From assembly GCA_964016885.1 (NCBI GenBank), contig OZ024747.1, positions 16,926,001 through 16,990,000 on the forward strand: a DNA stretch of 64,000 nt, in the 5' to 3' direction. Position numbers and translations under genes: made by a program. Of this stretch, positions 1 to 64,000 are shown in pieces. The stretch's first letter is position 1. Each line of letters opens with the position of its first letter. The notes under the pieces are model-generated. The model was not told where the DNA came from and did not search any database. It saw nothing but the letters and a program-made list of their open reading frames with translations. The stretch comes from Eledone cirrhosa. Its lineage: Eukaryota.

Positions 1-770
<770 letters not shown>

Positions 771-778
771 AATATATA

Positions 779-824
779 TACGAGGTGTGTCAGAAAAGTT
801 CCAGGACTGATGTCACAAAAGATT
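779..824 (+). mobile_element. Tc1/mariner-type terminal inverted repeat fragment
   Basis: TACGAGGTGTGTCAGAAAAGTTCCAGGACTGATGTCACAAAAGATT; near-identical reverse complement at 40966-41011. Confidence 0.55.
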
Positions 825-863
825 TATTTCAAAGCCAAACTTCACACTAAGAGTTTGGGTTTG

Positions 864-902
<39 letters not shown>

Positions 903-1726
903 GATATATATATATATATACAATATGTGTGGGGGTGGGTGGATGTAGAAGTGCCAGTGTGTGTATCATGTGAGATAGAGGGAGTGAAAAAAGACAGAAA
1001 GCTAAACAAACAAGAAAAAAAGTTTCATGTTCTGTATGGTTCTTGTACTGATGATTCTGAAAGATGGCGTGTACCAAACCTGTAGGATATAACTGAAATC
1101 GAATACTATACATTTTACCGCTCGTATGTTTTTCATTTTACATAAACAATAATGTACTCTGTTTTCCGATGTATTTGGAAATATGCATGAATCTATATCT
1201 GTAGTTAATATACAATTTATAAATGCATAAATAACGCAGACCTCTGGCAATTGTTTGTAGCAATATACAAATTGAGAGGAATCGATACTATACTTTGCCC
1301 ATGCACATGTATCCGGTATCCTAACAATGAAGGAGATTTAGAATATGAATACAACATATATCTGGCATTTACTTCAGAAAATAATTATTACCATTTGCGA
1401 AATTGATTCAAGATGCATATCGCATTTCTAATGTCATTACTATGAATATTGTCCTGCATGTGTAGTGAATGTTTGTATTATAATTTACGTGTGTACTGGT
1501 TTTCGTTGAATATATTGTGTATTAACTGTTTACGTGAATTATCTTCTTGTAATGTTATATCCCTTTGTTATATTGCAGTTATTAGATTTGTTCTTCTATG
1601 CACCGCCTTCAATATTTGAGTAGGTGTTAGTAGTCAAATTATGAAGTATCGGAAATATATCTCATATATGATACATGGAATTCTCGTATAAACATATGCG
1701 CATCTCTTCCACTCACTCAATTTTTC

Positions 1727-2327
<601 letters not shown>

Positions 2328-2885
2328 GTTACGTTATTCCGGGTTGAATCAGAGGTAACCACAGTAAGTAAGGTACTCAATATATAGCAGAGTATAAAAG
2401 TTTTAATATAGATGTGATTCTTTAGGACGAGAATTGTTTCATACTTTAGAAATCATCAGGAATCCGGCTTTCTAAAATAAATGTTGTGGTATTTATATCT
2501 TTTTATGTGGTAGGAGAGGCTGGATAGTGGCGTGGGTCGAGGTCATTGGTTGAAAGAAAAAGGAATTCATTAAAATCTAATTCCTTAAGGCTATAATTTA
2601 TATTTAGGTTGACAAAGGCAGAAAGAATTCTATAAACTAGTTCAGATTGGGGAGCCACTCCTTATTTTTAAGTTTCTCTTCAGCTAAAAATGCCTATAAT
2701 TCAGGTGTCTATAAGATGGTTGGGGATCGGTCATGGTTGATGGATTTAAAGAAAAGGGAAATTCTTTAAAGCTCTACTTAGAGTGACAAAGGCCAAGATT
2801 TTTCTATAAACCAGTTCAAAATATTGGGTGCATATATCATTATTGTCATGTTTCTCTTAAGCTAAATTACAGGTGTCAACAGACA
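2328..2885 (-). repeat. Unclassified TA-inserted element with an internal ~175-190 bp imperfect direct repeat and a degenerate HHR-like motif (2416-2465, minus)
   Basis: Blocks GACAAAGGC...TTCTATAAAC...GTTTCTCTT...GCTAAA occur twice. Minus strand reads gattc CTGATGA ... GAAAC aattctc GTC ctaaa gaatc, with imperfect stem I register. Confidence 0.4.
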
Positions 2886-2911
2886 TATTTACATGCACAC
2901 ACAGACACACG

Positions 2912-3029
<118 letters not shown>

Positions 3030-3156
3030 TGTAGGAGGTGAGTTTTATTGTAGTACAATAAAGCAATGCAGATATCGGATAAGAAGCACTCTACAGTTTG
3101 TAGGACTGGAGTATGGATAATATAAGATCAAAAGATGGTTAAAGGAGTTCCATGTA

Positions 3157-3223
3157 TTTTATTATGCGCATTTCAAAAACAAACATCATCATGCAATAAT
3201 ATTTGTGTTTTCATCAGATAAAA
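3157..3223 (-). ncRNA. Type I hammerhead ribozyme (family C, left arm)
   Basis: ttttat CTGATGA [stem II] GAAA tgcgca TA|ataaaa; 6-bp stem I and palindromic stem III (ATGCGCAT). Confidence 0.8.
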
Positions 3224-3351
3224 CAGGAGAACATGATATGGAGGCTAAAAAACACTTGTGGATAGTGCAGTGGATAGTGCAGTGGATAATATGTTGATTT
3301 AAAACTGCACTATCCACAAGTGTTTTTTAGCCTCCATATCATGTTCTCCTG

Positions 3352-3418
3352 TTTTATCTGATGAAAACACAAATATTATTGCATGATGATGTTTGTTTTT
3401 GAAATGCGCATAATAAAA
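3352..3418 (+). ncRNA. Type I hammerhead ribozyme (family C, right arm)
   Basis: ttttat CTGATGA aaacacaaatattatt-gcat-gatgatgtttgttttt GAAA tgcgca TA|ataaaa. Confidence 0.82.
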
Positions 3419-3482
3419 TACATGGAACTCCTTTAACCATCTTTTGATCTTATATTATATATATATATATATATACACACAC

Positions 3483-3567
<85 letters not shown>

Positions 3568-3600
3568 TATATACACACATATATATATATACATACATAC

Positions 3601-3632
<32 letters not shown>

Positions 3633-4236
3633 GGTGGCTGCCAACTCGTTTTCGAGTACGGCCACTACTTTATATCCATGTAGGAGAACCCCTACCGATG
3701 CGCTAAACGAGTGTGACTTTTTAGTCCAGCCAGCGACTTGAAAACTCTGAACAAACACTACACTTGTGACAATCATTGACACAGTGCAGGGCCCATGGTA
3801 CCATGTGATGACAGGTGCAGAGAGATCTCCAGATATAAAGCAATGCCTGTGCCGTGAAGCTTTTATAGTGAGCTAAGGCACTGCAAAAATCTAGTCCCAT
3901 TCTCTTAACCAAGATGATATTTACCAAAAAGAAGAACAAGTCAAAATCATTGGATACCATCAGGGTTGCGGGTGTTATATCAGAGTTTTCCTTCTCCTAG
4001 AATTCTGCCTTGACAAAGGCTAAGGGGTCATCTCTCCCGGTAATTTGGGATGGTCATTGACTCTTAAGAGCTCATTTGCCCTTTGACAGGTTTTGTTTTT
4101 AGTCCTGCAGGATGTCCAAAGACACCCTCCTCGCCAAGAGACCTTGGTGGGGTTGCCAGTTTAGTCGCCAACGACCCGACCATGAGACAGGTTGTACTGG
4201 GATACATGTTACCAGTAACACCAACTGGTGACCTGA
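3633..4236. repeat. Unclassified GC-richer ~600-bp insert in (TA)n, possibly a retroelement UTR
   Basis: Sharp compositional boundaries with TA arrays. The motif GAGTTTTCCTTCTCCTAG...GCCTTGACAAAGGCT is reminiscent of RTE-associated UTRs; no credible ORF. Confidence 0.3.
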
Positions 4237-4283
4237 CATATATATATATATATACATACATATATATATACATACATATATAT

Positions 4284-4354
<71 letters not shown>

Positions 4355-4361
4355 CATACAC

Positions 4362-4430
<69 letters not shown>

Positions 4431-4498
4431 CATACACATATATATATATATATATATATACATATATATACATACATATATATATATATACATACACA

Positions 4499-4572
<74 letters not shown>

Positions 4573-4573
4573 C

Positions 4574-4636
<63 letters not shown>

Positions 4637-4667
4637 CATACATATATATATACATATATATATATAC

Positions 4668-4698
<31 letters not shown>

Positions 4699-4717
4699 CA
4701 TACATATATATATATAC

Positions 4718-4750
<33 letters not shown>

Positions 4751-4800
4751 CATACATATATATATATACATATATATATATATACATACATATATATATA
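4237..4800. repeat. (TA)n/(TACA) array
   Basis: Direct reading. Confidence 0.97.
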
Positions 4801-5178
4801 TATTGTTATACTTGGGGAGGGTCATATTTGTGTAATATTGCCAGTATTAATAACAGAACACACTCACTGTTTGGTTGGTTTTCGCTTTTCGCTTCTGTGT
4901 CTTTTATATCGGTAATCTAATATAATATAATGTACTCGGTCCTCAATGTTGCCTTTGACTGACCGACGGTCAAAAATAATACAGACACAATATAGACACA
5001 AACACATATATATAGTTTATCATAAATCTTTCGTTGCACATCTGCAACATCGTCAGTGAGTGTGCTCTGTTATTAATTCTGGCAATATTACACAAATATG
5101 ACCTTCCCCAAGTATAACAATATTTTTTTCGACAAACGATTTCATATAAAAAACCTCGCAAAACTAATTCATCCCCGT
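4801..5178. mobile_element. Family A foldback element: arms 4801-4869 / 5054-5122, tail 5123-5178
   Basis: Terminus TATTGTTATACTTGGGGAGGGTCAT and its reverse complement; related copy at 40178-40403; termini shared with family B. Confidence 0.85.
5020..5059 (-). ncRNA. Minimal type I hammerhead (family A), extra nucleotide after A9
   Basis: tca CTGACGA t gttgca-gatg-tgcaac GAAA gatt TA|tga. Confidence 0.65.
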
Positions 5179-5256
<78 letters not shown>

Positions 5257-5339
5257 CATACATACATATATATATATATATACATATATATATACATACA
5301 TATATATATACATACATATATATATACACATATATATAT

Positions 5340-5406
<67 letters not shown>

Positions 5407-5437
5407 CATACATATATATATACATACATATATATAT

Positions 5438-5504
<67 letters not shown>

Positions 5505-5511
5505 CATACAC

Positions 5512-5578
<67 letters not shown>

Positions 5579-5693
5579 CATACATACATACATACATATA
5601 TATATACATATATATATATACATACATATATATAAACATATATATATATATATATATATACATACATATATATATACATACATATATATATAC

Positions 5694-5728
<35 letters not shown>

Positions 5729-6284
5729 CATACATATATATATACATATATATATATACATACATATATATAAACATATATATATATATATATATACATA
5801 CATATATATATACATACATATATATATATACATATATATAAACATATATATATATATATATATACATACATATATATATACATACATATATATATATACA
5901 TATATATATATACATATATATATATACATATATATATATACATACATATATATACATATTTATATATATACATATATATATATATACATACATATATATA
6001 CATATTTATATATATATATATATACATACATATATATACATATTTATATATATACATATATATATACATACATATATATATACATATATATATATATACA
6101 TATATATATACATATATATATATATACATATATATATACATACATATATATATACATATATATACATACATACATACATATATATATACATATATATATA
6201 TATACATACATATATATACATATATATACATATACATACATATATATATACATATATATCTGCATAAATATATACATATATATA
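5179..6284. repeat. (TA)n/(TACA) array
   Basis: Direct reading. Confidence 0.97.
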
Positions 6285-6522
6285 TACAATATTAAATAAA
6301 TGGAAAACTATATTTATAAAACCATATTTATTTCATTATATATAAATATATATTTATTTCATTATATATAAATATATATAATGAAATAAATATGGTTTTA
6401 TAAATATAGTTTTCCATTTATTTAATATTGTAAATATACTCCAAATATTTGTCGAGTGGTTTTATACCAGTTATAAATATTTACTAGTTGTAACCCAACA
6501 ATTTTAAATATAACTTTCCATG
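6285..6522. mobile_element. Family Q small foldback (arms ~6285-6345 / ~6375-6432, tail 6433-6522)
   Basis: TACAATATTAAATAAATGGAAAACTATATTTATAAAACCATATTTATTTCATTATA and its reverse complement; arm matches 12097-12150. Confidence 0.7.
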
Positions 6523-6565
6523 TACATATATATATATATATATGCATACATATATACATATATAC

Positions 6566-6688
<123 letters not shown>

Positions 6689-6706
6689 CATACATATATA
6701 TATACA

Positions 6707-9174
6707 TGTTCGAACCAACGAGGTGCCACAAGAACGTCCTAGACTTAATTTTCAGCAATCACACTGACAATATCCACAATATTGCAGTGGAGAAAACTCT
6801 ACTCTCTGATCATGACATGGTTCTCTGTGATCCGGAGATTCCACCGTCCAATATACAAATCCAATGCCATCTCTCCTGTCCATCCGTTTGACGCTATGGA
6901 TTTCCACAATGCAAACTGGGAAGCGATCAGTCATGATCTTGCACATGTCGACTGGTCCTTCACGCACACTCATACACCCACTAACATCAAAAAGTCCTGG
7001 CAGACATTTGTGGACACTGTTACAAACATATGTGCAAAACACACCCCATTAAGAACTATAAACAAATCTAAGAGCAGAATCCCTAGAAATAGAAAAACGC
7101 TCATCTGGAAAATTAAGAGAACGAACAAGAAAATCAACAAGCTGAAATACATTCAGCAGCAACACATCAATTTGACTGCCATTTCATCACTAGAGATTAA
7201 AAAACATAACCTCCAAAACAATATGATGTCTATCATCAACAATCAGAGAAGAGCTGAAGAGGCCTGGGCCATTGAGAAGATGATACTCAATCCCAAAGTG
7301 TTCTTTTCATTTGCAAAAAAACACAAAATCACTGGCTCTACTGTTGGCCCTCTAATTGATGAAAATGGCACTCTTCAAGACAATGCTAAAACCATGGGTG
7401 AGATACTGCAGAAACAATACTGCTCTGTTTTCAGCAATCCTGATATGGCCGATCTGGGCTGTATCGGCGATGTTACTCCCCATTACACCTTATCGGACAT
7501 AACGTTCGGCGCCGCTGATGTCTTAGCGGCAATAAAGGAAATCAAGCATAATTCAGCAGTAGGTCCCGATAGGTTCCCTGCTTGTGTCTTGAAGGCGTAT
7601 CAACACCAACTTGCATCTCCTCTTGCCAATCTGTGGCGGAACTGACTGGATGCTGGATATGTGCCAGAAAATCTTCTATCCCAGTCTGTTGTCCCAGTTT
7701 TCAAAAAAGGAAACAAATACCTTGCCGTGAATGACCGTCCAATCTCACTCACCTCTCATATGATTAAGGTATTTGAGAGAGTGGTGAGATCGCGAATGAC
7801 TCACTTCCTTGAGAGTAACAATATGCTGAACTCCAACCAGCATGGATTCCGTAATGGAAGGGATTGCCTGACGCAGCTACTGCATCACTTTGATGACATT
7901 TTGAGAGCCTTGGGAGAGGGTTCCAACACTGATGTTATCTACCTTGATTTCAGCAAGGCCTTTGACAGGGTTGATCACAACATTCTACTGAGAAAGCTGT
8001 CCAATATTGGTGTCACTGGAAAGCTGCTGCAGTGGATCAAGAGCTTCCTGTCAAACAGAACCCAACATGTTGTAGTCGAAGGAGTCAAATCCAGCCCAGC
8101 CAAAGTCAGTAGTGGGGTCCCACAAGGCACTGTGTTGGGCCCACTTCTCTTCATCACTTCATCATCTATATTAATAACATCACTGACATCATCAAACACA
8201 GCGACATTAGAATTTTCGCTGATGATTCCAAGCTCCAAAAGGTCATCGATGGCGTTGATGACCGGATAAGCCTTCAGTCAGACCTACTCGCTGTTACCCA
8301 ATGGGCGGAAAAGAACAACTTGTTACTGAACGAAGACAAATTCGAACTGATCCACTTTGGAAAAGTACTCCCTTCCCTCCGGTGAAACTCTCGTGGCATC
8401 TAACAACATCAGAGACTTGGGAGTAACCGTTGACAGCAACATAAGCTGGGCCACGCATATAAGCAGCAAAGTCGACATGGCCCGCAGAATGTGTTAGTGG
8501 ATCCTCAGAACCTTCCAGTCGAGAGATTCCCACACCATTATCCTTCTCTTCTTTACTTTTGCCCGACCACACCCTGAATACTGTTGTCCACTGTGGTCTC
8601 CCCACACGAAACAAAGTATCATGAAACTTGAAGCTCCCCAAAGGGCAATCACGAAAAAGATAGATGGCATGTCAGACCTTGACTACTGGGGTCTACTAGA
8701 AAAGCTGAAACTTTACTCACTCCAACGTCGCCGTGAGCGTTATATTATCTGCATGATGTGGAAAATGTTTCATCATCACTGCCCAAATGATGTTGGCATC
8801 ACCTTCAAATTACACCCAAGGCTTGGGCCCCATGCTATCCGTCCCAAACAAAAATCTAAATCGCAACTCATAACAACAAAACGGCACAATTATTTCACCT
8901 CAATTGGCCCTGCTCTCTTCAACATCACACCAGGACACGTCAAAACAGAAACTGACGACACAAAATTCAAGAGGTCTTTGGACAAATTCTTCCAAGTAAT
9001 CCCGGACAAACCACCCACACTCGGATATGTCTCCGCAAACAGTAATTCTCTTCTCGAATGGGCCATGGTGCCCAAATCCTGAATTGAAAGACTTCGCCAG
9101 GTGGTGCTATTAAGTTAGACATGGCCTGGGCCAATACTGGCCAAAACATTTCAAAGTTATTCAAAGTTAAGTTA
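6707..9174 (+). mobile_element. 5'-truncated, frameshifted CR1-clade LINE (ORF2: end of APE endonuclease plus reverse transcriptase)
   Basis: [12 protein letters not shown]...SDH (APE end); QHGFRNGRDCLTQLL, DVIYLDFSKAFDRVDH, SGVPQGTVLGPLLF; FADD at 8215-8226 in a shifted frame; YCCPLWSP; LKLYSLQRRRER; short-repeat 3' tail TTCAAAGTTA. Contains stops and frameshifts. Confidence 0.92.
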
Positions 9175-9305
9175 CATACATATATATATACATATATATA
9201 TATATATACATACATATATATATATACATATATATATATATACATACATATATATATATACATATATATATATATACATATATATATATACATATATATA
9301 CATAC

Positions 9306-9336
<31 letters not shown>

Positions 9337-9341
9337 CATAC

Positions 9342-9412
<71 letters not shown>

Positions 9413-9644
9413 CATATCTATATATATATATACATACATACATACATATATATATACATATATATATATACATATACATACATATATATACATATATATA
9501 TACATACATATATATATACATATATATATGCATACATATATACATATATATGCATACATATATACATATATATGCATACATATATACATATATATGCATA
9601 CATATATACATATATATATGCATACATATATACATATATATATG

Positions 9645-9684
<40 letters not shown>

Positions 9685-9748
9685 TACATATATACATATA
9701 TATGCATACATACATACATATATATGCATACATATATACATATATATA

Positions 9749-9796
<48 letters not shown>

Positions 9797-9951
9797 TACA
9801 TATATGCATACATATATATATATATATATATATATGCATACATATATGCATATATATATATATATATATATATGCATACATATATGTATACATATATATA
9901 TATATATGCATACATATATATACACATATATATATATGCATACATATATAT

Positions 9952-10012
<61 letters not shown>

Positions 10013-10479
10013 CATACATATATATACACATATATATATATGCATACATTTATATACACATATATATATATACATACATATATATACACATATATATATA
10101 TGCATACATATATATACACACTTATATATATATATATATATATACATACATATATATATATACATACATACATATACATATATATATATATACATACATA
10201 TATGTATACATATATATATATATACATACATATATATATATACATATATATATATATACATACATATATATATATACATATATATATATACATACATATG
10301 TACATATATATATACATACATACATATATACATACATACATACATATATATATACATACATACATATATACAGATATACATACATATGTACATATATATA
10401 TACATACATACATACATATATATACATACATACATATATACATATATATATATACATACATATATATATACATATATAT

Positions 10480-10551
<72 letters not shown>

Positions 10552-10554
10552 CAC

Positions 10555-10588
<34 letters not shown>

Positions 10589-10640
10589 ATACATATATAC
10601 ATATATATATACATACAGATATATATACATATATATATAT
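9175..10640. repeat. ~1.5-kb (TA)n/(TACA)/(TGCA) array
   Basis: Direct reading. Confidence 0.97.
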
Positions 10641-11190
10641 TAGAATTGGAGCTCTGAAATAGCAATATATATATGGATGTATATATAATGTATTTTGCAA
10701 TACACTTTATGCTTAATTAAAAGCATTTTGAAGACCATAAGCTATTGTTTTAAAGTAGTGACAAATTCACTTACTTTGATCTCAGCAAACAGGGGAGATA
10801 AGCCGACAAGTCTTGTTTCGCTTTGGTTGAAGCTTATCAAGGCCAACTACCCCTCCTGTCTACCGAGATCATTGATGTTATATTCCTATAGAAATCTAGT
10901 AAATAATCAGGAGCTGATTATGCAGAGCGGTTGTTGGTCAGGCAGAAATTAAAAATTAGAATTGGGTCTCTGATATAGCAATATATATATGGATGTATAT
11001 ATAATGTATTTTGCAATACACTTTATGCTTAATTAAAAGCATTTTGAAGACCGTAAGCTATTGTTTTAAAGTAGTGACAAATTCACTTACTTTGATCTCA
11101 GCAAACAGTGGAGATAAGCCGACAAGTCTTGTTTCGCTTTGGTTGAAGCTTATCAATTTGTCACTACTTTAAAACAATAGCTAAAACATC
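10641..11190 (-). mobile_element. Family G retrozyme-like element: 316-bp unit in ~1.6 tandem copies plus a 28-bp inverted arm (11155-11182)
   Basis: TAGAATTGG begins at 10641 and 10957; HHR begins at 10801 and 11117; 11155-11182 is the reverse complement of AGCTATTGTTTTAAAGTAGTGACAAATT. Confidence 0.88.
10801..10844 (-). ncRNA. Type I hammerhead with U3-A8 core (family G)
   Basis: ggcc TTGATAA gctt-caacca-aagc GAAAC aagactt GTC|ggct; second copy at 11117-11156 is truncated at the core. Confidence 0.78.
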
Positions 11191-11207
11191 TATATATATA
11201 CATACAT

Positions 11208-12077
11208 AGTAATAATAATAAATTTCAAGACTAAAATCCAAAGAGGGCTCGATAAGGATAAATATATATCAAATATATAAGAACCGTAGAGCAAATATTT
11301 ATTAAAATAAGCTCCAAGATTCTAATGAATAGGTCCGAGGATTTTATAACAACTAGAAATTGATTAACATATAAATAAACATATGAAACAATCACAGGGG
11401 ATAATTTTTACAAGTGTATAAGCACACATAGCTAGGTTGGTAACTAAATAAAGTTAACTAGAACTTCAAAAATAGATACCTTATAATATGATTAATCTTC
11501 CATGTATATATTCCATTAAAGAAATATATTTCACCAATTAATCGAATGGTAAACCACGGAGGCCGATACTTGGATTTTCAACAAGGATCTGTGTTTACGC
11601 ATTAAGTTCAAATCAGGACCAATCACGTGCTGTATCTACCAAAAATACACACATCATACCATCATCGTCCCAGTGGCGTGAATAGGGTTATCGACAACTA
11701 GAAACAGCAGTCAACTCCTATTCACGCCACTGGGACGAAGCTGGTATGATGTGTGTATTTTTGGTAGATACGGCACGTGTTACTGGCCAGTCGCATATTT
11801 GAGCTTAATGCGTAAACACAGATCGCTGGACTTCTTCCTTGTTGAAAATCCAAGTATCGGCCTCTGTCGTTTACCATTCGATTAATTGGTGAAATATATT
11901 TCTTTAATGGAAGATTACATGGAAGATTAATCATATTATAAGGTATCTATTTTTGAAGTTCTAGTTAACTTTATTTAGTTACTTACCTAGCTATGTGTGC
12001 TTACACACTTGTAAACATTTTCCCCTGTGATTGTTTCATATGTTTATTTATATGTTAATCAATTTCTAATTGTTATA
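11208..12077. mobile_element. Family E foldback, copy 1: ~340-360 bp arms (11345-11686 / 11717-12077), tail 11208-11344
   Basis: Arms are reverse complements with a few indels; homologous to 52405-53218. Confidence 0.9.
11499..11587 (-). ncRNA. Type I hammerhead with U3-A8 core and long stem III (family E copy 1, left arm)
   Basis: tccttg TTGAAAA t ccaa...ttgg t GAAA tatatttc-tttaat-ggaatata TA|catgga; same core in the right arm at 11842-11848 (+). Confidence 0.7.
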
Positions 12078-12137
12078 TATATACATATACAATGGTATTA
12101 AATAAATGGAAACTATATTTATAAAACCATATTCATT

Positions 12138-12194
12138 TTATTATATATATTTCAAGGGCAACCAAGACAACATTGGTACGCTTTCATCAGATAA
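12138..12194 (-). ncRNA. Type I hammerhead (family Q copy, element ~12092-12370)
   Basis: ttat CTGATGA aagcgtaccaa-tgttgtc-ttggttgccctt GAAA tatata TA|ataa. Confidence 0.7.
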
Positions 12195-12422
12195 CATACA
12201 AAGTTTGTTTTATAAATATAGACGTATCCATGAAAATCATACCTTATCGGTTGGAAATTCACTGGGTAGTGGAAATATATTGGGGATTATTCAACCTTAT
12301 GTCTGAATATACTAATGAATATGTAAATAATTGAAAAACAACCGTTTATTTAAATGACACTGGAGAAAGATAGACAAGAAAGAGAGAAAAAATATTAATA
12401 TTACGAGAGAGATAGAGAGGAG

Positions 12423-14066
12423 AAATTAACTAGCAATAGTACCGTTCGGAATAACATCAACTCCGCTAAATGTAACTGTACAATTAAATCAAACTGTCCT
12501 TTAAAAAATAAGTGCTTAGATAAGAACGTGGTCAAAACCAGTGATAATATATTTAACTATATAGGTTCAACTTCTACAGACTTTAAAAGTCGTTGGAATA
12601 ATCACAAATGCTCTTTCAGAAAATTTGATAAAAAATCTTCAGCTTCTCTATCAAACCTGATATGGAACTTAAAATCCAAAAATATGGACTTTTCTTTTAC
12701 TTGGGAAATAATTTCAAAAAAGCACCTGCCTACCGAAACACAGCTTTATCTAGATTTTGCAAATTGTGTGTTGAGGAAATTTTCTTCATACTTAAATGTA
12801 AGAACTCTATTAATGTACGGACGAATTTATTTAGTTCTTGTAAACATCGCCTAAACTCAACGTTTAGAACTATATACAAATTATAATTACCTCTTATAAT
12901 ATTCTACTTATTTCCATAACAATCTTATCCACTCTGTTTTAATATATTGTTATCTCTAAATCATATCTATAATATTTGCTATAATTTCACTTCTTAAAAT
13001 TTCTTAAAATATATACATATATGATCCTAACGTTTAATTTGTTATTTTAACTTTAATTTTAATAATTTTAAAGTTTTTTAATTCTTTATTTTTTATTTTT
13101 TATTTCTTAAATTTTTCATATATTTTAAAAATTACTTATTTTTTTTAAATTACTTATTACTTTTTTAAAAAATTACTTATCTCTTATAAATGATGTTTTT
13201 AAAAATTTTCCTGAATTTTTAATATTTTTTTAATAAATTTTTTTTATATCTTTTATTAGATTTATAACCACTAACTAATTCAGGCTAAATATATATTTAA
13301 CATTTATATATTTAACATTTAAACTTATTTTGACAAAATAGTCTCATACTAACGAATAAATAGACAGAAATTTAGTTTTTTTCTGTATCTTCCCAATTTA
13401 AAATATATAAATATAAATATTCTTATTAACTCAGTTAACTTAATTACTTACATTAAAAATAAACCAATATCCCTCATAACTAATTAAAACAATTATCTAT
13501 AACACGATATACCCATCTATCCATTTATATATCTATTTATCTATCTATCTATTTTTAATATTTATTTTTCTATCTCTCTATTTTTCTATCAATTTATTTT
13601 TCCATATATTTATCCATCTAATTTTATATATATTTATTTTTTTATATATATCTATTTATTTTTCTATCTACTTTTAACAGTAAATATTATATTAAAAAGA
13701 CTTTTAACAACTAAATAATCGTAAATATACGTAACATTAGTAGGTTTGTAATTAAAAATTATTCCCCCATATGAATGTTATAAAAGTATATACTTAGGTG
13801 ATAATCTATACTTGCGTGTGTTTCTATACATCACGCTGGAGCGTTAAGGATAGCTAAGTTCAGTAAGAGATGAAATCCCCTGAAGAGAGAATTCTACTCT
13901 CCAGTATTGATTGCCTTATTTTATTGTAATGACCATAACTGTTTCTTGACACTCGAAATGTCAGCCAAGTAAAAGGTGTGAGTGAAGCTTTCGTTCATGA
14001 GCTACCTATGTAAGTTTGCGTAAATTATTCTATATGCATATGAATAAATATATATACCTCCACCCC
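12423..14066 (+). mobile_element. 5'-truncated Penelope-like retroelement (EN, long AT-rich UTR, putative pLTR end with degenerate HHR 13880-13962)
   Basis: EN fragment followed by AT-rich UTR and CTGAAGA gag...ctc GAAA t GTC, ending in a TA tract. The 3' boundary and the HHR are uncertain. Confidence 0.55.
12441..12886 (+). pseudogene. Penelope-like element C-terminal GIY-YIG endonuclease fragment (frameshifted)
   Basis: CNC.IKSNCPLKNKCL..NVV...YIGST..FK.RW.NHK.SF...LS.LIW.LK...WEI, then in a shifted frame C.LC.EE...N.R...SCKH. The CxCx5Cx5C linker suggests a Naiad-like group (tentative). The first Tyr motif appears deleted. Confidence 0.85.
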
Positions 14067-14093
14067 ATATATATATATATGTGTGGGGGGCGC

Positions 14094-14130
<37 letters not shown>

Positions 14131-15712
14131 CATATATATGTTTGTGGATTTATAAATATATATGAATATATATATACTTGAGTTATAAGATGTTGACTAA
14201 CTATGGTTGTATATGCAACACCCTATTTATATGTATAAATGTATGATTGATAATATAAATCATATATATCAATGAACAGAAACATTAATCTTTTGGTTGA
14301 ATTTAAACATTGTTCACAATAACAATGACTGAAAATGTTGAATGCGTGTGTATGCGCTCACTGTAATTTGGATTCCTCACTGTGTAGGTCAATAATCAGC
14401 AATGAAGAAGCAATGGTTATTACAATGAAAATAAATTATATACTCTAGCATGAAACGTGTGTGCTTTGTAATCATCCAAATATTATCGTTCTAAAAATAC
14501 ATAACTGCAGTCATTAATTTAGATACATGGAATCTACTCTTTGAGTCATTAGTACTTTCAGAAAAAATATTCCTATGTAATTAATAGCAAAATTTTGACA
14601 TTCAGCTATATTTTTAATTTGATTTGTGACAACATACTCCGACCCGCCTATTGTAGAGAATATGATTATTTCTATAATTACCGAAAATCTTTACCATAAC
14701 ACACAAAACGATTGGTTCTGTTAGTTTAGTACATTTAGACACTGATCGTAACGCCCTATCGGTTGTAATTGTTTGCCTATTCCATAGACAGTTGTACTAC
14801 ATGTATTTTTCAGGGAGATTCAGATTGATGTAGCTTGTGACAAAACGGAGCCCCTGAGATGCGACTTCGTACAATTTCTGCCCATATTATTTCAATCACA
14901 AGGCTTCGGTCGTCGATACAATAGTAAAGTGCGTTTGTCCAAGATAACCCACAGCTGTATCTAACCTGGAATCTCGTGAATGTGTAACCAACGTCTTATT
15001 CAGTCATGCTTTATCCAACTGAATTTCATCAGTTACTAAATCTCTTGTTTGCTGATATTGTTTATCCAATGTCAGTTCTGATATTTTATATCCATGGCTC
15101 TCCCGTATTTTTCCAACCACACTGAACTACCGAACATATTTTTCAATGTTTCCTATTCTGAGACAGTTCGATGCTAATTGAAGGAATACATTTATTCTAA
15201 CGAAGCTCCCAGCTTGTCTCGGAATCTATTCATGTATTAATCGAATTAAAACGAAACGAAATGTAGCATAGGGGAAACCCCCATAAACGAGATGAATATT
15301 CTTAATAGTCAATCATAATTCGAAAAAGAAACTAAACTAAAATATTTAGGAATTCAGGAAATGAACTCATCAATTAAATGCAAATGAACAATTCCCATAT
15401 CACATTAATGTTGTTTGACAATGAAATAATTTTCAATATGTTCTGGTTTTCCCAAAACTTAACATAAATATATAATCTTAGAGAATATTTTGTTTTCTTA
15501 AGAACAAATATGATTGACAAAAGCTGTAATGTAATATTAGCCGTCAATAGGCAAGTACAAGAGATTATAGGTAGTGTAAACAATTTATCTGTAGGAGCTT
15601 ACTTTTTATATTATTTTTAGATCTATTCATCAATTGTCTGTGAATATATCTGCTTTATAGGTAGATAAGTCTAATTAACAAATACACGCCACATATTGTA
15701 TGCATGATTATG

Positions 15713-15762
<50 letters not shown>

Positions 15763-15766
<4 letters not shown>

Positions 15767-15858
15767 AATATTTGCTCTACGGTTCTTATATATTTGATAT
15801 ATATTTATCCTTATCGAGCCCTCTTTGGATTTTAGTCTTCAAATTTATTATTATTACT
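15763..15858 (+). mobile_element. Solo 3' tail of families D/E inside (TA)n
   Basis: TAAATATTTGCTCTACGGTTCTTATATATTTGATATATATTTATCCTTATCGAGCCCTCTTTGGATTTTAGTCTTCAAATTTATTATTATTACT is the near-identical reverse complement of 11208-11301. Confidence 0.85.
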
Positions 15859-15889
15859 ATATATATATATTTATATATATATATATAAA

Positions 15890-15922
<33 letters not shown>

Positions 15923-15924
15923 AA

Positions 15925-15963
<39 letters not shown>

Positions 15964-16022
15964 TAAAATATATATATATATATATAAAATATATATATAT
16001 ATAAAATATATATATATATAAA

Positions 16023-16073
<51 letters not shown>

Positions 16074-16074
16074 A

Positions 16075-16128
<54 letters not shown>

Positions 16129-16140
16129 TATATATATAAA

Positions 16141-16226
<86 letters not shown>

Positions 16227-16232
16227 TATAAA

Positions 16233-16264
<32 letters not shown>

Positions 16265-16270
16265 TATATG

Positions 16271-16312
<42 letters not shown>

Positions 16313-16489
16313 TAAAATATATATATATATATATATATGCATGTATCTGCGCGCGTTTATGTGTTTCTGTGTGTCACTTACTGATACCCATCGGGAATCC
16401 ACTCTTAAATGTATAAATACATGTGTATATAAATATACACACGCGCGTACGCGCACACACACACGCGCATCCACACATCCTCAATTCTA

Positions 16490-16526
16490 CCTTTGAAAAG
16501 CATAAGAAATGTGAAACCGGTAAAGG
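16490..16526 (+). ncRNA. Minimal hammerhead with U3-A8 core (family J copy 1, element ~16339-16580)
   Basis: cct TTGAAAA gcat-aagaa-atgt GAAAC cg GTA|aagg; stem I is one nucleotide out of register here; homolog at 39193-39229. Confidence 0.6.
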
Positions 16527-16594
16527 AAATATAAATATTCTTAAAAAGACTCCAGTTGCATTTTCATTTTCTTTCCCTTATATATATATATATA

Positions 16595-17280
16595 TATTGT
16601 TATACTTTGGGAGGGTCATGTTGCCAATAAGAAACACACGCACCAGTTGCTTTCACTTCAATTTAATTTAATATATATTTATAAATTTCCAAATTTATAA
16701 ATTTATGGTTGGTTGGTTGGTTCCACAACCAGATAGTTGTTTATATATATATAGTCATAGTTCTTTCGTCACACACTCTGTGACCTCTTCAGTGACTGGG
16801 GATTTCTTTCTTCGTTTCTGTGCCTTTCCTTTCTTCTATCCTACGCCATTTTGTTTGTGTGTGGGTTGCGTGCTCAGTTTGCGCATGCGCCACATCCGGG
16901 TGTCTGTGTGTGTTTGTGTTCATTTTTCTATTTTTCTATTTCTATTTGTTTGTTTATTTATTTATTTATTGTTGGTTGGTTGTTTGTTCTATGTGTGTGT
17001 GTGTTTTCATTTTGTGTGTGTTTTCAATTGTAAGTTGTTTGTTCTATGTGTGTGTGTGTTTTCATTTTGTCCTTAATTGTAAGTTGTGATGTTGCTGTTC
17101 CAACCAACCAACCAGAAATTTATAAATTTGGAAATTTATAAATATATATTAAATTAAATTGAAGTGAAAGCAACTGGTGCGTGTGTTTCTTATTGGCAAC
17201 ATGACCCTCCCAAAGTATAACAATATCGGTTTCAACACACGATTTCAGATAAAGCATCTTGCTAAACAAATTCAGAAACG

Positions 17281-17281
<1 letters not shown>
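16595..17281. mobile_element. Family B foldback copy 1: long left arm, short right arm (17100-17225), tail 17226-17281
   Basis: TATTGTTATACTTTGGGAGGGTCATGTTGCCAATAAGAAACAC... and its reverse complement. Confidence 0.9.
16753..16797 (-). ncRNA. Minimal type I hammerhead (family B)
   Basis: agtca CTGAAGA g gtcaca-gagtg-tgtgac GAAA gaac TA|tgact; perfect stems I and II, extra G after A9. Confidence 0.8.
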
Positions 17282-17364
<83 letters not shown>

Positions 17365-18331
17365 ATATATGTGTATATATATATATGTGTGTATATATAT
17401 GTGTATATATACGTGTATATATATATGTGTATATATATGTGTATATATATGTGTATATATATATGTGTGTGTATATATATATTTATATATATATGTGTGT
17501 GTGTGTGTGTGTTGCTATTCGATCCATTGACCATTTGTTTGGGGGCCAGCCAGCTTGTTTCTAACTAAGTGCGGAGATATTTTCTCTCTTTTAAAAGTAT
17601 ATTTTCGGCAAAATTATTTGGCCTTATAATATATAAACATGACGAATTGATGTTATTTAGTGTCAGGTAACGTTCTCATTAAACATTGTTATAGCTCACA
17701 TTAAACAATAAAATCATATAAAAATTAAAAAAGAAAAACGTTTTACAGGAAAATAGTTGCAATAACAATAAATGTAAAATTGATTAAAACAGTAATACAG
17801 AACTCATTGTAATGAGACAATGAGATTTAATTGCTTAGTGAATAATGTATCTCCTGGGATATTGTTAAGTGCTCTGCTTTATAATATTACCAAAAATATA
17901 TATCATATAAATTCGTAAATGTATGATACGTAAATAGGCCATGATTTTATACTGAATATTTGAAATGTTCAGGAATATACAAAGAAAACGTTAAGAAAAT
18001 TAAGTTTAGCGATTTAAAATTATTGCAAGACACACATATAGTATCTGGACATATATAAATACAGAAAAACATATTTTAATTTCCCAATATATATATATAT
18101 ATATATATATTGGGAAATTCAATAACAACAACTAGGAGTACAGTTACGAAATATGTTAGGTATTAGGTTCACGCGTGAGAGTAGGGGTGCGGGGGCGCTT
18201 CTTTTCGGGCATGAGGCCGTCATCAGGAGAAAGGTGGGAAGGAGAGGAGTTTCGAGAAGGTGTGCAGGGGAGTGGTCGAACAATATTAAAATAAAAGGAG
18301 AAAAAAAGGAAAATATATATATACATACGTG

Positions 18332-18362
<31 letters not shown>

Positions 18363-19567
18363 TTATATACGTGGGTGTGTGAGTGTATGTGTGTATGTGT
18401 GTATGTGTGTGGGGGGGGGGGGGCACAGGCACCCACAAATGAAGACATAGATACACAAGAACTGCCAGGGACACTTGCTACATATTCAGTAAAATAAGCA
18501 TTACCAACATACTATCATTTCTCCTATTAGTCCTATAACTAAGATCATAATTATGTTTCTTTCGGATAGTGGAAACTGGATAAAATATAAAAGAGGAGAT
18601 CTTTTGAACATTCAAAGGTCAATAAAGTAATTATCGATAATGAACTAAGTCAAGCGTCGAATAAAACCGCCACACGTAAACAATGATCTTTGATACAAAT
18701 GAATTCAAATCAAAAGTGTATATGGCTTAGTCTACCTACTTATTTTGTAGAGCACTTTCAAAACACAATAATAAAATTAAACTGTTTTTCATTCGTTTGT
18801 TTACTAATTATATATGGAGTAGTTCTTAATTTTATTAATTTCGTAAACAGATTGAGAAATTCCATTAACTCAAAACAAAAGATTCAATAATTTCCAGGGA
18901 GAATAGAATATAATAATCAACTTTCTAACGTACTTTGATTGTTCATTAAGAAATTCCGTTTCCAGTTAAATTTACTTGCATCATATTTACTTCAACAATA
19001 AAATATATCAAGTATTTACAAACTTTGATAAAAAATGTATATAAAGCCCAACAAAATATTTCATACAGACATACATACACACATTAACATATCCTAATGA
19101 GGTATGACTATTTCGTAAAAGAAAAATAAATAGTTAGGTGAACACAAGTAAATTTACAAAACGCTATCAGATCGCGCAAACTTAAGTACAATTTCATGGT
19201 AAGTCGAAACAGCGCTATTTTGGAAGGATGTTGATCTTGAAATATGGGCCATCATGGTGGACCCGGTCACTACGCCGTATCTTTTCCACGTGAGCAGCAA
19301 TGTTGCCTTGAGACAACCTAAACAAATTTTGTGATCTGCATAGTCGAAGCAATGACAACTACCACGTTACTGGAATAGGGTCGCATCTTTCTTGGCATAC
19401 TAAGCATACAGTGACAAATATATTCAATTAGGTGGCAGTTGTCGTAAATGACATTTAAGGGGAAGATTAGAAATAATTCTGCAACCGTTCGTAGAAGCCG
19501 AAGTAACTGGAATCTGCAGCCGAGTGCTCAAGAAGGGAATGCAACATAATTCACGCTCTATTTAAAA

Positions 19568-19598
<31 letters not shown>

Positions 19599-19601
<3 letters not shown>

Positions 19602-19665
19602 GGGCGAAGGGTCCGTGCATGCATTGGATTGTATGCCCTGCTTTCCAGATTACTCTTCGCCACTG
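19599..19665. mobile_element. 67-bp miniature TIR element in (TA)n
   Basis: CAGGGGCGAAGGGT ... ACTCTTCGCCACTG (12/14 inverted match). Confidence 0.5.
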
Positions 19666-19698
<33 letters not shown>

Positions 19699-19891
19699 AG
19701 TAAAAGGAAAAGAAAATGCTGTCAAATTTTTCCCAGTGAAAAATAGTTTAATTAGGAATAAGTATAAATTAGTAATAAGTATTGGTTAGTATTCAGTTTT
19801 AGTTTTAAGTTTTTACCGGTTGCGCATTTCTAATGCATTTCAAAAATAATTTTGAGATAGAGTGCTTGTGATGTTTGCAAACATCACGATC

Positions 19892-19940
<49 letters not shown>

Positions 19941-20098
19941 TATATATAATATATATATAACTATAATATATATATATATATATAATATGTATATAAATAT
20001 AATTTATGTATATATATATAATATATATATATATAAATATAATATATATATAATATATATATATATATAATATATATAAATATAATATATATATATAA

Positions 20099-20448
20099 TA
20101 TATTTATTAAAATAACAGATTAAAGTTTAAGCAAAGAATCGCTGCTTTCACCCTTAACGGGATCTTCTGAAACTAACAAAGTCAATATGTAAACGCAGAA
20201 GTGAATATTCCCTGGCAGGGAACGTTTCCACGAACCAAAGTATCGTCTTCCTGTCTTCCTCCGGTTGCAACGTTTTTTGAAATATTCACTTCTGCGTTTA
20301 CAGATTGACTTTGTCAGTTTCAGAAGATCCCGTTAAGGGTGAAAGCAGCGATTCTTTGCTCAAACTTTAATCAGTTATTTTAATAAATATTTGCTCTATG
20401 GTTCTTATATATCTGATATATATTTATCCTTATCTGATATATATTTAT

Positions 20449-20450
<2 letters not shown>
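20099..20450. mobile_element. Family D foldback: ~110-bp arms (20099-20209 / 20281-20390), tail 20391-20450
   Basis: Inverted arms; tail TTTGCTCTATGGTTCTTATA... shared with family E copy 1. Confidence 0.88.
20316..20366 (+). ncRNA. Hammerhead fold with CAGAAGA (A4) core (family D; mirror copy 20124-20174 minus)
   Basis: agttt CAGAAGA t ccc-gttaa-ggg t GAAA gca-gcgattctt-tgc TC|aaact. Confidence 0.65.
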
Positions 20451-20522
<72 letters not shown>

Positions 20523-20535
20523 TATATAAACATAA

Positions 20536-20572
<37 letters not shown>

Positions 20573-20578
<6 letters not shown>

Positions 20579-21145
20579 GGAAAACATGAAAAAATGAAAT
20601 TTCAATTCTCACTCTTAGTACGGCTGATACTTGAATGTAAGTATGTATACGTACATACATATATGTAAACAGACCTACAGCAGTATGTATATACATATAT
20701 ATATGTTAGTATTCGGTTTACCGAACATTTATTATAATGTTCGGTTTGTTTGTAAACAAACAGCCCGAACTGAGCCGTACAGTGTTCGGCAACCATCGTT
20801 GCCATTTTGCTCAACACTGACAAAGGAACGATGAACTAGATTCGAGCTTCTTAGCTGACATCAGCATCGTATACCTTCATTTTTTCATTTTTTCCATTTA
20901 TCGTTTTTCGGTGCGCCCGGGCGACTAACTCACTCGATATGCAAATTAGGCTGCTCAGCCGTTAACATCCATAAGGAAAGTATATACTTTCAAACGTTCA
21001 ATCATCTGACAGGAAGGTATACGATGCTGATGACAGCTAGGAGCTCGAAACTAGTTCAACGTTCCTTTGTCAGTGTTGAACAAAATGGCAACGATGTACG
21101 GCTTAATTCGGGCTGTTTGTTTACAAACAAACCGAACATTATAAT
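20573..21145. mobile_element. Family F foldback: arms 20731-20878 / 21013-21145, tail 20573-20730
   Basis: Inverted arms; the tail end recurs inverted at 20876-20901. Confidence 0.85.
21022..21061 (+). ncRNA. Minimal type I hammerhead (family F)
   Basis: cgatg CTGATGA c agct-agg-agct c GAAAC ta GTT|caacg (catcg in the mirror arm 20829-20869, whose core is mutated). Confidence 0.7.
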
Positions 21146-21326
21146 ATATATTTCTGGACTAGAAATATCCGTCGAAACGGCTTAATATCCGTCGAAACGG
21201 CGTATTTAACAATGCCAGGACCGGTTGCATTTCAGCGTACTCAATAGATAATGTAGAATACATTCCAGAGTATACACATAGTTATTCCTTCAACAGAACA
21301 CATGTAAACGAGTGTCTATATTAGTT

Positions 21327-21436
21327 CCCCGACTCGAGTTTCGGCCACACTTAATGCAGCAATAGGTTGCACTGCACCTCTGTCTGCATATATTATGCAA
21401 CAATGCACAATCGGTGTATGTGGCTTCATCAGCGGG
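21327..21436 (-). ncRNA. Type I hammerhead with greatly extended stem II (element ~21202-21572)
   Basis: cccg CTGATGA a gccacat...gtgtggc c GAAAC tcga GTC|gggg; palindromic stem III ACTCGAGT. Confidence 0.72.
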
Positions 21437-23171
21437 TATCGCCTAATCAATTACCAATCGATCGACAGATTTCAACCGCAGTCCATGCCGGCTATGACAA
21501 TATAATGGCCGACATAGTCATGTGATTAGCAATTGGAATCTAATACAACTCCGTCCCCCGACCAGCCACCGATATATATATATATATATATATAGGGGGG
21601 GGGGTGAACAAACACACGATTGCATCTATTTTAGATGTTAATACTCTATACGCAGAACTGTGTGGCTTAGTGTGAAACAGAGACATAAAACTGAAGGATG
21701 GTTCGGTGTATTTCACTGTGAGGTGATGGATACTGCTTGAAAATGGAATCTTATTACTGGTTCCGAATATATACGTAAGACTTAATTTCTTGCATTATGT
21801 CTAGTATCTGTGTCATATTGTGCCGAAATTCCTATTTTAGATGTGAGGGCGAAATTGTTTTATTTCTGAATTTACATACTACCTTTGTTGATGTTCCTAA
21901 ATCAAAGATGCTTCCCTGACCGTCAACAATCTTACCTGTAAATATAATAGAAATTGTATTAAAATTCATACAAATTTCATTATTCAAAAATAAATATTTA
22001 GTCATGGAATATTTAGAAAAAAGCCTCTAAATTTAATTCTAAATTTAATTCGATGATGGCAGTTTATAAATAAAGTTTCTTTTTTGATAAACCTCCCATG
22101 TTTTAGCTCTTATTTTGAAGTTGCGAAAGAAAGCTTCTGTTGCCAGTGCTGGCGCCATTCACTTGTTAACTTTATAACTATTTCTCATATATTACAAGTC
22201 AATAATTCAATAGACTGTTGTATAAAATAGATTATTTCAAGTCCTCCTCGAATTAAATGTTAGATCACAAATCAACATTGAAATTAAGAAAGTATTACAT
22301 CACATGTCACATTTGTACTTTTACAGCCGTATTTCATTGTAGTGGCTTTGTCTAACTTAAACCAAATTTTAAATAACTTAGAAGCAGAGTTATTTCTCTT
22401 GGGATGTCACTTTGTTTCTTTGCTTTATCAGCCTAAACTTTCGGTTGCTTTTGGTGAATTGGATAATGAAATAAGAAAATTTATGAACGATTTCTCGGGA
22501 ACTGTTTCCTACTAATCATTATTCTTTCCTTTACATAATATTTCTTAGAAATATTTGAAATATTGCATTAGAATGTCATCATTGAATAACAGATATGGCA
22601 TTACATTTTCGAAACCTTTTAACATGGATTCTCTATAATGTATTTTAAGATAAATATAATTCTCTATATCAGCTAAGGAAAATATAACATTGTGAAAATT
22701 CCTGTGAATATTCCTGTGAATAACATCTTTCTATTTTCCTATGTAGTTTTACTTTCTACAAAAATAAGTTTTCACAGCAGTATATTTCTTTAAAATATAA
22801 TTATTTAATTGCCTTCAACAATTTGTATTCATAGTTGCAATGATGATATATAATGCCCTTCTTGCTATCGATATACCTTTACCATTTATCACCACGACAC
22901 TTAAGTTACTGAAATTGCTTGAAAACTGGTATTGAAATATATTTCAGCTTTAGCCATGACTATATTTCTCATATCCTGTCTCTAGAAAAATATGTATGCG
23001 AAATGCGTAAATTGATTCTATTAATTATAGAATATATATGAATATTTTCGATACCCCCAATACTCACAATAAACGAAACATACTAGATATAGCAGCTAAA
23101 TGTTACTCAGAATCAAACTAAGGTCTCTGAAACAGTGGGGCTATTGAAATACGATTGAAATACTTTTACTA

Positions 23172-23240
<69 letters not shown>

Positions 23241-23462
23241 CCAAACTATTGCATCATATGCAAAACGATTGACTATTTCCGTTATGATTTATACTTGTCC
23301 TTAACTTAAATATCGGTGTTATAAACGAAACGTTATAAATCCCATCGCTAGTTATAGTGTTGGATGGAGGTAAAAATCTCAGATGTTCATTTTTTGTGAA
23401 AAATAAAAATAGTGGAAACTTTGCCCACACTACATTTATTATTCAAGAAGGTTTCTTTTATA

Positions 23463-24397
23463 TACGAGGTAATTTATTGACAATCAATTTATCTGAGAAA
23501 TGCATATGAGCCATGGTAACGTAGCACCCCGTTGTTCTATTTAGGCGTGCTGTTTATGACCGTACATATTTGTTTCAACCATATCGAACAACGGTAAACG
23601 ATTAAACTTTCTGTGAAACGCAACAAATCTGCCATTGAAATATTTAATTATTTAACACAAGCTTGTGGAGATGCCACTCTATCGAGGGGTATGGATGTTA
23701 ATTGACACAGATCTTTCAAAGAAATATTGAAGAGGAACCTCGTTCTGGAAAGCGTTCAGGTCAATAAGTAAGCAAATTGTGAACATGATACAAACGGAGA
23801 TGGCAAAACTCACCGAATAAGTGTTAGGGTGATTGGAGAAGAAAACGGGCTCTGATAACAATGCAGTTATCAGAGCAGATCCTAGTATTGATCACAAAGA
23901 TATTTTCCTTCCGAGATAGACAGATACACACACATTCATCTACGAAATCTTGGAACGACTTTGAAAACGGGCCATCGATTCCGAAACGACATTGCGGATG
24001 GCGAACTGTACTTCGATACCGCACTTGTTTACTCACACAGCTCTTTCAATTAGAGGATTTCTGCTAAAGAAAACCATTCCTACTTCCCTTTATTTCACAC
24101 ATCCTCTGTACCGCGCAGATCTAACTCCGTTTGATTTCGACATTGTTCCTAAGTTGAAATCGAAGTTGAAAGATTATAATCTTCTGTTTGTGGAGAACAT
24201 ACATAAAATATAACCGAAGAAATAAGGAGAATGAACACTGATACTGCTACAATCAATGGAAGAAACGTTGGAACAACTGTGCGACTTTCCACACATCGAT
24301 TTTTGAAGGAGATAAATTGTAAAATTGGGATTCTATGTATGTCTAATATTCATTTAACTACAGCATCAGTATCCTTTATTTTGGGAAACACCTCGTC
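23463..24397 (+). mobile_element. Decayed mariner transposon
   Basis: Ends TACGAGG.../...CCTCGT; HPLYRADLTPFDFDIVPKLKSKLK matches the mariner HPPYSPDLAPSDF.LFPKLK motif; multiple stops and frameshifts. Confidence 0.8.
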
Positions 24398-24451
24398 TAT
24401 ATCCACGCTTATATAGATAAATACATCTATATATACATACATATATATATG

Positions 24452-24511
<60 letters not shown>

Positions 24512-24778
24512 CATACATATATATACACACACATATATATATATACACACATATAATATATATATACACACATATAATATATATACACACATATAGTATA
24601 TATATACATACACACACACACACACATATATATATATATTGTTATACTTTGGGAGGGTCATGTTGCCAATAAGAAACACACGCACCAGTGCTTTCACTTC
24701 AATTTATTATAAATTAAATTTATAAATTTAGGATTTAGCAATTCATAAATTTCCGATTGTTTGGTTTGTTCATATATT

Positions 24779-24821
24779 GTCAAAGTTCTTTCGTCACACA
24801 TTATGTGACCTCTTCAGTGAC
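24779..24821 (-). ncRNA. Hammerhead (family B copy 2, left arm)
   Basis: gtca CTGAAGA g gtcaca-taatg-tgtgac GAAA gaac TT|tgac. Confidence 0.7.
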
Positions 24822-25287
24822 TGGGGATTCTTTTCTTTGTTTTTGTGCCTCTCCTTTGTTCTGTCCTACGCCATCTTGTTTGTGTATGTGTTGTGTGCTT
24901 AGTTTGCGCATGCGTTACATCCGGGTGTCTGTGTGTGTTTATATCTGTTTATTTATTTGTTTATTTACATGTTACTGGTTGGTTGTTTGTTCTATGTGTG
25001 TGTGTGTGTTTTCACTTTGTCCTTAATTGTAAGTTGTGATGTTGCTATTCCACACGTGAATGGAAAAGCAACATCACAACTTACAATTAACGACAAAATG
25101 AAAACACACACACATAGAACAAACAACCAAACAGTAACATGTAAATAAACAAATAAATAAACGAATACAAACACACACAGACACCCAGATGTAACACATG
25201 CACAAACTAAGCACACAACACACACAAAAACAAGATGGCGTAGGACAGAACAAAGGAGAGGCACAAAAACAAAGAAAAGAATCCCCA

Positions 25288-25330
25288 GTCACTGAAGAGG
25301 TCACATAATGTGTCACGAAAGAACTTTGAC
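25288..25330 (+). ncRNA. Hammerhead (family B copy 2, right arm)
   Basis: gtca CTGAAGA g gtcaca-taatg-tgtcac GAAA gaac TT|tgac; one stem II mismatch. Confidence 0.62.
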
Positions 25331-25536
25331 AATATATGAACAATCGTCTGGTTGTGGAACCAACCAACCAACCGGAAATTTATAAATTCCTTTATTTATG
25401 AATTTAATTTATAATAAATTGAAGTGAAAGCGACTGGTGCGTGTGTTTCTTATTAGCAACATGACCCTCCCAAAGTATAATAATACCGGTTTCAACACAC
25501 GTTTTCAGAAAAAGAATCTTGCTAAACAAATTCAGA

Positions 25537-25617
<81 letters not shown>

Positions 25618-26297
25618 ATTTCCTAAGGAGTTTAATCTCAATTATATAATTATTCCTGCAACCATTTTGAAATTTAATTTAATAATAATTCAAAATAGTT
25701 TCCAGCATTTGCGTCGTTATAACTGACTGATAATTAATCATTTAATCTAATGAGAATACTGAACGTCGAACATCGTACAAGTTAACAAAAAAATAAGAAA
25801 ACATACTCACAATTTATTAGAAACCTGCCTAGAGTCATGCTTACTTTGCCGAACATTATAATGCTGCTAATATTATGCATTGTTAAATTCTGTCTATGAG
25901 ATGATTAAACGAATAATCTTTCATATCTTTGATTATATTTAACAATTCCAAATTATATAAATTGTTTCTGTATTTTGAATCTCATAAATATAAATATGGT
26001 TTTATTATAATGATGCAACATTGAAATATATCCCTTTTACAGGATACATTAAAATACGAAGGACATCACATAACGTTGAGCAAATGTGAAGTTAGTTATG
26101 GTTCTTTAATCGACTGTTATGGTTCTTTAGTCTACTGATAGCAAATTTAGGCTGACATCCTATCGAATCACCTCATTTAATACTTTATCGTATATGATTT
26201 ACTAATATTCAATTTGGATTTTTTTTTCATTCTGGAAGATAATTCATTTAGATGAATTATATAAATTGAAATGTAACTAAATATGACGGCTTATGAT

Positions 26298-26497
26298 TTG
26301 GGCACAAGCCACCAGTATTGGTGGAAGAGATTATCGAGTAAGTTGATTACAGTGCGTTACTGGTACATTATTCTACCGAGGCTGTAATGATGAAAGGCAA
26401 ACTTAACCTCGGATTGATTTAAAGTCAGCACGTAAATGACGTAACTATATAGCCTAAAGCATGTTTCCCGACGCTCCTTCGATACTGACAACCCAAA
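26298..26497 (-). mobile_element. Degenerate tRNA-derived SINE (octopod-type)
   Basis: ACTGGTAC...GATGAAAGGCAAA..TAACCTCGG core shared with 27070-27304, 41699-41890 and 60725-60912. Confidence 0.65.
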
Positions 26498-27069
26498 CCC
26501 ACAACCCTTAACATTACTAAATATAATATGTTAAACATTGTGGTTTAGATTCTATGTGTTTTCGAGAAATAGTAATAATTTTTAACCCAAATATAATTTG
26601 TATGGATATGATACGTCAGATCATTTTGAGTCAACATTCGTAGACCAATTGAAAATGATTATCAGTTTTAAAATAATTTATCCTAAATATAATAACATTC
26701 ATTACAGGTATCAGATAAACCTGGGCGGAGCCAACAACAGTTGTTTGTACTTAACTATATCTTGATGAAAAGCTAGGATAAGTAATGTTCATGTCCTTCT
26801 AGAACAGAAGAGTAATCAAAGGAACTTGTCTAGCATGATCGATACGTACTCATGCAACATAATTTACAGCTTGAATCCATGATAGGTATGCAAATTTACT
26901 TTCTATAAATATGTGTTTACTTCCTTTGATACCTGATTAATAACGCTCATACTTTTCATAGGGACGATGTTACCGTATGTACGGAGATGTAACTCCTGTT
27001 GTAGACGTCAGGCCGCTGTAATTACATACATTAGGCTCACCTCCTGTCCAGCTGTGCACACAGTCGATT

Positions 27070-27304
27070 TCTTCAGAGAAAAATACAGTGATGATTGAGA
27101 CTGAGGTGGGGTGAAAAAGATAATTGTTAAAGAAATATAGAGATAATATTGACACCAGTATTAGACTAGTACATTTTCATCTATCTCAAAAAGATGAAAA
27201 GCAAAGTTGACATTGGTGGGATTTGAGTTCAGAGTACACAAAGCTTGAACACATACCGCAAATCATTCTATCAGAAGTAGAAACCTATCTGCCAATTCGC
27301 CGCC
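27070..27304 (-). mobile_element. Degenerate tRNA-derived SINE
   Basis: GATGAAAAGCAAAGTTGAC...GATTTGAGTTCAGA (B-box reverse complement)...TCTGCCAATTCGCCGCC (A-box reverse complement). Confidence 0.6.
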
Positions 27305-30300
27305 AATGATATTGTCATAGGAAGTGAAATGCTTACACCCTGGTACAAATCTAGTTTACATCTACATTTATTCTTGTAAAAACATTTCCCCATACTGATG
27401 CGAAGTATGTCGAGCAGTCGATTTTTTTTTTTGTGGTCGTCTCTATTCTTTCCCAACAGCAAAACATATAATCTGAAGCATGTGATTCCAGAGAGTAATA
27501 TATACAACGTTCATTATGAAATAACCATGTGATATAATTTAATTTCCATCATTTTTTGTCTCGGTAATTGGAACAACGTGGTCAGAATGAAGAAAAAAAT
27601 ATCTGATCACACGTTTATCAGTTAAGCTCCAAGCTATATTAACAGACTTTGAGAAACACACTTTATTTTGTTTTATATTATGTTTGTTTGCTTTGTTGTT
27701 GAGGAGAAAAAAGAAACAAAATTAGAAGACGAAATTACAGCCTCAATTTTGATAATACTTTATCATATTGAAATACGAAAATTGAAATAACACAAAAAAA
27801 ATCGATAATTGTTTTCTTTGTGATTATTTCCACAACTTTCCCCCCGCTATCGTATTGATAAGAGTCGATGTGAAAAATGTAGGAAGTTGAACATAATTAC
27901 GTGGCAGATTACAATACTTTGGCATCATTGTTGGTTTAGTGTTGTCGATAGTTTGTGTCTGTATTGAATATTGAAATAAATATACGTTGGGTTTTCTTCT
28001 AATTGAAGCGTTGTATTTGTGCCATTAATTTGAACAGGAATAAGTTGTTGAAGCAATTAGTTGTTTTAATTATTACATTGCAGAGTATGTTGTACTAAAT
28101 ATAAACGGTTTTCCATCTAGTCACACACATACTGCCACATGCAGTTAGAGCTAGGAGTTAGAGGCCGAATGGCGAATTAAACTTCAAATGTTAGGATCGA
28201 ATCAATTGTGGTATAACTGGGCAGTACAATAGGCTCTGTGTTACCTCATTAACATGATATATGCTCTGCCATATTGAACAGAGAACGAAGAAGAAATATA
28301 TTTAAAAACTATAATTTTCAGTTCAACTCTCATAAACATAACATGAGCCAAATACATCAGATACTATGTGAATAAAACATCCCTAGATGTTTCTATACCC
28401 GGATATGATATCGTAACACATGAGCACTTAACAACGTTAATTAATAATTATCAGAAAACGGTTTCTGTAAAATGTATTAACTTTTAAAACGAAGTAAGCT
28501 TTATAGAAGTAATACATTGATCAGGAATTTTCGTAACTATTCCTAGGACTTTAGCTGCATTAATGAAATGCGATTAATATGAAACAGAATTGATCTAAAA
28601 GAAGTCGAACATCACAATAAGTATAACGTTTAACTAGTTGTTCTGCGTTAATTAATTACGCTATATATATTTACCGGTTTGTTGTTATGAAGAATTAAAG
28701 GTGGTATGAAATAGTGTTTAAAATGTAAGTACTGAGATTCAAATGTATTTATTGAGAAAGAACTTAAGTGATATATTTATGTTACCAATATATATTGCCA
28801 CGAATGCTTGGTTTTTGTTTAGTACATTATAATTTCTCGGTAAATTCTCATCATACCGGCTCAATTTAATATTGAGTCTTTAAAAACGAATAGAAAAAGT
28901 GAAGACACCACTACAATACAAAAATGTTTATTCATTTGTCATCCGGAAATTTGAAACAATATTCAAATCCTCGGATGATTTGTGTTACAGGAGTATTTAC
29001 AACAAGCAAATATATTGATATGATTTCAGGTGTTTGTATTACGGTGTGAATGCGTTAAAGAGACGTCACTTCACTATAATGTATGAGCAACGACAGCCCC
29101 CTTAACAAGGCAGCCTGTCATATCTATATATGTATTTTTTCGCCAGTATTGGCTTTTGATAATTACAAATGATTTTAGTCGGTATATTAATCGTAGCCTA
29201 GTTGAATGGAAACATTGTAATGTAGACTCCCCTATTGCTATTATTCCTGTAAATACTCTGGTCTGTAGATAAACTCTACCTCATAACTCAGTTATGGAGA
29301 CCTTAAAGGAATAATAGTTTCATTCGCATCTTCTCTAGCTACACTATTACAAATAGAGATGAAAAGACATGATCGGCATAATATGTGATTTCAGGATGTA
29401 AAAGCGAAGCAACTGAATATCTTTTTAACTTCCCCTCTTACAATTTTGCCAATCCATTGTTCTACTCTCTAAGCATATTGTTACGAAGTGTAATGGTTAC
29501 ATTTTGCGAGCATATTGATTTGTCATCTATCGATCAGAGATGAACTACTAATACTTAAATATTAGCGTTTCAATTCGGAATGTGGGACTAAATACCGCAT
29601 GAAATATATCCCAGTAGTGCATGGCGTTTTTCACCCAAACGTTATTGATAAAACAAATAAATGCTAATTTGAAACGTTTAACTTTGGCAAACCCACTTAC
29701 TGCTGAAGCAGTATAAGAAATATAGGAATATTATTGTAATTGAATTGACAAATTATATACATGGGTATATATGAGCAATTTTGCATGTTCTGTAATCTGG
29801 GAAAACAATATTTATTTTTCATAATTTAGAAATTCACTCTCATTGATTTTAACTTACATTGTTTAAATTTGCAATCGCGATAAAAAAAAAAAAATAATAA
29901 GATTTCAGCGATAACGGCCTTCATCCCAATTGCGAAATTATAACGCTTTATATTTTTGTCTTAATAAAATAAAAAAAATATACGGGCACTTAAAAGAGAT
30001 ACTATGTAATTTCAAATAAATATCTGTTAATAACGCAAATAATGAAGGGAACATTTCTAATCCAGAACGCAGCAGTTGCAGCGAACACTCAACACAAACA
30101 TATGCATTATATATAGTTATTACTTTTATTTTTCGAGAGATGAGGAGGTAGTTAAAACAGAGATTTACTGTTGTCATAATGCTAATATATTGCGCAAACA
30201 AACGATATAAGAAGTTGCAGTTATATATTATATTAAGGCATTTAATTCTATTATTTCAAAATTAGTTTTTCCGTTTGTTGTTTCAATACAGGTCAACGAA

Positions 30301-32644
30301 AATGAATGATAAATGCTGTAGTTTTACGAACAACAGAACAGGCTGCTCATGCAAATAACGGGTATCTAACCTAGTATTCCACAGATCCATGCACGTTCAA
30401 TGAAAACGCTCAGGATGATACAGTATGAAACCTTGTATGATAAGCCTAATATTTGGAATATAGCTACAGTCTATTTGATGGATATTCAAACCCATTCTGT
30501 CTACTCAATTTCATTTACAAGGCATGGGTTAACATGCGGCTATTATATATGGCACTTGCACAAGCTGTCACCCTGTGGGATCGAAATTAGTGCTCATTGA
30601 TTGCGAAACGAACATCATATATATCCGGTTATTCTGTGTCAACTCCGTAAATACACTTTATATGAGAAGACGTATTTGCAACGGCTTTACGGACAGGGAC
30701 ATTTCGTGGGTTTTGTTTTCGTTTTGTATTCAAAATATATTATCTAATATGAAGTCGGTGAAGTGTAGGAGATATTGCCGCTTATATTTGCCAAGTAGAG
30801 CCACCATGTTTACTAGATTAAATAACATGCGGTGTTTTTTACTCTGAAAACAAATAACTCGATTGTAATAATTACATTACTTACGAAATTAAGGTCATTT
30901 GTGAGATTAGAACAATAAAAGACGGATATTAGTCTGTGTTTAAATCGATATTTAGAAGATTATCAAACAAAATAAAAGATAAAGCACTACGTGTATACAT
31001 TGCTATGATGATACGTCCTACGTATAATTAAACTAAACTAGACGTATGTGTAATGAACTGTACTAGTCTCTTAATGAGGCCCTATAGCATCATAGATATC
31101 TAGAGAAAATCTTTGTAATGATCTGTTATTGCGTGGGAATTTGTTCATGATATTATCTATATTTTATCATTGTTTTTGTAATTGTTCTTTTGTATAATTT
31201 CGGAGAGAACACCTGTGTACAGACTTCGAGATAAAGCGAAATTTAATTTTAAAATTTACTATTAGTGATTCGTGAGTCGAATAATTCTATTTTTTACTAC
31301 TGGCAGTAATAGTGCTGCTATTTCAAATAACATTAGAATGGCGAAGGAGACGATACGTATTTGAGTGAAACAAGTGAAACAACCCCTGAATGTGAGGAGG
31401 TAATATTTACCTCGGTGGAAATGGAGCAAGCACTTCACTGCTATGAAACAATTATCCCACTGATCAACTGTACAGCAGTACTGGCAGTAAGGAACTGCTT
31501 ACAAAGATCGTCCTATCTTATGCCACACTGTGCTTGGTTGTATATTCATATTATCTCAGTTTAATCTCTGCCAATATTCCCTTTCTAGTTCTATGAAAAA
31601 TACCACTCAAATACAGGTGGTCAATGGAATTACCGTTCGGATTCTTTTTTTCTGGCCTTGCACCTGAATTAGAAATTCTTAGCAGTTGTATTATTGTTAC
31701 ATTTGATCAAAATATCTATTTCATTTCGTATAAGTAGAAGGATGAATTCACAACCTCTATTTGAATAATGACTATAATTTTAGCTATATTCTTAAGACAT
31801 ACGACGTAAAACGTAACTTGTTCTATATTATCGAGAATAGAATAATTATTTCTTACAGCTGAAGTACATTATATATTTCTAGAGAAGAGTCAGAACAGTA
31901 ATGATAATGTTTTTACGAGCATTTTCGAAAATCGTTTCGATTATTTATTGGGTATAATTGAACACTTAAGGACCTATGGTGATAACATTAGTTTCCATTT
32001 ATGCTGTCATTTTGATTTTGCTTGTTTTCAACAATCTTACAAACTTTCTACTTGAACAAATATAACACAAATGATATTTTATAATACCATTAGATGATCT
32101 CTTAAATTTCTACTAAATGGATAACAGAATATATAATCAACCCACATTATAGCTTTAGGGCTATATATAATATGCAATTACGATGAGATTGTTTGAAATC
32201 TCAGTAATTTGCTTAGAAACGTACAGCTATAACAGATAATGCTCATAGGTGTATTTCAATGCATGAAATACTGAAAACTGATTTGAAATTCTAGTATGAC
32301 ATAATTCAGGAACAATAGAGAACTTATACACGTGTTAAATATACAAAATAGAATGCCCTCTTGAAACATTCCCAGAAATCAAATGTTGTTTATGAATTGA
32401 AGTAAATTGTTGGCCAGGTGAATTGGCCTCTACATATATTTACTGTAAGAGAACTATGATCGCAGATGCAATTGGTACCAACATTTAAACGACATTAAAT
32501 TTATTTTAAAGTTTGGAAACAGGCTGATCAGTGTAACCACTGTTGAGATTGATGGGGATGTTACTAATATTTTCAAGTAATGAAGTATAAATAATGTAGA
32601 AGTTAGGTAATTACCTAAATTATTTGATTTTCACTCTATTCTAG

Positions 32645-32707
32645 AGTTATCGGAGACATTGTTCCTGTTGACATGCTGAAAGGATTATTCCGCACACTGG
32701 CGGTCAG
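32645..32707 (+). CDS. Candidate 63-nt symmetric (phase 2-2) exon of an unidentified host gene: VIGDIVPVDMLKGLFRTLAV
   Basis: Acceptor ttttcactctattctag, strong donor CAG|gtaagt, raised GC, length a multiple of 3 and an open frame. No partner exon identified. Confidence 0.45.
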
Positions 32708-32987
32708 GTAAGTAAAGAACTGATGCTCTGTACTATACAATAGATATTTACAATAAATAAAATACATTATTTTTTTTTAGCGAAAACTAATTTCTACTGA
32801 TTCGTACATCGAAAGTGGTGGGAGAGAAAACTTACCATAAAGAAAATATAAGGAAAATGTACTGATTTTTACAACAAAAAGAAGGATACCAAGAAAGAAA
32901 ATATCGACCACTGATGCAAATGCGCTGAAACGAAAGCTACGCCAGAGGCAGTCATATGCATGCATGTATGTATAAGTGTGTCTGTGC

Positions 32988-33024
<37 letters not shown>

Positions 33025-33249
33025 TTTATTCCATACTTTCTGTGCGTTTCTGGGTCAGTAGAGGTGATACCAAAAGTGCCGTTCTATGCTAAATCGGAGT
33101 TTATGTGATAAATATAACGAAACAAACTTCCACATTAATGTATTTATTGATTTTCGATTTTTTTGTTTGACAATTCTGACAAGCAGATTCATGCTGAAGT
33201 CAGGCCTATAAAACACATATGGACATCGTAGATTGCCCTCCGTGATATA

Positions 33250-33445
33250 AACCCGGGTAAGGTGATTTTTCTGAAGACAAATAGCCGCCCATGCATGTCA
33301 TTCTCCCTTTTCCACGCCACCGACGTTTCTCAAGAGAAAAGCAAAGACTGATGCAACATGGCACCATTGAGGTCTCAACTCATTTCTACAGTCGGATGAA
33401 CTGAAGCAACGTAAAATACAGCGACTTACTCAAGGACAAAACATA
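33250..33445 (-). mobile_element. Degenerate SINE (second octopod-type family)
   Basis: GCCCATGCAT...TTTCCACGCCACCGA...GGCACCA...CAACTCAT...GCAACGT shared with 55565-55773 and 38261-38397. Confidence 0.6.
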
Positions 33446-34148
33446 TCGATGTATTTCCATATAATTATATTCTTTTTTTTATATTGTTTTTGTTGTTACA
33501 GATAGTGTTAAATTTTGTTCCTATAAAATGATTGAGTAAACCTCAATACAAATCTACGATCACTATATCGATCAAAAGAAAAGACCTGTAACTACGAGAA
33601 TGAACTGTCTCTATAGTGTATTTGGTTGTTGCAGTTATACTGGTGATATACGTTTTCTTTCTTGGTGGGAGTGGTTACCTGCATATATATCTATGTATTT
33701 GTGTATCGGTGAATGTATAATTATACACACATAAACACACACACAGACACGCACAAATACATAATTATATACATATATACGTTATAAATAGCACAATACC
33801 TTATCATAGTCGTCACGTAAAATTTGATGTGTACTTGTTATGGTTTAATCGATGTATTTATTGCTTTGTCTTGTCTTTCATTCTACGGACAACACTTTGG
33901 CTTGTTTGTCAGGCGCTATGACAACGGTGAAACCAGCAGTACCCTCGATAGCAGTCGAGACTGCCAAAGTTCATCTCGACGGCAAAAGCCCATGGAAACC
34001 TGTGATTCCCATTTAAAAGAGTATTTTTGTTCTTTTCGTGTCGCTTTGTTTTCTGTCATTGCCTTCTCTTTGTTAATGTTCCTAGTGTTATAATATACAT
34101 ATACATATATATATATATATATATATACATATATAGATATACACACAT

Positions 34149-34202
<54 letters not shown>

Positions 34203-34272
34203 GCAATACACACATGTGTGTGTGTGTGTGTTTGAGTGTATGTCTGTGTGTGAGGGTGTGTTTGTATAAAAG

Positions 34273-34317
<45 letters not shown>

Positions 34318-34321
34318 ATGC

Positions 34322-34363
<42 letters not shown>

Positions 34364-37300
34364 TCATCGAAGTGATATTGAATACAATAAAATTAGTCAT
34401 TTGAGCTAGTCGATAGTTAGCGAGCCTCAGGCGAAAATATTATGTCTGAAACCAACTTTATATTGGAATTTTCAGTTTGGCGTAATGAAGTATTAATACA
34501 ATATACTACATAAGTAGTGACTGCTCATAGCTTTGTTTATATAAGTTAATAACTGGTACGACAGGGGTGTGTTAGAGGAGGTATATGAGCGCGTGTATAT
34601 ATTTGTAGATAAAACAATATGTGAATTCGCTATAATAACAGAAAGCAATTTTTTTGTATAAACGTGTTTGCTTAATTTATATAGATATTACAAAGCATTA
34701 CATTCAGAGTCGGAGAAAAGTATTGGCAGCAGGTTTAGTCTAATCCAAAAGTCCAAAGTAAGTTAATATTTCAAACCAAACTACAATCGACATTTACTTT
34801 CATTTCTCTGAAACATTTATATATGTAGCATTAATTAATGTAATTCCGATATCTAGTGAAACGACAGATAAATAGTTGGAATCTTTTCCCCAAATCTCAA
34901 ACAGGCGCATGTTTCTTTGGTGAAATATTTAAAACCAAAAATGCCGAAGTAGCTGGTAAACGTATTACGATGATCTAGAAAATACAAATAGTCACAGATC
35001 TGAACTGCTAATTTATTTAACGACTCCAAAAATAAGAAAACCCAAGTTAATGTTTGTTGTATTTGATCTCGGGATCCAAAGTACCGTGATAAATACTACA
35101 GATTACACAGAATAACAATTACTTAACATGCCCTTTTCTAAGACGATAAGGTTTCATCTGACAGTCGCTCGGATTCTATTTAAAACAGCTACACCTGGCA
35201 TTTGCATTCCTCTTTGTTGGCAAATTAAAAACTAAATCCATCTCACTTCTTTATTTACCCTTCATACCCTATCAGGAGGTTAAAGTCCAAAGTTAACATA
35301 GTGATTTGATAAAATGATTTGTATTGTATTGTGCGGTGTGTCATATTTGGAGCAGGTGACTATTTTTTGCATCCGTATGTATTTTTTCTGTAGGTATCTA
35401 ACAAGAAAGCGAACCAACCATTATTATATGATTATTCTACGAAATCTCTCGATAGACAATATTTATGTGCCAAACAATGCAAATCAAATTAGGAACTAAT
35501 TAGTTTTCACCAAAATAATTTACACAATAAAATTACCATTATCCCTAAGTAGCAAGGTGTTTCTAAAGTAAATATTCAATGAAATAAGTTAATAATGAAT
35601 TGTTGTGCTGATCTAATATTATTTTGTTTATAGATTAAACAGTTCAACAAATATAAAACACGGAAGTCTAGGTTTTCTTCTGTTCATCTTTAAACAGCTA
35701 ATATATTTGTAGGTTTTAGTTTGACCTATAGATTAACGACTAAATAGGTTTCGCTCTAGGAATAGATGATGAAGAAATGTAATTCGTATATTTAACTATT
35801 TATATTGTTCATTAAATGGTAAATAGTGGATTAAGAGGGCACCAGACTAGAGAAATAGTTAATTAATTCATATCAATGTATCAATACTATATATTCTCTA
35901 GACACGACGGATGGTCTCTCATCTATTCCTGAAGCACCTATATGTATTTAATTTACTATGTTTGTAATCACAATGAGGCATTATGCCTAGACTCACTCTT
36001 TGCTTCTCTAGTGTGGAAATACATCTGGTTTATTGCAGCTATATATTCGGACAAAATGATTGAGCTTCACACCGCTCCTCGGACGAATAGAAATGTCATG
36101 AACTCTGTCAATGCTTTCAGCTTAGAGTGTACTTAGAATGGTATATGGTACCATCTTCTGGATGCAATTGTAAATAAGGAAACAGTATGTATCCAAATTA
36201 TAACGGCTCAAATCTCGACAGTTACCATTGATGCCCTACCTTTCTGACATATACAAAGTCTCTATTCATAACTACTTAAGAGTAAATCCTCATACATTTA
36301 CATTAATTCAGGGACAATTCTTAATGTTGAGAAACTTGAAATATATTGTTTGCTTTTTTACAAAAGTTCTAATAGTATAGATTGATAAGTTAAATCTCTT
36401 AATCTATTGTGTGTTTCATTTTATATAAAACAGTGGAATCTAATTTGAGTAATTTAAATTCCAGCTCTTAGCAAATCTAGCGAAAACATAGTCGAGTTTT
36501 AGTTCTTTAGTACTAGACATATTAACGCGTTTGTACAAAAACCTAGCCATAATTTTAATGGATGATTTTGGTGTTTCCATTTCTAAATTCACCTCTACTT
36601 GTCGTAGAGGTAAGAATAAATGAAATTCACTATGGCATATTGCACCTAGCTACTACATTGTCAATGTCGCAAGTATTCTGTACTTCATAATGGTATAATT
36701 TCTTAGTATATTTGGCAACATTTATATTGCTAAAATTGTCTAATTGAGTCTATTAATGAATAAACTGATTCCTTAAAATGTGTTCATAGAACCCCTTTAA
36801 ATATGTATATAGAATATTTCATTTATCATTATTAATATAATTATATCCTTCTATGAGGAGAATATAACGGTTGCAAGAATATTCATGAATTGTTTATGCA
36901 TTGATGAATAAATATTTTAGGCATTAGGCGATAATTGTGTTATGAATTCCCGTTTGAAGCATTACTGGCAGTGATACTATATACAGAGCCTTTGACATCA
37001 AACCTGATATCAAAGAAGAATGTACGTTATACTTTGTGAGTGCGTATATGAATATGAGGCTATTCTTCAAAGTAAAGTTATAATGCCTATACGTTTTGAT
37101 ATCGCTCATATTCTTAGGATGCGCATCTGCTACTCAAGTTTGTTAAGTTCATTATAGAAATCTTCATTAGATCATTGCATACATCGTTGAATAGAACATT
37201 TCTATGAGTAGAAATGTTCATATCAACTTTCAAATATTACAATCAACAATAATACTGGCACCATTGAAAGCAGCACATTATACATGCACACACTCACACA

Positions 37301-37391
<91 letters not shown>

Positions 37392-37860
37392 TAATAAATT
37401 ATCGAGAATCGGAATCTCGGCCCACGAAATAACGAAACACAAACTTCGAAATGCATGGCAAAGGGCTCAATAGTTTGGATAAACCAGAGCTATAACTATC
37501 GTTTAAATACCAACACATAGAGACAATGCTTAAAATCATTCGCACAACCGAAAAAACGACCAGGAAAATTCGGGTCATACAAATAATAAATTAATAAATT
37601 AAATGAATGAACAATCTTACCCGGACCCACAGAAGGATGTTAAATTCTAGCTTTTGGGGTTTGTGCGGTTCCTTAATCAATTACCCTCAGCCTACATAAA
37701 CATATATCTGACTTCTGGCAAAAAGATGAACGAGGAAACCACTTTCTAAGCAGGCATTTCGTTCAAAAATACAGAGGCACCCGTTACTAAACGCATGTGG
37801 GGTCCAGCAAGGGAGGGAACCCCTATATTAGGCGAATGAATTCAGTAGTGTATATATTTG

Positions 37861-37892
<32 letters not shown>

Positions 37893-38260
37893 TAAATATA
37901 TATATATAATAAAAAATTATATATATATATAAATTAAAACAATGAAATAAAAAATCAAGTCATTAGATATATACTTCACTGCTTTACGATCGTTTCTAGA
38001 TGATGATAATACATTGTATCTATACTCAGTTATTGAGCTATGTAAGTTTACAAACTATCAGATAGAGAGAATATTTACTTACATGTATATCACCAGCTGT
38101 TTTAACTTATATCATGACTCTGTTTTCCTTTTAATGTTTTATTGTTTTCTGAGATTTATCTTAACTTACAACATTTTCAACATATGGATTACATCGAGTT
38201 CTTCATGCAGAATAGATCCCACAACTTACAGTGGATACCTCTGTGTATATATATATATAT

Positions 38261-38397
38261 AAACCCCCTTCGGTCACGAATGACCAAGGGATTGGCTCCT
38301 AGAAAGCTACTCTCCAAGCACAAGGCAGGTTTTTAGTGGAAGACCAGCAGTCGACCATGCATACTAGCCTCCCAGCTCCACACCACCGACATGTTCA
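38261..38397 (-). mobile_element. SINE 3' end in (TA)n (left member of an inverted pair)
   Basis: AAACCCCCTTCGGTCACGAATGACCAAGGGATTGGCTCCTA...GACCAGCAGTCG. Confidence 0.7.
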
Positions 38398-38461
38398 CCC
38401 TATTACAGAATCGTCAGAAGATGTATATATATATATGTATATATTAAATGAATCGTCAGAA

Positions 38462-38499
<38 letters not shown>

Positions 38500-39192
38500 C
38501 TCATTCTTTGATGTACTCATTGAATCTTGTTTAACTCTTTAATATATATATATATATAGGTTTATAAAAAAAAATTACGTTTATTAAAAAAAAGCCTTGG
38601 TGAGCCCCTTTTTTTAAGTAAAAAGAAATTCAAACACACACACACAAGACACACACACACACACACATACACACATACACACAAGCACACAAATAAACAT
38701 ACATATCTTTACTTTCTTTATTCAATAGAAAATCTGAATTCTGACACCCCACTGAACCAGAACAATTCTCCCATCCAATTTCTCTTGACCATTATCTTTT
38801 ACATATCATAAAATTCTCTAAAAAGGCTACAGAATGGATTTCCAAATAAGGGCGCGAAAATTTAATGAAAACTTGTTCACGTGACAGCCATAATTTCATT
38901 TATAACCAATCACATTACGTTTATTAAAAAAAAGCCTTCGGGAGCCCCCCTTTTTTTAAGTAAAAAGGAATTCAAACACTCATATATGATAAAACAACCT
39001 GTGACCCCCCCCCCCTTGTTTGAAGAACTTTGTAACGCGAACTGGCGCGAAATTTATTATAATTATTGACCAACCAATCAAATTACTTCTCGAAAAACCT
39101 GGCATTTCGAGCCACTTTTTCCATATAAAACAAGTAACATTCAGAGACCAACCAGATGTGAGAAAAACCACAGACACTCCATCTCAACTCTA

Positions 39193-39229
39193 CTTTTGAA
39201 AAGCAGAAGAACTTCGAAACCGGTAAAGG
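39193..39229 (+). ncRNA. Minimal hammerhead with U3-A8 core (family J copy 2, element ~38559-39362)
   Basis: ctt TTGAAAA gcag-aagaa-cttc GAAAC cg GTA|aagg; downstream AAGACTCCAGTTGCATTTTC shared with copy 1. Confidence 0.62.
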
Positions 39230-39384
39230 AACCAAATAAATATATATATTTTTTTAAATAAGACTCCAGTTGCATTTTCGATTTCATCTTTTTTTCTTTA
39301 TACTTTCACTCGTGTAGGACACCTCGGTTATTTTTCATTTTGTAAGAAAAAACTCACTTTCTAATATATATATATATATATATA

Positions 39385-39485
39385 CACAGGGGCGACTGCT
39401 GGTCGTCCACAAACAACCTGGCTTGTGCTTGGAGAGTAGCTTTGTAGGAGCCAATCCCTTGGTCATTCGTGACCGAAGGGGGTTT
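39385..39485 (+). mobile_element. SINE 3' end in (TA)n (right member of the inverted pair)
   Basis: Reverse complement of 38261-38355 with few differences. Confidence 0.7.
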
Positions 39486-39987
39486 ATATATATATATATA
39501 TAATTTTTTTTTTTTTTACATATAAACAACACAATATAACTCTTCCATTGCCAAATGTTTCAGGAAACTAGACGATCCTTACAAAAACATCCGGCTGGTT
39601 CATCAGATGAAACAGTTATGTTTTGGATTATGTTTACTCCAGGATCCTTTAGTTTCTTGAAACCTTCTGGTATTGGAATAATTATATATATTTATGTGAT
39701 TAAATAGCTCTGTATTATTCATAGAGCACTCTTCTTTCCTTTACCTTTTCTATGGAAATACCTAACCCATAATATATATATATATATATAGGCGAATTTG
39801 AGGAGGCATTGTTAAAGTCTAATCGCCGAGGTCAAATTTGCCTTGCATCCTTTCGTGGTACTGGGGGTCGATTCAGGGCTTTACCACTTTTACAATTGTC
39901 ACAACAAGGATTTACATCTCAACCCTAGAATTTGCAGTCCAAACGGCAAAAGCTCAGCCTCTGGGCCCGGACTTTCTATTATATACA

Positions 39988-40050
<63 letters not shown>

Positions 40051-40052
<2 letters not shown>

Positions 40053-40403
40053 CGAACAAGTGTGGTAAGGAACCAGATGGACCATAACGTACCAGAGTAC
40101 TCAATACTTAGGGTAGTAGAGTGGGTAATAGGAACATTCTTAACCCCGACGACAGAGCTCAAGCCGTTTCGACGTAGTATTGTTATACTTGGCGAAGGTC
40201 ATATTGTTGTATAATATTGCCAGAATAATAACAGAACACACTCATTGTTTGGTTAGTTTTCGCTTCTGTATCTGTTATATCTCCATAGTAAATTCATTTC
40301 GCAATCAATTTTTATCATTGATTGACCAACGGTCAAAATTACAGATATAAATATATATATAGTCTATCAAAGATCTTTCGTTGCACATCTGCAACATCAT
40401 CAA
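40051..40403 (-). mobile_element. Family L tail and partial arm (40051-40174) abutting a family A arm (40178-40403)
   Basis: GTGGTAAGGAACCAGATGGACCA...GCCGTTTCGACG then TATTGTTATACTTGG...; family A HHR remnant at 40367-40403. Confidence 0.8.
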
Positions 40404-40965
40404 TGTTACTATTATTATGATCCCTCCTATTGTATTGTATTGTAATGTATACGCCATTTTTATTTTATTTTATAATATATATATATAATGTGTGTTTGTG
40501 TCTGCATGTGTGCGAGATGTGTTAGGTTATTGGTAGGTTATTGTATAATGTATGTGTTGTGCGCCATTGAATTGAATGTATTTGCGTAATATATTGACTA
40601 CACCTTGCGGAACTAATTTTTGAAACGTGTTTAACTCTGTGAACCGTGTTATAGATTATATGTTTTGTTCATTTTGTTTTAGAAGATTCTTTTGCGCCAA
40701 TCATTGTTGGTATTGTTTTTACTTTCATGCGATACATTCCCACCCCTTTTCTTTGTTAATTTTGATTATTTTTCATTTTTTGTTTAATTTCTATGTTGTT
40801 TTTATTTTTGGCATATAGAATCAGCATTTCTGTTTCTACATTTTTGTTTCTACATTTCTGTTTCTACTTTCTCTTTCTACATTTAGTTGAGAACTTTTGA
40901 GTCATTTTTTCCTTTTACTTTGTCCTATTTCACCTGTGTTACCCTTGCAGTATGTCAATTATAAA

Positions 40966-41011
40966 AATCTTTTGTGACATCAGTCCTGGAATTTTTCTGG
41001 CGCACCTCGTA
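40966..41011 (-). mobile_element. Tc1/mariner-type TIR fragment
   Basis: Reverse complement of 779-824 with 3 mismatches. Confidence 0.55.
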
Positions 41012-41698
41012 TATAGAGTGAAGTGTGTTTTCATGTTCAATTATTGCATCTATAGCCTTTCATTTCATTGCTTCTATATAATTTCTAGCCCTACTGTTGA
41101 GATTCTGCATTTGTTCTAGATTTGCATCTGATTATCCTTCTGCATTCAGTAGTGTCTTTATCTGCTTGTGACAATGTGAACATGAAGAAATCCGAGGAGT
41201 TGATGAAAAACACCGGTAACAAAAGAATGAATAGAACTCAAGAAATGTTGAAGGAAAGCTCGACATAAATGCCTCTGGATGTCAAGATAAAATCTACTGT
41301 CCTTTGAAAGGGAAACAAACATCTCATAAAGAAAATAAAGGTGGTATGTTGCAAGGAGATTGTCAAGATACATTAATATGCGAAAAATGAATTGAATGTG
41401 AATGCAGAGGCTGCTAAAGTGACAGATCTATAGTAAAAATAATAAAAAAAGATTAATACAATCTAATGGATGTTTATGCAGTAGACGTGAAATCCTGTTC
41501 GATTTGTACCACGCTAAGAAATGTAATGGACGTACGTGATTATACTAAATCCAGATATGAAGAGTTACAAGCATGAGCAGATTTAGAATGATCTATATTG
41601 ACTTCAGCAATGAGGTGCAATCACGAAATAGTTATGTATATAAAATTTAAATATTATTTTTTTTTTTGTTTTGTTTTTACGCTGTGCTTATTATTATT

Positions 41699-41890
41699 AA
41701 GGGCGGTGGATTGGCAGCATCGGTAGAGGGTCACACGCCATGATTTGACGCATAGAGATACGGCTCTTTCCAGTCTGACTTCATATTCCGCCGGGGTTAA
41801 CTTTTCCTTTCATCCTTACGGGGTCGATGAAATAAAGTACCAGTAATGAACTGGATAATTACTGGCCTTGTGCGAAATGTAGAAACAATT
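41699..41890 (+). mobile_element. tRNA-derived SINE
   Basis: A-box-like TGGCAGCATCGG, B-box-like GACTTCATATTCC, core CCTTTCATCCTTACGGGGTCGATGAAATAAAGTACCAGT. Confidence 0.7.
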
Positions 41891-42744
41891 ATTAAGGACG
41901 TATGAAATGTTTTCTTTCTATAATGGCCCTGAACACACAAGCTGATTTTTGTATAAGTGGATTGTTCTTCCTTACAAGATTTGTCAAACATATAAAGTAC
42001 GTACGAATCGGGAAAAACATTGATTTTTAAATTCCTTAACTACTATTGTTGTTATTGTTTGCTTTTCTTTTTTTGCACGCTTTGTTATATATCAACAACC
42101 TTTCATGTTTCATTTGACGGCAGAGAGATCATGTGCTGGAGAATTTACAAAATACACGACTCTTTAAAGCTAATATTAACATTCATACATATGTCATCAT
42201 AGATAACTGGTATATGTCTATGAAACTGCGTTTACTTATTTATAAATGTATGAAGCCGTTGCTTACATCGATAAAGAAGTTACAAACTTCTAAGAAATTG
42301 GTTGTGGGTTTTCGCTATCCAACATTATCATCGATAATTAAATACTAAACTTTTATAGTGTAACCGACTTTTATGAAACAATATTGATGATTGCCTCTAG
42401 CCATTTGTTGAAGTGATCTTTGAAGTTGATTTATTTCTACCGTTTATCTGTTGATTTGAAAATGTAAATGCAAAAGAGATGAAGAGATCATACTATTTTT
42501 AAATTAGTTGTTGACTTAAATCATCTTTGCAATGTTTACGTTCACACACATGTTACGTGTGTGCACAAAATTCCGCGAGTGCATTGTTGCACGCCTAGAA
42601 CGGTAGAGTCACAAGGCCATTCTTTCAAACATTATCTATTTTCATACATCAACACGTTGATTTCGAATACCGGAAAACAAATTCGACTTTACATTTCATC
42701 CGTCGGTTGTAACTCACACACAAACGAACGATAATACACAGACA

Positions 42745-42822
<78 letters not shown>

Positions 42823-42980
42823 TGTAAACTCTGCTAAGAGTATTGCAATCGCTTGTCAGATTACAGAAACTGGTGCATTTTAGGCTACGACCAGCCACAC
42901 GAACCTGTAACAGATCCTGAACAAGGAATACCTGTGCTTTGAAGGTTTTTTAAGTGGGAAAAGGCCTTGCAGTCTACCAA

Positions 42981-43083
<103 letters not shown>

Positions 43084-43099
43084 CTATCTATAGATATAT

Positions 43100-43841
43100 A
43101 TATTATGGAAAACGAAGAATGAGTGATGCATCGAAATAATTTATTAATGCATTACAATTGTTTCTCCGGCGAACAGCTCGAGGTACGATCTATTTGTGGA
43201 TCGAACCTGACTCTGGATTCGCAAGTTCCTCAGATACGCCTATCGATTTCGAAGCAAATCTGTCTGTTTTATCCCGTCCCTTAGAATTTCCTTCATTTGC
43301 CATAATCATGTTAGCGCGGCCCATCGATTGGTCAAGAGTTCGAGACGTTATCTGTATGTTTGACCATTCAAACATACATATGACGTCTCGAACTCGGACG
43401 GGATAAAACAGACAGGTTTGCTTCGAAGTTGATAGGCGAATCTGAGGAACTTGCGAATCCAGAGTCAGGTGCGATCGACAAATAGATCGTACTTCGAGCT
43501 GTTTGCCGGAGAAACAATCGTAATACATTAATAAATTGTGTTTCGATGCATCACTGATTCTACGTTTTCCACATTATTATACTCTTCTCTGAAGGAGCAT
43601 AGAGTGCTCAACCGGCATACCGCCTACGGACGCACAAAAGCAACCTTACCGGTATGCCGGGTGAGCACCCTATTCTCCTTCAGAGAAGAGTATAATAATA
43701 TGGAAAACGAAGAATCAGTGATGCATCGGAACACAATTTATTAACGTATTACAATTGTTTTTTTCCGGTAAACAGCTCGAGGTTCGATCTATTTGTGGAT
43801 CGCACCTGACTCTGGATACGCAAGTTCCTCAGATACGTCTA
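43100..43841. mobile_element. Family M three-armed foldback (minus/plus/minus) with an internal 60-bp hairpin
   Basis: Arm1 43100-43279, hairpin 43337-43395, arm2 43396-43620, arm3 43651-43841. Confidence 0.88.
43438..43526 (+). ncRNA. Type I hammerhead (family M; mirrors at 43149-43238 and 43744-43838 minus)
   Basis: Consensus gtat CTGAGGA [long stem II including aggtgcgatc/gatcgtactt] GAAAC aatt GTA|atac; arm 3 has lost G12. Confidence 0.72.
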
Positions 43842-43857
43842 TATATATATATATACG

Positions 43858-43934
<77 letters not shown>

Positions 43935-44072
43935 GAATTAATTCCGTCGGAAAGGTACAGGAAAAAAGTGGTCTATGTAGGTTACAGAGCTTATTAGTTA
44001 TGTAATAAACAACATCAGATAATTATTTCATTTACCAGTGGTTTCTTGATATATATATATATATATATATAT

Positions 44073-44201
<129 letters not shown>

Positions 44202-47200
44202 TGCACGTTACATAGATAAATACATTCGTAAACCTAATTTTATGCCAATGTGTGAAATAACTATTAATACGTGATGCAATGATCACCAGTATACTATTCC
44301 TGAACATTATCTAAATCCTATAAAATTATCCCATATGAAAAATTCCGTTTATTGCTAAATAAAATTACCCTCGGAAAAGAGAGCATAATTAAATTCTATG
44401 CTAGAAATGTGATAAAGTTAATGAAACTATAGAAAAAAATCGCTATGCGCCAATCTTTAAATGCATTAGTTAGACTTGCAAATGGAGTTTTGCATAAATA
44501 ACGAAATATAATGAACGTATTGTTTGTTGCTTTATCCTCTTTAAAATCTTTGTGTTTTGTTTTATTTCCAGCAGCCTTGATTTTGAACATGTCATGAGGA
44601 AAATAATCAATAAATATGACATATATAGTTATTGATAATCAAACAAGCTTACTTAAAACTCATACACATACACACAGTCACATAGCTCGAATATTGTAAG
44701 TGGGGAAATGATAGTAACTATCCTCATAATTTCAAGACCGAAATTTTCTTTCAAACTGTGTCGAAGAAAATACAGCAGCTAAGTTTGAGAACTCATGTAC
44801 TGAGCTGATCAACACTTTGGGGAGCTTTAAAATTAGGTACATGATATTGGAGTATTTTACAATACAACATATTGAAAAGAATGGACATGTTTTCATCTTA
44901 TTAGATATCAATCAAGCATGCTAGTTATGAAGTTGACTAGGATGTCGGGAATAGAAAATTTATGAATTTACCTCTTTTTCTTCATCAGTGAGTACCTAGT
45001 CTATCTTTGGGATAAGCAGAGAAACTCACGATTCTATTAAACTTTACTGATATGAAAATTAAGTTAACACTTATATCATTTCTATGTGTAATGCCTGATA
45101 ATTAAGCCCAGTACATTATAGGGACATTACGGATTGTGGCTTTGTAATTAGGGGTGATGGGCGCACCATTGTGTATTCGTCGTTTGATTTTCGGATCAGG
45201 CGGAGTGTTATTTCACGTAGATACAGTCCTCTCAGCTGGATGATAAAAGAGAATTGTGAGAACATTTGTATCAAGTCACATCGGCCTTTGTGTTTCACTT
45301 GGATATCAACGGCGTCACGAAGAGGGAAGAATTGTATGTATAGATAATTGGCAGTCACCCACAAAACCGCTGACCAAACGTGGGCTTCTGAGAGGCATGC
45401 CCATGATGAGTCAGTCTTTGATGCATAGCTCATACCAAATTATTCCTTCGGGGTGCCTTTTCAGTTAAGTATATTGATGGTAGTCATGTTATGTTTGGGG
45501 CATGTTTAAATTACTGATATCATAAAGTCAAATGCAAATATAATACGCTGATATAACTCAATTCATTCTAAATTATATTAATCTGACCTCAGCAGTCCCA
45601 GTGTTCATAGAGCGCTGTTCCTTTATGTTGCAATGCCTATGTGTAGCTAGATAGATGGGATTGTGTTACTCGGGTATAGATATAGGACAGTCATTTCCAA
45701 AGTACTCAAACTACCAGTCTCGTGTTGGTAGGTACTCATAGATTCTATTGCTATAATCATTACTATCGAATTAATGTATCTTAAATGGTTTATACCTTCA
45801 ATGAATCTACTATATTGACCTAATGGTATACAATTCGAATTTACCCCACTTTCGGCTATAATGATAGCATTAAACCTTTAAAGATATTGACGTCATAGAA
45901 TCAAAGTGTTTCGAATCAACTCACCTACTTCATAAACTTAATGTTTTCTACGAAGTTTGAAAAAATAAATGACGAAAGAGATTATAATCCTCTACAAATA
46001 ACTCCTATTTCATGACATTATAATTACAAAATAATCAGGTCTAAGTTTATGACTTCGTGATTGTAGATAACGCTTAATGACCAACTCAAATTACAACAGC
46101 GTCATTAACTTAAGTAATGTTGATGTTGTATAAAGATTTCACAGATTCAATTACACAGTTGTATTTGTATATAGTGTAAAATACACAATCGTTGATTGTC
46201 TCTCGAGCTTCCAATTTATTCTATTGTGGAAAGACAAAAAAACAGGGGTCATTGAGGTCCATAACGACATTGAAATGAATAAAATTCCATTGTTATGATT
46301 AGACGTATTTAAGGAGGCGTGCATTGTGATACAAAGTCTATCCGGAAGACAGTCTAGAAACTTTTGAGATTGCTAGTGATAAATATTAATTTATAATCAG
46401 ATATTTAAACTGTCTGGTCTGACTAAGCGACAGTAATATTTTAGTTGAATACTGCTGGCAGGCAGATGCATTGTTGATCTGAAATATGTGCACAAATATT
46501 CAATTAGGAACCTATTTAGAAATCTTTAGTTATGAATATATATTTGTCAAAATATAAAGCTTATCGTAGATTTATAGAGCAAACCGAGTGTATTATTTTT
46601 AATGAGTAGGAAACAAAGGCAACTAAGCATACACAATGCAGATAGATAGTATTGTTATGTTTTAGTGCATTATATAAATCTTTATAAAACAGTTTTAACA
46701 TCAATATCCATTATTACTTTTGTTTATTGAACTTGGAGTAAATACACTCTATGACAGGATTGTTACGGAAAATAATAATTCATATCAATATCTATGTAAC
46801 TATTTTGCTATAAACGATTTTGCAAAGTATGCAAGGATAGCTCAGTTGCCATGTTTCTCCAAAATAAATATTTCATCGTGACGTGCCTCATACAGCAAGC
46901 AAAGTAAATATGTTTGTACGCCATTCATCACTTATTAAAAGTTATTGTCAGATGTTCATTTTTAAGTTGGTTTTATTTTTGCTTAATAATATACCAGTCT
47001 TCATCATTCAGAACTATGACCCAAAACATTCCAGTTTTGTCCAACTCTTAATTATTTCAAGATATTCTATACAAACAAAATTTACCAAATATTTTTATTT
47101 TTCTAAAAGTATATAATGAGGGTTTTAGATAGATCGGTTATATTTCCGAAAGGGTAACCAATTACGCAGAACACCCTCAAACACTCGTAATTACGGTTAA

Positions 47201-50200
47201 TAATGTAGAGATCCGTTTGCTTTAATTCTTCTTTTTAAAAACAGGCGCCAACGCATTAAACTCGCAGAAAAAGGAAATGAGGAAATTACGGTCATTAATC
47301 GTTCCGCTGATATGTAACATGATTGGTGTATATCTTAAACCATTTTCGTTCTTCGGCTTTCTTAGTGAAGTAATTTTAAACACTAATATGTAAAACATAA
47401 AATGCTCTGACAATATTATTTGCTTCCCCAATAGTATTTGTTTCCCTAACATCATCTGACATATTGCAACTAATTTTGTGGTATGTTCTCATTTCCTTAA
47501 ATCCCTATGATAATTATTTAGTATATAAAGTAAGTTGTGCTACATCTGTACTATTTATATTAAGTTTTAAAAGCGCAAAATAATCAGGTTTAACTAATTG
47601 TATATTTATGCATTCGCCTCAAAAGTGGAAATGTGTTAGAGTAGCTGAAAATGATGTGTTGAGCAGATCTAACATATTAATAGGGATTTTCTGAAATGAA
47701 TAAATCGTTGTGGGTTTAATGTATTTTAATTTACGTGTCGAATTCATCCCACAATTGCCACTTAAACATCTATATCTGCAGTTGCCCCTACAATTGGTAT
47801 TACATACATTAAGGAAGAATACTTTCGATTTCTGCTTAAATGGATATTGGTGCATATTGGCGTGGAACTTAGGACACTTAAAGCTAATAACATATTCAGT
47901 CGACTACTTTGGTGTTTTCGATTGCTATTCATACTATGATATTCTATCATCGACTTATCGAATCTAGAGTAATCAATGACTAGTCGATGCAAGCTTTTAG
48001 ACATTTTCTATCGAATCTTTTAATGTAATTTACATAAATCTAATTGATGGTGAAAACAAAGCACTTCGAACATTACAAATATTTTGTCTGGTTAGATATG
48101 AGATAATAATTGTTGCGAAAGAAATTTAAATATAATTCAAAGTTTGTGAGCAATATCCTGATGTGAAGCGATATTGACTTGTTTATATAATGATAAGAAG
48201 CTGTCAGTATTTCACTTACATTCTTCGACACTATCTGCATTATGGAAATTAATGGTATAGAACGAAATGCAGTAGGTTATTTACATTAGCCAGCCAGTGA
48301 ACATCTACGTCGTTGATCGACTATTAAAACGAACATCCAAATCTCACTCATTCCACATTGTAATGTTTTGGAGCAGCATGGTAATATTTGACAATGAAAT
48401 GTTAAATATACGAAAACGTAGGTATGTCATGATTACAATGTATTGGATCATAATACTTCTCACTCAGAAATATATCAGGGTAAACAAAATCGATAACATT
48501 CATTACAGAGAGATAGCTAACTTCTTTCTCCATCTGAAATTAAATATTTTACCGCATCATTCAAAATATAAATCCTCAATCTCAGCAAACACCCGAAATT
48601 TAAAACCAAAATTAATTTTGTCTTTCATTCTGCTATGCTGGATATATCAAATTACCACACACTTCACTCACATTTGATGAACTTGGGCCTAAATTAAAAA
48701 TCACTATTAATGCCTACAAATAATATATCAAATTATTGAAACTAGTCAAGAATGATAGAAGAGTACCTGCTAGCTTCTAAAGCTTGCACTCAATATGTTT
48801 AGATTTTGGAAATAAAATGAAAGATAAATTATGTAAGATCGATCTACCAGAAATATTGGATACATTTCCGTTAAACGATATTCATTAGCACATAGGCATG
48901 TGCATTTCAGGGAATATTCTTCAGAAGATAAGATCATGAACTTTATCTTTGGGTTGTTTTGATCGTCGGTATACATTGGGGATTAATACCACCACCAACA
49001 CAGAGAAGTATAATTATCTGCATATTTACGCATGTATGTTTTATCTAGAAAAATATCTGGAAGCTTGTAGGATGAAATGTGAATGTAATTCAAAGAGACA
49101 GCCACGTTACACACCTTTCAACGCTGACCCTGAGAATTACGTTTAGGTACAAGATTTTGCGGAATATACATCCCCTTACAGGTAATTTTTTGAACAGGCT
49201 GTTCCGTTGATCGGAGAAATGGAACATTTATCTTCGAAATTGAAGAAGATCCATTCTCTGTCCAGAGGATTTGGAGGAAATCTCAAGAGGATCTGCAAAA
49301 TTAGTTATTGATTGATACAATTTGTGAAAAATGCAAGTAAACTAATTTAACCTATGTTGTGTGCTGCAACAACTCTATAACCAGTATTTCGAGAATTGCT
49401 TAAAGAAACTTCATTAATATATTTCGAGTTCATTCAATTAACAATATTTTCATACGGTGAAAATTTATTCCGTGTTTACCCAAAGGAAATCATTATTAAA
49501 CATGAAAATACCTTCGAGGTTTGGAAGTCACCGTTATGCTAAGAAATAAACAAACATCTATATTATCATTTAATTGTGTTAAATTATTTACATAGACATT
49601 TATAGCAGTTTCTTAATCTAATGATTATTGAAGGAAGCAGCTACATTTACCTTAAATGTGATATATATCTCTTCTTGAAAACTAACAGTTCGTACTATTC
49701 TTTCTATTGTACCGAGGAGGAAAGGGGGAGGCTAAAAACGAGAAATATATATTTTTTTGAAATACTTGAAATCAACGACACCAGATTGTTTTTGCAGAAG
49801 ATCATATGGCACTTCAGCTTATTAACTACGACTTGTTACATATTCAAGTAAAAAAACGAGCCGCAACAGCAATAGATAGTTTGTAATCAATACTTCCATG
49901 ACATAAGGAGAAATAATTCTGAATGTATATAGGCAATGGTGTCTACTTCCCACAAACATGGTGATATATTTCAATTTTATTATCTATGAAATATTAGGAA
50001 TTGAAAATTACATGTAATCAATAAGGCAGATCATACAGAACAGACATGAATTATGTTTATTTTTTGTTTGATTTTAAATTCGATTCTCACATAATGGATC
50101 ATCAATAACATTTTTATACTGCAACATTTTATTTAAGCTCACAAATATATTGATCAAAGTCAATCTAAGAAATATATAAATTGTGTGGGGGGGGGGGGGG

Positions 50201-50571
50201 GGGGGGAGGGAGCACCGAAAAAAATTATAAATACTTGGAAACACACTTGACTAACGGGTGGTAGTAGTATAGAAAAACCGTTAGACTTTCATAACAATAG
50301 GAAGAGGAAAACCACTTTCTACTTGCACGGTTCAGAATTTGTTCAACATTTTTCATCTCTCTTTCTTTCCTACTTAAGTTCGATCATCTTCACTGTCTGT
50401 TGTGTGTAATGTCGCTAGCACTTCTACACTTCAACAAATTCTATTATTGATCCTATATCGATTTATTGACATAATAAATATGTTGTTACTGAGGTATAAA
50501 AATATATATAATTGTGTTGTGTGTATATATACATATGTATATACACATGCATATGCATACACACACATATA

Positions 50572-50930
50572 TAACAAAGGAAATGTGGTAAGGAACCAGA
50601 TGGACCATAACGCACCAAGGTACTCAATACTTAGGGTAGTAGAGTGGGAAATGGAAAAAAGTTTGACCCCGACGGCAGAGCTCAAGCCGTTTCGACGGCT
50701 TTTTCTGGACTAAATTAGAATGTTTAGCCTGGTGAATAAGTAGCCGAACTTGTCAAAGGGGTTTACAACAAATTTTAACCAATCCTCTTGACAACTACAA
50801 TCTTCCCATATAAGGAAGGACCCCTTTGACAAGTTCGGCTATTTATTCACCAGGCTAAACATTCTAATTTAGTCCAGAAAAAGCGGTCGAAACGGCTTGA
50901 GCTCTGCCGTCGGGGTCATACTTTTTCCTA
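50572..50930. mobile_element. Family L foldback: arms ~50652-50761 / 50821-50928, tail 50572-50651
   Basis: Inverted arms; other copies at 40051-40174 and 52198-52386, fragments at 21152-21201. Confidence 0.9.
50819..50917 (+). ncRNA. Type I hammerhead with U3-A8 core and stable stem III (family L; mirror 50665-50761 minus)
   Basis: gacccc t TTGACAA gttcggct...agc(c/g)gtc GAAAC ggc-ttgagctct-gcc GTC|ggggtc. Confidence 0.75.
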
Positions 50931-50982
50931 TATATATATATACATATATACACAACCTATATACATTGATGAATACATATAC

Positions 50983-51014
<32 letters not shown>

Positions 51015-51614
51015 GTGTGTATCTGTGCCTATATAAATATATATATATATATATGTGTGTGTGTATGTGTATGTGTGTATACATGTATGCATGTATGCGT
51101 GTATGTGTGTATACATATATGCATGTATGCATGTATATGTTCATAGCTAAGAAATAAATGAAATATAAGCACACATTCGATTAAATCTTGCAGTTGCCTC
51201 TAACTTATTAAAGTTCGATACAATTCAACTAGAGTAAAATCAATATATTTTTTTACATTATATGTTTTCTAAAGTGGTCGTCTTCATCATACTTCAATAG
51301 TAACAGTAAAGTTTTTTCGTCATTATTTGAAAATCTGTATATAGATGTGTAGTGATGTGTGGGGCATTAATAATATGTAAGAGAGAGCTCTGGATATTAT
51401 CCTTAAATTATTGCCTCGGAGACCTTGATGTTACGCATTTTGAAGATCGGGAAACCGTCATTTTCTTTTTTACATGTAGCATATATTGTCTATGTTTAGC
51501 AACATACATATCTACGATCCTAACCTCGAAATATCAAGAAATATAAGTTAAAGTTACAACATTCTATTCTTTTATTTCCATTCTACTGGCTTTCCGAAAC
51601 CAATAGTTACTATA

Positions 51615-51784
51615 TATATAGAGAGATCGCTAAACGACGCCTAATGCGGTCCCTGGGGCATTGGAAATTTGAAATATCCTTTGCTCAAAACACTCACACG
51701 ACCATAAGTATTACATGTGTAAAGTTTGAAAAAATCGGTTGGGTGGTTCTCGAGTTTTAGGGAGTCAGACAGACATACATTCTC

Positions 51785-51792
<8 letters not shown>
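51615..51792 (+). repeat. Possible Helitron/HINE-like non-autonomous fragment
   Basis: AAAGTTTGAAAAAATCGGTTGGGTGGTTCTCGAG...CAGACAGACATACATTCTCTGTTTTATATA resembles such 3' regions; recognition only. Confidence 0.3.
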
Positions 51793-51877
<85 letters not shown>

Positions 51878-52136
51878 ATTTTGAGTATGCGTTGGTTAAT
51901 CACCGACACGTCATTATGCATAGTAACGCTCTCGACGAAGTATGTAAGTGGGTTTACTACAGAGTATATGCATAAACAACACGTATAAGTCAACATGTTA
52001 AAATTCATTTCGTTTATACATAGTCGCTGTTATATTTATTTCGTTCATAACTATACAACCACTATGACCTCATGAGGCAGCTAAAGTTTTCTATGAATAA
52101 ACGAAGTTAATTTTAAACTGTTGACTTATAGTTCTT

Positions 52137-52197
<61 letters not shown>

Positions 52198-52200
<3 letters not shown>

Positions 52201-52386
52201 CAAAGGAAGTGTGGTAAGGAACCAGATGGACCAGATGGACTCAATACTTTGGGTAGTAGAGTGGGTAATAGGAAAATATTCAAAACCCCGACGGCAGAGC
52301 TCATCGACGGCTATTTCTAATAGCCGTCGAGAAATAGCCGTCGAAACGGCTTGAGCTCCGCCGTCGGGGTCTTGAATATTTTCCTA
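52198..52386. mobile_element. Family L short foldback (tail on the left; HHR 5' core absent)
   Basis: TAGGAAAATATTCAA.ACCCCGACGGC and its reverse complement. Confidence 0.8.
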
Positions 52387-52404
52387 TATATATATATATA
52401 TATA

Positions 52405-53218
52405 TATATCAACTAGAAATTGATTGACATATATAAATATATATATTTAAAATAAACACATGAAACAATCACAGGGGATAATTTGTACAGTGTGTAAGTA
52501 CTAGGTAGGTAACTAATTAAAGTTTAACTAGAACTTCAAATATTACCTTTTAAAAATGATTAATCTTCCTTGTATATATTTCATTAAAAAATATATTTCA
52601 CCAATTAATCCGTAAACTCACAGTAGTTAAATCGTATCTTCATCAAGGAGAAGATTCAACTATGTGCGTTTACACATTAAATGCAAATCTGCGAATGACG
52701 GGTCGCACGTGGTTCATCCCTAAAACTACACACATCGTGCCAGCTTCATCCCAGTGGCGTGAATAGGGTTATTGACAGCTAGAAATAGCAGCCGAATCCT
52801 TTCAATTAAGGGAGTCATGTCCGAGACATGCGCCATATTAGCATTTCATGTGTAAACGCAGATAGTTGAATCTTCTCCTTGCTGAAGATTCGGTTTTGAC
52901 TACTGTGAGTTTACGGATTAATTGGTGAAATATATTTCTTTAATGAAATATATGAAAGGAAGATTGACCATTTTTAAAAGGTAATATTTGAAGTTATAGT
53001 TAACCTTTAATTATTTACCTACCTAGCTATGTGTGCTTACACACTGTACAAATTATCCCCTCTGATTGTTTCATGCGTTTATTTTAAATATATATATATA
53101 TGTCAATCAATTTCTAGTTGATATAAAATGCTCGGATCATTGGACTATTTGAGCTTATTCTACGGTGCATATCGCGCATGTCTCGGACATGACTCCCTTA
53201 ATTTAACTAAATTTTGGA
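52405..53218. mobile_element. Family E foldback copy 2, tail on the right (53126-53203)
   Basis: Homologous to 11345-12077; HHR core CTGAAGA at 52882-52888; each arm carries a different core or cleavage-site mutation. Confidence 0.88.
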
Positions 53219-54272
53219 TATATATATATATAAGATTTGATAGAGACAGATAACCAAAGATATTGATCAAATCAACATTTATTTTTTGACACATGTTTCG
53301 ATTAATGTAGATAAAAATGTAATTAGTTCATAACTAACGTTAAAAACTATGTATAATTGATATAACTACACTGATAATACATATGTTTGGCTGCAACAAC
53401 TCTTCGGGAAGATGAAAGACTGATGTGTCTATTTATATTTACAGAAATACCAGACAACCCTCGGAATAACCAATATAGAACACATACTGAAAATGCAAAC
53501 ATCTGGTCATATTGGAGTAACTTGTTTCAGAAATTAACAAAGTATACATTTTCCAGTTCATTGTATACAAATAACAGTAAGAACCTACGAATTCTGCGAT
53601 AACCGAAGGAAAATGGAAGATAACTCTAGATAAATAGCATGGCATACAATCTGTGTCAGTTAGGCGTTTAAAATATTTCCTTAAGAAAATAGACGGACAA
53701 AACTAAAGACCTGCACAACCATATATGACAAACACATGTGCGCATATATAAGCATAAATGAAGCATGCCATGTGAACACAATATTAATGTGGGCGAAGTA
53801 CTCAATACACACGAGGACGCATAAATATTTGCGAAGTATACTAAAGCATATAAAGTGCCCATATATAGATAGTTTCATTTCTATATAAAGTCGTATGTAA
53901 AACACCATAGCTGCATTAGTACACATTACCACTTCTGTGAGTGTATGTATTCACAGACATATAGATATTCTCATGTAAAGACAGAAGTGAAAGATAGAGG
54001 GATAAAAATAGTAATATATAAGGATATCAATAGATACAATGACAATTACACTAAGTATACAAGTATCTTGATACAATACTTAGTATATGACTTGCTATGT
54101 AATTTGGAAATAGATACACAATGTTGCTGAAAACGAAAACAATGATTAATTTCAAATATATTCGTATATTCTTACAGGTAATTATCAAGTAAGATATAAG
54201 AGTATTTTTATATATAAACATATGCATCTACCTACATATTAGATTCTAAATGTATGTATACACCTACACAGA

Positions 54273-54329
<57 letters not shown>

Positions 54330-55564
54330 GTGTTTGTGTGTGTGTGTGTGTGTGTATTTGTATATATTTACACTCACGAAATTTCTTTTATTGTCAACAT
54401 TAAGCTCACAAAAATACACATACGAATAGACACTCTTTACATGTTGCAATTATTTACACAAGTACAGTTCCACAAATATATACATCAAATAACAACATAG
54501 TCTACACTCACTTATGTTAATTAAACAAAAAGGGGGAATTAGTTTATAGAGGAAAAGGACAGAGACTAAAAGGCTGCATATAAATTTAAATCTAAAAAAA
54601 TGAATTGCCTACACATTAAATAGCTATTATACATAGTGAAAAATCAATAAATAACGAGTGTAAATTCATACTCCAGTTGGGTTTACAGGATGAATCACAA
54701 ATTATATGATAATGTAAGGCGCCAACTAGAGTATGGAATAAGACCCCGAATAAGCAATTATTACTGAGTTCCAATGCCACCGAGGTTAACTTTACGGGGT
54801 GGATAAAATATAGTTCCAGTAATGTACTGGGATAATTGCTGGCATTATGCCAAAAGTAGAAACAATTATATGTGGGACATAAGAATCCCAAACCATCATG
54901 TGTATAGAGACTCATACAAATATATAAGGCAATAAGATATATAAGAATCTATACACTTAAATAGGATGCTACGTTCTTAAATATAATGCTTAAGGGATAA
55001 TATGTTTTAATATTATGTAGGGTCAAGTTTCATATCTTAAAAGAAGTGGGATTTTTATGCAGTGAAGTGAAAAGAATTTCTGATATTCTTCTCAAGTATG
55101 GATAATTAGATTTAAAGATATGGTGGGTCTCAGTAAGACACATATTTGCATCTCAAATTCCATGGACTATATCAACTATTACCCATAATAAGAGATTGAC
55201 GTTGTAAGATCCTATATAAAATGTGCCAAGGATGTTGATTTCCTTATGTTTCATTTTTAAGTATATGTAAATGGAAGTAAAGGTGACCAGAGACTTTTGA
55301 ATGTTGCGGAAATATAGAAATTGTTGAAATGTATTTTCCTTGAATCCATTTATATCTCCATTTATATCTCGTGATAACAATAATGGCATTTATATCTCAG
55401 ATAACGATAATGACAACCTCTAAGCCTTAGCGCCCTAAATTTTTTTTATTTTCTGTTAACCTTAGACAGGGGGTGGTATTCCGAAATATTCAATATGAAA
55501 TATATTCTGAAATATTCGATAGGTGAAACATAAAACACCATTGTAAATAGAAAGTTCATCTCTG

Positions 55565-55773
55565 AGACACAAGACCGGACAGTGTGTTTTTTTGGAAGAT
55601 CAGCAGTCACCCATGCATACAGGTCTCCCTTTTCCACGCCACCATTGTTACCCCAGGGAAAGGCTTGGCACCATTGACGTTGCAACTCATATCTGAACTC
55701 AAGCAACGTGAGATGAAGTGCCTTGCTCAACGCATGATTGTAAGTTCAAATCTCTAACCACTAAGCCATGCAC
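55565..55773 (-). mobile_element. Degenerate SINE
   Basis: CAGCAGTCACCCATGCATAC...TTTCCACGCC...GCAACGTGAGATGAAGTGCCTTGCTCAA...TAACCACTAAGCCATGC (tRNA-like head, reverse complement). Confidence 0.65.
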
Positions 55774-55954
55774 AATCGCTATATATATATATATATATAT
55801 ATATAAAAACAAAAACAAAAACAAATAAAAACAAACAAATAACGAAACGAAATTAAATTTCGTTTCGTTTGTAACTCACTTTTGTATGACTGACGCTTAA
55901 ACAATTAAGTTAAAAATGTACATCTACATATGCATACTGAAATACTAGTGTGTA

Positions 55955-56020
<66 letters not shown>

Positions 56021-56026
<6 letters not shown>

Positions 56027-56481
56027 ATACGTATTTAAGAAAGCCACAACAATGCAGAGGGAAATCTCGAGGTAGGAAGTGAAAGATAGATAGGAAAAAC
56101 AGGTGAAAGTGAAAATTGAGAGAGACAAAGATGAAAACAAAACAAAGGTAGAAGGGTTACCGTAGCAGAGATTTAATCCCAATTAACGGCATTCCTGTCT
56201 TAACGACATCACAACTTTCTCCGCTTGGCCTGTTCCCCCCCTTTTGGAACTTTCCCCCGTTGATGGGCGTGAGCCCGAAATATTGGGATTAAATCTCTGC
56301 TACGGTAACCCTTCTACCTTTGTTTTGTTTTCATCTTTGTCTCTCTCAATTTTCACTTTCACCTGTTTTTCCTATCTATCTTTCACTTCCTACCTCGAGA
56401 TTTCCCTCTGCATTGTTGTGGCTTTCTTAAATACGTATTTTACACATTTCACAATGCTTCAAGCAAACTTTAACACCCTCT

Positions 56482-56482
<1 letters not shown>
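56021..56482. mobile_element. Family N foldback: ~160-bp apparently perfect arms (56023-56183 / 56282-56442), tail 56443-56482
   Basis: The ORF track gives an identical 52-residue translation on both strands, confirming the inversion; HHR-like fold at 56253-56288. Confidence 0.9.
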
Positions 56483-56571
<89 letters not shown>

Positions 56572-56574
<3 letters not shown>

Positions 56575-56791
56575 TGAGAAAAATGGGGAGCTGCGTGGTT
56601 GCACATGGGTTTCGTATGAATAAAATTAGTCCTTCATCAGTGATCTTCCAACTTTCATTGGTATTTCATCGCTTTAAAAATCATATACCTCTAGTTCGTG
56701 CGAGCAATAACTCCATAACGTTATTGGGACAAGTAAAATATGGCAAAACGATCGAGACATGTAAACAAACAACAATGGTATTGCAACGGAA

Positions 56792-56878
<87 letters not shown>

Positions 56879-56950
56879 TGACGAGGGACTAATTTTATCA
56901 TATGTATCCCATGTGCAACCACGCAGTATTCTTCTTTCTTCTCATGTTTT
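56572..56950. mobile_element. Family O imperfect foldback interrupted by (TA)n
   Basis: 56575-56645 versus 56874-56946 inverted; CTGAYGA in both arms but no convincing stem I. Confidence 0.6.
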
Positions 56951-56967
56951 TATATATATATATATAT

Positions 56968-58140
56968 AGGGTGTGTAACTTGGAGTTACTGCAGGTTGAC
57001 TCGGGTGAGCACTCAATGTTTAGGTTCACTTCTGTGTTGGGGTGTAGAGCTATACAGAGTGTAATATATTGAGAGGATTACAAGGGCGATTGGTTACTCT
57101 TTCATTACATTTACTGGTAGGTGACGCTTGTTTCGCCACTGATCAGCTCAAGGTTCGATAGAGTCAGAAGTTCATATGTTGGTCAATATGAATTGTTTTG
57201 ATTCGTGGTTTAGAACATAGGGATGTTTTCGCCTGTAGTGTATGTGGAGGTGAATGTGATGATAAGATGTTGGTGACGGTCGCTGGCTGGGATCGATGTG
57301 GGGTGGGGGGTGGTAGATTGACCTTCGCATGTAGTGTATGTGGGGGTGGATGTGATGATAAGATGGTGGTGACGGTCGCTGGCTGGGATCGATGTGGGGG
57401 GTGGGGGTGGTAGATTGACCTTCGCATATAGTGTATGTGGGGGTGGATGTGATGATAAGATGGTGGTGACGGTCGCTGGCTGGGTTCGATGTGGGGTGGG
57501 GGTAGTGGATTGTCGGTAGACAGATTGGCGTATATTTGTGGCTGATTATTGTGTATGGTGTGGGTGTGGTGTTGCTGTTTATGGTAATGGCGTTTATGGA
57601 GGTGTGGTGGATGTGTTGGTGGTGTCAAATCCATGGGGAGATACATACCTAGACACTCTTAGTCTGACAAAAACGTTGTATACATGCACATGCGTATATA
57701 TACTGACATATATACGCATACACACTTATATACACACACATACACACGTACACATACACCCACATATACATATATTTGTATACATATATACACATATATG
57801 CCTGCGCGCGTGTGTATATATAGCGAAGGGGGTGTCAGTGGGGCTGGCGTAGTACATAGATAGAGGGAGGGTGAGAGCCAATGGGGATTGTGTTTTACAT
57901 ATAGACATATATATAAATAATGCATAAAAAGGCTGAAACCGGTAATAGACAATTATTAAATATATAAATAGATAAATAAATGCCATTGTTAAATAATAAA
58001 TAATTAACTAATAACTTAACACTTCATACAAAGTAAAACATTTCGTTTTAATCCTTTTCTAACCCAGAAAAAAGAGAGAGAGACACACAAAAAGGAAAAA
58101 AAAATATTTTTCTTCCAAATAATCGTCTCTGTCTCCCTGT

Positions 58141-58214
<74 letters not shown>

Positions 58215-59125
58215 TTAGACACAGGCACACACACTTGGGTTGGTTCGGGAGGGAATGTATGTGTTGGCGATGTTAATGAAGTTAATGATTGTGGTGGTAT
58301 GGAGTTGTGTCTTGTGGTGGCGCTGGAGGAGTTGTGAGCGACAAAATATATACATGATCGAATAATACGATGGGTTACACGTTACAAAGTGACATGGGGA
58401 ACACGGGGAAAAAAGTTTGTGGACATATAGCGATGTGTGTGGTCATGGTGGCGGTGGTGGTGATGGGTTGATATGTTCAACAATATATTTACATGATCAG
58501 ATGTTACGGTGTGTTACAGAGTAAAGACAGAGAGGGCAGATATAAAACAGGCGTTCTGGGAGTGAGGGATTATATGTGTTGGTGATGTTAATGATGTAAA
58601 TGATTGTTGAAGTATGGGAATATATCTGGTGGTAGAGGTGGTGGTGTGTGCGACAGTACATTTACAGGATCGAATTTTGCGAGGGGTTGTAGGTTAAGGC
58701 AGACAGAGGGAACATGGGGGAATAAGGTTGCGGGGGTGGGATGGTAGACATATAGCGATGTGAGCGGTGGTGGTGGTGGTGGTGGCGGTGGGGTGATATG
58801 ATCGAAATTATATTTACAGGTTCAGATGTTACTATGGATTACAAGGCAAAACCTGACAGAGAGGACACATAGAACACAATGTTACAAATATGAGGAGTGT
58901 ATGGCGATGTGGCGTTTGGTGGGGGATGATGTATGCGGCATGATATACGAAATACAGGCTTACAAATGGTTGCATGCAATAAAATAAAATAAATTTACTG
59001 AGATGAGGGCTGGTGAGACGGGGCAAAGGTGGTTATTATTATGCTGGGTCATGGTTAACTTCATTAACATCGCCAACATATACATTCCCTCCCAAACCAA
59101 CGCAAGTGTGTGTGTCTGTGTGTAA

Positions 59126-59193
<68 letters not shown>

Positions 59194-59922
59194 GTACATC
59201 ACACCATCCCCATTGGCTCTCACCCTCCCTCTATCTATGTACTACGCCACCATCACCGATACCCCCTCTCTCTATATATACACACGCGCGCATGCATATA
59301 TGTGTATATATGTATACAAATATATGAATATGTGGGTGTATGTGTACGTGTGTATGTGTGTGTATATAAGTGTGTATGTGTATATATGTCAGTATATATA
59401 CGCATGTGTATGTATACAACGTTTTTGACAGACTAAGAGTGTCTAGGTATGTATCTCCCCATGGATTTGACACCACCAACACATCCACCACACCACCATA
59501 AACGCCATTACCATAAACAGCAACACCACACCCACACCATACACAATAATCAGCCACAAATATACGCCAATCTGTCTACCGACAATCCACTACCCCTACC
59601 CCACATCGAACCCAGCCAGCAACCGTCACCACCATCTTATCATCACATCCACCCCCACATACACTACAGGCGAATACGTCCCTATGTTCTATTCCACCAA
59701 TCAAAACAATTCATATTGACCAACATATGAACTTCTGACTCTATCATATAGCATGTATTCATTTTCTACTAGCATTTTAAAAGATCCGTCGAGCTGCCGA
59801 TTATAGAGTCGCGTAAGATCGATACAGATCGAACCTTGAGCTGATCAGTAGCGAAACGCGCGTCACCTGCCAATAAATGTAATGAAGGAGTAACCAATCG
59901 TCCTTGTTATCGTTTCAATATA
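56968..59922. mobile_element. Family P ~3-kb foldback with ~0.9-kb arms, tail 56968-57062
   Basis: 57063-57900 pairs with 59195-59922, and 58213-58290 with 59050-59126; HHR 3' half (GA gct..agc GAAAC gcgc GTC) at 59838-59864. Confidence 0.85.
57231..57513. repeat. ~96-bp minisatellite, 3 copies (left arm only)
   Basis: Units start at 57231, 57327 and 57424; single copy in the right arm. Confidence 0.85.
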
Positions 59923-60027
59923 TATATATTGGGCGGTGCCCCAGCATGGCCCCAGCCGGATGGCTGAAACAGGTAAAAGAGTAAAAGAGTATATATATAT
60001 GTATATATATATATCTATATATATATA

Positions 60028-60074
<47 letters not shown>

Positions 60075-60724
60075 CGAATGTGCATGGTTTAGTGGTTAGG
60101 GAATAGAACTTACAATCATGTGTTGTGTATATAATATTCATGCATATATATGTGTGTGTGCGTATGTATATTTATGTATGCGTGTGTATGGATTTGTTTG
60201 TGAGCTTATACACATATGCATATCTATTTAGGATTACTTCGCCTGTTGTTTACGATATAGCGATAGATGTGCTTTATTAATGCGTCATTCACTGACTATT
60301 TAATGCATCACTAGCTTTTCAGTGGAATCATGATTCAGTACCATATTTATTGCATATATAGCTTTATCTATATATGAAATCCGAACTTTAAGACAATATT
60401 TTTACCTTTGTTTTGTCTGGCAATGTGCTAATGTGATATATATCCCCTGAAATCAATAATCAATCACAACCACATTTTCAAAGTTGGAATTTTTCAAACA
60501 ATCTTCAACAAAGTTAATATACTTATGTGTCTTAAATTATTCCACTGCTTGATTTACGTAATACATTATTTCAAACCTAAGGTTTACTCTAAATACTTTA
60601 AGCTCTTTTATATAATTTAGATCGCATTTCAGGGAATAAAAAACACTCGTCCCACCACATTAAATCATTTTCAGGCAAACCCCAGCATCTGACCCAAAAT
60701 TGTGATGCTTCCTCTTTCTACAAA

Positions 60725-60912
60725 TAATTGTTTCTACTTTTGGCACAAGGTGAGCAATTGCCCCAGTGCATTACTGGTGCTTTGTTTCATCGACCCGGTA
60801 AGGATGAAAGGCAAAGTTAACTTCGGAAGGATTTGAACTCAGAATGTAAAGGGTCATAACTCTATGCTGCAAAGCATGGTGTCTGACACTCTACTGATAC
60901 TGCCAATCGACC
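60725..60912 (-). mobile_element. tRNA-derived SINE
   Basis: TTTGGCACAAGG...ACTGGTGCTTTGTTTCATCGACCC...GGATGAAAGGCAAAGTTAAC...ATTTGAACTCAGAATGTAAAG...CTGCCAATC. Confidence 0.75.
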
Positions 60913-61444
60913 AATAATATCTGCCAAATCTGTCATCAATTTTCTGCTTTCATCCATGCTATGTCTACCATCTCTACCTCAGAGTCAGCAATGACACTAT
61001 GTCCAGTACTTTCTGCACGGAACCCCGGACATCTAGATCTGACTCTCTACTCATGTTGTTCCCAAATGAGTAAACATACAACAATTTAAACATAACATCA
61101 ATAACATAAATCTCAATGACATAAATCTCAATGACCTCATAGGGTCTGTAAATGTCATAGACACTGTTCATTCCTCAACATCGACCAAATAAAAATGATC
61201 AAGCTCCTAAAACATGTGTACTAGTTTAACTATTCATACCATATAGTAAATACTTTAAATCTATCTTTAAGAATATCATTGATATTTCAACATTTTCTGC
61301 TACAGATTGAAAGTGAAAAGTGGATTTTAAGTTTAATCAAATAATTCCTGAACATGTATTTCCAAACACTTGGAGTATTAAGATACAATAGATAGAAGTA
61401 TAAATTGAAATATTGAAGACTATTTTTGGTTGGTAGTTTATTTC

Positions 61445-61534
<90 letters not shown>

Positions 61535-62701
61535 TTTCCTTTTCAAATCTTCAGATTTATAAATATATTATAAGAACCAATATGAGGATAATGTTATTTT
61601 GTGAATAAATAAAATATTTTAAAAGTATATATATTTATCATATTTAATACATTTGAGTATTTGGAAAGCTATACATTATTTTTAAATCACATTTCTGTAA
61701 CACATTGCTGGGGAAGAGAAATCTGTGGAAATATTTAAAACAAAAGCAATATTTTAAAGAAATATATTGATTTTCGTTATATTTGTTTTGTATTTTGTCT
61801 TATAGGACAATTTTTACAGAAAGATCAAAGAGCAAAAAATCATATCTGTTATATGGAAGTTTACAGTGAATAAATAAGAAAAATGTCATAGTTATATCTT
61901 ATGTTACCGAAGAACATGCAAATAACAAAGACGCAAGGAATATTTGTAACGTTATTAAGAATATATAAACTATGATATATTTATAGAAGCAGCATAACGC
62001 ACAATTATATAACATCATCATTATCATACCTTACACATGGAAAATATATTTTACTATGCTTATTCGTTTTGTTGGCGAAAGTAAAAATGAAGCATCTTTC
62101 CAAATTATATAAATTTGCTTTCTCACTAGAATGGCAATAAGAAATTACAATGATATATATGTATGTATATATGTGCGTGTGAGTGTGTGTGTGTGTGTGG
62201 AGAGAGATAGAGTAATCTAGCATGATATTCTGTACTAATCCTGCTTATCTACAAGTTACTGTATATATATTCAATTAAACTTACATATCAATTGCAAGTA
62301 TTCTTATATTGGTTTCCAACTATTTATGGTGTATGTGTAAATGTTGGACAATGCAAACAGAGGGTGAAATTAAGCGATTGTTTTATTCATAGTTTTACTA
62401 TCGTTTTAGAGGTGTTATCGATCAAAGTGAATAGAAAGAGTGATTAATGAATAGTAGATAGGCGCCTCGTATTATTTGCCTTTTTTGCTTTTATTATTAA
62501 ACCTATATATGTGACTCTACAGCCCGTTTAAATGCTTATCGGAATCCAATATGGGGAAAGATTACTTCGAAAGTACTTAGCGCTCACCACTTACTCTCTT
62601 TGGAATCGTTATCTTTACTTCCGCACTAGATTGAGTTCTAACAGCGTTATTGGCTTTATCATAGTTAGGTGTATATCAGTGTATGTATATCTATATCTAT
62701 C

Positions 62702-62752
<51 letters not shown>

Positions 62753-62754
<2 letters not shown>

Positions 62755-63091
62755 GTAGGAGGTGAGTTTTATTGTAGTACAATAAAGCAATGCAGATATC
62801 GGATAAGTAGCACTCTACAGTTTGTAGGACTGGAGTATAAATAATATAAGATCAAAAGATGGTTAAAAGAGTTCCATGTATTTTATTATGCGCATTTCAA
62901 AAACAAATATCATCATGCGATGACATTTGCCTTTTCGTCAGATAAAATAGGGAGACATGATATGAAGGTTAAAACACACTTGTGACTATTCATCTGACGG
63001 AAACGCAAATGTCATCGCATGATGATATTTGTTTTTGAAATGCGCATATTAAAATACATGGAACTCTTTTAACCATCTTTTGATCTTATAT
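62753..63091. mobile_element. Family C foldback copy 2
   Basis: Same tail and end points as 3030-3458 with a different hinge. Confidence 0.9.
62881..62947 (-). ncRNA. Type I hammerhead (family C copy 2)
   Basis: ttttat CTGACGA aaaggcaaatgtcatc-gcat-gatgatatttgttttt GAAA tgcgca TA|ataaaa. Confidence 0.8.
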
Positions 63092-63125
<34 letters not shown>

Positions 63126-63126
<1 letters not shown>

Positions 63127-63241
63127 CCAACCAACCAGAAATTTATAAATTTATAAATTTATTATAAATTTATTATAATAAATTGAAGTGAAAGCAACTG
63201 GTGCTGTGTTTCTTATTGGCAACATGACCCTCCCAAATTAT

Positions 63242-63249
<8 letters not shown>
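63126..63249 (+). mobile_element. Family B tail-less 3' arm
   Basis: ACCAACCAACCAGAAATTT...ATGACCCTCCCAAATTATAACAATA then (TA)n. Confidence 0.85.
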
Positions 63250-63309
<60 letters not shown>

Positions 63310-63853
63310 GCATTCATTTACTTGTTTATGTAGTTAGTTTCGAAATTTTAGTACATCGCAATATATTTAAAACACCATGTGGATCCCCATGCGTACGTGA
63401 GACATGTCTTATAACACATGCCACATTGTTTGGTACGTATAAATATATTATCTTTATTATCAGTAGTCGTCGTTTTAGTATTAGGTATATTAATAAAACG
63501 TTAAGAATGTATTACGGATTAGAATCAAAGATTTTGGAAGTCAAGCATATTTTCCGGTTGGCAAATCTCCATATACTAGTTTGTCAAGATGTATTGCCAA
63601 TGTAGAAGTATATATACATATATGAAGAACATGTATGCAGCTAGACAACTTTTACGGGATTTCCCTCGCTTTGGCCTACATCTATATTTCAAAAATAGAA
63701 TCATTTCGTTATAGTGCCACATATAACCGGAGAATCAGTTGGCCAGCAGCCGAGGTAAATATAAACACACGCATAATGATACGCATATATACATACATAT
63801 TCTCATATATACTACCCCTAGACACGTATACACACACCCACCCACATATACAT

Positions 63854-63883
<30 letters not shown>

Positions 63884-63887
<4 letters not shown>

Positions 63888-64000
63888 TGTTATAATTTGG
63901 GAGGGTCATGTTGCCAATAAGAAACACAGCACCAGTTGCTTTCACTTCAATTTATTATAATAAATTTATAAATTTCTGGTTGGTTGGTTGGTTCCACAAC
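63884..64000 (-). mobile_element. Family B arm, runs off the window
   Basis: TATTGTTATAATTTGGGAGGGTCATGTTGCC...GGTTCCACAAC. Confidence 0.85.

What the first reader, a model, noticed from the sequence alone, without database searches (positions are those of the whole stretch)
11499..11925. Within-family C3-G8 to U3-A8 switch in family E
Seen: the homologous HHR reads ccttg-CTGAAGA-t in copy 2 (52877-52889) but ccttg-TTGAAAA-t in both arms of copy 1; within the core only positions 3 and 8 differ. Presence in both arms implies the variant was already in the RNA template. This is the most direct covariation evidence that the fold is real.
Basis: partly seen in the sequence, partly recalled or inferred. 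Interest (0 to 1): 0.7.

Follow-up and report, generated by a model that had tools for sequence, protein, structure and literature searches.

The report
Hammerhead core pair flipped, then reverted
A common jumping repeat in this animal genome carries a hammerhead (self-cutting RNA) motif whose core C-G pair reads U-A in most copies, and its family tree indicates that the pair likely flipped to U-A and later back to C-G, which would mean selection keeps the cutting shape; the U-A variant itself is already known and cutting is untested.

Summary
The swap is real and family-wide. Family E is a ~550-nt non-coding tandem repeat with one type I hammerhead per unit, inserted as Penelope-style head-to-head pairs: a likely non-LTR retrozyme. 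Exact matches with the same flanks: U3-A8 1125, C3-G8 125, U3.G8 13, C3.A8 13. The 26 mismatched copies are about what decay predicts (~30). Stem I shows further compensatory changes. With positions 3 and 8 masked, trees put copy 2's C-G group inside U-A groups, while an older C-G subfamily lies outside. So the pair likely changed twice: C-G to U-A, then back. A single switch is rejected with the two sites masked (AU p 0.0002) but not with them included (p 0.09). U3-A8 is published (2011; Schistosoma Penelope elements, 2014), and this scan has noted it, and two-armed retrozymes, on other DNA of this genome. I found no report of a reversal. Stem II is weak, there is no Rfam hit, and cleavage is untested.

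The parts
11303..11724 (-). Copy 1, left arm: 5'-truncated part of the ~550-570-nt monomer, 3' end pointing outward (subfamily 1a)
   Evidence: 91-92% to natural dimer L109; falls in the 1a clade
11717..12077 (+). Copy 1, right arm, head-to-head with the left arm; ends at the commonest 3' end site (unit position ~157)
11496..11587 (-). Type I hammerhead, U3-A8 core (11581-11575), GAA 11532-11530, 9-bp stem III, predicted cut after 11505; upper stem I lost to a 13-nt deletion, one stem I mismatch
11833..11926 (+). Type I hammerhead, U3-A8 core (11842-11848), GAA 11891-11893; 3' strand of stem III damaged, same stem I mismatch as in the left arm
52405..52810 (-). Copy 2, left arm (subfamily 2a)
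   Evidence: 90-91% to L033/L035
52821..53232 (+). Copy 2, right arm; ends at the distal 3' end site (unit position ~274-279); a short inverted piece lies at 52801-52838
52873..52963 (+). Type I hammerhead, C3-G8 core (52882-52888), GAA 52927-52929; residues 17 and 1.1 at the cut site and 10.2 are mutated
52564..52652 (-). Type I hammerhead with a broken core: A3 opposite G8 (52643-52637); one base lost from stem III/loop

Best explanation
Family E is a ~550-nt non-coding repeat with one type I hammerhead motif per unit, likely a non-LTR retrozyme copied by a Penelope-type reverse transcriptase, in which the core 3-8 pair likely changed twice by compensatory double substitution (C-G to U-A, then back to C-G in copy 2's lineage) because only templates that keep the pair would self-cleave and spread. 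Shown: the unit, the motif, the state counts, the stem covariation, the insertion geometry and the trees. Inferred: transcription of tandem source copies, self-cleavage after UA to unit length, circularisation, priming at three TA-rich sites of the RNA on both ends of a DNA break, and selection on cleavage. The window arms are decayed insertions.
For: Motif: 9-bp stem I, core YUGANRA, short stem II opened by U.U, GAA, 9-bp stem III, UA cut site. On 61 distinct rows, 95.6% of cells pair; 40 cells change on both sides (shuffles 13.4; 0 of 500 reach it; partners slid by 1-3 columns give 2-14). The 3-8 pair is U-A 38, C-G 19, U.G 2, other 2; three stem I pairs change on both sides in 8, 7 and 3 rows. 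On the 16-consensus tree, positions 3 and 8 change twice each, position 7 four times, and the other 14 core and junction positions never, while 48% of 333 other columns vary. The sister groups at the second switch differ robustly at only 3 of 446 columns, two of them positions 3 and 8 (chance about 3e-5 for 3 differences, 1.6e-4 for 6). Five derived characters on both sides of the core unite the 2t/2a C-G groups with U-A groups, against the C-G bridge copies (L314, L328), the basal U-A group and 1d. Single switch rejected with 3/8 masked: AU p 0.0125 (consensuses), 0.00017 (71 copies). Subfamily 4 (C-G) is the most diverged, 4.6-6.3% against 1.8-4.2%. Geometry: 38 of 58 subfamily-1 loci are head-to-head pairs; 88 of 103 segment 3' ends fall at three sites; 26 of 103 exceed one unit.
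Against: With positions 3 and 8 left in, the single-switch tree is not rejected (AU p 0.090), and branches near both switches are short. Stem II is weak: pairing probability 0.000-0.29, and the hammerhead fold lies 1.1-8.1 kcal/mol above the minimum in 7 consensuses. The usual G10.1-C11.1 pair is U.U. No Rfam hammerhead hit (none among the 150 of 249 rows listed). Insert ends are not enriched at the cut site (5' ends 2 of 103, expected 3.8). The oldest subfamily mostly has C at position 4 (56 of 84 matches, counted by eye), a change reported to lower activity. Neighbouring non-core stretches are also conserved (invariant runs of 19-23 nt elsewhere in the unit). The shuffle control ignores relatedness. 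Only 1 of 9 predicted Xenopus retrozyme dimers cleaved in vitro (10.64898/2026.07.22.740005). No link to a coding Penelope element was found.
Confidence: 0.68

Rival explanations
1. One origin of U3-A8; the C-G of subfamilies 2t/2a was brought back by template switching or gene conversion from an older C-G copy, not by new mutation.
For: Arms of one insertion can belong to different subgroups (L091: 1a U-A and 1c U.G), so mixing of templates is possible; older C-G copies were in the genome.
Against: The tract would include position 7 and stem I position 2.4. Sampled C-G donors have U or C at 7 and U at 2.4; 2t/2a have A and C like their U-A neighbours. No C-G match with the basal loop was seen among the 100 of 125 listed, nor a bridging subfamily in 7 matches with N7 not A.
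Confidence: 0.1
2. A single switch, C-G to U-A, with 2t/2a keeping the ancestral state; the nesting is a tree artefact.
For: Not rejected when positions 3 and 8 are included (AU p 0.090); internal branches are short and several sites are homoplastic.
Against: It needs five or six reversals, two of them indels, against two extra changes; rejected when masked; the 2t/2a groups (2.7-3.8%) are not older than the U-A groups (3.9-4.2%) that they would have to precede.
Confidence: 0.12
3. The motif is a degenerate hammerhead that no longer cleaves; the changes at 3 and 8 hitch-hiked by chance in successful source copies, or the stretch is kept for protein binding or priming.
For: Weak stem II, U.U at 10.1-11.1, competing hairpins that bury the GAA, U4C in subfamily 4, no end enrichment at the cut site, inserts run through the cut site.
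Against: Both sites change together on two separate short branches and at no other point of the consensus tree; no mismatched subfamily exists; stem changes keep pairing. The 3-8 pair is a feature of the active hammerhead core (PMC3088659).
Confidence: 0.08
4. A fold-back DNA transposon (MITE) with long inverted ends and a chance hammerhead-like word.
For: Both window copies are palindromic.
Against: The arms are variable 5'-truncated pieces of a circularly permuted tandem unit, up to two units long, with three alternative outer ends.
Confidence: 0.02

Closest known systems
Metazoan non-LTR retrozymes (Cervera & de la Pena 2020, PMC7229834, passages and section 14 read; Li, Clavereau & Pollet 2026, 10.64898/2026.07.22.740005, parts 1-3 of 5 read)
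   Same: Non-coding, low-GC tandem unit with one type I hammerhead per unit; monomers and dimers dispersed through the genome; Penelope-type remnants in the same genome.
   Different: Unit 546-571 nt (invertebrate circles ~170-400 nt in the 2020 paper; families of 51-972 bp in the 2026 preprint); stable 9-bp stem III instead of a short palindromic one; U.U at 10.1-11.1; mostly U3-A8; circular RNA and cleavage not shown here.
U3-A8 hammerheads of Schistosoma mansoni Cercyon Penelope-like elements (Cervera & de la Pena 2014, PMC4209133, parts 1-2 of 4 read)
   Same: The same core covariation, found by homology within a Penelope-related family; about 1,300 hits there, at least 1125 here; dual motifs on opposite strands 100-700 bp apart.
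   Different: Those are minimal, dimer-type motifs with a long helix II and G10.1-C11.1. The parts read give no tree, no count of intermediates and no reversal.
Natural hammerhead core variants (Perreault et al. 2011, PMC3088659, passages read)
   Same: C3-G8 to U3-A8 covariation in nature, a natural U10.1-U11.1 mismatch and the viroid U4C variant are all described.
   Different: Scattered examples; the passages read do not trace successive switches in one lineage.
Penelope-like element insertion structure (Craig et al. 2021, PMC8557442, passages read)
   Same: 5' truncation, partial tandems, an inverted 5'-truncated copy at the 5' end, microsatellite bias.
   Different: No ORF in the unit; the autonomous partner is not identified.

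Membership tests
Type I hammerhead ribozyme | Three helices around the core, helix I open | tested here: met
   Stems I and III form unconstrained and keep pairing across subfamilies; stem II is only 2-4 bp plus U.U and weak in the ensemble
Type I hammerhead ribozyme | Core C3 U4 G5 A6 N7 G8 A9 ... G12 A13 A14, with 3-8 paired | tested here: met
   3-8 always C-G or U-A at subfamily level, N7 free, the rest fixed in 16 consensuses; exception: C4 in most subfamily 4 matches
Type I hammerhead ribozyme | A15.1-U16.1 pair and H17 at the cut site | tested here: met
   A-U in 61 of 61 rows; A17 in all consensuses
Type I hammerhead ribozyme | Usual G10.1-C11.1 closing pair (common, not obligatory) | tested here: not met
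   U.U in all 16 consensuses; a known natural exception (PMC3088659)
Type I hammerhead ribozyme | Match to an Rfam hammerhead model | tested here: not met
   No hammerhead among 5 and 4 hits at E<=10 on the two decayed window copies; intact copies were not scanned
Type I hammerhead ribozyme | Site-specific self-cleavage | not testable with these tools
   Needs an assay; insert ends give no support
Non-LTR retrozyme | Tandem non-coding unit with one type I hammerhead per unit | tested here: met
   546-571-nt units, dimers in L078, L084, L100, L109; coding potential judged only from the closed tandem unit, not by an ORF scan
Non-LTR retrozyme | Highly self-paired unit RNA | tested here: inconclusive
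   Two natural units folded as circles: 63-64% paired, z -2.0 and -4.5 on 30 shuffles
Non-LTR retrozyme | Expressed as circular RNA | not testable with these tools
   No RNA data; 26 of 103 segments longer than one unit fit a circle or an uncut multimer
Penelope-mobilised element | Inverted 5'-truncated copy, partial tandems, (TA)n targets | tested here: met
Penelope-mobilised element | Homology to the pLTR of a coding element | tested here: inconclusive
   11 tblastn hits of one GIY-YIG remnant in 363 loci, none in a fixed position to the unit; only one weak query was tried

The most novel reading that the evidence does not exclude
Within one animal retrozyme lineage the catalytic-core pair 3-8 of the hammerhead went C-G to U-A and later back to C-G by two fresh compensatory double substitutions, with no mismatched lineage ever expanding. 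This is a genomic fossil series showing that the active ribozyme shape is under selection for the spread of Penelope-dependent elements, and it supplies natural near-isogenic pairs for assay.
Probability: 0.65. Interest if true: 0.58.

Novelty: new member of a known kind. Interest (0 to 1): 0.45.

Why it matters
Whether hammerheads in Penelope-type elements do anything is open: Craig et al. 2021 (PMC8557442) call their function unclear and suggest they may be parasites, and only 1 of 9 Xenopus retrozyme dimers cleaved in vitro. Two coupled changes at the core pair, each on a branch with few other changes, are sequence evidence that the active fold matters for propagation. The sister groups that differ at three sites make a clean assay. 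The variant itself is not new, so the value is for ribozyme and retroelement specialists.

Tried and rejected
Rfam scans gave no hammerhead. The repeat finder was swamped by TA repeats. Sequencing runs: no RNA holder listed; no reads were laid. A stem III pattern found 0 matches in metagenome contigs. Insert ends as evidence of cleavage: rejected; L078 ends at the cut site, but that site is a TA run and there is no enrichment. U3.G8 as the stepping stone: 7 of 13 U.G matches sit in subgroup 1c, on three haplotypes, twice in both copies of an insertion; but 1c is far from either switch and the total is within decay expectation, so it stays a lead. C3.A8 as the stepping stone of the first switch (L334, L111): single copies, not separable from decay. 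Dating the direction from ages within subfamily 2: groups overlap. One search used wrong offsets for the 3' half of the core and was redone. The first IQ-TREE run timed out. Literature searches that found no report of a reversal; scan notes. Not held, so unseen: Lunse 2017, Przybilski & Hammann 2007, Ambros & Flores 1998. Supplements of all papers were not read and may hold further core variants.

Full report
Observation. The words cited are there: CTGAAGA at 52882-52888 (+) and TTGAAAA at 11842-11848 (+) and 11581-11575 (-), each after CCTTG. The two copies are 70.7% identical; the arms of copy 1 are 87.6% and those of copy 2 81.6% identical to each other. All four arms carry damage in the motif, and their local folds are unremarkable (z -0.6 to -2.1). 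Rfam gave no hammerhead (none in the 150 of 249 rows shown).

What the element is. The window lies in a 3.0-Gb assembly. Genome copies show a tandem unit of 546-571 nt with one motif per unit. Of 58 distinct subfamily-1 loci, 38 are head-to-head pairs with both 3' ends outward. Of 103 segments, 88 end at one of three TA-rich sites, 5' ends are scattered, and 26 run longer than one unit. This is the insertion structure described for Penelope-like elements (PMC8557442, passages), on a unit like that of non-LTR retrozymes (PMC7229834; 10.64898/2026.07.22.740005). Mobilisation by a Penelope enzyme from a circular or multimeric RNA is inferred. GIY-YIG remnants occur near some copies but in no fixed position.

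The fold. The motif reads as type I: stem I of 9 bp, core YUGANRA, U.U then 2-4 pairs of stem II with a long variable loop, GAA, a 9-bp stem III with a 6-nt loop, and UA before the 3' strand of stem I. I aligned 64 copies, the 4 nearest to each of 16 group consensuses (of 398). In 61 distinct rows, 95.6% of cells pair, against 31-58% when partners are slid. Stem I has pairs changed on both sides in 8, 7, 3 and 1 rows; one of these is a C.A mismatch in 24 rows. The common stem III changes are A to G opposite U. An 11-copy subgroup has a further U-A to C-G change in stem I. RNAalifold recovers stems I and III but not stem II. In 7 consensuses stem II has pairing probability 0.000-0.29, and the hammerhead fold is 1.1-8.1 kcal/mol above the minimum. 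That is the weakest part.

The 3-8 states. With identical flanks, exact matches number 1125 U-A, 125 C-G, 13 U.G and 13 C.A. These are lower bounds and exclude subfamilies 3 and 4. Background decay rates from 295 copies predict about 3, 5, 13 and 9 mismatched copies for the four routes; 4, 7, 9 and 6 were seen (approximate). So no mismatched lineage expanded, and U3-A8 is the majority state, not a local oddity. A further 82 U-A matches have the short spacing of copy 2's subfamily, so the switch does not coincide with the split between the window's two copies.

History. An anchor outside the motif exposed two more subfamilies. Subfamily 3 is U3-A8 with position 7 as U, C or G. Subfamily 4 is C3-G8, the most diverged (4.6-6.3% against 1.8-4.2%), with a compensated stem I. 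Bridge copies (L344, L314, L328) join the subfamily 4 stem I and C-G core to the loop of the basal U-A group. With positions 3 and 8 masked, the tree of 16 consensuses and of 97 of 398 copies run: subfamily 4, bridges, then a clade that is U-A at its base (SH-aLRT 91.6). One arm of that clade leads to copy 1's group and subfamily 3, all U-A. The other leads through U-A groups to the C-G groups 2t and 2a, which hold copy 2. Forcing all C-G copies into one clade is rejected on consensuses (AU p 0.0125) and on 71 copies (30 C-G, 41 U-A; mismatched rows and most subfamily 1 and 3 rows left out) with the sites masked (p 0.00017), but not with them included (p 0.090). Five derived characters, two of them indels, on both sides of the core tie 2t/2a to U-A groups. 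At the second switch the sister groups (19 U-A, 11 C-G copies) differ robustly at one upstream site and at 3 and 8; two more columns are polymorphic. At the first switch about a dozen columns differ, with only 3 bridge copies for comparison. Two coupled changes are needed wherever the root lies; the reading 'there and back' rests on subfamily 4 being oldest. Grouping of copies was by motif rules and nearest consensus, and sampling favoured chosen states, so group sizes are not genome proportions.

How it likely works. Source copies are transcribed through two motifs, cleave after the UA to unit length and may circularise (inferred from the known retrozyme cycle). A Penelope-type enzyme would prime on TA-rich sites at both ends of a break and copy through the junction (inferred from the ends). 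Inserted copies then decay neutrally (shown by rates and damage). A source lineage that breaks the 3-8 pair would cleave poorly and leave few copies until the partner changes (inferred). Which intermediate was used is not resolved.

Results against. The unmasked AU test, the weak stem II, the U.U closing pair, C at position 4 in 56 of 84 matches of the subfamily 4 pattern (by eye; the 4a consensus came from 21 BLAST-picked copies and shows U), no end enrichment at the cut site, and the poor in vitro record of predicted retrozymes (1 of 9, 10.64898/2026.07.22.740005).

Novelty. U3-A8 in nature, U10.1-U11.1 and U4C are in Perreault 2011 (PMC3088659, passages). About 1,300 U3-A8 motifs related to Schistosoma Cercyon elements are in Cervera & de la Pena 2014 (PMC4209133). 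Earlier notes of this scan report the same swap and two-armed retrozymes elsewhere in this genome; none matched this sequence or a reversal. Searches found no paper that traces a switch and its reversal in one family; three relevant papers were not held. Verdict: a real, well-supported example of a known variant in a new member of a known kind of element, with one likely new point, the double switch. Interest 0.45.

Noticed in passing
window 10800-10846 (-), core at 10840; partial second copy 11117-11157: A different repeat with a compact type I hammerhead, also U3-A8 (UUGAUAA), with a GC-closed stem II and a UC cut site (second copy seen).
   Followed up: no
window 12190 (-) and 12399-12851 (+): A minimal-type hammerhead (CUGAUGA, palindromic stem III) next to a GIY-YIG remnant (Pfam PF01541, E 5.6e-5), just right of copy 1.
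   Followed up: partly
window 3217 (-), 3358 (+), 62941 (-): Another hammerhead family (CUGAUGA/CUGACGA) as an inverted pair and a single copy.
   Followed up: no
subfamily 4, e.g. L315, L318, L325: Most matches of the oldest subfamily have core CCGAUGA (U4C): 56 of 84 have C4 and 49 read CCGATGA, counted by eye. The variant is described from a viroid in PMC3088659.
   Followed up: partly
L091, L092, L093, L096, L100: 7 of the 13 U3.G8 matches lie in subgroup 1c, twice in both copies of one insertion, so wobble-pair templates were probably copied at least once.
   Followed up: partly
L091:524-1741; L111: Insertions whose two motif copies belong to different subgroups (1a and 1c in L091; basal 2b and 1d in L111): two templates or nested insertions.
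   Followed up: no
L334:1311-1736: One copy with the old stem I, position 7 = A and C3.A8 on the bridge background; it could be a fossil intermediate of the first switch, or decay.
   Followed up: partly
L078:1327-2909: Both arms end exactly at the predicted cut site, one arm is two units long, and about 150 bp of flank are also inverted.
   Followed up: partly
window 6749-9082 (+): Broken reading frames that look like a LINE-type reverse transcriptase (label from recall, not scanned).
   Followed up: no
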